Source: a virus
Taxonomy: Duplodnaviria; Caudoviricetes
DNA: 42,464 nt
Direction: 5' to 3' (one strand)
IMG/VR virus record: IMGVR_UViG_3300032257_000034
Coordinates: 1-42,464 of that record
Shown: positions 1 to 42,464 of the stretch, in pieces
How the letters are laid out: each line of letters opens with the position of its first letter
How positions within the stretch are numbered: position 1 is the stretch's first letter
Translations under genes and position numbers: made by a program
The notes under the pieces: generated by a model
Told to the model about the DNA's origin: nothing
Databases searched by the model: none
The model's input: the letters and a program-made list of their open reading frames with translations, nothing else

Positions 1-201
1 TACCGGTTTGATTGGAGCAGGTTCATCGTGCGCTTGGTCGACTGGAGCATGCTCAACAATGGCGGGATCAACTCTATGTTCTGCCTCGTCTGGAATTGAG
101 GTATGTGTTTCAGAGCTCGTATCGACTTTATTGGGTTGATCTGTTTCTGCTGAAGCACCTATAACAGTTAAGACATCACCGGGTTTTAGTATTATTTTCA
201 T
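1..201 (-). CDS. Partial ORF running off the left edge (MKIILKPGDVLTVIG...PAPIKPV), with a Pro/acidic linker-like N-terminal part
   Basis: Translated by hand: ATG at 201 with GAGG upstream and 67 open codons to position 1. Not in the ORF track. Confidence 0.65.
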   Translation of the reverse strand, partial: MKIILKPGDVLTVIGASAETDQPNKVDTSSETHTSIPDEAEHRVDPAIVEHAPVDQAHDEPAPIKPV

Positions 202-361
202 GTGGAACCTCGTTAGGTTTAACTAAGCATTAATAAATTTATTTACTTTTACAAAAATTGTTTGTTTTTACTTATAATCAAGTTTATTTCTAGCTATGGC
301 TTCTTTAAGTAATTGCTTCAGCACCAACTTTTAATCTTAGCAGGCAAATATCTATTCAATA

Positions 362-745
362 TTATATAGGTGCGGCATAACTTAAGGATGTCATTGCGAC
401 AGAATCTGTTGCTGCAATAACTACGGATGATAATTCGATGTCACCACCACCGCCGGTTGCTGTAACTGAGCCTTGAAGTATTTCTGCATTATCTCGATCT
501 TGAAGTTTAAACTTTGCAATAGTACCGCCCGCTGCGCTTGGGTCGTCTGCAATGGCTGCGGCTGTTGCTACGCCTATTGCCGCTGAACCAAATGCTGGGT
601 TGCTCATATTTAAAAGTGCAACGTTTACGTCCCCTACGGTCATAAAAACTAAATCGCCCTGCGGGTCTGCCACACCGGCATCGACTAAGTCAACGCAAGC
701 ATCTGCTACCGCATTTCGTGAGGGTGTTGTGTGTGTTAGTGCCAT
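362..745 (-). CDS. Probable virion structural protein (head decoration/fibre-base type)
   Basis: 127 aa, Ala/Gly/Thr-rich and beta-rich, of a type common in phage structural modules. Lies between MuF and capsid in the circular order. Confidence 0.55.
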   Translation of the reverse strand: MALTHTTPSRNAVADACVDLVDAGVADPQGDLVFMTVGDVNVALLNMSNPAFGSAAIGVATAAAIADDPSAAGGTIAKFKLQDRDNAEILQGSVTATGGGGDIELSSVVIAATDSVAMTSLSYAAPI

Positions 746-801
746 TTTAAAATCCTCAAATTTAATATATATTTAGTTAAGCGTCTTTATATGTAATGCG
801 C

Positions 802-987
802 TTATTCAACCAAGCCGTCTTTACGCCATTGCTCAACAAGAGCCGCTAACTTATCGTTACCTTCCCTAATGTTGTAAGACATGCCCTTGATGTAATCGCT
901 AGCAAATTCTTCTGAATGAAAGTTTTTGGTTGGAGTAAAGGTGGCTATTACTTTGCCGCCGAGTGTTTTTTGTTTAATTTTCGCCAT
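802..987 (-). CDS. Hypothetical phage protein
   Basis: 61-aa ORF with AGGT RBS, downstream of a candidate late promoter. Confidence 0.65.
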   Translation of the reverse strand: MAKIKQKTLGGKVIATFTPTKNFHSEEFASDYIKGMSYNIREGNDKLAALVEQWRKDGLVE

Positions 988-1033
988 GAGATTTACCTGT
1001 TATCTGGTTGACTGGGTTGCTGTGCTATTTTAA

Positions 1034-1067
1034 AAAATAGCAATACAACACGGACAAAAACAGGGCC
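1034..1067 (-). promoter_or_regulatory. Candidate late promoter (GGCCCT-N22-TATTTT)
   Basis: Same motif and spacing as the copies at 7577-7610 and 39960-39993. Confidence 0.55.
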
Positions 1068-1093
1068 GAGCGGGTGTTGGAGTGGGGATAGTT

Positions 1094-1276
1094 CTAATTA
1101 AGTGTAATAGGAACGGTTATCCATTCTTTGCATCGGCATAGTGCCGTGCTGTTTATAACGTTGACTGCGCGGGCGCGAATAACGGTGCCATCGAAAATAG
1201 TCCGTTTACATACGTGGCATATAACAATAGGTATTTCTGTAGCTGAAGCAGCTAATTGATTATTATTTTGCGTCAT
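1094..1276 (-). CDS. Com-like zinc-ribbon regulator
   Basis: CHVC...CRC four-Cys pattern in about 60 aa, resembling the Mu Com family. Confidence 0.55.
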   Translation of the reverse strand: MTQNNNQLAASATEIPIVICHVCKRTIFDGTVIRARAVNVINSTALCRCKEWITVPITLN

Positions 1277-1430
1277 CTTTCCACTTCAACCATTCTTTTG
1301 CTTGTTCAATAGCTTCAACAACGTTGTCGGTTGATTCTCTATTTTTTAATTCGGTTATCCAGGTGTTTATTTCCTCTACGCTTGAGTGAGGTGAAACAGG
1401 TGGATCTATAATTGTAAAATCTGTTGTCAT
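1263..1430 (-). CDS. Small acidic protein (55 aa, MTTDFTIIDPPVSPHSSVEEINTWITELK...), putative partner/immunity protein of MuF-JAB
   Basis: Translated by hand. ATG overlaps the MuF stop (ATGA), GAGGT RBS upstream, and the ORF fills the gap exactly. Below the ORF-track cutoff. Confidence 0.65.
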   Translation of the reverse strand: MTTDFTIIDPPVSPHSSVEEINTWITELKNRESTDNVVEAIEQAKEWLKWKDDAK

Positions 1431-3157
1431 CTTAATACCTCGTTTATAACATCGGTAGAGCCTGCTTCAATTAAATCGTCAATAATAGTACTGTCAATAT
1501 TAGCTAACACGTCGGACAACTCACCTGAAATATTCGTTACTGAGTATTGAATGATGTCTGATTTATTTAAAATAGAGTTAATCACATGACTATGCAAGGC
1601 TTGAGCCTGATTAATTGTAATTGTTTTATTATTAACAAGATTATTTAATTTTCTAAACACATGTCTATCAGCCCATTTGTGCGCGTCGGTTATGATGGCA
1701 GCATTCACTAACGACTTTGCTCTGTAAATTGTTCCGCTATGGCCAACGGCAACAACGGTTTCAACCCCTTTTAGCGAACCGATACGAAGATCGGGTAATG
1801 ATAAGCTACTGCTACCAGGATGATTATGCACTAATTCCAGCCTATTTTTTATGTTATCTAAAACGGCGAGCTCATATCGGTCAATGGAGACTGAGTTTAC
1901 ACTGCGCGAGGTTTTGCGAATAAATTGGGCGCGGCTGGCAGTATCAAATACCACCATGTGTTCCCAACCTGTTTTCTCGCCTTTAGCGACAACATATTCG
2001 TAAGCCTCTAGCCTAATTTCCTCAAGCGGCCCATCTCTAAAATTGGCGGTTGGTTTTGGATACATATCGCTAACATCGATGCCGCGTTTTACATATTTTT
2101 TCTTCAGTACATTCCACGGTGTTGCAATTTCACCTTCGCGCAATATGCCTTTTTGCAATGCGGCACGTTTAGCGCGTGAGTTCAGCACGCCATACTGAAC
2201 ATTACCTGGTTGTTTATTTAACCAGGCAATTCGATCTTCTTTGTCGGCTTTGTCTTCGGCCGATATCTCATCTTTAAAAACAATTTCGGTATAGCTTAAT
2301 GTATTGGGATGCGCTGGCCATGGTGTTTTTTGTCGAGATGGATAAACGCCAGGGCCTAAGCCGTAGCGGTTAACTTTTGAATGCATGTCGCAAATGTCTG
2401 GCTCTGGATGCCTGGGCGAGAGTAGATATTTCCAGCCGGCAAAATCGGGATGGTCTTCACCGGTGGCCATATAGGCCTCGCCATGTGCGCGATTTAATTC
2501 TGTACGCATGAGGCGCAGCGCATTGGCGCGTGGGTTTCCGGTGCCTGTAAAAAGGCTATTAACTTGTTTGCTTATGTTGGACGCATTCGCCATGCCCATT
2601 TTATTTAATAAATCGGGTGTGACCTTTTCACCTCGAAGTAATAATTCATTAACGGCCTGGCTGGCACTGTGGCCCTGGATAACCGAACTTTCAATGGCTT
2701 GCTTAATGGTTGTGCTGGCGTGGTTATCTAAGCGCCATAAACGATCGGAAAGTTGCAAACCGTCTTCAGCTACAAACGAACGAGCCTGTTCAACCGCGCC
2801 AATAGCGGCTCGGGTAATAAAACCCTCTGGCATTGTTCCACTAAAAGCCTGCCCGGCAATTTGTGCGGCTTGTGACTGCCCCGTTTCTAGTAGCGTATTT
2901 CGTGCCGTAGTGAGCTGATTTAATCGGGTTTGAGTTTGGTTAAGTAATTGCTGGAGTGACTCGAGTCGAACACTGCCGGCGCTATTGGCATATTGGTAAA
3001 TGGATAATTGAATATCATTCACCGCACGGCGATACATAAGCTCAAGATCTTTTAATGATTCACGGTCGAACCGGTTCATTAAAGTACGTGCACGTGCCGA
3101 GGCACGTTTAATTGTGGCTTTAACGCTGGTTCGGGTGTTGTGGGCTAGTTTTGGCAT
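1427..3157 (-). CDS. MuF/SPP1 gp7-like head morphogenesis protein with C-terminal JAB/MPN domain
   Basis: Located after the portal. Carries LSDRLW, RLMRTE and D-I-C-D...P.HPN motifs typical of MuF-like proteins. C-terminus has E(HM)...HNHP-x4-S-x2-D. Confidence 0.8.
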   Translation of the reverse strand: MPKLAHNTRTSVKATIKRASARARTLMNRFDRESLKDLELMYRRAVNDIQLSIYQYANSAGSVRLESLQQLLNQTQTRLNQLTTARNTLLETGQSQAAQIAGQAFSGTMPEGFITRAAIGAVEQARSFVAEDGLQLSDRLWRLDNHASTTIKQAIESSVIQGHSASQAVNELLLRGEKVTPDLLNKMGMANASNISKQVNSLFTGTGNPRANALRLMRTELNRAHGEAYMATGEDHPDFAGWKYLLSPRHPEPDICDMHSKVNRYGLGPGVYPSRQKTPWPAHPNTLSYTEIVFKDEISAEDKADKEDRIAWLNKQPGNVQYGVLNSRAKRAALQKGILREGEIATPWNVLKKKYVKRGIDVSDMYPKPTANFRDGPLEEIRLEAYEYVVAKGEKTGWEHMVVFDTASRAQFIRKTSRSVNSVSIDRYELAVLDNIKNRLELVHNHPGSSSLSLPDLRIGSLKGVETVVAVGHSGTIYRAKSLVNAAIITDAHKWADRHVFRKLNNLVNNKTITINQAQALHSHVINSILNKSDIIQYSVTNISGELSDVLANIDSTIIDDLIEAGSTDVINEVLR

Positions 3158-3194
3158 TTTAATTAGTTAATAGCCGTCCTTGGCTAAATATACC

Positions 3195-3437
3195 CTACTC
3201 AGCAAGTGTTAAATCAACGTAATATTCTTGGCCCGGTTTAACATGCGACAAAGAATCATTGGTAACACTAAAGCTTAATGAGCCTGCAGGGGTTGCGTCC
3301 CAGTATTTTTTATTTTCACTAGTTTCATCGTTACTATATACAGGGCTCATATCGATTTTTGATGATTTATAATTACTTTCACTTTTTACTTCAGTAATAG
3401 TATTAACTCTAAATTTACAGCGTATTTTATTGCTCAT
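3195..3437 (-). CDS. Conserved-looking hypothetical phage protein
   Basis: 80 aa with GAGG RBS, between portal and MuF. Confidence 0.7.
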   Translation of the reverse strand: MSNKIRCKFRVNTITEVKSESNYKSSKIDMSPVYSNDETSENKKYWDATPAGSLSFSVTNDSLSHVKPGQEYYVDLTLAE

Positions 3438-3461
3438 GGTTCTTTCCTCTGTTGGTTTAAA

Positions 3462-4868
3462 TTATTTTTTTGCTGAAATTGAAGTTGCACTTTCACTCTT
3501 ACGCGCATTACTCGGTGTTACTTTCACCGTTGGCCCCGCGCTAGTTTCTTCTGGCAGTTCTTCCGCGTTTGGGTCGGGATACGGATCGTTGCCATTAACT
3601 TCTACTTTTAAGCGGTCTTTTTCTTTTGCCGGGTCAATGTTGGCGGTTTCAAAAACCGTGCCTTTGGATGCGCCCAACGCTTGTAATTTAAGCGCTCTAT
3701 CGGCCGCTTGATTTAATGTTTCTGTTTTACGCTCGGCGAAACAAACTTGAAAATCGTAGTTGTCTGGATTAATGCCGGCCAGTAATAGATCCAGGCGAAA
3801 ACCCAACTCGTAAACGTAGGCGACCTGGTCTTGAACGCTGTCGACCTCTTCGTAATATTCACGCTTAAGGTCCTCTAAAATGTCTCGACTTAAATCTTTG
3901 TTGTAACCGGCCAAGCCTTTTGGTAGTGGTGAGCCTGCAAAAAAAGTGTCGAGTAAATAAACCACGTCGTCTATTTGGCTTAAGTTTTCGTCTCCTTGTA
4001 AGGGTAAAACGCTACCTTCACCTTTTACAAAATAGTCCGTTGTTTGGTCCCATTTATCGGCGTCGATAGTATCTTTATATGTACCGAAAAATTCATCAGA
4101 TACATTTTTTAATTGATGCACTTTACGTTGAGCTGCTCGGGTCTTTCTACGGATAACCATATCTTCTTCAGTCATGTCTAGCTTTGACCAAACCTTACGC
4201 GCCGAGTCTAAATAAGGCCGACCCATTGAACCAAAGTCGTCGAAGTTAGGTGGATTTAATCGGCCAAGCGACATATTCCACAAAGGGAATTGTGCAACAA
4301 CTTTATTTGTTGCATGGTCGTATTGTTTATAACCCACGGCGGGGTCAACAAAAATACCGGCGGCGTTTACATTGGCAATGATTGTTTCGGATGGCATACG
4401 AATACCGGCGGCAACGGTTTTGTCTTGTAATAAAACCCATTGCATTGGCAGGTTGCCTTCCATTATTAAACCACGCGCATCACTTTCTAATTTTTCTCGG
4501 CGATTAAGATTTAAACGACGAACATAATTTTTAAATCGGGTTTGTATTTTTGGGCTCATTTCATTTTTAAGTAACAAGCCACTTTTAACAGCGTCTCGGG
4601 CTGTTTTGGTGTGAATTTTTTTAACCCGGGTATCGACTCGGTCCATCATGCGGATATCCATGATGATAGAACGCAATTCAAAGTCGACTGAGAACCGTTG
4701 TTGCGTATATTTAATGGCTGCTTCAGGTGTGGCTCTCGATCCGCGCTCGGTCGTTATTTCTGCAAGTGTGCCTTGAGAATAAAGTGCCTGGGCTAATGCT
4801 TTGGGTGGAATTTGCCCTAAGCCAGTAGTGTTAAATTTTGCTTGTATTTCTGCGAGTGATTTTTTCAT
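3462..4868 (-). CDS. Portal protein
   Basis: 468 aa directly after terL, with G-R-P-Y-L...A.K.W..L...E portal-type segment. Confidence 0.8.
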   Translation of the reverse strand: MKKSLAEIQAKFNTTGLGQIPPKALAQALYSQGTLAEITTERGSRATPEAAIKYTQQRFSVDFELRSIIMDIRMMDRVDTRVKKIHTKTARDAVKSGLLLKNEMSPKIQTRFKNYVRRLNLNRREKLESDARGLIMEGNLPMQWVLLQDKTVAAGIRMPSETIIANVNAAGIFVDPAVGYKQYDHATNKVVAQFPLWNMSLGRLNPPNFDDFGSMGRPYLDSARKVWSKLDMTEEDMVIRRKTRAAQRKVHQLKNVSDEFFGTYKDTIDADKWDQTTDYFVKGEGSVLPLQGDENLSQIDDVVYLLDTFFAGSPLPKGLAGYNKDLSRDILEDLKREYYEEVDSVQDQVAYVYELGFRLDLLLAGINPDNYDFQVCFAERKTETLNQAADRALKLQALGASKGTVFETANIDPAKEKDRLKVEVNGNDPYPDPNAEELPEETSAGPTVKVTPSNARKSESATSISAKK

Positions 4869-6628
4869 TGCATTGCCCTAGCGTGCGTATGATAAAAATA
4901 AAACAACCATGATAAAACTCGTGAGCGCATGTATGGGTCGCTCGGCAGTCTATTTCGAGGTTGTCCTAAGAGTTCGGTTCTATCTCGTTGCCGTGTACTT
5001 ATTACCGTTTCAATACCGGCTGAACCGCGGGTAACAAGGGCCCATAGTGCGGCCATGTAAGAGTCAAATAAATCGTCGCCCAGTTTGGGGTTAACCATTT
5101 TATAAATTGAGTAACTGGTTTTGCTGACTACGGGCGTGATGTTGATTAGTTGCTTATAAAGCAAACGTAAGTCGGCAGTTTCTGGATTGTTTTCGTCCAT
5201 GTCATCGATGTACGGTACCGCGGCATGCCCGGTGTGAAAATTATTACGCACGGCCTGTGCCATTTGGTGTTTGATCATGCCTTCAAAGCGAATAGGAGCA
5301 AAAGCCCATTCAGACCAGGTACTGGCCGTGCTTTCACCATCACCTATCGCGCGGCGGTCGATATTGGTTAATCCTTCTCTAAATAATTCTTCGTTTAGTT
5401 CGGTTAATAATCCAATACCGAATGCATCACCCATAGCTACGTCAGGCATAAAGTAACGCCAAAAACCAACTAGATCTTTTCTTACTATTTTTTCATCGGT
5501 ACCCGGTGCCCACGTATAGCAAAAAATTGGAACGGTATACGAGCCAATTTGCTCCAATATCACAAGTGCGTATTTTGAGCTCTCGGGAGTTTCACCATGC
5601 CCGGAGTGATCATAACCAAAGCTAATTAAGCCGCGTTTTTTATATTTCTCACCAGGTAAAGGTTGCACCACTTCCAAGTTGGCTTGAAGCCCGACCATCA
5701 TTGCCTGGCGTAGATATTTTTCCCATACCAAGTTACGGCCAGAGGTATTGATGCATAGTAATTGACGGGTGAATTCATCAACACTTAAATTGTCACGCAT
5801 ATTTAAAATAAAATTCTTGTTAAGCAAGCCCATTTGCATGCCGTTAATCGCATGCATTATAGGGATAGGGTATTTATAGCTTTCAAGTTCGATGCTGTCT
5901 TTATCGAGATAACCGATAGCAATGAGTTGTTTAGCTTCCTTAATGGCTCGCTCACCGTGGAATGCACCAATAATGTTATACGCACCCGAGTCGATTAATC
6001 CGGTTAAGGTATCAGCACCTTTATAAACACCTGTTATTCTAATTTGAGGGTCGTTTTTACTGTCTTTATTTGCGCCTAAGCGGTCGGTTCCACCTAACAT
6101 TAACAAAAAGTTGGCATAAAGCCGTTCTTTTGGCATGTCGTCGACTTCTTCCAAAGAGGCCATGGTTAAATCGCCACCATCCACTTGAGCCATTATGCCT
6201 TCGGCAAACGCTTTGCTTCTATTCGCAAATTGGTATTTTGTATCGGATTTTTGTTTGCGACCGTTGGTGAATTTTATATAACTGCTTAACACTGGTGAGC
6301 GGTCGATGGCTTCAAGTTGGTAATTTAAGTTGGTCATTGCCTGGGCTTGACGCGGGGCAACAATGCCCAATTCCTGATCGGCATTGCAGGCTAAATATTC
6401 GAGGTTGTAGAGTTCTTTAGCGGAGGTTTTGCGGGTACGTCGGGATGAGAAATCAATCGTATTATTAAACTGATCCATCTCTTTCATTTTTAAAACTTGA
6501 ACCGGATCCAACTCAACATTATGAATATGCTTATGCCACATGGCGTGGTCTCCGGCATAACGCATAATTTCCTGCTCGGCTAAATTAACAAGCTTAAGTC
6601 GTTGAGTTGCTGAGGTACGTTCAGCCAT
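4865..6628 (-). CDS. terL: Terminase large subunit
   Basis: Walker A-like SRRTRKT, Walker B LEEVD, and nuclease acidic residues (GYD, GDAFG, GDDLFD). Synteny fits. Confidence 0.85.
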   Translation of the reverse strand: MAERTSATQRLKLVNLAEQEIMRYAGDHAMWHKHIHNVELDPVQVLKMKEMDQFNNTIDFSSRRTRKTSAKELYNLEYLACNADQELGIVAPRQAQAMTNLNYQLEAIDRSPVLSSYIKFTNGRKQKSDTKYQFANRSKAFAEGIMAQVDGGDLTMASLEEVDDMPKERLYANFLLMLGGTDRLGANKDSKNDPQIRITGVYKGADTLTGLIDSGAYNIIGAFHGERAIKEAKQLIAIGYLDKDSIELESYKYPIPIMHAINGMQMGLLNKNFILNMRDNLSVDEFTRQLLCINTSGRNLVWEKYLRQAMMVGLQANLEVVQPLPGEKYKKRGLISFGYDHSGHGETPESSKYALVILEQIGSYTVPIFCYTWAPGTDEKIVRKDLVGFWRYFMPDVAMGDAFGIGLLTELNEELFREGLTNIDRRAIGDGESTASTWSEWAFAPIRFEGMIKHQMAQAVRNNFHTGHAAVPYIDDMDENNPETADLRLLYKQLINITPVVSKTSYSIYKMVNPKLGDDLFDSYMAALWALVTRGSAGIETVISTRQRDRTELLGQPRNRLPSDPYMRSRVLSWLFYFYHTHARAMQ

Positions 6629-7569
6629 TAATCTTTCGGCTCTACTTTGTATTCTGGATTAATTTCCTTAACCGGATGCGCTATATGGCTACCCTGAATT
6701 AAATTAAGTAGCTTATTTGAATTGTCCTCGAGTCTTTGCTGAAAACTGCCCTCGGTTTCTTGAGCTTTTTCATTCTGGCTAATAAAACCTTTCATAATGT
6801 CGTTTTCGTCTTGAACCTTCGGCGTCATGCCTAAATCGTTTAATGACATGGATAATTTATTGACGTATTCAATGAGCGGCTTCATTAAAGGGTGAGCCTG
6901 GTGATCATAAAGCTGGTGTTTAATATTATTTTCATCGGTCCATTTTGCCAAATGAAACTTCCCGTCCTTATCGTAATACCAGGTCGGGCTTTTCAGTTGC
7001 GGCCCACCGTCTGCGGCAATCGTCATAATCATCCAATCAATCATGGTATGCATCGCCGCATGGGTTTCCGCAAACATATCCATGAGTTTTTCTGGGTCTT
7101 TATGTTCAAAAGCAACTTGAAAACGGAGCATCACCTCGGCTCGTTTAAGGCAAGCTTTGTGCTCAACGCATACTTTGTCTTTGAGGTATTCACAATCATC
7201 ACATTGGGGATATCGACCGGGTTTAGCGGGGAAAAATTTAGACGTTTTGGCAAATAAGCCGTGTTTCATGGCATTTAAGCGTGTTATCTGGGCTTCCTGA
7301 GGCGTTGGGTGCCCTTCTAAGTTCTTAGCAGACTTGGCTCGACCCTCAGCCGTGCGCGGTCCAGTGGCCATAGTGTTGGCCTTAAAGATGTTTTTTTCCC
7401 ATTGGACCTGAGGCGATTCCGCGCCACATTCCGGACAAACGGCAAAATATTCGAATGGATGCCAAGGACGGTCTTCTACATCCTCAACTCGATTCGGCTC
7501 GCTTTTGAATTTATCACCACAGTTGCTGCAGTGAAAATTGATATGTGTATTGGGAGTCTTATTATCCAT
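6628..7569 (-). CDS. terS: Terminase small subunit-like protein with Zn-finger motifs
   Basis: Coupled to terL. TGPRTAEGRAKS...NAMKHG motif and several CxxC pairs. Confidence 0.65.
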   Translation of the reverse strand: MDNKTPNTHINFHCSNCGDKFKSEPNRVEDVEDRPWHPFEYFAVCPECGAESPQVQWEKNIFKANTMATGPRTAEGRAKSAKNLEGHPTPQEAQITRLNAMKHGLFAKTSKFFPAKPGRYPQCDDCEYLKDKVCVEHKACLKRAEVMLRFQVAFEHKDPEKLMDMFAETHAAMHTMIDWMIMTIAADGGPQLKSPTWYYDKDGKFHLAKWTDENNIKHQLYDHQAHPLMKPLIEYVNKLSMSLNDLGMTPKVQDENDIMKGFISQNEKAQETEGSFQQRLEDNSNKLLNLIQGSHIAHPVKEINPEYKVEPKD

Positions 7570-7576
7570 CCCCTAT

Positions 7577-7610
7577 ATAGTGGTGAAAATATAACGGCAG
7601 GATAAGGGCC
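7577..7610 (-). promoter_or_regulatory. Candidate late promoter for terS (GGCCCT-N22-CACTAT)
   Basis: Motif shared with two other intergenic regions upstream of late genes. Confidence 0.5.
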
Positions 7611-7630
7611 AATCAGGTCAGAGCGCCAAT

Positions 7631-9247
7631 TTAAGCCGCTTTGCAGAGCTTTTGCGGTAAACTAACATTAAGCTTAATGGTTCCCAGTAAGGCATGCTCG
7701 GGGAGCCACCTTTCCTCGCTATGAACCGGTCCACCGGACACTACAGCGATCAAGTGCTCTGGTTTATAGTGGATTTTCACATTATTAGCATTGATAGTAA
7801 TATTATCTATAAAGCTGGATAAAAAGCCTCTGACTTCTTTAATCCGAGCTGTATCCAACAGAAAGCCCCTGCATACATCCAATAAATCTTCTAGGTCACC
7901 GTTAATAATTGGTATTTGTGGAGGAAGCTCATTTATAGCATTGCTAATCTGCCGTTCCAATTCCTTTATGTTGGTATTGTGTTCCAGCAACCTCGGTTTT
8001 ACATCGGCTAAATTTAACTCTTGAGGATCCGAAGTCTCTAACAGTTGATATATCTTTTTCCTTTTTGTTTCAACAGCCAATAACTTGTTTTTTATAATGC
8101 TAATTTTCTTACGCTGTTCAGTCTGCCACGATCCCGATATTTTAGTTAATTCTTTGGCTATATTCAGTAAAAGTTTTTTATTGAATATATTTTTAATTAT
8201 TTGCTCAAGTAAAAAAGCATTTAATGGGTCAGTTGAAATTCTATGGCCATCACAAGTATTGTCTTTTTGTTTATTCCTACAATTATAATATCTATAACGT
8301 TTAGATCTTCCTTTGGCTGTTTCTGTTTGTAGACTTGCCGAGCATGCTCCGCATTTTAAAATGCCAGTAAATAATTGTGTGCTACACGGAGAACTTGAAT
8401 CAATTTGTGGAACAGCGGCATCCATTAAAACTTGAACACTATTCCATAGATCTTTATTTATAATAGGCTCATGACTTTCAACAATAATCCAGTCCTCTCT
8501 TTTTCTTGTTCGTTTATTTTTTCGATCATTCCGGTTAAAAACCGTGTTACCTATAACCGCTTCATTTCTAAGTAAAGCCGAAACTGTTGCCTTACTCCAG
8601 CGCCGTCCGCGGTTAGATACCCCTTCGTTATTTAATGCGTCCGCGATTAATTTTGCTCCCAACCCCTGGACTCTTAACTCAAATATTTTTTTTACTATCG
8701 GCGCTTCCTGCATATCCTTTTGTAATCTTTTTCTATTACAGTCTTCAATACATTCAACAGCTTTAAAACCAAAAGCAGTTCGACCTCCATTAAAATAACC
8801 CTGAGTAGCGTTCTTTATCATGCTGCGTTTAGTATCTGCAGACGTTTTTCTACTTTTTAATTCATCCGTTAGTTGATACACAGTTTCAAGAATAAAACCG
8901 CCATCCGTTTCTGGGTCAATGTCAACCGTCAAATATTCAATTTTTGTTCCAGCACTTCGCAATCGATATCGACTCATCGGTCCATTAACATGGTCTCGAC
9001 TAAACCGAGCAGTATCCCATGTAATAAAAAAATCTATTTCGTTTACTTCACAATATGTTATTGCGTCTTCAAATTCAGGTCGATGGCCATACCAAGCTGA
9101 CTTACCTTCTTCGATAAAAACTTTCGCAACGTTTAATTCAAGTTTATCAGCATGAGCCTCGCAAGCTTCAACTTGACCAGGTATAGACAAGTTTTTTTCA
9201 ACTTGTTTTTTATCGCTCACTCGAACATAAATAATGGCTGTTTTCAT
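7631..9247 (-). CDS. Large serine recombinase (integrase)
   Basis: YVRVS catalytic motif, RPEF and DTARFSR motifs, recombinase domain, CGAC...YYNC...C Zn ribbon and coiled coil. Confidence 0.95.
   Translation of the reverse strand: MKTAIIYVRVSDKKQVEKNLSIPGQVEACEAHADKLELNVAKVFIEEGKSAWYGHRPEFEDAITYCEVNEIDFFITWDTARFSRDHVNGPMSRYRLRSAGTKIEYLTVDIDPETDGGFILETVYQLTDELKSRKTSADTKRSMIKNATQGYFNGGRTAFGFKAVECIEDCNRKRLQKDMQEAPIVKKIFELRVQGLGAKLIADALNNEGVSNRGRRWSKATVSALLRNEAVIGNTVFNRNDRKNKRTRKREDWIIVESHEPIINKDLWNSVQVLMDAAVPQIDSSSPCSTQLFTGILKCGACSASLQTETAKGRSKRYRYYNCRNKQKDNTCDGHRISTDPLNAFLLEQIIKNIFNKKLLLNIAKELTKISGSWQTEQRKKISIIKNKLLAVETKRKKIYQLLETSDPQELNLADVKPRLLEHNTNIKELERQISNAINELPPQIPIINGDLEDLLDVCRGFLLDTARIKEVRGFLSSFIDNITINANNVKIHYKPEHLIAVVSGGPVHSEERWLPEHALLGTIKLNVSLPQKLCKAA
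7679..7727. other. Candidate attP inside the LSR 3' end
   Basis: 49-bp imperfect inverted repeat (GGTTC...GAACC; 14 of 24 arm positions match) centred on TCGGGGAGCCA (7698-7708), which resembles a tRNA-Asn 3' end. Confidence 0.55.
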
Positions 9248-9747
9248 TACTTAATAGTACCTTTTAATAACAGCCGATTAATGTGGCGAATGGTTAAATC
9301 TTCACATAGATCTTTTTTTAGAATATTTTTTATTTCTTCAGGTGAATGTCCAATTTCGCTTAAATGAAGAATATATTTATTGCGCTGAAATTTTAGAAAC
9401 TGCGCAAAAATCGGAATGCGTATACGCGCATTGTCATGATGGCCTTTGTTTATATTCTTCTTATCGAGTATCTGCCAAATACGAATAAATTGGTCGTACC
9501 CTATATCCTCTGCCACTTCAATCCATGTATCACTTAAGCCATGCGCTTTTAACTCATCAATACGGCTATCGTTCAGCATTTTTTCGTAAATCGCTTTTTC
9601 GGATTTTTTGCAGATATCTAGGTACCCACCCCCCCTATTGGGGGTGCATCTATGTTCTTGCCGACCCCCCACCCCTGCAGAGTCAAGACCAGGGCGAGTA
9701 TCTTTATCATTCATTCCAGTAATTGAATTGCGTGATTGTGTTGACAT
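9247..9747 (-). CDS. Mor/C-like transcription activator (start uncertain)
   Basis: W.EVAE.IG...F..IW dimerisation-like segment followed by QRN..I...C-terminal HTH, as in the Mu Mor/C family. Confidence 0.6.
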   Translation of the reverse strand: MSTQSRNSITGMNDKDTRPGLDSAGVGGRQEHRCTPNRGGGYLDICKKSEKAIYEKMLNDSRIDELKAHGLSDTWIEVAEDIGYDQFIRIWQILDKKNINKGHHDNARIRIPIFAQFLKFQRNKYILHLSEIGHSPEEIKNILKKDLCEDLTIRHINRLLLKGTIK

Positions 9748-9789
9748 GATAGTTATAACCTCTTGATTTAATTACATCGGTACTACTGC

Positions 9790-9820
9790 GAACTGCGTGT
9801 TAGTACATAAGGCGCAATTC
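9790..9820. other. dif/loxP-like tyrosine recombinase core site
   Basis: GAACTGCGTGTT-AGTACAT-AAGGCGCAATTC: imperfect inverted arms around a short spacer, about 180 bp downstream of the XerC-like gene. Confidence 0.45.
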
Positions 9821-10003
9821 AAAGAGATCCACGGAGCTGGTGAGTTAGGCCGTTCTAAAGGAAAGTTCTGGAGGCATGTATCGTTGTCTAGCAGAGCCCG
9901 TCCTATATAGAGAGTGTTAGGGGAGTAGGTTGGCAGTATCCAAGTTCTACGCAGTTGTTGAGCCCGTAAAGGCAACCTGAATGCCTTTATTATATATTTC
10001 GGG

Positions 10004-11014
10004 TTACTTTCCATGACGCAGTAACTCTTTAGTAATGGCTGTCATCGGTGTGTTGATTTGGTTGAGAGGGTTAGCCTTATCAACTGACTGAGCTAATTTG
10101 CGCGCCGCTAAGTGGGTGTATATCTGAGTAGATGCAGGGTTTGCGTGGCCCATTAGTGCTTGGCGAACAGACTCTTGCACATCGTTCTCGGCCAACTCAG
10201 TACCAAACAAATGTCGCAATGAGTGTGGATGCTGTTGATTACGAGGAAGGCCTGCAGCGGCGGCGTGCTTAACGATCATCTTTTGGATGCCACTATCTGA
10301 CATTCTTCTTCTCTCGCCGTGATACTCATGTGGCTTTACATTTTTATTGCCCAATGAAATAAATAAAACCTTATCGCCAGTCGGTAAGGTTCTATCGATT
10401 TTAGTTATGTCCGGGTGAGCTAAGTATGCACGTATTAAATGCCTGGCTTCATGTGGTACCGGTATTAACCTCTCCTTTTCTCCTTTCTCTAGTACTTTTA
10501 ATATCAACCACTCCTGACCTTCTATTGAAGTAAAAACGAGGTTTGATTCATTTAATCCTGTTAGGCCACCAAGCCGAATGCCGGTGCCAATAAATAAAGT
10601 AATGATTGCTGTATCGCGTAAACCTGCAAACGTTTCCAGGCTAGGTTGCATTACCAGGCGTTCAGCATTCTTAATGCTCATAGCCACTGGTAACCGTCGA
10701 CCAATTTGTGGATAAGGCAATGTGGTCGCTGGGTTACTTTGTATTTTTTTATTCTTCAATAAGTATTTATAAAAGCCGCGAATAGCAGCAACGAGTGGGC
10801 GGCGAGAACGTGGTGTTAAGCCTTGCTCATGTGCAAATGTGCCAGTGAATTTTTCAAGGTTTTTTATATCCAGCTCTAAAAATTTTAGATCTTCTTTTTT
10901 TGACCAGGCAAGCAAACGGTCAAGGAAGCTCTTATATTTTTTTATCGTTAACTTACTTCGGCCTTTGTTGTATTGCAGCTGCCGTAAAAAATCATTAATT
11001 AAATCGTTGTTCAC
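10004..11014 (-). CDS. XerC/D-like tyrosine recombinase
   Basis: N-terminal core-binding domain; GIR, KG.KER, HSLRH, MGH and TQIYTH catalytic residues intact. Confidence 0.93.
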   Translation of the reverse strand: MNNDLINDFLRQLQYNKGRSKLTIKKYKSFLDRLLAWSKKEDLKFLELDIKNLEKFTGTFAHEQGLTPRSRRPLVAAIRGFYKYLLKNKKIQSNPATTLPYPQIGRRLPVAMSIKNAERLVMQPSLETFAGLRDTAIITLFIGTGIRLGGLTGLNESNLVFTSIEGQEWLILKVLEKGEKERLIPVPHEARHLIRAYLAHPDITKIDRTLPTGDKVLFISLGNKNVKPHEYHGERRRMSDSGIQKMIVKHAAAAGLPRNQQHPHSLRHLFGTELAENDVQESVRQALMGHANPASTQIYTHLAARKLAQSVDKANPLNQINTPMTAITKELLRHGK

Positions 11015-11087
11015 TACTTACTCCTAGAAAATACATGTGGGAAAACCACTTTTATCTACACAAAAAATGATGTACATAGTCTAAACA

Positions 11088-11377
11088 CTTGCCCCCGCAG
11101 CCCTTAAATCACGTTACTTATTGATTTCTATAGGAAAAACAAGGGGGCAAGTTGTTTTGTCACTAGCCCCCTAATTTCATTAGTTTGCTAAAAGACCTTG
11201 ATATATCAATAACTTATTAAGGGGCAAGTACTTTTACAATAACGCTCACTTGCCCCCTGCTTGCCCCCGCAGCCCCCTGCTTGCCCCCTCACTTGCCCCC
11301 TACTAGATACATAAATAAATATATATAATTCAATAAGTTAAATAATAAATAATGCTTTAGGGGGCTGCGGGGGCAAG
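11088..11377. repeat. Iteron-like CTTGCCCCC array with IHF-like sites, putative replication origin
   Basis: Eight CTTGCCCC(C) copies in both orientations plus about four variants, separated by AT-rich spacers. TATCAA-TAAC-TTA at 11204-11216. Lies immediately downstream of the primase-helicase. Confidence 0.75.
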
Positions 11378-11451
11378 CATTCTAATAAATGTACACCTAG
11401 TTTTTCCCTGTTCTTGATAAAAAAATTAGGTATGTTGCGTAAGTCATTGTT

Positions 11452-14400
11452 CTATATAGCGGCGCGAGTTTCTTGCGCCTTCGGCGCGGGTTCTGGGGTA
11501 TCAGCCCATGCGTATCTGAAATAACGCGTGCCGTTTACTTTCTTGGTGTAAATAATCGACCAACCTGCCTCTTCTAGAGTTGAGAGTTCATTATTGATAC
11601 GCACGCCAAGCTGGCGTGCGTTCTTAAATATAATTTTTAAACCATACTCTCGGGCATAGCGTTGCATCATGGCGAGTAGATCAGCGGTTGATGCTTCAAA
11701 TGAATATATACGCGGGCGTGTCGACAATCCAAATTCATCCTCGCCGTTATCTCTATCAATATAAATGCCCATCATTGGGCACCAAACTTTATTGTCTCTC
11801 TGCTCAGCACTGCGTGAGAAGTCGATAAGGAAAGTCCGTTTTAAACCATCAAGTAACTGTAAAACGGCGTTTGTGCCCTGCTCACTCTCTTTAGCGTGTT
11901 CATTCTGGTACTTAACCCACGCATCCAATAAAACATACTCAGGCGCTCTGTCACCGGCATCTGCTTTTAATTCATCTGGCAATGGAATGTATTTCAGTAA
12001 CACCCTCGAGATTAAAGCCAGTATGGCCATAAATTCTGATGTTCGGTCTTTTGAAAAATGCTTATGGTGTTCTCGAATATATTTAATGTAATTTTTATGC
12101 TGCTCAAGTTCCGGAATAACCTTATTGGCGAGTAGCTGTATCCAGGCACTTAATATTTCATTGCGCTTGCCCATTAACTTCATTTCAATTTCAGATTCAA
12201 TAAAGTCTGTACGCTGATAACGTTTTGAAAAGTTAACCAGGTACGTTCTATTGATTAGTTCCGGTTTGGCAAACGGTTCAATCGCTGTAATGCAGACCAG
12301 GCAATTTAATTTTTCAGTGGTTACGCCTGATTCAGTTCCACCTTTACGTTTTATATTTGTGGCTCCGGTTGCTGCAAGCAATAAAAAATTAAGTTGTTGC
12401 TTATTAATATCATCCGTTTCAAGGTTGTCTTTTATAATTAATGGTTCGGTTGACCCCATCGAATAATCACCTGCAGTACTCGACCGACCAACCATACTTT
12501 TTCCATACAATAAGATTGAGCCAAATTTCGCGCAGGTTGTTTTACCACTACCTGATCCACCCTCCATTTTCATTAGCGCTTTACTAGGCGTTAAAGGCAT
12601 AAGATAGGGAGATAGCAACCACGAAAGAATCAAATAACGCTGAGCAAGGTCACAGGTCATTGTGTCAAAAATTAATGCTTTTAAATCACGCATACCTGCG
12701 TCTACATTCACCTCGGGGTCGTAACTGAATTCTTGCATTTGTTCAGACTCCGCTAATAAAACAGCATGCGGATTAGTTCCGTTCTCCATCATTTCCGCTT
12801 CACCTGCAGATAATTTTAATATTCGATTTGCGGGGTCCTTTAAATTTAGAAATACATTGGGGCCAGTGCCGTCGTCGGTCATGTGTACCCAACTAAATGC
12901 ATTGAGCCTATCGCCACGGTTATAACAAAGCGCCTTTAATTCGGCATGCACGTACTTAGATAATTGTTGAGTGGAATTAAGGTCAGCCTCTTTATGTAAT
13001 AAAGATTCCCACGCAGTGTTGCTGCCAATAGTATAAATTTTATGATGATAAAAAAGGTGCAATGTATCGTCCGACACAAAGAACTTGCCGTGGCTTTTAA
13101 AGTAATCCCATATTGCGCGAGACACTACGCGCATAAAAGCTTCAGGTGGTTTTGAGTTACCGTCACCAACATGAAAAGCACCTTCTATTTGTTTTATTTG
13201 CTCACGTAAATCAAAGCCGGTTTTAATGTTTTCGAGTATGGCATCACGAGAAAAACCAAATTTTTGTAATTCAAAAATAATGGTGTCTCGTTGCATGTCG
13301 GGCACTTGGCCAAGCAATTCAAAATAATCAATGTCTTCTAGCCAGTTTAATGTGGCGTTGGCGTCTTCTTTTATCTCGGCCGGTATAACTTTAAGTTCCC
13401 ACAATAATGGGTGCTGAGCTTTTTTGATTATTGATTGCACTCGTTTGTTTGCGGTGGCTTTGTCTTTCTGAAGGAAGTCGTCCGGGTCTTCGCCCGGTTC
13501 CATAAATGCGCTGGCAACTGAAACAGTACAATCCGGCTGTCGAAGTAAATGATTATAAAGTTTTCGAGTGTATTGGACACCTGCAGGGGGTTTACCGTTT
13601 GTGCCGTACTTAGTATCAAAGTCAAACCATAGAACAAAATGTTTACCATTTGAGTGAGTGAGTAACCATTGAATTTGTTTGGTGCTCAAATTGCCCAGTG
13701 TGGCCATAACATTACGAATGCTTACATCTAAAAAACTGGCGTAGTCGTTTTCACCTTCAACAATATTAATTATTGAGTTATTGATGCCGCGTTGATTACC
13801 CCATAACAAGCCGCCTATTCTATTTTCAGTTTTAAGCTGGTAGTCAATTTTTTTACGTGGATCTTTAATAGTGAAATGGCCAATGTCGCCGGTTTCGTTT
13901 CGATGCGGAAAAACAATAAGACCCGGCACAAAGTAATCGCGCCATTCGCCCGTTGGCTCGCCTTTAATTTTCTTTTCAACATACAAACCAGACTGTTTTA
14001 TCTTGTCGAGCGATATCCCTTGTTTCTGTAACGCTTCAGCCATTTTGCCATCGGTAAAGCCAATTTCCATTGTATCGATAGTACTTTGAATATGGCCACG
14101 CCCGTCTGGTTTTGGTGATGTTAAATAAGCCATGCTATCCGGCCTATTGGCTAAAACGCCACGATAATATGCTGTGGCAGCATCTAACACTTCATGCAAT
14201 AAGCTAGTTTTGTTTTTTGCTGCGGCGTCTTGTTGCGCCTTCGGCGCGGGTAGTTCTACATTAAAATGTTTGGCAACATTACGAAGCGCTTCGCCTTTAC
14301 CAAGTTGGTGATAAAGCTCTGCAAAGGTGAAAACATCCCCACCCTCGCCACAAGATTGACATTTAAAAGTGTCTTCGTTTTCACCAAAAACATTAAAGCA

Positions 14401-14574
14401 ATCATTATGTTCGCATAATGGGCAAGGGTTAAAGCGGGTACTATTACCTGTTTTTTTAGGCGTGCTCTCGGTGCTATCGTCAATGTAATTAATTAGGTTC
14501 GAACGTTCTTTTACCTTTGTATATATTGCTGCTACTTCTTGTTTTTTATCTATGGTTTCATTTGGATTGGCCAC
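11452..14574 (-). CDS. DNA primase-helicase (Zn finger + TOPRIM + P-loop ATPase)
   Basis: CPLC..H...CQSC Zn finger, VEGENDY / FDFD / DPDD TOPRIM motifs, GGSGSGKTT Walker A. Confidence 0.92.
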   Translation of the reverse strand: MANPNETIDKKQEVAAIYTKVKERSNLINYIDDSTESTPKKTGNSTRFNPCPLCEHNDCFNVFGENEDTFKCQSCGEGGDVFTFAELYHQLGKGEALRNVAKHFNVELPAPKAQQDAAAKNKTSLLHEVLDAATAYYRGVLANRPDSMAYLTSPKPDGRGHIQSTIDTMEIGFTDGKMAEALQKQGISLDKIKQSGLYVEKKIKGEPTGEWRDYFVPGLIVFPHRNETGDIGHFTIKDPRKKIDYQLKTENRIGGLLWGNQRGINNSIINIVEGENDYASFLDVSIRNVMATLGNLSTKQIQWLLTHSNGKHFVLWFDFDTKYGTNGKPPAGVQYTRKLYNHLLRQPDCTVSVASAFMEPGEDPDDFLQKDKATANKRVQSIIKKAQHPLLWELKVIPAEIKEDANATLNWLEDIDYFELLGQVPDMQRDTIIFELQKFGFSRDAILENIKTGFDLREQIKQIEGAFHVGDGNSKPPEAFMRVVSRAIWDYFKSHGKFFVSDDTLHLFYHHKIYTIGSNTAWESLLHKEADLNSTQQLSKYVHAELKALCYNRGDRLNAFSWVHMTDDGTGPNVFLNLKDPANRILKLSAGEAEMMENGTNPHAVLLAESEQMQEFSYDPEVNVDAGMRDLKALIFDTMTCDLAQRYLILSWLLSPYLMPLTPSKALMKMEGGSGSGKTTCAKFGSILLYGKSMVGRSSTAGDYSMGSTEPLIIKDNLETDDINKQQLNFLLLAATGATNIKRKGGTESGVTTEKLNCLVCITAIEPFAKPELINRTYLVNFSKRYQRTDFIESEIEMKLMGKRNEILSAWIQLLANKVIPELEQHKNYIKYIREHHKHFSKDRTSEFMAILALISRVLLKYIPLPDELKADAGDRAPEYVLLDAWVKYQNEHAKESEQGTNAVLQLLDGLKRTFLIDFSRSAEQRDNKVWCPMMGIYIDRDNGEDEFGLSTRPRIYSFEASTADLLAMMQRYAREYGLKIIFKNARQLGVRINNELSTLEEAGWSIIYTKKVNGTRYFRYAWADTPEPAPKAQETRAAI

Positions 14575-14653
14575 TATAAATCCCTTGTAATTTTAATTGT
14601 ACTTGGCGCGGGCACCTGGTTCATTATTAACTCATCATTATTCTGTTATAGGG

Positions 14654-14938
14654 TTAGTCATTATTTAGATGGCTTTCTAGTTTTTCTTGAATCTTTTCTA
14701 TCCTTGATTCAAGATATAAAACGTATGAAGCTAACGCTGTATTACCAGACGCACCTATTTTGTCGGCTTTATTCTTCAATTCGGTATCACGATCTAATTT
14801 ATATTCAGCCTCACATTGAAGGCGAAATTCTAGAAGCTCGTTTCTATATTCTTCAAAGAAGATAGTTTCTTCAATATCCCAACAAGGATCTCTTTTCCAG
14901 CTATCTTTTAACTCATTAACTTCTTTGCGCGTTTTCAC
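14654..14938 (-). CDS. Hypothetical phage protein
   Basis: 94 aa with AGGA RBS and W..DPCWDIEET motif. Confidence 0.7.
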   Translation of the reverse strand: MKTRKEVNELKDSWKRDPCWDIEETIFFEEYRNELLEFRLQCEAEYKLDRDTELKNKADKIGASGNTALASYVLYLESRIEKIQEKLESHLNND

Positions 14939-14962
14939 AGTATTGTCCTGTTATATGGTTAA

Positions 14963-15466
14963 TTAAAACCTTACTGGTTTTGTATCGGCTTTGATATATA
15001 AAGGATGGCGTGGCTGTCCTGCAATTGTCCTACCTAAGCACATCATTTGTTTTTCGCGTTCAATTAATTTTCTAACGTCGAAGCCTCTAGCTAAGTGGGA
15101 TCCGTTAGCCCCCCATGCAGCTAAAATCATTCCTGAATTTTTCGCGTTTTTTAATAATCTGTCATCGTTAGATCCACCAATAGGTGAAACATTCCTAAGC
15201 ATATCTTTTGGTTTTGTCGCTCTGACTGCAAACAAATTCATCATGCAAAGCCCACCGAAACCCCAATCAAACGCAAATCTTTTGCAGCGACGAATGGTTG
15301 GATCATCTTCGGCTTCATTGGCGGTGGACGGGTTAAGCCCTATAACCATTAAAAATGGTTTCTCTCTATCCCATATACGCCATAGGTCATATCGATATTT
15401 TCTATCATTCGAGAATTCAGCGTATGTTTCTATGGCTAAGCAGCGAATAGGCTTAGATTTAATCAT
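14963..15466 (-). CDS. DUF1643-family protein
   Basis: YRY.L.R.W, IGLNPSTA...DDPTIRR, NLFA.RAT.P, AWG and PRHPLY motifs. Confidence 0.88.
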   Translation of the reverse strand: MIKSKPIRCLAIETYAEFSNDRKYRYDLWRIWDREKPFLMVIGLNPSTANEAEDDPTIRRCKRFAFDWGFGGLCMMNLFAVRATKPKDMLRNVSPIGGSNDDRLLKNAKNSGMILAAWGANGSHLARGFDVRKLIEREKQMMCLGRTIAGQPRHPLYIKADTKPVRF

Positions 15467-15467
15467 T

Positions 15468-15620
15468 TCATTTACCTCGATTCATTTTTAATTGCTCAAG
15501 TTTAAGTTGCTCGTTAATTTCACATAGGTAATGACAGCGTTCATTAGTAACAGCATCGAGAACATAAAGTCTTTTTGTGTTTACTCGCTTCCCGCAATAA
15601 GGACATGCGTTTTTACTCAT
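15468..15620 (-). CDS. Small Zn-finger-like protein (50 aa, MSKNACPYCGK...)
   Basis: Translated by hand. CPYC...H..C pattern; tightly packed with neighbouring genes. Confidence 0.5.
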   Translation of the reverse strand: MSKNACPYCGKRVNTKRLYVLDAVTNERCHYLCEINEQLKLEQLKMNRGK

Positions 15621-15726
15621 AGAGAACTAATTCAATCGTTGATTGCATGTCTGGCATTCGGCTACACCCTGTAAATAAAAACGTAACCGTGAATAGAATT
15701 GCAGTTATAAATATTAGAACTTTCAT
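15613..15726 (-). CDS. Very small predicted lipoprotein (37 aa, MKVLIFITAILFTVTFLFTGCSRMPDM...)
   Basis: Translated by hand. GAGGTG RBS, hydrophobic signal and FTG-C lipobox. Confidence 0.5.
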   Translation of the reverse strand: MKVLIFITAILFTVTFLFTGCSRMPDMQSTIELVLYE

Positions 15727-15747
15727 TAACTCACCTCTTCGATATAG

Positions 15748-15864
15748 TTTTTAATAAGTGGCCTTGGTTTAACAATTAATGATACTGCGACCCAACTACA
15801 ACAGTTTTTTATATTGGGTTGCCGCCCTCATTCGGTCTAGCTAGTATCGGCCACTTATTAAAAA
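15748..15864. repeat. Perfect 16-bp inverted repeat enclosing nested stems
   Basis: TTTTTAATAAGTGGCC (15748-15763) / GGCCACTTATTAAAAA (15849-15864). Confidence 0.85.
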
Positions 15865-15930
15865 TTACTCTTTTGAACAATTTCAACCATTGGCTGCACA
15901 TAACCTGCGCTATGCACAGCCATTCATTGA

Positions 15931-16176
15931 TTAAGCTGCGTCTTTTTCAGCTTGTTCTTTTTGATAAGACATCCACTCAGCCGAACCGACAATGCATTCG
16001 GATTCGCCCTGGCATAGAACGACACTGGTTCGACCAAAAGCGTTACCGTTTTGGTCAAAGCCACCGATATTTATACATGAATCATTGTGGACGTAGGTGA
16101 TCAAAGCCGGTACACGCTGATCTGATACACCATCATTAAATAAAACTACTCGCCCAATTGTTGGTTTAATATTCAT
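15931..16176 (-). CDS. Hypothetical phage protein
   Basis: 81 aa; KPTIGRVV...PALIT.V pattern typical of small phage proteins. Confidence 0.75.
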   Translation of the reverse strand: MNIKPTIGRVVLFNDGVSDQRVPALITYVHNDSCINIGGFDQNGNAFGRTSVVLCQGESECIVGSAEWMSYQKEQAEKDAA

Positions 16177-16259
16177 TTTTACTTTTCCTTTGGCGGATTA
16201 TTATAAGTTTCAGTGGCACGCAATCCGCTTTAAATATGCTACTGAATAAGTATTTATAT

Positions 16260-16853
16260 TTATTTATTTAATTCGATATTAGCTTCGCGCCAAGCTCTAT
16301 TCACTTCAAAGAATGCTTCGTCTGTACCACCTTTATCTGAATGCGCATTGCTTCTTGCTTTCTTATAGGCTTTGTTAGCCTCTACCCAATCATTACCGTG
16401 ATAATCAAGAACATCACGCCAACTGCGAACAGCATCCGGATTAGGCAAAGCAGTGAAGCCAGAAAAAGTTCTATCTAATATTTCACCACCACCCCAGCGT
16501 TTAATACCGCGCATGGCTTCAATCGTTTTACCGATGGCATAAAGGTTGTCTGAAATTTTGTTGTACTTGTCTAAGGCAATCACACGTTGTTCATCAGCAT
16601 CTTTCCACCAAACTGCAGCTCCTTTATCATCTGGTTCACGCTGACTAGAATAGGGCAGACCATCATTTCTAAGCCTTAAATCAGTTGAAATTATTATGTT
16701 CCAATCTTTTATTCCCATACGGGCTAATTCTTCAATTACAAATTTTGTTGCCTTTGAAATAGAATGATTTGAAAACTGGCTTGTTGTTGGTAGTTTTGTT
16801 CGCTTCCAGCCCTCGGGCCATGTTAAGGGTGATGCTGTTATGTGTTCGCTCAT
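16260..16853 (-). CDS. Phage protein with C-terminal J-domain-like region
   Basis: PL.WP.GW.RT N-terminus and AYKK...AHSDKGG C-terminus (HPD altered to HSD). Confidence 0.75.
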   Translation of the reverse strand: MSEHITASPLTWPEGWKRTKLPTTSQFSNHSISKATKFVIEELARMGIKDWNIIISTDLRLRNDGLPYSSQREPDDKGAAVWWKDADEQRVIALDKYNKISDNLYAIGKTIEAMRGIKRWGGGEILDRTFSGFTALPNPDAVRSWRDVLDYHGNDWVEANKAYKKARSNAHSDKGGTDEAFFEVNRAWREANIELNK

Positions 16854-16855
16854 TA

Positions 16856-17650
16856 TTAATCTCTTTTTTCCAATGAAAATCTTTTTGTTTCTAACTTAGC
16901 CAGGGCTCGCATATTCGGTTTGAGTTCATCAGGTAGGTCGTTATAACCATGCCGATTCCTGTAAAGGATTTCCGCTCTGGTTATAAGCTCAAGATTTCCT
17001 ATAACGCAATTAAGTTTATTACCGTCGACAAAAGAAACAACCATGGCCTTTGGGATTTTTCCGTGCAGCTCTTCCCATATAACAATATGCTTGGCTCGCC
17101 AGCGAGTTTTAAATGTTGTATATGGATCTGATTCATTAATTTTAATAAGAATATATCCGTCTTTTGAGCAAATACGTTCTGACCCAACGGGTTTTATATT
17201 TATTGCCTTTTGGCCTTTTACAAAGGACCCTGAATTTGCTTTCATTTCACCTTTGGTTTTTTTATTCCATGGCTTATTATCTTTGCTAAAGCAGCCTGTT
17301 CTACCTGATTTAATTTTATGATTTTTTATAAAATATCTTATCTGCTTAACTGACTTATCGATATTAAATTTTTCATTTAATGCTGCAGTCAGTTTGTTAA
17401 CATCTTTTTCTTTATACACATCAATAACGAAAGCGACCTGTTCAGCCGTTAACAACGTGTATACGCCTTTTCTATTATTGCCTTTACGACCGCAGGTGAT
17501 ACCTCTACATTTTAAAACCGTTTTTATTGCACAGAGTGATTTATCTGTTTCAAAATATTGATTAAAAGCTACTGTCAATTCGTGAATTGGCATTGACGCA
17601 AAGCCTTCACGTAAAAAATCAATATGCTCTGTTGAATAACGAAAAGTCAT
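16856..17650 (-). CDS. HNH-family endonuclease-like protein
   Basis: F.K...PWNK-type repeats and KH..IWE..HG.IP....V.F.DGNK.N....NL motif. Confidence 0.8.
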   Translation of the reverse strand: MTFRYSTEHIDFLREGFASMPIHELTVAFNQYFETDKSLCAIKTVLKCRGITCGRKGNNRKGVYTLLTAEQVAFVIDVYKEKDVNKLTAALNEKFNIDKSVKQIRYFIKNHKIKSGRTGCFSKDNKPWNKKTKGEMKANSGSFVKGQKAINIKPVGSERICSKDGYILIKINESDPYTTFKTRWRAKHIVIWEELHGKIPKAMVVSFVDGNKLNCVIGNLELITRAEILYRNRHGYNDLPDELKPNMRALAKLETKRFSLEKRD

Positions 17651-17880
17651 TAGCTATTAGAACCCAACATAGGTACGCTATTTTTTATAACATTTGGCGA
17701 TAATTCGGTTTTAGCTTTTAGAACAAGCTCCCCATTTTTGATTATACTTTGAGCCACGCTGGCCATTGCTTTAGACCGTTCGATCTCCTGCTTTAATTCA
17801 TCACCTTCAAGTGATGAATTATTTAATCTATTCAATTGTTCAAATAGATTTTCATTTAAACCTGCTAAATTATTACTCAT
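17650..17880 (-). CDS. Hypothetical phage protein coupled to the HNH gene
   Basis: LN..LFEQL.RL...EI.RSKA helical protein; single-base overlap with the HNH gene. Confidence 0.75.
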   Translation of the reverse strand: MSNNLAGLNENLFEQLNRLNNSSLEGDELKQEIERSKAMASVAQSIIKNGELVLKAKTELSPNVIKNSVPMLGSNS

Positions 17881-17890
17881 AACTCACCTA

Positions 17891-18139
17891 CTACCTTTTA
17901 TTTTTGGTATTAAAATCTAGAATGGCATGGTCGAGATAGCTCATGCCGTCTGAGCATAATCCGCAACCGCACCAGGCTATCCATGTGCGCTTTTCGAAAT
18001 CGAAAGAGATATCGGGCTTTCCATCACCACAGCGGCATGAGTCTCTTTCTGGCATACCCTTTAATAAAAACTCTAAACTGGGTAGTAGTATGTTTTGTTT
18101 TGCATGTATTGCCGTTGGCATAATTTGTATAAACCTCAT
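17891..18139 (-). CDS. Lar-like (restriction alleviation) Zn-binding protein
   Basis: C.CG...C.CG...AI..FN pattern resembling the Lar family. Confidence 0.45.
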   Translation of the reverse strand: MRFIQIMPTAIHAKQNILLPSLEFLLKGMPERDSCRCGDGKPDISFDFEKRTWIAWCGCGLCSDGMSYLDHAILDFNTKNKR

Positions 18140-18145
18140 TTGATT

Positions 18146-18177
18146 AAAAAAAGCTGCACGGCAAAAGCGCCGGCAGC
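18146..18177 (-). terminator. Intrinsic terminator
   Basis: GCTGCCGGC-GCTTTT-GCCGTGCAGC followed by T7 on the - strand. Confidence 0.6.
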
Positions 18178-18206
18178 AAGGAGGATTGTGTCGAGACGGC
18201 GGGAGG

Positions 18207-18407
18207 TCATTCTGAACTAGTCTCGACGGTGTTCAGAACGTTGGTAACTTGTTTTCTTTTTTCTAACGCGAGCTGTGATTCTGTTTGTATAATCTTTGTA
18301 AAAAAAGAATGAGCTTTGGCAACCTCACCATTTTGAACTTGGTCGGTTAAGAATATAAAAGCACTATCTATTCGTTTGGTTTGGAGTTCAATTTCTTCGT
18401 TACGCAC
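18207..18407 (-). CDS. Hypothetical protein
   Basis: Overlapping, operon-like packing. Confidence 0.6.
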   Translation of the reverse strand: MRNEEIELQTKRIDSAFIFLTDQVQNGEVAKAHSFFTKIIQTESQLALEKRKQVTNVLNTVETSSE

Positions 18408-18693
18408 TGGTCACCTCGATATCTATCTGCTTGCCTATTTGTTTGGCTATTAGAATAATAAAATCTTTAAGCTGGTTTGAATGTGTTCCGAAAACGATTA
18501 TTTTCGGCTCATCATTCGACTGTATAATATGATGTAATTTTTGTGGCAAACCTAAGTAACACGTATGTTCACCATCTTTATACTGCTGTTTTTTATACTT
18601 ATTTGTTATCCAGGCCGAATAATCTGGCTCACCTTTTGGAGCTGAAAATATACTTTTTCCTGGTCGGGTATCGATGTAGGTTACGTTATTCAT
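18400..18693 (-). CDS. Hypothetical protein
   Basis: ATGA overlap with the upstream gene. Confidence 0.65.
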   Translation of the reverse strand: MNNVTYIDTRPGKSIFSAPKGEPDYSAWITNKYKKQQYKDGEHTCYLGLPQKLHHIIQSNDEPKIIVFGTHSNQLKDFIILIAKQIGKQIDIEVTSA

Positions 18694-19052
18694 AATTCGA
18701 AACTTATCTCTGCATTAAAGGCTTTTACGAAGGCTATTACGTTTGGGTCTGACAATAACTTCGCCATTGCCGGGCGGCTTCGCTTTAAGCAACGCCAGGT
18801 TAAATTCCATGCGACCATATCCATTCGGTCGTTTGTAGTGCGCTTATGATCTGGTAATGTTTCAACATAACGAGCACGTCTGACTAATCTGGTTATAAAA
18901 AATGAATTTTCTTTTTTAGCTTTAGCAAAACGAAATCGGGACACGTCCGGTAGTGGCGGAATGTTTTCCCAGATAGGTTTTTTCTTAGTGCTCATAAGAT
19001 TACTTACTTTGCATTGCGGCAACATGTGCGGCTGATAAATTAAGAGACTCAT
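18690..19052 (-). CDS. Hypothetical protein (start probably later, MSTKKKP)
   Basis: Operon packing. Confidence 0.6.
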   Translation of the reverse strand: MSLLIYQPHMLPQCKVSNLMSTKKKPIWENIPPLPDVSRFRFAKAKKENSFFITRLVRRARYVETLPDHKRTTNDRMDMVAWNLTWRCLKRSRPAMAKLLSDPNVIAFVKAFNAEISFEL

Positions 19053-19299
19053 AAAACATTAATGTATTTCTATACATTAATAACGTTTCAAGAAAACGTA
19101 ATTCGGCCGACGCTTCATCAAAAGAAAATGATCGAGCAAAGTTACCCATTGCATCTAGCGCACCTTGATGTTTTGTGTCTATCATTTGTGCCAGGCCAAG
19201 ATTTCGCCAGTCCTGCTTATTTGAACACTCCCAAATAAGCTCAATCGCAACTAAGCAACCGGCTGGCAACTCTTCTATTGCTGCTTTTATACTACTCAT
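19000..19299 (-). CDS. Hypothetical protein
   Basis: ATGA overlap with the tyrosine recombinase stop. Confidence 0.65.
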   Translation of the reverse strand: MSSIKAAIEELPAGCLVAIELIWECSNKQDWRNLGLAQMIDTKHQGALDAMGNFARSFSFDEASAELRFLETLLMYRNTLMFYESLNLSAAHVAAMQSK

Positions 19300-19931
19300 G
19301 CTGCTACCTCTTCGGCTGTTACCGCTATTTCTTCTTTGTCTGGCAGGGTGTAAATAAGTGTGCTGCGCGGGTCGGTATGGTCCAGGAGTACTTGCGCTAC
19401 CTTTTGCGGGTCGGCCGCTGTTGAATTTTTTATAATGCGCTTGGCAAAGGTGTGCCTAAACCAGTGCGGTGAGGCGTTGGCATTAATACCTGAGGCTTCT
19501 CGCCAGTGTTGTACTCGGTCTTGAACAGTACGAATAGCGATACGATTTCCCTTGCGAGACATCAAGAGTGGTGAATCGTCGTTTAATGGGTAGCCTAGTA
19601 GGCGGCGAACTTTTAATAATTCACGTACTGCTTTACGTGCTTTTTCATTACAGTAAATTTTAGTATCGTGCTTTTTACCTTTAAGCACTTCTTTTTTAAG
19701 ATTGAATTTTTTGTCTTTTACAGCTGTTTTTGCATCGAGAACATTTAGTGCCACGAGTGTTCCTACTCGCAAACCGGTATTGCGCATAATTTTAAAGGCA
19801 TAAAAATCACGGGTTGCTAATAATCCCGGTACATTTTCTTTATTCATTGTTGCTTTTATGGCGCTAAAAAACTGGCGCTCTTCTTGCTCAGTTAAATAAC
19901 GGTCGAAATCTTTTCTATTTTGTGCGTACAT
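19296..19931 (-). CDS. Short tyrosine recombinase (catalytic domain only, FimB/FimE-sized)
   Basis: TGLRV, LKG, PHWFRH, LLDH and TLIYT motifs; 211 aa with no N-terminal binding domain. Confidence 0.9.
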   Translation of the reverse strand: MYAQNRKDFDRYLTEQEERQFFSAIKATMNKENVPGLLATRDFYAFKIMRNTGLRVGTLVALNVLDAKTAVKDKKFNLKKEVLKGKKHDTKIYCNEKARKAVRELLKVRRLLGYPLNDDSPLLMSRKGNRIAIRTVQDRVQHWREASGINANASPHWFRHTFAKRIIKNSTAADPQKVAQVLLDHTDPRSTLIYTLPDKEEIAVTAEEVAA

Positions 19932-19954
19932 GGCTCGGTCACCTCTTTGTATTG

Positions 19955-20308
19955 TTATTTATAAAAATGTAACTGCGTATTTTCGTACAACGAAATAAAT
20001 TCAACTAAAAAACGCGACGGTTTATTTGATGCAGTCCACTCAGCGGCACGTATTGAGATAAAAACGCCTAGTGTGGACATGTCTAAATAATCGCCAGGCA
20101 ATAAAACACAGCTTAATTTTTTATTACTCTTTTGATTGGTAATATGAACAGCAAGTTCAAACGCTGCTTTCGAGTTTGACTCCCTAACAATAAATCGAAT
20201 TAATGTGTTATCTATAAAGATTGATTGAGCATTTAAAAACCAACGCCGTATATATGCGTATTGTTTTGGCGGTTGGTTTTTATTGGTAATTTGGTAGAAG
20301 ATAGCCAT
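19955..20308 (-). CDS. Hypothetical protein
   Basis: Coupled to the upstream ORF. Confidence 0.6.
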   Translation of the reverse strand: MAIFYQITNKNQPPKQYAYIRRWFLNAQSIFIDNTLIRFIVRESNSKAAFELAVHITNQKSNKKLSCVLLPGDYLDMSTLGVFISIRAAEWTASNKPSRFLVEFISLYENTQLHFYK

Positions 20309-20502
20309 TATTTTTTAACCTCTTCAGTGTTGCCTGTTTCTGTACTGCTAGCTTTTGTTTTTTTTGAATAATGCTCGATGAGCGCAGGACCAAAAAAAGC
20401 CATGAAGATACCTGATGAAATATTGAGATGTTCACCAGGCTTCATGTTGTCACTTACTGAGGTAATGCCTTTTTTTCTCATTTCATCTGCAGCAGTACTC
20501 AT
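20308..20502 (-). CDS. Hypothetical protein
   Basis: ATGA overlap with the CII-like gene. Confidence 0.6.
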   Translation of the reverse strand: MSTAADEMRKKGITSVSDNMKPGEHLNISSGIFMAFFGPALIEHYSKKTKASSTETGNTEEVKK

Positions 20503-20975
20503 GGCTCACCAACCGTTTGAATATGAATGGATTCAAGACGTTTAACCATTTCGAGTAAGGTAGATATTCTTTGTTGCGCTGAGTCACGAATTTGTTTCAT
20601 TTCATCGTGTTTAATTTTCCCGTCTTCCAGTGATTCTCGTACCGCCTTGGCGAACTCCCCTTCTTTTTCGATAAGGGTTGCCCATATATCCAGTAGAGCT
20701 GAGTCGCTAACGTAATCAATCATTTGTAGCTGAATAAAAACGCCGCCTAATTCCATGCAATACGATTGAGCAATACTAAAGTCGCTCGCGGTTCGTTGAA
20801 TGGGTATAGATTCGCGTAATGTTAAATGATGTGTTTCGCAGCCTGGGTCGGCTTTGTTATTAAGCGTGCCGGCGTTCATGTTAATTTTAGGTGCTAGCGC
20901 ACCCGGACCGGATTTTTTACCGTCTTTAAAATTATGAATAGTTTTGTATATTGCGTCGTCTAATGAATCCCACAT
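20499..20975 (-). CDS. Phage regulatory protein, CII family (186/CP76-like)
   Basis: G..ALA......GTL.NK..P....H.LTL.E motif and E.GE.A..V...LEDG.I...E motif; first gene after the cro-position regulator. Confidence 0.8.
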   Translation of the reverse strand: MWDSLDDAIYKTIHNFKDGKKSGPGALAPKINMNAGTLNNKADPGCETHHLTLRESIPIQRTASDFSIAQSYCMELGGVFIQLQMIDYVSDSALLDIWATLIEKEGEFAKAVRESLEDGKIKHDEMKQIRDSAQQRISTLLEMVKRLESIHIQTVGEP

Positions 20976-21009
20976 GTGGAATTGCCCCCTTTGTACACTG
21001 TTATCAAAG

Positions 21010-21123
21010 GAGACTACTGGCTAGTATTCGTATGCATGTTACAATTGCATCACGAGGTGAATCGGTGCCAAAGCCAGTAGCCTCTACCATCGAACACCCA
21101 CGGCCTGCATGCTGTGGGTGTTC
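21010..21123 (-). promoter_or_regulatory. Structured leader (two stems) between the Arc-like gene and CII
   Basis: 13-bp stems at 21010-21022/21072-21084 and 21092-21104/21111-21123. Confidence 0.55.
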
Positions 21124-21133
21124 ACTTTTTAAT

Positions 21134-21286
21134 TTATGCCGCTTCCTGTTTCAGCGAATCATTCAAGCGGCGTGTTATTTCCGCATTTCGGCTAGCGCCG
21201 TTTTTTCTGGCTTCTTTATCCAATTTTTTAACCATTTTTGTCGGCAATCTGGCGGTAAATATCGCGGTGCGTTTCACTTTTTTCAT
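21134..21286 (-). CDS. Arc-family ribbon-helix-helix regulator in the Cro position (50 aa)
   Basis: FTARLP......L...A..NG.S.NAEI..RL..SL Arc signature. Start reassigned to ATG 21286 (AGGA RBS). Confidence 0.8.
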   Translation of the reverse strand: MKKVKRTAIFTARLPTKMVKKLDKEARKNGASRNAEITRRLNDSLKQEAA

Positions 21287-21322
21287 GATAATCCTAAGTC
21301 CATGTATATTAATAGTAGATGT

Positions 21323-21398
21323 AGTACCAAAGTGGTACTTAATGGTTACACGGTGTGTATAACATGTCAACCATTTATTGTGGCATCATACTGATACC
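21323..21398. promoter_or_regulatory. Operator palindromes of the divergent switch
   Basis: AGTACCA-AAG-TGGTACT (21323-21339), TACAC-GGT-GTGTA (21347-21359) and GGCATCA-TAC-TGATACC (21382-21398). Confidence 0.6.
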
Positions 21399-21836
21399 AT
21401 GAGTAGAGACATAAATCCGTACGGTTTAAGGATGCCCCCAGCCTTAAAAGAAGTACTGGAGAAGCAGGCTGAGGGATCGCTTCGCAGTTTAAACGCTGAG
21501 ATAGTTGCTCGATTAACTGAAAGTTTAAAAAATGACGGGTTTATTTTAAGTAACAGTGGAATAAAAGATGAGCCTCAAATTTATACGGTTAGCCCTGGCA
21601 AACTAAATAAAGGTCAACTTAACCAACATTACAAAAAAGAGAGCGTTGATTATTTAACACTTACCATTGCTATTGAAGCGGGCGAACAGCAAATCGCTTC
21701 AGAAAAGAAAAAGTATACTGCTCGAAAAAAAGCGCTTTTATTTTCCTTACTATATGATTCAATAGACGAGGAAGAGCCAAGCCTTGATAATGTCGATAAG
21801 AGAACAATAAAAATGCTTATGGAATTGGCCGGTTAA
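21399..21836 (+). CDS. Arc/Mnt-family repressor with C-terminal extension, in the CI position
   Basis: PYGLRMP..LK..L...A....RSLNAEIVARL.ESL. Start reassigned to ATG 21399, possibly leaderless. Confidence 0.82.
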   Translation: MSRDINPYGLRMPPALKEVLEKQAEGSLRSLNAEIVARLTESLKNDGFILSNSGIKDEPQIYTVSPGKLNKGQLNQHYKKESVDYLTLTIAIEAGEQQIASEKKKYTARKKALLFSLLYDSIDEEEPSLDNVDKRTIKMLMELAG

Positions 21837-21863
21837 AATTTAAAAAATACATGGGTTGCTTAA

Positions 21864-22472
21864 ATGAATTTAATAAAAAATATTTTAATCTTAGTTTTAA
21901 CTGTGCTGTTAATTAGTTGTACAGCCATACCTAATTACACGCCTCCGTTAAGCGCAGTCAAATATCCTGTTTCAGTAACTATTAACAAATCAAAAAATGA
22001 GCTATGGCCGATTTTAATGAAAGAGCTTAGTAATGAGTTTTTTGTTATAAATAACATAGATAAAAGTTCAGGCTTAATTAATTTGTCATATGATGTTGAC
22101 CCAACTAACTATATTGACTGTGGTTTTATTTCTTTTAATTCGGAATCTAATATTGACAAACAAAAGGCATCATCAAAAATGATTAAATTTCCATTTAATG
22201 GACCTTTTGAAAATTCTGCAATCCGTACTTATAGATATATGTCTTTATCTGGGCGGATAAACGTTTTCGTTAACCAAGTCAAAAAATACAAGACGGTAGT
22301 GAAAGTTAATATCCGCTATAAAATATCAAAGCGTGTAGAAAGAAAGGGGGCCTACCCTTATGTTTCAAATGCTGTTTCAAATTCAAATGATAGAGCCGTG
22401 TTTAGAGAGGGAACTATATGTTACCCAACAGGTAAGCTTGAAAGAAAAGTTCTTGATGCTATAGAAATGTAA
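21864..22472 (+). CDS. Lipoprotein moron, possibly lysogenic conversion or superinfection exclusion
   Basis: Signal peptide with LIS-C lipobox; AT-rich; co-oriented with the repressor. Confidence 0.7.
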   Translation: MNLIKNILILVLTVLLISCTAIPNYTPPLSAVKYPVSVTINKSKNELWPILMKELSNEFFVINNIDKSSGLINLSYDVDPTNYIDCGFISFNSESNIDKQKASSKMIKFPFNGPFENSAIRTYRYMSLSGRINVFVNQVKKYKTVVKVNIRYKISKRVERKGAYPYVSNAVSNSNDRAVFREGTICYPTGKLERKVLDAIEM

Positions 22473-22565
22473 CTATTGTTTCAAATTTCATCGTCTTCTA
22501 TCTATTTTCTACAGTGATTCATTTCTAACTTATTTAAAAAATAACAATATTCCATAAATATTTTT

Positions 22566-24053
22566 TCATTTTGTATTTTTCCATTTTAGCGATACACATT
22601 TTAAACCCAAAGGCTTGTCTCGTTTCAAATCTCTATTTCCTATAATAATAGCCCCATCATGCAACAAACTACTTGCAGGAGGTGCGCTAGCATCATTTTT
22701 TCCTAGAAGGTGATGCTCGTAAAGGTCTTGTATTACAGGAGAGACTGGATCTAAATAAACGATCGTTTTCCCTGTTGGCACATTAATAAATGGATGGGGC
22801 ACTACGTTCATGTCGGCATTTTTAATAGCCTGGTCTACCTCAATATAAATAAACCCATCCGTTTTTAATCGTTGGCTTACCATTTTACGATTAGACAAAG
22901 ACCCTGTAATTTGCATTTCGCGCCAGTTAGGTATTTCAACTTCAATAAGTCTTTTTTTAATGTAATATTCGCCCTTTTCTCCTTTGGCATCGGCCACCGT
23001 ATTGGTAGGGCCGTTATACATCCAAGGCGGATCGATTGACGAGGCTATGCTTTCTATTTTGCCTGTAGCATTATCAACCGTGGCGAACATAAATAAAAGT
23101 ATTTGGCCATCGGCTGAAATATAAGGCGGTGATGAGTTTATGTAATAAATTCGAGCATAAGCCGTACCAAGTGTGCTGCTTGTAACCCTTATGGACGTTG
23201 TAGACGTAAACCCGGTAGACGTTGTGTTCCCTTCTATAAATTGAGAAGACGCTACAGTACTCGCAATTGATGCTCTAGATAAAATGCCTCTAAATGTATA
23301 CGATGGAGCTACCAATATAGCATTTGCCGATGCGCCGCTGGTGCCGGCCGCAATACTAACGTCCTGGATAACTTCTTTTATTTCAGGTTGACCTATAGAG
23401 TTAACATCAATGGTCGATTGGTTAACGCTATTGACTATTGCTAACGCACCTAAACCTAAATTGTTCCGTGCAGTTGCGGCACTAGCTAAATCTGATAAAT
23501 TATTTGCAACCCAAAGAAAAGAGTTGGCATGTTTCCCGTCGACTAAATCTGCGTCCAGTCCGGAGCCTACTCCATCAATCGTTATCAAAGAGGCTAATAT
23601 TTCACTTGCCGTCATGTCGGCCGTGGCAGCTGCCTCTATGTTAGCTAATTTATTAAAGTTAAACGATGACATGAATCCGGCTGTTGATGCAGTAGCCGAT
23701 GCATGTAACGCACCTCCGCTACGCGCACCATGAGCGGTATCGTTAAATCGCCCTGCAGGTAAGGTTCCCGCATTTAAATTGCTGGCGTTGCGGTAATAAG
23801 ATCCTGTTTGGCTGTTAAGCTGGTCTGAATTGCGCACCTTCATTTCGAACAATGTCGACAACGCACTCCATACGGTGCCGTCCCATTTTTCAAAGCGGGC
23901 ATTAGTTGAATTCCATTGTTTTGCATTAACGGGTAAGTTGGTTAATGGCGCAACACCTTCTAGCATTGTTAGATTAGCTTGATTGTTTTCAACGATTGAA
24001 GCTAATAAGACTAAATAGCCCTGACTTGATAATGGATTGTTAAAATCGGCCAT
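22566..24053 (-). CDS. Tail fibre / receptor-binding protein
   Basis: Last tail gene; carries GSGLDADLVDG and NNLSDL..AATARNNLGLG fibre motifs. Confidence 0.8.
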   Translation of the reverse strand: MADFNNPLSSQGYLVLLASIVENNQANLTMLEGVAPLTNLPVNAKQWNSTNARFEKWDGTVWSALSTLFEMKVRNSDQLNSQTGSYYRNASNLNAGTLPAGRFNDTAHGARSGGALHASATASTAGFMSSFNFNKLANIEAAATADMTASEILASLITIDGVGSGLDADLVDGKHANSFLWVANNLSDLASAATARNNLGLGALAIVNSVNQSTIDVNSIGQPEIKEVIQDVSIAAGTSGASANAILVAPSYTFRGILSRASIASTVASSQFIEGNTTSTGFTSTTSIRVTSSTLGTAYARIYYINSSPPYISADGQILLFMFATVDNATGKIESIASSIDPPWMYNGPTNTVADAKGEKGEYYIKKRLIEVEIPNWREMQITGSLSNRKMVSQRLKTDGFIYIEVDQAIKNADMNVVPHPFINVPTGKTIVYLDPVSPVIQDLYEHHLLGKNDASAPPASSLLHDGAIIIGNRDLKRDKPLGLKCVSLKWKNTK

Positions 24054-24055
24054 AA

Positions 24056-27000
24056 TTAATTACCTTTTATTTTCCAGCTAAAGGGCCCGTCCACACGTAT
24101 ACCTGTGATCGAGTCAAATAAATAAACAACAAATTGAGTGGGGTTAGAACCTACAGGCAGCGGTGCAGACGTTGATACCGATGTAGTACCGGCGTAAGTG
24201 ATTGTAATCGATTCAACAGCTACAAATGATTTTTTAAAAACAATAGGCGTTCCACCTACATCGCCCGCAACTGCGACGGCATTACCTGACTCTATAATTT
24301 CTTCTACACTTAATTGAACATTAAGCTGCTTAAGTAAAGCCAGATCGTCTCCGCCGATTGATGTAAAATCAAGTTTTACTTTTACATATCTAAAATCTGA
24401 CGCAAATACCTGGTCAACCCCTATGGTGTCTGTCCAGGCGTCGCCTAAATTTAATTTATAACTGATTGTTGTTTGTGTTGTTACAGTGCCGGTCAGTACT
24501 AGCATGTTTTTAATAACAGATATCAATGTGCCTTCAAGTGCTACACCATAATCAAATGTTTCTTCATAGCTGCTAGTGGTTTCAGATGGCATTGCATAAT
24601 ACGAATAACCGGCAGTAATTTGAGCGTCTGGATCTATCAAGGCATTATTTACAAAATGATCGGCCCATGTTTCCGTGGTATTAACTGGTGTTAGCAGGTC
24701 ACCGTCCTGGTTAACAAAACAATTCGTTTTTGTACCTGAATAATCGCTTAACCAATCTTCCCTTAAAATAAAACCGGGAGGGTTGCTCACATTGGCCGCA
24801 ACTGATATCTCGGTTCCCTGGTTGCCGGCAATATCTATCGCTGCAACCCAATAGGTATATATACCACCGGTTATTTCGGTTAATAAATTAAAGGTGCCGG
24901 TAATGGTGTAAAGTTCGGCCGACGTGGCAAAAGTATCACCTTTATAAATTTTGTATTCTTTTACGGGTAACGTTCCGGGCGTAGCTACCCACTTTAAAGC
25001 AACCTGATTTTGTATGACATCTCGGGTTAGCCCGCTTACACCAGGGGCTATTACTGTAACGTCGACGGATGCCGGTGTTCCGTCATTATCGGCTACGTCT
25101 ACTGGCGTTACCCACCACGTTCTTGAACCTAACCAGTTAGCCGTGATGCTAAAACGATTTGCATTTATTATGGCTACAACATTATCACCTTCAGCGGCAC
25201 CATAACTTATTCTATAGCCTTTAATGGGTAAGCTTCCAGCAGCGGCAGTGTAATTTAGTACCAGATTACCCGCAGCAAAACTGGCTGTAATATTTGGCGG
25301 GTTTGCGCCGACAACCGTAATACTGACTTGTGCTGCATTTGCAGAAACGTTTCGCGGCCATGACGCGTCACGTGCTTTAACCAGGTAATTATGAACGCCT
25401 GCAGTCAGCCAACTAAGGGGATACTCATTTGCATCTATACGGCCAAGAAGTGTGGCTGTGTCCCAGGCTGCTCCCTCTCTAATTTCGTAATCTAATAAAT
25501 CAGCGGCATTAACATCGTCCCATTTTAAAACAGGGTTTGTTGCTGTAATGCTTATTTGTAAATTAGTAACATCATCCGGGGGTTGATTTTGGCCGATAAT
25601 TGTATACGTGGTAAAGAACTTTCCGGCACTGCTATAAACACCGCTAGTATTTAAAACGGTTACTTCGATATCGACATTGCCTACATAAGTCCACAAAAAT
25701 TCTGATCGACGATCAAATGTTCTATCAATAATTTGTAAAATCTCACCATTGGGTGCAGCACGAACAACAGCAAAACTATAAGGACCAGTGGTATCCCACG
25801 TAACAGCAATGCGTACTCCATAACTATTGCCCACATTTATAAGCGTATCACTAACCTCCAGTTTAATAATGGTTGGTGCTACTGCAGCCGGAGACGTTGG
25901 GTTATAAGTATAACTGTTCGACTCACTTAAATAATAATCATCAACTTCGTCAACCGCTGTTAAGCGCACATAGTGGTCATCTATTGGTTTAACGTCGGTT
26001 ATTTTAACCAACTTACCGGGTGTTGCTTGCGGCTCAAAGAAAAATTTATAGTCAACCGGTTGGTGGTTTGGGTTGTTGTTAGGAAAATAAGTTTGAGCAG
26101 GTCCTGCATTTTGCCAGATTACCGTGCCATCAACGACCGTGTCACCTTCAGTTAATGGCCATATCGGCTCACTTACATCCGTTGTACCTGCAGTTATTGC
26201 TATATAGAAATAGCCGTTGGTAACCGTTGGCTGAACTTCATCATTTGAAATATGAGCTATTGTTGCAGCCCAACCATTTTTAACAATTAACGTTTTTAGT
26301 AATACTGTGTCGGTTGAACCCGAAACAAATGTAACACTATAAATATCTGAAGAGCCGTCTGGATAAATCAAACGAATGTAATGATTAAATCCACTTGAAA
26401 AAATAACATCTCTATCTAAAAAAAGTTGATTGTTTGTTCCTGATATAAGCCGGCCTGAATACGCCCATTGGGTTAAATCGTGTGACAAACCAACAACGTC
26501 CCCGCGGGTTACCACCAGCCCTTCTATATCGGTTTCCCAGGTAGTTGCCCTACGGCGGTACTCGGTTTCAGCCATTATAAGATTGGCTTCCTTTCCTGCC
26601 ATCACGCTGTCGGTGCAGCCCATTAACTCGACGGTTAATGTTTCCAGTGGATTGGTGATACCCGTTGCAAGAGCTCGAACCGTATCCGGTTGCCAGTTAA
26701 GCGCGGGGTTTATAAAATTAAGTGCAACCTCATCATAACGTCGCTTACGTGCATAATTTATTATAAATGAACCTTGTTTAATGTTAGACATGCCAAAAAA
26801 AGCAACCGGCAACTGGTTGCCCTGGTCCCATATAACGCCGACCTTGCCAGTACCCCGAGTCGGGTGCGCCCGACCTGTACGAGCAATGATAATAAGCTGT
26901 TGCTCTACGCTCATATCGCGGTCGAATACCAGATTACAACTTAAGCCTTTACTGGTACACCAGGCGCCCCATTCTTTAATGGCTTCTAAATCCATATCGG

Positions 27001-28339
27001 TATCGGCAAGGCCACCGCCAAACAAACGGCGACCATTTAATATTTTTCCCTTGGCCCAATATAAAAATAACCATGCGGGATTACTGGTAACTTGAGAAAC
27101 CCAATTCGCCCCGTCCCATACTGGGCAGCTTAATGTTGCCGTAGCACTTAATGTACTTACAATGCCTTGTAACTGTTCGTTCGCACGAATTCGTAAAGCT
27201 ATGCGTGTTTGCCCTGTATAGTCTGCAGTATCGGGTTGGTAAGTTCTTAACTGACTCCAGTCAATTTTGCTTGATACGCGAGTGTCGGTGTCTTCTGGCG
27301 TAGTACGTCGGCACCTTACTTCATACTGACCTGAAGCAACGGAACGCTGAAAGCCCATGCGTAAAGGTTGGCGGCTGCTGTGCTTTAATATATTTGCACT
27401 GGCTGCATTAAAAGGAAGCCATGGTATGTCCCCGACTAGTCGATACTCTATTTCAATTATTACCGTCCATTGTTCTATACCATCATTGCCTGACCTAAAG
27501 AGATACCCTGCCAAATCTACCGTTAAAGCAGTTGCATTTAAACCACTGGTTCGGGTAATCCAGCTAACGGGCTCGGTTAATGTTGCTCCGGCAGTTGTGT
27601 CTACATTTACAGGGAATAACGTTAACACACCTGATGCATTCGACTGTTCAAGGGTGTAGTCCTCGTAATCCGTTATAAGGGTTTCACCTATTCTAAAATC
27701 GCTTAAGGCTATGTTGGTTAAACCAAAATTAAACACCTGATATAAAAACTGATCTTCACCCTGAAATTCTGTATACGTTTTGGCGCCAAGATCGGGGAAA
27801 ATTCGATGAGACCCCAGCACGCAAGGCATAGGTTTAAATAAGCGCGCACGATTGCTGCCGCCTGAAATAGAATACGTTGGGCTACTCTCTTCACCCCGAA
27901 GAGCCTCGGCGGGTGGAAATAAAGGTGGGAATAGAGAAGAAACAGCATATGAACCGATGGCTGCAATTGCAACTTGTGCCGCACCGCTATACTGTTGAGA
28001 ATACAATAAAACGATAATTGTTAATATTGTTCTAATTGATTTATTTTTATCGCCATTACCCCCTCCCTGTAATTTAGCTTTTAAGGTAATTAGCTCTCCC
28101 TCTTTTATTACTGTTTTAGCCCAGGCCTGCTGAGGGATTTCCTTGTCTTGTAAAAACAAAACCCAGTCACTTCTGCTTACCGGTATTTTTAAGCGGGAAA
28201 AATACTGCGTAATGGTTTCGCCTGGCAAACAGGCAATAAAAAAAACTTCGCGGCCAGCGGTGCTTAGTAATGGATGAGGGCAAAACGTTAACGTGGGTGT
28301 TTCTGAAAGATTAATCTTCTTAGTTAGAGTGTTTTCCAT
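24056..28339 (-). CDS. Tail tip / host-specificity protein J with N-terminal ubiquitin-like (lambda I-like) domain and FN3-like repeats
   Basis: ...LQGGG after the N-terminal domain; YSISGGSN.AR...P.P.VLG and TSNPAW motifs; C-terminal beta-sandwich repeats. Confidence 0.9.
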   Translation of the reverse strand: MENTLTKKINLSETPTLTFCPHPLLSTAGREVFFIACLPGETITQYFSRLKIPVSRSDWVLFLQDKEIPQQAWAKTVIKEGELITLKAKLQGGGNGDKNKSIRTILTIIVLLYSQQYSGAAQVAIAAIGSYAVSSLFPPLFPPAEALRGEESSPTYSISGGSNRARLFKPMPCVLGSHRIFPDLGAKTYTEFQGEDQFLYQVFNFGLTNIALSDFRIGETLITDYEDYTLEQSNASGVLTLFPVNVDTTAGATLTEPVSWITRTSGLNATALTVDLAGYLFRSGNDGIEQWTVIIEIEYRLVGDIPWLPFNAASANILKHSSRQPLRMGFQRSVASGQYEVRCRRTTPEDTDTRVSSKIDWSQLRTYQPDTADYTGQTRIALRIRANEQLQGIVSTLSATATLSCPVWDGANWVSQVTSNPAWLFLYWAKGKILNGRRLFGGGLADTDMDLEAIKEWGAWCTSKGLSCNLVFDRDMSVEQQLIIIARTGRAHPTRGTGKVGVIWDQGNQLPVAFFGMSNIKQGSFIINYARKRRYDEVALNFINPALNWQPDTVRALATGITNPLETLTVELMGCTDSVMAGKEANLIMAETEYRRRATTWETDIEGLVVTRGDVVGLSHDLTQWAYSGRLISGTNNQLFLDRDVIFSSGFNHYIRLIYPDGSSDIYSVTFVSGSTDTVLLKTLIVKNGWAATIAHISNDEVQPTVTNGYFYIAITAGTTDVSEPIWPLTEGDTVVDGTVIWQNAGPAQTYFPNNNPNHQPVDYKFFFEPQATPGKLVKITDVKPIDDHYVRLTAVDEVDDYYLSESNSYTYNPTSPAAVAPTIIKLEVSDTLINVGNSYGVRIAVTWDTTGPYSFAVVRAAPNGEILQIIDRTFDRRSEFLWTYVGNVDIEVTVLNTSGVYSSAGKFFTTYTIIGQNQPPDDVTNLQISITATNPVLKWDDVNAADLLDYEIREGAAWDTATLLGRIDANEYPLSWLTAGVHNYLVKARDASWPRNVSANAAQVSITVVGANPPNITASFAAGNLVLNYTAAAGSLPIKGYRISYGAAEGDNVVAIINANRFSITANWLGSRTWWVTPVDVADNDGTPASVDVTVIAPGVSGLTRDVIQNQVALKWVATPGTLPVKEYKIYKGDTFATSAELYTITGTFNLLTEITGGIYTYWVAAIDIAGNQGTEISVAANVSNPPGFILREDWLSDYSGTKTNCFVNQDGDLLTPVNTTETWADHFVNNALIDPDAQITAGYSYYAMPSETTSSYEETFDYGVALEGTLISVIKNMLVLTGTVTTQTTISYKLNLGDAWTDTIGVDQVFASDFRYVKVKLDFTSIGGDDLALLKQLNVQLSVEEIIESGNAVAVAGDVGGTPIVFKKSFVAVESITITYAGTTSVSTSAPLPVGSNPTQFVVYLFDSITGIRVDGPFSWKIKGN

Positions 28340-28713
28340 TTATAAAAACCCTCCAATTTTAACTCAATGCCTTCAAGTTCACGTATTCGATGTAAACAAA
28401 CTTGCTTTGCACTTTGCATGGCATGTAAAACATAAGGCACGCCACAAAAATCAACATATATACCAATATGGTTAAGACGCCCTTTGCCTATCATTAATAC
28501 TGCATCACCCTCTTCGGGTTTAATGGTTAAGGTTGCACAGTCATTTTTGTTTTCATTAATCTGTTTTGACCAACCTATAACATTAGCCGCTCGGCTTTGT
28601 GGCAGAATAATATTTCGACCAAAAACTTCACGTTGTACTTTTACAGCAAACGAGGCGCAATCATTTGAACCATTAACATAAGGCTGTCCAATATATGGGG
28701 TTGACCAGTGCAT
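28324..28713 (-). CDS. NlpC/P60 tail assembly peptidase (lambda K-like, no JAB domain)
   Basis: YIG.PY....DC, GD.VL, HIGIY and VLHA motifs. Confidence 0.88.
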   Translation of the reverse strand: MHWSTPYIGQPYVNGSNDCASFAVKVQREVFGRNIILPQSRAANVIGWSKQINENKNDCATLTIKPEEGDAVLMIGKGRLNHIGIYVDFCGVPYVLHAMQSAKQVCLHRIRELEGIELKLEGFYKWKTL

Positions 28714-28715
28714 AA

Positions 28716-29189
28716 TTAAAATAACCCCGGTGTATTTTCAGGACGGTAAAAAATGGTAATCCCGGGCGTGTCAATTAAGTTTTTAAAATGCAACGTTCCT
28801 TTCACCTGATTTTGATCCATAACGATATCAGTTAACTCCATGGTGACTTCCCACTCAATAATATCCGGCGCAGAACGCATTATTTGCATCATTCGAACAA
28901 TTGAGCCATCGGCACCGGCAGACGATTCTATCCATTGTGTTAAGTCGCGACCAACGTTATCAATCGCCAATGTTGCCCTTGGTGAGCCCTGACTTAAATC
29001 GTCTGGTGGAAGCGCCCTGAAGGCCATTCCGATGAAGGTATTTAAATTACTTACAACATCAACATTGTCATTAACGACACGTACCGGTGTTGTTAAATCG
29101 GGATGGGTAATTTCCAGTAATAAAATCGGCGCTTCCGGACGGCTAATACTGGCTATTAATTCACGTGCAGTTGTACTTAACGAACGCAT
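28716..29189 (-). CDS. DUF1833-family minor tail protein
   Basis: LLEI.HPDL..PVRVVND, L.IDNVGR and C-terminal PGLF motifs. Confidence 0.85.
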   Translation of the reverse strand: MRSLSTTARELIASISRPEAPILLLEITHPDLTTPVRVVNDNVDVVSNLNTFIGMAFRALPPDDLSQGSPRATLAIDNVGRDLTQWIESSAGADGSIVRMMQIMRSAPDIIEWEVTMELTDIVMDQNQVKGTLHFKNLIDTPGITIFYRPENTPGLF

Positions 29190-29555
29190 TTAGCTCTCCA
29201 GTACTTCAAGTGTTATATCTAAAACGTACTTAATCTCGGCACCTTTTTGGGACGAGTCAATATTGTAGTTATAACGGCCTTCAAATACTCTAGCCTGTTT
29301 ATTGGTGCCATCCCGATAGTCTAGCCAGCTAAACCAGGCAGAGCCCCAATCGCAATCAGAACCACGAAACCAAGTTTCAAAATTACCCAGTTCGGTTTGT
29401 GTAAAAAGAATTGTTAACGGCTTTTTCACTGTCGTTTGGCTTTTTGTTTTAACTTGTTTAGCCGGGCCTGACTCAAAGCTTGTACGTAATACCGTTGGTT
29501 CAGGTTCGCCGCCAGAACCCTGAGTTAATAATTCACCATATATTGGGAAGGCCAT
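29190..29555 (-). CDS. Distal tail / minor tail protein
   Basis: Follows the tape measure gene; RT.FESGP.KQ...F..WF...G..WF.W pattern. Confidence 0.75.
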   Translation of the reverse strand: MAFPIYGELLTQGSGGEPEPTVLRTSFESGPAKQVKTKSQTTVKKPLTILFTQTELGNFETWFRGSDCDWGSAWFSWLDYRDGTNKQARVFEGRYNYNIDSSQKGAEIKYVLDITLEVLES

Positions 29556-29560
29556 GCTAG

Positions 29561-31732
29561 CTACCTTTTACCAAATTTGTTATTCATTGCGTTTGATATT
29601 TGTCCGTTACGATCAAGATCATCAAGAATAATAGACACAACGATATCCTTTCCGTCAAAGCGCGAGTTTGCCTGGGTAGCCTCACTTGGCGACCCTTTGT
29701 TAATCAGTTCTACTTTTACATTTTGCGAGCCACCACTCTGATTGAGTATATGGCGTGGGTCGTTTCGGGTTAGAACCTCTTCTCCTTTTTCCAATATTGT
29801 TGGTACTTCATTAGATCGTAACCCGGGTATACCGCCATTATGATAGCGAGGGGCACTAGAAAAAACTAACGGAGAAACATTGCGAGATGAGCCAGAACCG
29901 GAACCCGCTATGCCACCAGTATGTTTAGTAGGCGCATTAGTTGTGCCAGGAGGAATAAGACCGGTTCCTTGTAAAACAGGTTTTATTAGTGCTTGATAAA
30001 TTAAAATACGAAGAATGTCTTTAATGATTGCATCGGCTAAATCTTTAAAGCTGCCTTTACCGTCTACCACCATATCGGCCAGTGTATTTGAAAACTCTTT
30101 CCCCCAGCCTAATGTGGCGGCTTTTAATTCATCAAAAGAATCTTTTCCAGTTTCACCAAAATCTTCGAGATTTTCTGTTGCATTAAAAATAGCACGAGAA
30201 TAATTATCCAGCGCCGCTGCACTCCCTGTTGTTCCTAGTGCACCTTTTTCATATAGAAAGTCTAGCCTGGCTAAGGTGTCAGCCAATTCATCCATTTCAG
30301 TTTTGTTGTCCTGAATAACCTTTGTACCTTCAGCCATTAATGCTTGTTGTTTTTTTCTTGCTTCGGTTTCATTAATTATTCGTAACGCCAGTTCAATTTC
30401 CGAATCTGAAGCATGCGCAAGGTTAAGTTGATATATAACTAATTCTTCATTGGTAAGGTTTAAGGTTTCGCGCTGTGTACGCAGCTTTTCAATTAGCTTA
30501 TTAACGGAGTCTTGTTGTTTGTTTGTCTCAATAGGGTCAATTATTTTTGTAGCGTCACCTTTTACTGATAATTCTGCAATAGTCGCATTTAATTCATTAA
30601 TTTGTTTTAAGACTCTCGGTAAGGCGGCCTGATAATCTTGACCAAGATACTGATCAACCAGCGCATGCAATCGTATTAGACGGCGTTCCATTGCCGGAAT
30701 AGATTCGTTATCTAGATCGTCTGCTGAAGACTGGAATACATTCGCAATTCCTGATGCTATTCGTTTGAAAAAATTTGTTACACCCGATTGTTTATCTGCT
30801 AAACCTAGGTACCTGGTTATGCTATCGGACATCGAAACATTAACTCTTTCCATTGAAGTCGCTATGCCGCTAAACTCAGCATTAATTTCACCGGATTGTT
30901 TTTTTAATGCATCAAAAACATCTGTTGATAATACTTTCCCTTCTATAACTGCACGGCGTAATTCACCGGTTGATTTACCCAGGCCTTTTGCAATGCGAGC
31001 GGCTAGTTCTGGTATATTTTCAATAATCGAGTTGAATTCTTCCGCCCTAAAAACGCCGCCGGCTAAGCCTTGTGAAAATTGTAGTAAACCAGATGAAAGT
31101 TGAGACTGTGTTGAACCACCAATAACGCCGAGTTGTTGCACCAAATTTGTTAGCGTTAATATTTCGTCATTAGTGGCATTTAGCTCTGGAGCAGTACGCG
31201 CTAAATTTTGAAATAAACTAACTGTGTCTCTTAATGCAACCCCATTTGCAGTGGATATTTCCTGGAGTTCACCCGATACTTGCGCGTAATCGCCCGTAGC
31301 CTTGGTTGCTGTTTTAATACGTTGTTGCAATACACCGTAAGCATCGGCATCTTTTAAAACAGCTATTGCAGAGCGAAGCGATATATAGGCAAGAACACCT
31401 CTAGTGAGAGTCTGCATTGACCGACCCATTTTATTAGAACTATCAGCAGCGCCTAATTGTTCTTTTTTTAGTTTAGCCGTTAGTTCTGAATGTTTTTTTG
31501 AGGAGATACTCCCTTTTTTATACTCTGAGTCAAGTAAGGCTAATTCTTTTTTAAATTTTCTTGCAGCCGCTGCAGCAGGTTCAAGTCTATTTTGTAATGT
31601 TTTTAACTTATTACCTGCTTGACCACCTTCGTTACCGGCTTTACCCAGGCCGTCAGATAGTTGCTTTATTTGATCTAATGCGTCTTTAATATCGGCTTTT
31701 ACGCGAATTAAAAATTCTTTATCATTAGCCAT
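29561..31732 (-). CDS. Tail tape measure protein
   Basis: Tape-measure domain (QFSQGL..G..RAEEFNSI.E) and H.GG...EVP.IL..GEEVL C-terminus. Confidence 0.93.
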   Translation of the reverse strand: MANDKEFLIRVKADIKDALDQIKQLSDGLGKAGNEGGQAGNKLKTLQNRLEPAAAAARKFKKELALLDSEYKKGSISSKKHSELTAKLKKEQLGAADSSNKMGRSMQTLTRGVLAYISLRSAIAVLKDADAYGVLQQRIKTATKATGDYAQVSGELQEISTANGVALRDTVSLFQNLARTAPELNATNDEILTLTNLVQQLGVIGGSTQSQLSSGLLQFSQGLAGGVFRAEEFNSIIENIPELAARIAKGLGKSTGELRRAVIEGKVLSTDVFDALKKQSGEINAEFSGIATSMERVNVSMSDSITRYLGLADKQSGVTNFFKRIASGIANVFQSSADDLDNESIPAMERRLIRLHALVDQYLGQDYQAALPRVLKQINELNATIAELSVKGDATKIIDPIETNKQQDSVNKLIEKLRTQRETLNLTNEELVIYQLNLAHASDSEIELALRIINETEARKKQQALMAEGTKVIQDNKTEMDELADTLARLDFLYEKGALGTTGSAAALDNYSRAIFNATENLEDFGETGKDSFDELKAATLGWGKEFSNTLADMVVDGKGSFKDLADAIIKDILRILIYQALIKPVLQGTGLIPPGTTNAPTKHTGGIAGSGSGSSRNVSPLVFSSAPRYHNGGIPGLRSNEVPTILEKGEEVLTRNDPRHILNQSGGSQNVKVELINKGSPSEATQANSRFDGKDIVVSIILDDLDRNGQISNAMNNKFGKR

Positions 31733-32006
31733 CTTTGCTTAGTCTCTTTAGGGTTTCTTTTGGGTCGTTGTATAGTGCTGTAATCAGTGAGCTTAATCGT
31801 TCTTTATACTTATCAGTATCATGCTGAATGGCGTAATTATAAAAAAGCTTTAGTTGACGCCGGGTGTAACCGAGTAAGGCCTCCTTATTATGTCCGCACC
31901 TGATTAATGTTGCGCAGAGTTTGCCGAGTTTGATGTCGTTTGGTTTGTTTTTAGTCTTTCCGGATGAGCCATAATGTATTGACTGGCTATCCGTTGAGTA
32001 AAAAAA
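31725..32006 (-). CDS. -1 frame extension of the tail assembly chaperone (GT-type fusion)
   Basis: The -1 frame is open from the slippery T TTT TTT (32000-32006) to TAA at 31725 and encodes LIRCGH...YTRRQL.LFY. Confidence 0.7.
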   Translation of the reverse strand, partial: FFYSTDSQSIHYGSSGKTKNKPNDIKLGKLCATLIRCGHNKEALLGYTRRQLKLFYNYAIQHDTDKYKERLSSLITALYNDPKETLKRLSKDG

Positions 32007-32359
32007 TGACTATTTACTCCCCAAAAGGTCAAAAATATAGGGCTGGCATATTTACCTGGTAATAATTCAAAATATTCAGCAGGCTTTCCAGTACTTATGC
32101 TCAGCAAACTAATAAATGATTTATAATGCTCAGCAAAAACTTTTTCCATCACCAGCATATCTGGCTCATCACCATCAATATACAATTGTGCAATCGCTTT
32201 AATAATGGGCTCAGCTATCGTTAAAGCTTTAAGCTCTTGGGAAAAAGTAAATTCACACACCTTAATCGGTGTGCCATTTACATCAATTTCATCAAAACCC
32301 ATGACAATACGCGTTTCGTCTTCGGCACTAACAGGTTTTTTATCTTCTACGCTATCCAT
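31904..32359 (-). CDS. Tail assembly chaperone (G-like)
   Basis: Between major tail and tape measure genes; VNSHFF motif. Start reassigned to ATG 32359. Confidence 0.75.
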   Translation of the reverse strand: MDSVEDKKPVSAEDETRIVMGFDEIDVNGTPIKVCEFTFSQELKALTIAEPIIKAIAQLYIDGDEPDMLVMEKVFAEHYKSFISLLSISTGKPAEYFELLPGKYASPIFLTFWGVNSHFFTQRIASQYIMAHPERLKTNQTTSNSANSAQH

Positions 32360-32540
32360 TAACGATGCTGCCAATGTGCCCCATGCGGTCGGCTTGTTCT
32401 TTGCGCAGGGTAATGACTTTACCTTTTTCAAGGTCTTCACCTTGATGGGTGTGGTTTACGCTAAGTTTAAATTTAACCGGCGTTGTATCGTTTTTTGTTT
32501 CGGTGCTTTTTACTGCGGTATTTTTTTCTGGTTCAGCCAT
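32352..32540 (-). CDS. Small tail-region protein
   Basis: GGAG RBS; HTH.G.....G..I pattern. Confidence 0.7.
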   Translation of the reverse strand: MAEPEKNTAVKSTETKNDTTPVKFKLSVNHTHQGEDLEKGKVITLRKEQADRMGHIGSIVNG

Positions 32541-32594
32541 GATTGAACTCCTTATTTGATGTTAGTTAACGACTAATAAAAACTAAATTAGACT

Positions 32595-33341
32595 TTAGTC
32601 TTCGGTTATCCAAGAATAAAACTGATCACCTGCAGGACGAAGTGAGTCAAGTTCAATTTCACCTTCCAGGGTTACGTCTTTTGAATCATCTGTTATTAAA
32701 TCTAAAGAGCCAGGACTAAATTTAGTTTTGAACATTTCACATCGCACTTTTTTGTTATTGTCAGCAGTATTGATACCGTCGAACATTACATATTTTTCTG
32801 TATTGTTGGGTAAGACGGTTATATGTGTTTGTGCGGCATAACTGTAGTCGACTAAAAGAGCCTGGGCTTCGGTAACTGTGCCAGTGCTTAGTATTTCTAT
32901 TGTGCCGGCAACTAAATCTTCAATGTAGTCAGTGTCTTTTGTGTACGTTGTTGTACCAGAACTATCCGTTACAACAACCGCGCTTACATTGGTGTGTAAT
33001 AAGCGAATAAATTTATCGAGGTAACCTATGTGAGCTTCATCGGTTACTGATGCGCCAATTTTAGTAATGACCACCCCGTGAATAGCTTCTTTTAAATGCG
33101 CAGCTTTAATTGAACTTAGCGCTAAAGAAACGGCATATTTTGAGCCTTTAATAAAAGATGCGCCTACGGCACCAGCCCCCGTGACGCTTTCAATTTTACT
33201 TGAGCGATCAATGTTGCCAGTTAAACTTGCTGTGCTTACGTTGCCAACAAAAACAAGACCGGCGGGTTGTCCTGCGGCATCGCGGTCACCTATAAATACT
33301 TTTCCTTGTCCACGAAAATAACGGCTATCAAATTGTTCCAT
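32595..33341 (-). CDS. Major tail (tube) protein
   Basis: YFRGQGKV...VGNV N-terminus and F.GINTA motif; synteny fits. Confidence 0.85.
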   Translation of the reverse strand: MEQFDSRYFRGQGKVFIGDRDAAGQPAGLVFVGNVSTASLTGNIDRSSKIESVTGAGAVGASFIKGSKYAVSLALSSIKAAHLKEAIHGVVITKIGASVTDEAHIGYLDKFIRLLHTNVSAVVVTDSSGTTTYTKDTDYIEDLVAGTIEILSTGTVTEAQALLVDYSYAAQTHITVLPNNTEKYVMFDGINTADNNKKVRCEMFKTKFSPGSLDLITDDSKDVTLEGEIELDSLRPAGDQFYSWITED

Positions 33342-33359
33342 TGTAGTATCCTCTTACGA

Positions 33360-33794
33360 TTAATAAGTGCCCTGTTGGGGCGGCTCGGCTCTAAGTTTTG
33401 CAACTACCCACCCATACGGCGCGGCTAGTTGCTGTGATTGATCGATGCGTTCTGGTTTTAACGACATACCCGTAACACCGGTTTTTAGAAAACTTTTAAT
33501 TTCTTCTATTAACGCGCCTTCAGATTTTTCTACTTCAACAGGCTGGCTGCCTTCCGCTACTTTTAGATGGCCAACAAACAGAATTTCTTGCGTGCCTTCT
33601 TTGGCTATCATACCGAGGCCGTTTCTGTAGCCTGATTCTCCGCGCGATATAATCATGATGACACCTTGCTCTAATTCACCTGCGGCATGATTGTCAAAAT
33701 GCTGAAGCAAACTGCGTTTTATAATGCGATTGGTAAAAAAAGCTTTTGCGGCTGTTTCGATATCGTCCATTCTTGTAAGTACGTTGTCGGTCAT
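33360..33794 (-). CDS. Tail terminator / completion protein
   Basis: Position before the major tail protein; QSQQL..PYGW motif. Confidence 0.6.
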   Translation of the reverse strand: MTDNVLTRMDDIETAAKAFFTNRIIKRSLLQHFDNHAAGELEQGVIMIISRGESGYRNGLGMIAKEGTQEILFVGHLKVAEGSQPVEVEKSEGALIEEIKSFLKTGVTGMSLKPERIDQSQQLAAPYGWVVAKLRAEPPQQGTY

Positions 33795-33798
33795 AATT

Positions 33799-34302
33799 TC
33801 AATTTAAACTCGCGTTAATGGCGGCGTCGGTTAAACGTTCGGCTTCTTGTTGGTTGTCTTCAAAAGCTGGCTGCAAATAAGGTTGTGGCTGCGTGCCTTC
33901 AAAGGCAATTGTTTGCGCCATAGCCCAGGCTAAATCGGCTTGGTCCATAGTTGGGTCGTTTGGTGTAATGTTTACGCGCTTAATCCAATCATGAATATTT
34001 TCAACTGGTGGCATAGTTCCGGATGGTTGACCACTTGGTCCAAAAATTCCAGTACCTTCTTCTACGGCTTGACCATAGTTAACTGCTGGTCCTGCTGCAC
34101 CTTCTAATGTTCCATTACGCGTTATGCCGATGCTGTTTGTTAAAATGGTATCGGCTTTGGGTGCATTGGCTCGCGCGCTGCGAGTAAACAAACGCAGTAC
34201 TCGGTTGATAGCGTTATCGAGATTTTTTTCAAGCTTTTCAGGTTGCGCAATAATGGCCTGCATTAGCTTTTCTGCATCGATGGTGAGTTGCATTGAGTTC
34301 AT
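33799..34302 (-). CDS. HK97 gp10-family neck/tail completion protein
   Basis: A..NAP.....L.NSI, YG..VE.GT and GT..QPYL.PA motifs. Confidence 0.85.
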   Translation of the reverse strand: MNSMQLTIDAEKLMQAIIAQPEKLEKNLDNAINRVLRLFTRSARANAPKADTILTNSIGITRNGTLEGAAGPAVNYGQAVEEGTGIFGPSGQPSGTMPPVENIHDWIKRVNITPNDPTMDQADLAWAMAQTIAFEGTQPQPYLQPAFEDNQQEAERLTDAAINASLN

Positions 34303-34928
34303 GCGGCCATCCGTTCGAACTGCTTTAATAGCTGCTCAGCTAGTGCCGCTGGTGTGCCATTTTTAGGCATGCTACCAACGCCGGGGCCAAGTTGAACGGG
34401 CTTAGATATACCATTTAATGCTAACTCGGTTAAAGCTTGCGACACTGCGCGAATAAGTAACAAATGCCTGTCTGCTGGTTTAACACTGGTTTCGGCGGCC
34501 GTGTCTGCAACGGCATGGCCTGAATAGTATTTAAACTTACAGGCTTCACCAAAGTCGGCAACCTGACTCGCCGTTGGTGGATGCGATAATAATAAAACAA
34601 GGCCTGTATCACTTTCGACGTAATCTAGTGTTGGGATATTTTGTGGCCAGTTACTTGCCCAGGGTTTTCGGCTGGCTCTTTTTTCGTGCCCCCAAATTAA
34701 ATTTAATGGGCGTAAAAAATCGGCTGGTGCAGGGTATTCAGTTGTACCGGTTACTACGGTTATAGAGCCAATGCGAGCACGTGGACGAACGCGGCCTAAA
34801 TCTAAAGCGGCAAAATCTAAAATGCGCTCGAGTGCTTCGTTAGCTTCGCCGGTAAATTTATTAACGGCGTCTTTAAGCATACCGCGGAGGTCGGCAACTA
34901 GATCGGCTTTGCTCATTGAACCCGGCAT
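34299..34928 (-). CDS. Head-tail adaptor-like protein
   Basis: Synteny and size. Confidence 0.55.
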   Translation of the reverse strand: MPGSMSKADLVADLRGMLKDAVNKFTGEANEALERILDFAALDLGRVRPRARIGSITVVTGTTEYPAPADFLRPLNLIWGHEKRASRKPWASNWPQNIPTLDYVESDTGLVLLLSHPPTASQVADFGEACKFKYYSGHAVADTAAETSVKPADRHLLLIRAVSQALTELALNGISKPVQLGPGVGSMPKNGTPAALAEQLLKQFERMAA

Positions 34929-35257
34929 TAGTTCGTGACCATGAAAGTAACAACGCCAGTGAAGATGTTGAATGCAACCATGGCGAGCATCCAGTAAATA
35001 CGTTCACCTGATCCAATCTTTACTGAATTAACAACGCTTGTATTTTCAAGCATTCTTATACGTTTCTCATGGTCGTCGACTTCGGTTCCAATTCGGCTAA
35101 CCAATGTTGTAACATTTTTTATTTCGCTATCCATACGAATTAATTCTCGCAAGGCTTTTGTCATATCTTTGATATCGGAACGTACACCCGTTAATTGATT
35201 ATTAACAGAATGACTTAAGCTTTCGAGCTTTGATTCCAGAACAGCTACTTCAGTCAT
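34928..35257 (-). CDS. Coiled-coil protein with C-terminal transmembrane helix
   Basis: DHEKRIR.LE followed by a hydrophobic tail; adjacent to the lysis genes. Confidence 0.65.
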   Translation of the reverse strand: MTEVAVLESKLESLSHSVNNQLTGVRSDIKDMTKALRELIRMDSEIKNVTTLVSRIGTEVDDHEKRIRMLENTSVVNSVKIGSGERIYWMLAMVAFNIFTGVVTFMVTN

Positions 35258-35573
35258 GATTAACCTTTTCAGTTGAGGAGAAACTTAACCACTCGCTTAC
35301 ACGCGCAGACAATAAGAAAATAGTTTGTTTAAAATTAACTTCGCCAGCCGGTTTTAGGCATGAGGTTACGCCCTTTTCGCCTGGCTTAAAAAAAACGGGG
35401 ATAGCAGAAATAACCACTGGCTCTAATAAATATGCGGGTGGTTGTATTGGCGTATAAACAGGAACTTCAACCGTTACAGTTTTTCTAACAGTAACGGTCT
35501 TCGGAGTTGAACACCCTATTAACAATAAAAAGGCAAATAATAATAAAATTACTTTAATGCTTTGTTGAGCCAT
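35250..35573 (-). CDS. o-spanin (Rz1-like lipoprotein)
   Basis: LIG-C lipobox, Pro-rich, overlaps the i-spanin end. Confidence 0.75.
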   Translation of the reverse strand: MAQQSIKVILLLFAFLLLIGCSTPKTVTVRKTVTVEVPVYTPIQPPAYLLEPVVISAIPVFFKPGEKGVTSCLKPAGEVNFKQTIFLLSARVSEWLSFSSTEKVNHD

Positions 35574-35920
35574 AAGTTCAAATCCTCTGGACCTTCACCT
35601 TGATTAAGGCTTTTAAAATCTTGCATGTGTTTAAACTTAAGTGCTAATAAAACGGTTTCTCTTTCTTTTTTTCTAGCGATGGCCGAGGTCTTTAATTGGT
35701 GCACTAGTGTATTTTGCTTCTCGATTGCCATCTGTAAATCAACGGCTTCTATTTCTTTTAGTTCAATAGCAATATTTAATACTTTCTTTTCGCTTTCAAG
35801 TGCCTTCACATTGGACTGATATGAATTTATGCGTAACTGCTGAATACCACCCACGGCTAAAACTAAAAAAATTGCGATTGCTGATATACCTAATTTTGAA
35901 GTTATTAAATTAAGGAACAT
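35549..35920 (-). CDS. i-spanin (Rz-like)
   Basis: N-terminal transmembrane segment plus coiled coil. Start reassigned to ATG 35920 (GGAGG RBS). Confidence 0.7.
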   Translation of the reverse strand: MFLNLITSKLGISAIAIFLVLAVGGIQQLRINSYQSNVKALESEKKVLNIAIELKEIEAVDLQMAIEKQNTLVHQLKTSAIARKKERETVLLALKFKHMQDFKSLNQGEGPEDLNLWLNKALK

Positions 35921-36134
35921 TCTTGCCTCCACCTTGATCGCGATACGCTTCAGCACCTGCTTTGCCAACTTCAGACAATGCCCATGCAGCAAAAGCCCAC
36001 TTAAGAAAGTCGAGCCATTCTGTAGGCGTAATTCCACCTGCTCCAAATTTATAGTCAATCGTTACTAATAAAACGAGAACAACTAAAACTCTAAAGCGTT
36101 TTGATTTGGTTCCTTTGTCGGCTAAATGGCTCAT
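35910..36134 (-). CDS. Holin candidate
   Basis: 74 aa with two hydrophobic segments, between endolysin and spanins. Start reassigned. Confidence 0.6.
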   Translation of the reverse strand: MSHLADKGTKSKRFRVLVVLVLLVTIDYKFGAGGITPTEWLDFLKWAFAAWALSEVGKAGAEAYRDQGGGKNVP

Positions 36135-36135
36135 T

Positions 36136-36654
36136 TTAAAAACCCGATAGTAGTGGTTGAATGAGATCTCGCCAATTAACATTGGGCTGTTGAACGTGTG
36201 GAAATTCGCGTTTTTCTTTTGACCAGTCACCCGCCCAGGTTAAACCTAAACGATTTGCGATATCGCCGTAGTGCATCCATAGAGAAAGGTCGTCCGATTT
36301 GCGGGTTCCCCAAACGGGCTTGCCATCTCGTATTGGGCAACCATCAAAGGCATAGGCATAGTTATGTAGCGATTGCCCCGGTCCCGACCAGGTAACAATT
36401 TTTTTACTTTTTTGTGGTGCGGCATTTAATAATATTTGAGCAAGATCTGGACGATGATATTTTTCACCCAAACTGGCAGCTTTAGTTTCAATTTTAGCTA
36501 AGCTACGACCAGAACGATAAAGCCGCGCTTGTTCTTCGAGCTCTCTTTTTGTGCAATAAATCAAAACTTGCAAACCTTCTTCGTTACAGACGCGCGTAAA
36601 GGCTATCGCCTGTTCACGAAACGGGGCTTGCAAGTCTGATAATTTTCGGCTCAT
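36136..36654 (-). CDS. Endolysin, M15-family L-Ala-D-Glu peptidase
   Basis: R..EEQA.LY..GR, S.HNY..AFD, GL.W.GDW and E.PH.Q motifs. Confidence 0.9.
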   Translation of the reverse strand: MSRKLSDLQAPFREQAIAFTRVCNEEGLQVLIYCTKRELEEQARLYRSGRSLAKIETKAASLGEKYHRPDLAQILLNAAPQKSKKIVTWSGPGQSLHNYAYAFDGCPIRDGKPVWGTRKSDDLSLWMHYGDIANRLGLTWAGDWSKEKREFPHVQQPNVNWRDLIQPLLSGF

Positions 36655-36662
36655 TCTATTGC

Positions 36663-37172
36663 TTAGCCGTTTTTGCGCTTATCGATTTCAGCTTGTACCA
36701 GGGCAAGTTTGCCGTCGTCGCCGACATAAAGCTCAAGCGCTGCTGTTAAGTCTTCATCTGAACTTTCAGTAAGTTCTTTAACGAATGATTCAGCTTCTAA
36801 CGCCTGGCTCGCACGTGACAAACGTTCTTCGGTTATGCCTTCAATTACGCCTTTGCGAGTGTTACCACTTTGCTCGGCTTGTTCAAGCATAGCTAAGTTG
36901 TCGATTGTGTATTTATGGTTACCTTCTTCGGTTTTTTCCGAGATGGCCAATAATACGCTAGCAACGTTTCCATCTAAAATATCTAACATTGGATTTGGCG
37001 CTTGTTCAGCTTCTTTAGTTTTTTCATCCACTAAACCATGTGCTTTATTTTTCCATTTTTCTGGAATCATGCTGGGGTCAACTTCGCGGGTTTCGTATGG
37101 GCGAACCGACTTGTTGCCGACTGGAATAGTTTTGTCTGTATCATTTGTAAATGCGACGGATTTCATAAACAC
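36663..37172 (-). CDS. Hypothetical head-associated protein
   Basis: Follows the capsid gene; E..G..RKGV helical module. Confidence 0.7.
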   Translation of the reverse strand: MFMKSVAFTNDTDKTIPVGNKSVRPYETREVDPSMIPEKWKNKAHGLVDEKTKEAEQAPNPMLDILDGNVASVLLAISEKTEEGNHKYTIDNLAMLEQAEQSGNTRKGVIEGITEERLSRASQALEAESFVKELTESSDEDLTAALELYVGDDGKLALVQAEIDKRKNG

Positions 37173-37184
37173 CTCTTTAAACTT

Positions 37185-37214
37185 AAATAAAGCTCGCCGA
37201 GTATTCGGCGAGCT
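37185..37214 (-). terminator. Hairpin/terminator after the capsid gene
   Basis: Perfect 10-bp stem AGCTCGCCGA/TCGGCGAGCT followed by TTATTT. Confidence 0.65.
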
Positions 37215-37243
37215 ATAGTCAGCTTCTACTTATCGATTAATAA

Positions 37244-39835
37244 TTATCGATTTGTAGCGCTGTAAACAATTACCGATGTATAGCGGTTGCGTACTGGTGA
37301 TGGTGTTTTAATCGCACTGTATTCTTCACCGTAGGCTTGCTTTTGGCCTGTTGCTAAACCATTTGAGTCGACTGCTTCAAACGGTTGGCCAGTGATAAAT
37401 GGCTTAGCAATGGAATAACCTGTTGTGCCGCGTACACCCAACAGAATCCGTTCATCGCCTAAATCAACACCAGGCGCATCGGACTTCCAGGTATTTATGC
37501 CTTTCACTCGCTCTAGGTCACCCATAGGATCTGTGTCGGTGCCATCTTTTTTGCTTGACGATTCAAACTGCTTCGCGTTTGTGCAAGTATCATTCACCGT
37601 TGAACTCATCAATTGAAAATCAGGCGTTACATAACGGTCTGAGCTCATCATGGCTTTTCGGCCACCAATTGAACGAAGTAATCCATTTAAGTGGACGTCT
37701 AGATCCGTTGCGCCGTTGTCGGTATCGAACTTAACAATATTCGTTGCATAGTCGTATGAGATGAGTTCATTATTTACTGTTGCCGCAGGCGTGACGACCG
37801 CACCAAGTTCACTCACAAATTGAACATAGCCGAGATTATAATTTGTGATTCGATAGTAAGTTCCGGCAGCTTGCGTATTTGTGCCGTCGTATTCAAGAAT
37901 GGCAACACTGTTAATTTGAATGCTAATCGGATTTTCCGCTGAACCGACATTAGTTCCTTTAAGATCCTTTTGTTGGTGAGGGCGAACGATTGGGAATTGT
38001 GCGGTTTTAATAGTACTAACCGTTGCTCCGTCAAGCTGTGCGCCAAAATCTTCATTGGCTAGACTTGCTGCAAGATAAGCATCTGAACCACGCTGCATTT
38101 CATTACAAATAGCGCGATGAATTAATTCACGCATGTAACGTGCATTGCTTGCCACATTTCGTGCGTATGCATCCCAATCAATAACGCTGGCGCGTGAAAA
38201 GTGCATTACTTCGTTACTGATTAAGAAGGCTAGTTTACGTGCCAAAATATATGCGGTGTCCATTTTCTGACTTACACTAGCGCGGGGTATCCCGCCACCT
38301 TCATAAACTATACCGCCGTTAACAACAGCGCTAATGTCACGTTCTTCATATGGAATCTCGGTGGTAACTTGCGCGCCTGAATCTGTAATGGTGTTTACCA
38401 ATTGCAAAACATTTAAGTCGGATAACGCTTCCATAATGACTGTACGTTGGAAGCCTGCAGGGAAATTAGTGTCGCCTATGCCAGTGGTTCCCGCTGCAAA
38501 TAGTTTATGTTCGTTATACAAACGTTCAGCCTGCATGCTATCGAACACTGCTAATACTTTTTCAACAAATGGATTAATTTTTTCACTCAGTTTTAATTTT
38601 CCTGTAGTGTATTCAGCCGTTCCACGCAAGCCCTTAGTTATATTTTCTTGCAAGGCTTTGATACTGTTTGATTCGTCTAATGTAATTTGAACATGCCCTT
38701 GACGGTCACCTTGGAAGCCCATACTTGAAAGCTGAGTGTTAACCGCAAGCTGGTTACCCATTTTAATTTGCTGTTCAGCAAGTCGGGTTACCTGGTCGGT
38801 TGTCATTTCTGGCGTAATCATTTCGCCAGCGTCACTTAGCATGGTGCGCTGTTCTTCCGGTAGAGCGGCCAGACCTTCGGCTTCGCCTAACAATTTATCG
38901 AAGAGTGCAACATTTGTGGAGCGTTGCTCGGCAAGTTTAACCTGCGCTGCTTTTTGTGCATTTTCACGTTCGTCTAAAATTTTATTTAGTGCGTCGGGTG
39001 TCATGCCTGGCTTAATATTTAAACCGGAAAAATCGAGTTTAATCCCGTCTGAATTAGTATTTCCATTTTCAGCTAGTTGCTTGGCAACCGTTTCAGCTGT
39101 TGCTACAAAGCTGTCGGATAATTGTTGCAATGCGACTTTGTCGTCGCCTAGTTGTTTTGCTGTTTCTTCGAACTGCGTGCAAAACTGCAAAACGATGTCT
39201 GAGCTTAATGCAAAGCCCTTAAGTTGTTCTTGTAATTTTTTAAGTAATTCTTTCCACATTGTCTTAATCTCCTGAGATAAAAGCATGGATATTTGATTGG
39301 TTGCTATATAAGGCTGAGGCTCGTTGTCAAACGAGAATTGAACCGGGTCAAGTCGTTTAACTCGCGGCCGAATAGTGAGTCCGGCACCAAATAATAAGGG
39401 GCCGTGCTCTTTTTCGGTTTCCGGATCGGTATAGTTTTCTGTGAAGTCTATAGAGAGGTAGCGAAATCCACGCTTTTTTACCGCGTCTACGCCGAAGTCT
39501 GTAAATTCGACTTCGCCACGAAGTTTTGTACCTTCCATGAACACTTTTTTTATCGTCGCCGCGGCACCATCACTGGGAGAGTGAGCAACGTCTATAAAAA
39601 TTTCTTGTCCATAAATATTCGCATCGAAGTTCTTAATCATGCTTTGGAACTTTTTACGCGACAGGTCAACTTTGCCATAGTACGGATCGTTAAATTTCAT
39701 AACCCGGGCAAAGTTTACGGTAATGGTATTACGGCTATCAGAAAGCATTTGCGAATCCACGCGACTTGATAATAACCGTATTGAGCCATCCAGCTCCGGA
39801 TTATCAAATTTTAAACGCTTATTTCTTTTGGCCAT
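37244..39835 (-). CDS. Fused prohead protease-scaffold-major capsid protein
   Basis: N-terminal Mu gpI-like protease (ID..H, FRYLS.DF, GAGLT.RP), helical acidic middle region and capsid-sized C-terminal region. Confidence 0.85.
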   Translation of the reverse strand: MAKRNKRLKFDNPELDGSIRLLSSRVDSQMLSDSRNTITVNFARVMKFNDPYYGKVDLSRKKFQSMIKNFDANIYGQEIFIDVAHSPSDGAAATIKKVFMEGTKLRGEVEFTDFGVDAVKKRGFRYLSIDFTENYTDPETEKEHGPLLFGAGLTIRPRVKRLDPVQFSFDNEPQPYIATNQISMLLSQEIKTMWKELLKKLQEQLKGFALSSDIVLQFCTQFEETAKQLGDDKVALQQLSDSFVATAETVAKQLAENGNTNSDGIKLDFSGLNIKPGMTPDALNKILDERENAQKAAQVKLAEQRSTNVALFDKLLGEAEGLAALPEEQRTMLSDAGEMITPEMTTDQVTRLAEQQIKMGNQLAVNTQLSSMGFQGDRQGHVQITLDESNSIKALQENITKGLRGTAEYTTGKLKLSEKINPFVEKVLAVFDSMQAERLYNEHKLFAAGTTGIGDTNFPAGFQRTVIMEALSDLNVLQLVNTITDSGAQVTTEIPYEERDISAVVNGGIVYEGGGIPRASVSQKMDTAYILARKLAFLISNEVMHFSRASVIDWDAYARNVASNARYMRELIHRAICNEMQRGSDAYLAASLANEDFGAQLDGATVSTIKTAQFPIVRPHQQKDLKGTNVGSAENPISIQINSVAILEYDGTNTQAAGTYYRITNYNLGYVQFVSELGAVVTPAATVNNELISYDYATNIVKFDTDNGATDLDVHLNGLLRSIGGRKAMMSSDRYVTPDFQLMSSTVNDTCTNAKQFESSSKKDGTDTDPMGDLERVKGINTWKSDAPGVDLGDERILLGVRGTTGYSIAKPFITGQPFEAVDSNGLATGQKQAYGEEYSAIKTPSPVRNRYTSVIVYSATNR

Positions 39836-39852
39836 TTTTTTACTCCATAAAC

Positions 39853-39942
39853 AAAAAAACCGAACGCATCTCTATTGAGATGTACGTCCGGCCTATCGTC
39901 ATGGTGGTTTTATCTAATTAAATATAAAACCGACTTCCCGCC
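39853..39942 (-). promoter_or_regulatory. Structured capsid leader with an intrinsic terminator just before the RBS
   Basis: GGTTTTAT/ATAAAACC stem inside GTC/GAC, followed by CCGGACGTACATCTC-AATA-GAGATGCGTTCGG-T7. Confidence 0.65.
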
Positions 39943-39959
39943 TTATTTGACTGTTAACA

Positions 39960-39993
39960 AGATTAGGTTAATTTATTTGGCATAAACAGGGCC
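39960..39993 (-). promoter_or_regulatory. Candidate late promoter for the capsid operon (GGCCCT-N22-TAATCT)
   Basis: Shared motif, with a TTGGC-N9-GCCAA dyad. Confidence 0.55.
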
Positions 39994-40000
39994 AAGCCTG

Positions 40001-40309
40001 TCAACGTGAAACGGGAAATCGTGTTAGTTCGCTTTTGAGTTCTTTGTCTGCAAACGTCGCTTTTATTTTTGCTTTGTATTCACCTGGTCCGGTTATGTCT
40101 CCAAGCTGCGTAATATAGCTTGCGTATTGATTCGCTGAGTAAGTGACGTTATCTACAGTCACATCGATGCCAGGCGCGGTCAAATTGTTTGTTGTTGTCA
40201 TCACGGTACCGTCGGGGCGAGTGATAGTTAAACTTAAACCTGTATTGGCTGAAATATCGATACCTGTTGGTATAATTAATATTTTCCCGTATTCGTTTTC
40301 TACAATCAT
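40001..40309 (-). CDS. Ig/BppU-like beta-sandwich structural protein
   Basis: I.RPDGT...Y....GD....G.Y pattern. Confidence 0.6.
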   Translation of the reverse strand: MIVENEYGKILIIPTGIDISANTGLSLTITRPDGTVMTTTNNLTAPGIDVTVDNVTYSANQYASYITQLGDITGPGEYKAKIKATFADKELKSELTRFPVSR

Positions 40310-40318
40310 AATGTTTTC

Positions 40319-41671
40319 CTAATGCGTTACGGTTGGTTTATCGCTCAGCGTCATAACCAATGCGGAATTAATACTAAGCGACATATTAATAACTTCGTAA
40401 CGAGGTGAAATAGTATTGTCGTTGCCGGTTATTGTTGCAATGCCTGAATATAAAATGCCACTGCCGTTTATTTTTCTTGTGCCAATGCCAGAAAGTAATG
40501 CATTGCCTGATAGCAAAGCTCCGGCGCCAGAAATATTTCCACCAACAGAGCCAATCCCTGTGAGCGTTGCATTACCCGTTTGCAATACGCCACTGCCATT
40601 AATGATTCTAACGCCACTACCGGAGAGTACTGCATTACCTGATAACAAAGCACCGGCGCCAGAAATATTACCACCAACGGAACCAATACCCGTGAGCGTT
40701 GCATTACCCGTTTGTAATACGCCGCTACCATTAATAATTCTAACGCCACTGCCGGAGAGTACTGCATTACCTGATAACAAAGCACCGGCGCCAGAAATAT
40801 TACCACCAACGGAACCAATACCCGTGAGCGTTGCATTACCCGTTTGTAATACGCCGCTACCATTAATAATTCTAACGCCACTGCCGGAGAGTGCTGCATT
40901 GCCTGATAGCAAAGCTCCGGCACCAGAAATATTGCTACCAACAGAACCAATACCCGTGAGCGTTGCATTACCCGTTTGTAACACGCCACTGCCATTTATG
41001 ATTCTAACACCACTACCTGAAAGATAAGCGTTGCTTGAAGTTAAAGATCCTTCGCCTGTTGCAGCCGTACCCCCTGCCGCTGCATGTGTAACAGTTAAAT
41101 ACGGACGTTTTCCATCCGTTCCATCGCTCGATTCCCAAAATGTATAAGTAGCGTCATTTTCTGCATCTGTTCGCTCAAAATGCCAACCGTCATTTACTAA
41201 AGTTCCATCAATAAAATCTTGAACATCTGAGAGTAGTTGAGCAATTCCATCTGAAGTTTTATAGCCATTGCTATTCGTTACAGTCATTGTATCCGTTACA
41301 GTTGCACTTCTGTCATTGCCATTTGAAATACCGCCTGCCGTTGTCCAATTATTGCTGGTCGACCAAATATTCCATGTTGCTTGTAGCTCTACCCATACAC
41401 GTAATAATCTCTTTAATGTAACCGTTGGTACTCCAGTTCCTGTTGTACGATAAATTGAAACTGTCGCAGCACTAACAATTTCTGTTGATGCTATATTTGA
41501 TAGTCCTGAAAAGCGGATTAAACTATTGCGCCAATCACCAGCGCCATATTTTGAAGTGTCAAGCCCAGATAAGGAGCCAAGATTTGTAGTGGGATCTATT
41601 TGCTGTATCTGCGTGTCTTCTGTGCCAGAATAATCGTCTCCGGCGTTATCACCTATAACGGTAACGGTCAT
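40319..41671 (-). CDS. Fibre-like protein: DNRLRE/CBM96-like domain plus Gly-rich 44-aa repeats
   Basis: EDT.I....PTTN.G, R.SLIRF, W.E..ATWN...W...G and RPYL.V motifs, followed by tandem repeats. Confidence 0.75.
   Translation of the reverse strand: MTVTVIGDNAGDDYSGTEDTQIQQIDPTTNLGSLSGLDTSKYGAGDWRNSLIRFSGLSNIASTEIVSAATVSIYRTTGTGVPTVTLKRLLRVWVELQATWNIWSTSNNWTTAGGISNGNDRSATVTDTMTVTNSNGYKTSDGIAQLLSDVQDFIDGTLVNDGWHFERTDAENDATYTFWESSDGTDGKRPYLTVTHAAAGGTAATGEGSLTSSNAYLSGSGVRIINGSGVLQTGNATLTGIGSVGSNISGAGALLSGNAALSGSGVRIINGSGVLQTGNATLTGIGSVGGNISGAGALLSGNAVLSGSGVRIINGSGVLQTGNATLTGIGSVGGNISGAGALLSGNAVLSGSGVRIINGSGVLQTGNATLTGIGSVGGNISGAGALLSGNALLSGIGTRKINGSGILYSGIATITGNDNTISPRYEVINMSLSINSALVMTLSDKPTVTH
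40490..41020. repeat. 132-bp coding tandem repeat, about 4 copies
   Basis: TGAGCGTTGCATTACCCGTTTG recurs at 40561, 40693, 40825 and 40957. Confidence 0.95.
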
Positions 41672-42102
41672 TAGAAGTTATCTACGTAACCTGTTGGGAT
41701 TGGCGCGTTTTCGTCTGCGTCAATGGTTGCGCGGTTAGTTTCAATATCAACTGCAATTTGCTCTACTGTCCATCCTTGGTTTTGGAAGTTATCACGTAGC
41801 GTTTCAGAATAAGCCTTTAAAGTATTTAATTCTACTCGCAGTGTACCTAGTGTTTGTTTAGAAACTAACGCAAGCGCGGCGTTAATTTCTGGTGCTGAAT
41901 ATTTAGTAACTAGTGCTTGAATTCGCGACTCAACTCTAAATGGTAATCTTGCAGCACGTCTCAAAAGACCTATGGCTTGTGGGTCGGCATTAGCTACAGC
42001 ATTTCTATAGTATAAAACCCCTTGCTTCATACCAGCGTCACATTCATGAACAGCTTTTAATATCGACTCTGCCATACGTATTTGCTTTATTTCTAAAATC
42101 AT
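41671..42102 (-). CDS. Hypothetical helical protein
   Basis: 143 aa with GGAGGT RBS, coupled on both sides. Confidence 0.7.
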   Translation of the reverse strand: MILEIKQIRMAESILKAVHECDAGMKQGVLYYRNAVANADPQAIGLLRRAARLPFRVESRIQALVTKYSAPEINAALALVSKQTLGTLRVELNTLKAYSETLRDNFQNQGWTVEQIAVDIETNRATIDADENAPIPTGYVDNF

Positions 42103-42464
42103 TCAACACCTCCGAATACTGGCATATCACCGTCTTTTTCTAGCATAATGTCGCGCAGCTCAGTAGTGAAAGGCTCTTTACCGTTTTGTGTCCATCCTAA
42201 AAATTCAACGCGATCGAGATTTCCGTTTGCATCATTACGATTATATAAGCCTGTTGCTCTGCAATGTAGTTTTCCATCGACTTCTAAATAACATTCGCCG
42301 TTGTTAATGCCTGGATCATTAAACTTCACATACATTTTATATTCGTGCAATGTTTCACCAACGATAGAAGGTGTAACGCCGTTTGGTACTTCTACGTTTG
42401 CATTAGGATATGAACGTCCAATCCACTCAGGGTACTGACCGTTTAAATTAATAACATTATTTGA
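42099..42464 (-). CDS. Partial ORF entering from the right edge; ConA/polysaccharide-lyase-like beta-jelly-roll C-terminus
   Basis: The frame is open to 42464; HEYKMYVKFN.PG..NG...L.VDG pattern. Confidence 0.6.
   Translation of the reverse strand, partial: SNNVINLNGQYPEWIGRSYPNANVEVPNGVTPSIVGETLHEYKMYVKFNDPGINNGECYLEVDGKLHCRATGLYNRNDANGNLDRVEFLGWTQNGKEPFTTELRDIMLEKDGDMPVFGGVE

Follow-up and report, generated by a model that had tools for sequence, protein, structure and literature searches.

Exchange of a serine integrase C-terminus upon phage insertion at tRNA-Asn: an attP site in the last integrase codons and a likely regulatory tail

The window analysed here, a whole virus record of 42.5 kb (completeness 99% according to CheckV), contains a gene for a large serine integrase whose last codons resemble the 3' end of a tRNA-Asn. 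This raises the question of whether the phage attachment site lies inside the integrase gene and what insertion would then do to the enzyme. The direction of recombination by serine integrases is generally held to depend on a separate directionality factor (RDF), and many integrases have no known RDF. With moderate confidence we favour the following answer: attP lies in the last codons of the integrase gene, insertion in relatives has taken place at the CCA end of tRNA-Asn and exchanged the integrase tail, and the lost tail is likely regulatory, marking the enzyme of the free phage as a short-lived integration form.

Integrase gene and its surroundings

The Resolvase (residues 4-150), Recombinase (180-276) and zinc-ribbon (292-350) domains of the integrase all score above the Pfam cut-offs and are accompanied by a coiled coil. 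Residues S11, R81 and R84, the catalytic serine and the active-site arginines, are invariant in alignments A1-A3. Structure comparison yielded a match to 9dxh (Z 20, rmsd 21.5 over 475 residues); solved integrases align with residues 1 to about 505 only, and the C-terminus reads ...ERWLPEHALLGTIKLNVSLPQKLCKAA. The NCBIfam score for SCCmec CcrB was 133 bits, below the curated cut-off of 900. Coordinates of all features of the locus are compiled in Table 1.

Table 1. Features of the integrase locus in the window
Feature	Position	Strand	Remarks
Large serine integrase (LSR), free-phage (attP) form, 538 aa	7631-9247	-	Resolvase, Recombinase, zinc ribbon, coiled coil
Swappable tail, E517-A538	7634-7699	-	ends K-A-A; predicted strand 524-529 and helix 532-535
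attP	7679-7727		inside integrase codons 508-523; 49-bp imperfect inverted repeat
P arm outer motif GGTTCCCAG	7679-7687	+	likely zinc-ribbon-domain site
7-nt core GGAGCCA	7702-7708	+	tRNA-Asn positions 70-76; shortest sequence common to both prophage ends
P' arm outer motif GGTTCATAG	7719-7727	-	family consensus GGTTCNNAG; likely zinc-ribbon-domain site
Likely terminase small subunit (terS-like)	6628-7569	-	first gene behind attP; two genes before portal gene
Likely terL	4865-6628		named from position and weak leads
166-aa gene, possible Mor-like activator	9247-9747	-	stop overlaps integrase start
XerC/D-like tyrosine recombinase	10004-11014	-	conserved neighbour, 129/147 loci

The window encodes tail, portal, primase, CII-like and Arc-like proteins, and the gene order around the integrase is XerC/D-like, possible Mor-like, integrase, likely terS, likely terL and portal. 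The two terminase names are based on position and weak leads without a family match: neither protein hit a Pfam, PHROGs or NCBIfam family, and for the terS-like gene the Atlas structure rows lie near Terminase_4, below the naming bar. Both likely subunits are widely conserved across the phage group despite matching none of these families. The possible Mor-like gene was found at 114/147 loci. Its Atlas lead is PF08765 at 0.85, on 14% of members, and the gene in the same position of MT855965 is annotated as a middle operon regulator. Two tyrosine recombinases are encoded despite the phage integrating via the serine enzyme; the second (19296-19931) consists of the catalytic domain alone and itself ends in Ala-Ala. 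Among the integrase neighbours, judged by conservation and families alone, no RDF candidate was found. ARAGORN called no tRNA in the window, and scans of 7400-11500 for promoters (15 vs 11.0) and terminators (6 vs 4.0) remained at the level of shuffled sequence. Between the primase and XerC-like genes (11060-11430) there is a cluster of CTTGCCCCC direct and inverted repeats, including a perfect 21-nt inverted repeat (11258-11278/11359-11379); this cluster is likely a replication origin.

The codons for W514-L515-P516-E517 occupy 7708-7697, and the plus strand at 7698-7708 reads TCGGGGAGCCA; GGGGAGCCA is present once in the window. These codons, the plus-strand string and the surrounding inverted repeat are as a first-pass annotation of the window had described them. 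In the repeat, 28/49 positions are symmetric. As 0.12% of the 49-bp windows of the contig, corresponding to about 49 places, score as high, the repeat alone is weak evidence, and a repeat search of the window did not list it. It is the family evidence from relatives that raises the attP site above chance.

Free and inserted states among relatives

A total of 223 related loci from genomes, virus records and metagenomes were compared, one of which (L146) is the window itself. They comprised 104 attL-type, 82 attP-type, 25 incomplete and nine unassigned loci and three that were cut at the core; 20 of the 186 assigned states were called by a protein anchor after the DNA anchor had failed. At attL-type loci the integrase runs into an antisense tRNA after W-L-P, while attP-type loci keep the phage tail. 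ARAGORN called an antisense tRNA at the core (80 nt flank) at 69/77 attL-type but 0/81 attP-type loci, namely 63 tRNA-Asn, two tRNA-Arg, two tRNA-His, one tRNA-Leu and one tRNA-Glu. The eight attL-type loci without a call follow a tRNA sequence for about 45 nt and then diverge. At L034, L076, L135, L193-L195 and L204 the integrase reads about 45 nt of tRNA-Asn sequence, which then stops; such pieces are likely displaced tRNA fragments that belong to a different element, one with its insertion point in the anticodon loop.

Thus, the earlier proposal that attP sits at the end of the integrase gene and mimics a tRNA-Asn 3' end is borne out by the 104 of 223 loci that enter an antisense tRNA after W-L-P. 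In inserted relatives the tRNA is whole, as predicted for a crossover that rebuilds it, with the phage supplying about positions 72-76. The inserted enzyme has 526 aa and stops on the anticodon: the 22 tail residues, which the annotation had expected to be swapped for antisense-tRNA-encoded ones, are replaced by about 10 such residues that mostly end in Asp. The Asp end, found in 91/103 inserted forms, is a by-product of the Asn anticodon.

The two states also occur with the same integrase gene. Among 12 pairs picked for likeness, three (L173/L176, L166/L164 and L202/L201) combined integrase DNA that was 100% identical over 1500 nt with the two different ends, and a fourth was cut at the core; this agrees with the expected pair of isoforms, one excised and one integrated. 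Close homologues correspondingly show two kinds of C-terminus after W-L-P: a tail like LGTxxLxxxLPxRFxxAA in proteins of 537-546 aa, and GSNQGHKD-like endings in proteins of 525-528 aa. The latter include P0003 and P0004, which are 70% identical to the window integrase and are the nearest inserted forms, an integrated copy of exactly this phage not having been found. Contigs from four DNA sequencing runs contained no attL or attR junction of this phage, a result that speaks neither for nor against insertion. A single-protein search of viral contigs gave one distant match. On a tree of 156 integrase bodies, 40 state changes were counted vs 51 for shuffled labels; by this measure the attL and attP states show some clustering but do not form two clades. 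The core changed 11 times on the integrase tree, and as judged from these sequences retargeting to other tRNAs (His, Glu, Arg, Leu) has happened repeatedly.

Several relatives deserve separate mention. The isolated phage vB_MaeS-yong1 (L298; MT855965, 3992-5614) carries an attP-form family member with a W-R-P core; a cyanobacterium is recorded as its host, and the other named genomes in the set are nearly all proteobacterial. A protein similar to the MT855965 integrase is inserted at tRNA-Glu (L175). The integrase gene together with its att site is inverted or divergent relative to terS in some relatives (L065, L073, L125, L161; L003, L010, L053, L124, L152), and this module therefore moves as a unit. 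Finally, in L201/L202, L211/L213 and L086 the attP and attL junctions of the same phage lie on one contig about 42-44 kb apart. Either two copies are inserted in tandem in such lysogens, an outcome that presupposes attP x attL recombination, or the assembler went twice round an excised circle.

The far prophage ends were inspected as well. When a 1-kb flank was required, a terS-like gene was found within 4 kb downstream of the integrase at 48/68 attP-type and 0/60 attL-type loci. It was searched for in 38 of the 63 genome loci and was present in 31/38, with no match in 7/38. In 16/38 genomes the core recurs at a distance of 41-49 kb from the tRNA end, there followed by a phage tail in frame, and in 14/16 this tail is 77-1696 nt before terS, which is the first gene of the prophage after insertion. 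That both ends are on the same contig is indicated by coordinates and orientation, and the spans in L053 and L039 were worked out from coordinates. The antisense tRNA-Asn after WLP and terS at the opposite prophage end, for which integrated relatives were to be checked, were thus both found. Separation of integrase and terS by insertion holds in that the tail and the terS-like gene are at the far end; adjacency in the free state is not universal, as the 48/68 loci show. The genomes outside the 16 fall into several classes: (i) no clear attR was seen in L013, L022, L037, L038, L041, L042, L047 and L048; (ii) L008 has a 19-nt core with the tail out of frame; (iii) in L027, L049, L050, L057 and L059 attR is present, probably on another contig; (iv) in L011 attL is cut at the contig end. 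Most provirus records are trimmed before attR.

Of 20 pairs, 12 have terminator-like hairpins at the far end on its host side, and five have them on the phage side, now behind the tRNA. Hairpins at the far end would be expected if insertion had pushed the terminator of the tRNA away. In this comparison (far ends L228-L295; 7725-7770 in the window), no more than 5/20 phage arms offer a substitute terminator. Going by the sequences, read-through from the tRNA could run antisense into the integrase gene.

Architecture of the att site

The two prophage ends share as few as 7 nt in 6/16 genomes (L006, L030, L039, L040, L053, L062) and never fewer; this shared core begins at the T of TGG. The 11-nt shared stretch assumed in the first-pass annotation has to be shortened accordingly. 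A length of 7 nt is accounted for by 5 nt that mend the tRNA plus a 2-nt crossover. The annotation had also regarded the central dinucleotide as undefined because the repeat has an odd length. The odd length is real, the two arms differing by 1 bp in either register, while the dinucleotide is narrowed to 7702-7704: from sequence it is likely 7702-7703 and, with distinctly lower probability, 7703-7704. Placing the crossover at 7702-7703 would bring the P and tRNA arms exactly to the LI integrase positions and leave P' 1 bp long; with 7703-7704, P' would be canonical and the inner GG/CC symmetric. In phages of the His and Glu types, core position 6 tracks the target tRNA, and positions 7-8 can stay CC (L294, L315). 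When His- or Glu-type attP sites having C in core position 6 were sought, three stretches were returned, none with an integrase. The opposite scan returned 33 stretches, five with an integrase match and one more with a family-like tail, the rest being chance.

Both attP arms carry the family consensus GGTTCNNAG. Among 154 unique P' arms, the motif was in the same register in 130, 1-3 bp further out in 14 and missing in 10. After insertion the P' motif remains with the body of the integrase gene beside the tRNA; the P motif accompanies the tail to the other end of the prophage, and codons 520-523, which contain it, are constrained at third positions. On the tRNA arm GGTTC of the T-loop, which alone is kept of the 9-mer, lies exactly 5 bp nearer the core than the motif on the P arm. 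The motif registers are 16-24 for P and 11-19 for B, in agreement with the model of LI integrase, in which the zinc-ribbon motif occupies these same positions of attP and attB, respectively (PMC3783163). Judged by sequence, the 5-bp inward shift on the tRNA arm is the signature of a serine integrase. The host arm of attB has no motif (17 genomes; no base conserved >52%, no motif score >1.7), so that attB amounts to the tRNA's own T-arm, acceptor strand and CCA.

According to this att-site model, the integrase would bind GGTTCNNAG on both attP arms and, on the tRNA arm, GGTTC of the T-loop 5 bp closer in, and would cut at tRNA positions 70-71 or, less likely, 71-72. If this is true, a half-site attB would consist of the T-loop, acceptor strand and CCA of a tRNA, and different tRNAs could be targeted by a change of the core.

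Possible functions of the exchanged tail

Tails were reduced to 59 at under 70% identity and compared with 815 other ORFs from the same loci. Ala-Ala ends were found in 30/59 tails vs 28/815 control ORFs and Ala ends in 45/59 vs 110/815; tails share ancestry, and a Fisher test on the Ala-Ala enrichment overstates their independence. Ala-ending tails use all four Ala codons and all three stops, and no tail ends in Asp or Glu. Tail length ranges from 17 to 48 aa, and 10 of the 17 long tails (28 residues or more) are still Ala-terminal. Ala-Ala is lacking in 29/59 tails and terminal Ala in 14/59; the MT855965 protein ends in SQSAS. In the 28 standard-length tails, codons 514-516 show no variation at any position, whereas codons 526, 528, 530 and 531 keep the second base or residue class and vary at the third. 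This pattern argues that the att part is selected as DNA and the remainder as protein.

AlphaFold2 predicted a loose linker (507-516) followed by a strand (pLDDT 87) and a helix (pLDDT 78). The natural inserted form P0003 was predicted to be disordered from residue 501 (pLDDT under 50) with a mean pLDDT of 84. Given that solved integrases reach about residue 505 and the inserted form retains 1-516, the canonical fold is complete in the latter and the tail comes on top of it. The window integrase ends in Ala-Ala, with about three free residues in the predicted structure, which may limit the accessibility of this end. Such a stretch beyond the folded tail is short for protease engagement. On the strength of the model the tail is likely more than a degron: as it is predicted to fold, a pure ClpXP degron would be only part of the likely story.

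The gene arrangement implies that an infecting phage makes the tailed form alone, which must integrate, and that a single lysogen makes the tail-less form alone, which must excise. The two enzyme forms are therefore likely to provide a built-in control of integration vs excision. As a strand and a helix, the tail may fold back and pack against the enzyme, and it would probably dock on the second DNA-binding domain, which is the domain that the tail follows. The RDFs of SPbeta and phiC31 bind this domain at the base of the coiled coil (PMC11722253, 10.1101/2025.05.02.651858). The basic-Ala-Ala end could in addition recruit ClpXP, like the tag on the integrase of mycobacteriophage BPs. In a stronger form, which we put forward only tentatively, the tail, docked on the second DNA-binding domain, would act in cis as a directionality factor and restrict the enzyme to integration, and loss of the tail through integration itself would yield an RDF-free excisionase; together with a half-site attB retargeted via the 7-nt core, this would make a self-switching family that can be aimed at different tRNAs.

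Acidic C-termini resist ClpX, and the Asp-terminal inserted forms (91/103) would fit a tail that acts on stability alone. Here both forms would have the same directionality and use a separate RDF, the tail being a ClpXP substrate signal that gates lysogeny and clears integrase in lytic growth. The Ala-Ala enrichment is anchored at the tail end as in the ssrA degron, which ends in Ala-Ala (PMC10638403), and BPs offers a precedent (PMC3694055). Yet the conserved strand pattern, the Leu-Pro and Arg at 526-533 and the ordered tail prediction would be left unexplained, and terminal Ala is missing in about a quarter of the tails. We hold this account to be unlikely.

Less probable still is that the tail is needed for full activity, as in phage Mx8, so that a weak inserted form stabilises the prophage until induction or until tailed enzyme is supplied in trans. 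The prediction of the tail as a folded part and the Mx8 precedent (cited in PMC4701971) are consistent with this, and the authors of the DsiB study raised the same idea (PMC3146451). Against it, the inserted form retains the entire fold of the solved integrases (mean pLDDT 84), and both junctions of one phage occur in one assembly (L201/L202, L211/L213, L086), which fits excision but also double lysogens.

Constraint on codons 514-523 as DNA and the variable tail length (17-48 aa) could also reflect genome economy, the tail being neutral read-through to the next stop. Outside the att site, however, residue classes are conserved even where third positions vary freely, and Ala-Ala is enriched; this explanation is very improbable and was rejected. 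A 7-nt core is typical of tyrosine recombinases, and the presence of the XerC-like gene at 129/147 loci might suggest that its product integrates via a 7-nt overlap, with the serine integrase gene as a bystander. This is hardly credible and was likewise rejected, since att remains in the serine gene when the latter is inverted against the XerC-like gene (L065, L073, L125, L161) and at 18 loci without a tyrosine recombinase within 5 kb upstream, and the outer motif with its 5-bp offset follows the serine pattern with no inverted repeats hugging the core. A suicidal-integrase model was rejected because the inserted form keeps residues 1-516, past the end of the solved folds.

The preferred reading, a regulatory tail exchanged by integration, has relatives among known systems, of which BPs is not a serine integrase system. 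The design as such, with the core inside the integrase ORF and a C-terminus that differs between states, is already known from Mx8, DsiB and streptococcal rumA ICEs, as far as the available parts of the reports describe them. In the Dehalococcoides ssrA islands (McMurdie 2011, PMC3146451), the 3' end of the serine recombinase gene dsiB overlaps attP/attL at a structural RNA gene, and regulation by the state-dependent C-terminus was suggested by the authors; unlike here, the target is tmRNA, the islands are not phages, a helper DsiA is involved, C-termini are described as divergent, and the parts consulted report no conserved tail, degron or att model. Streptococcal rumA ICEs (Ambroset 2016, PMC4701971) likewise have att inside a serine integrase gene, and their excised form differs in length and C-terminus with a proposed functional difference; they differ in being conjugative elements with a protein-coding target, and the available text describes no tail motif. 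In Myxococcus phage Mx8 (cited in PMC4701971), attP lies inside int and the inserted form is less active, but the enzyme is a tyrosine integrase and the swap far larger (112 residues to 13). Integration of BPs removes a C-terminal degradation tag, and its integrase, which carries a proteolysis tag, needs no RDF (PMC3694055); there, attP lies in the repressor gene and the integrase tag is permanent, in contrast to attP in the integrase gene of the window. The integrases of LI/A118, SPbeta, phiC31 and Bxb1 share domain order and fold, an attP of about 50 bp and the 5-bp attB motif shift (PMC3783163, PMC11722253, 10.1101/2025.05.02.651858), whereas att in the gene, one attB arm without motif, one attP arm 1 bp long and the extra tail after the fold set the present family apart. 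The archaeal suicidal integrases SSV1, pTN3 and pT26-2 have att within the integrase gene but are tyrosine enzymes split into two inactive pieces (PMC8371274); here the whole canonical fold survives. The available parts of the VarioGold, Paracoccus and Integrase-On-Demand papers do not describe the design, and the accessible literature, from which most subscription papers were excluded, gave no description of a proteobacterial tRNA-Asn phage family, a conserved folded Ala-Ala tail or a T-loop outer motif.

A family in which recombination edits the C-terminus of the enzyme itself allows control in cis to be tested directly on two isoforms that occur naturally. Mining of prophages yields the integrases of this family in their tail-less form, and assays of these cover only one of two enzymes. 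A half-site attB in a near-universal tRNA end would make the family a candidate broad-host integration tool for proteobacteria.
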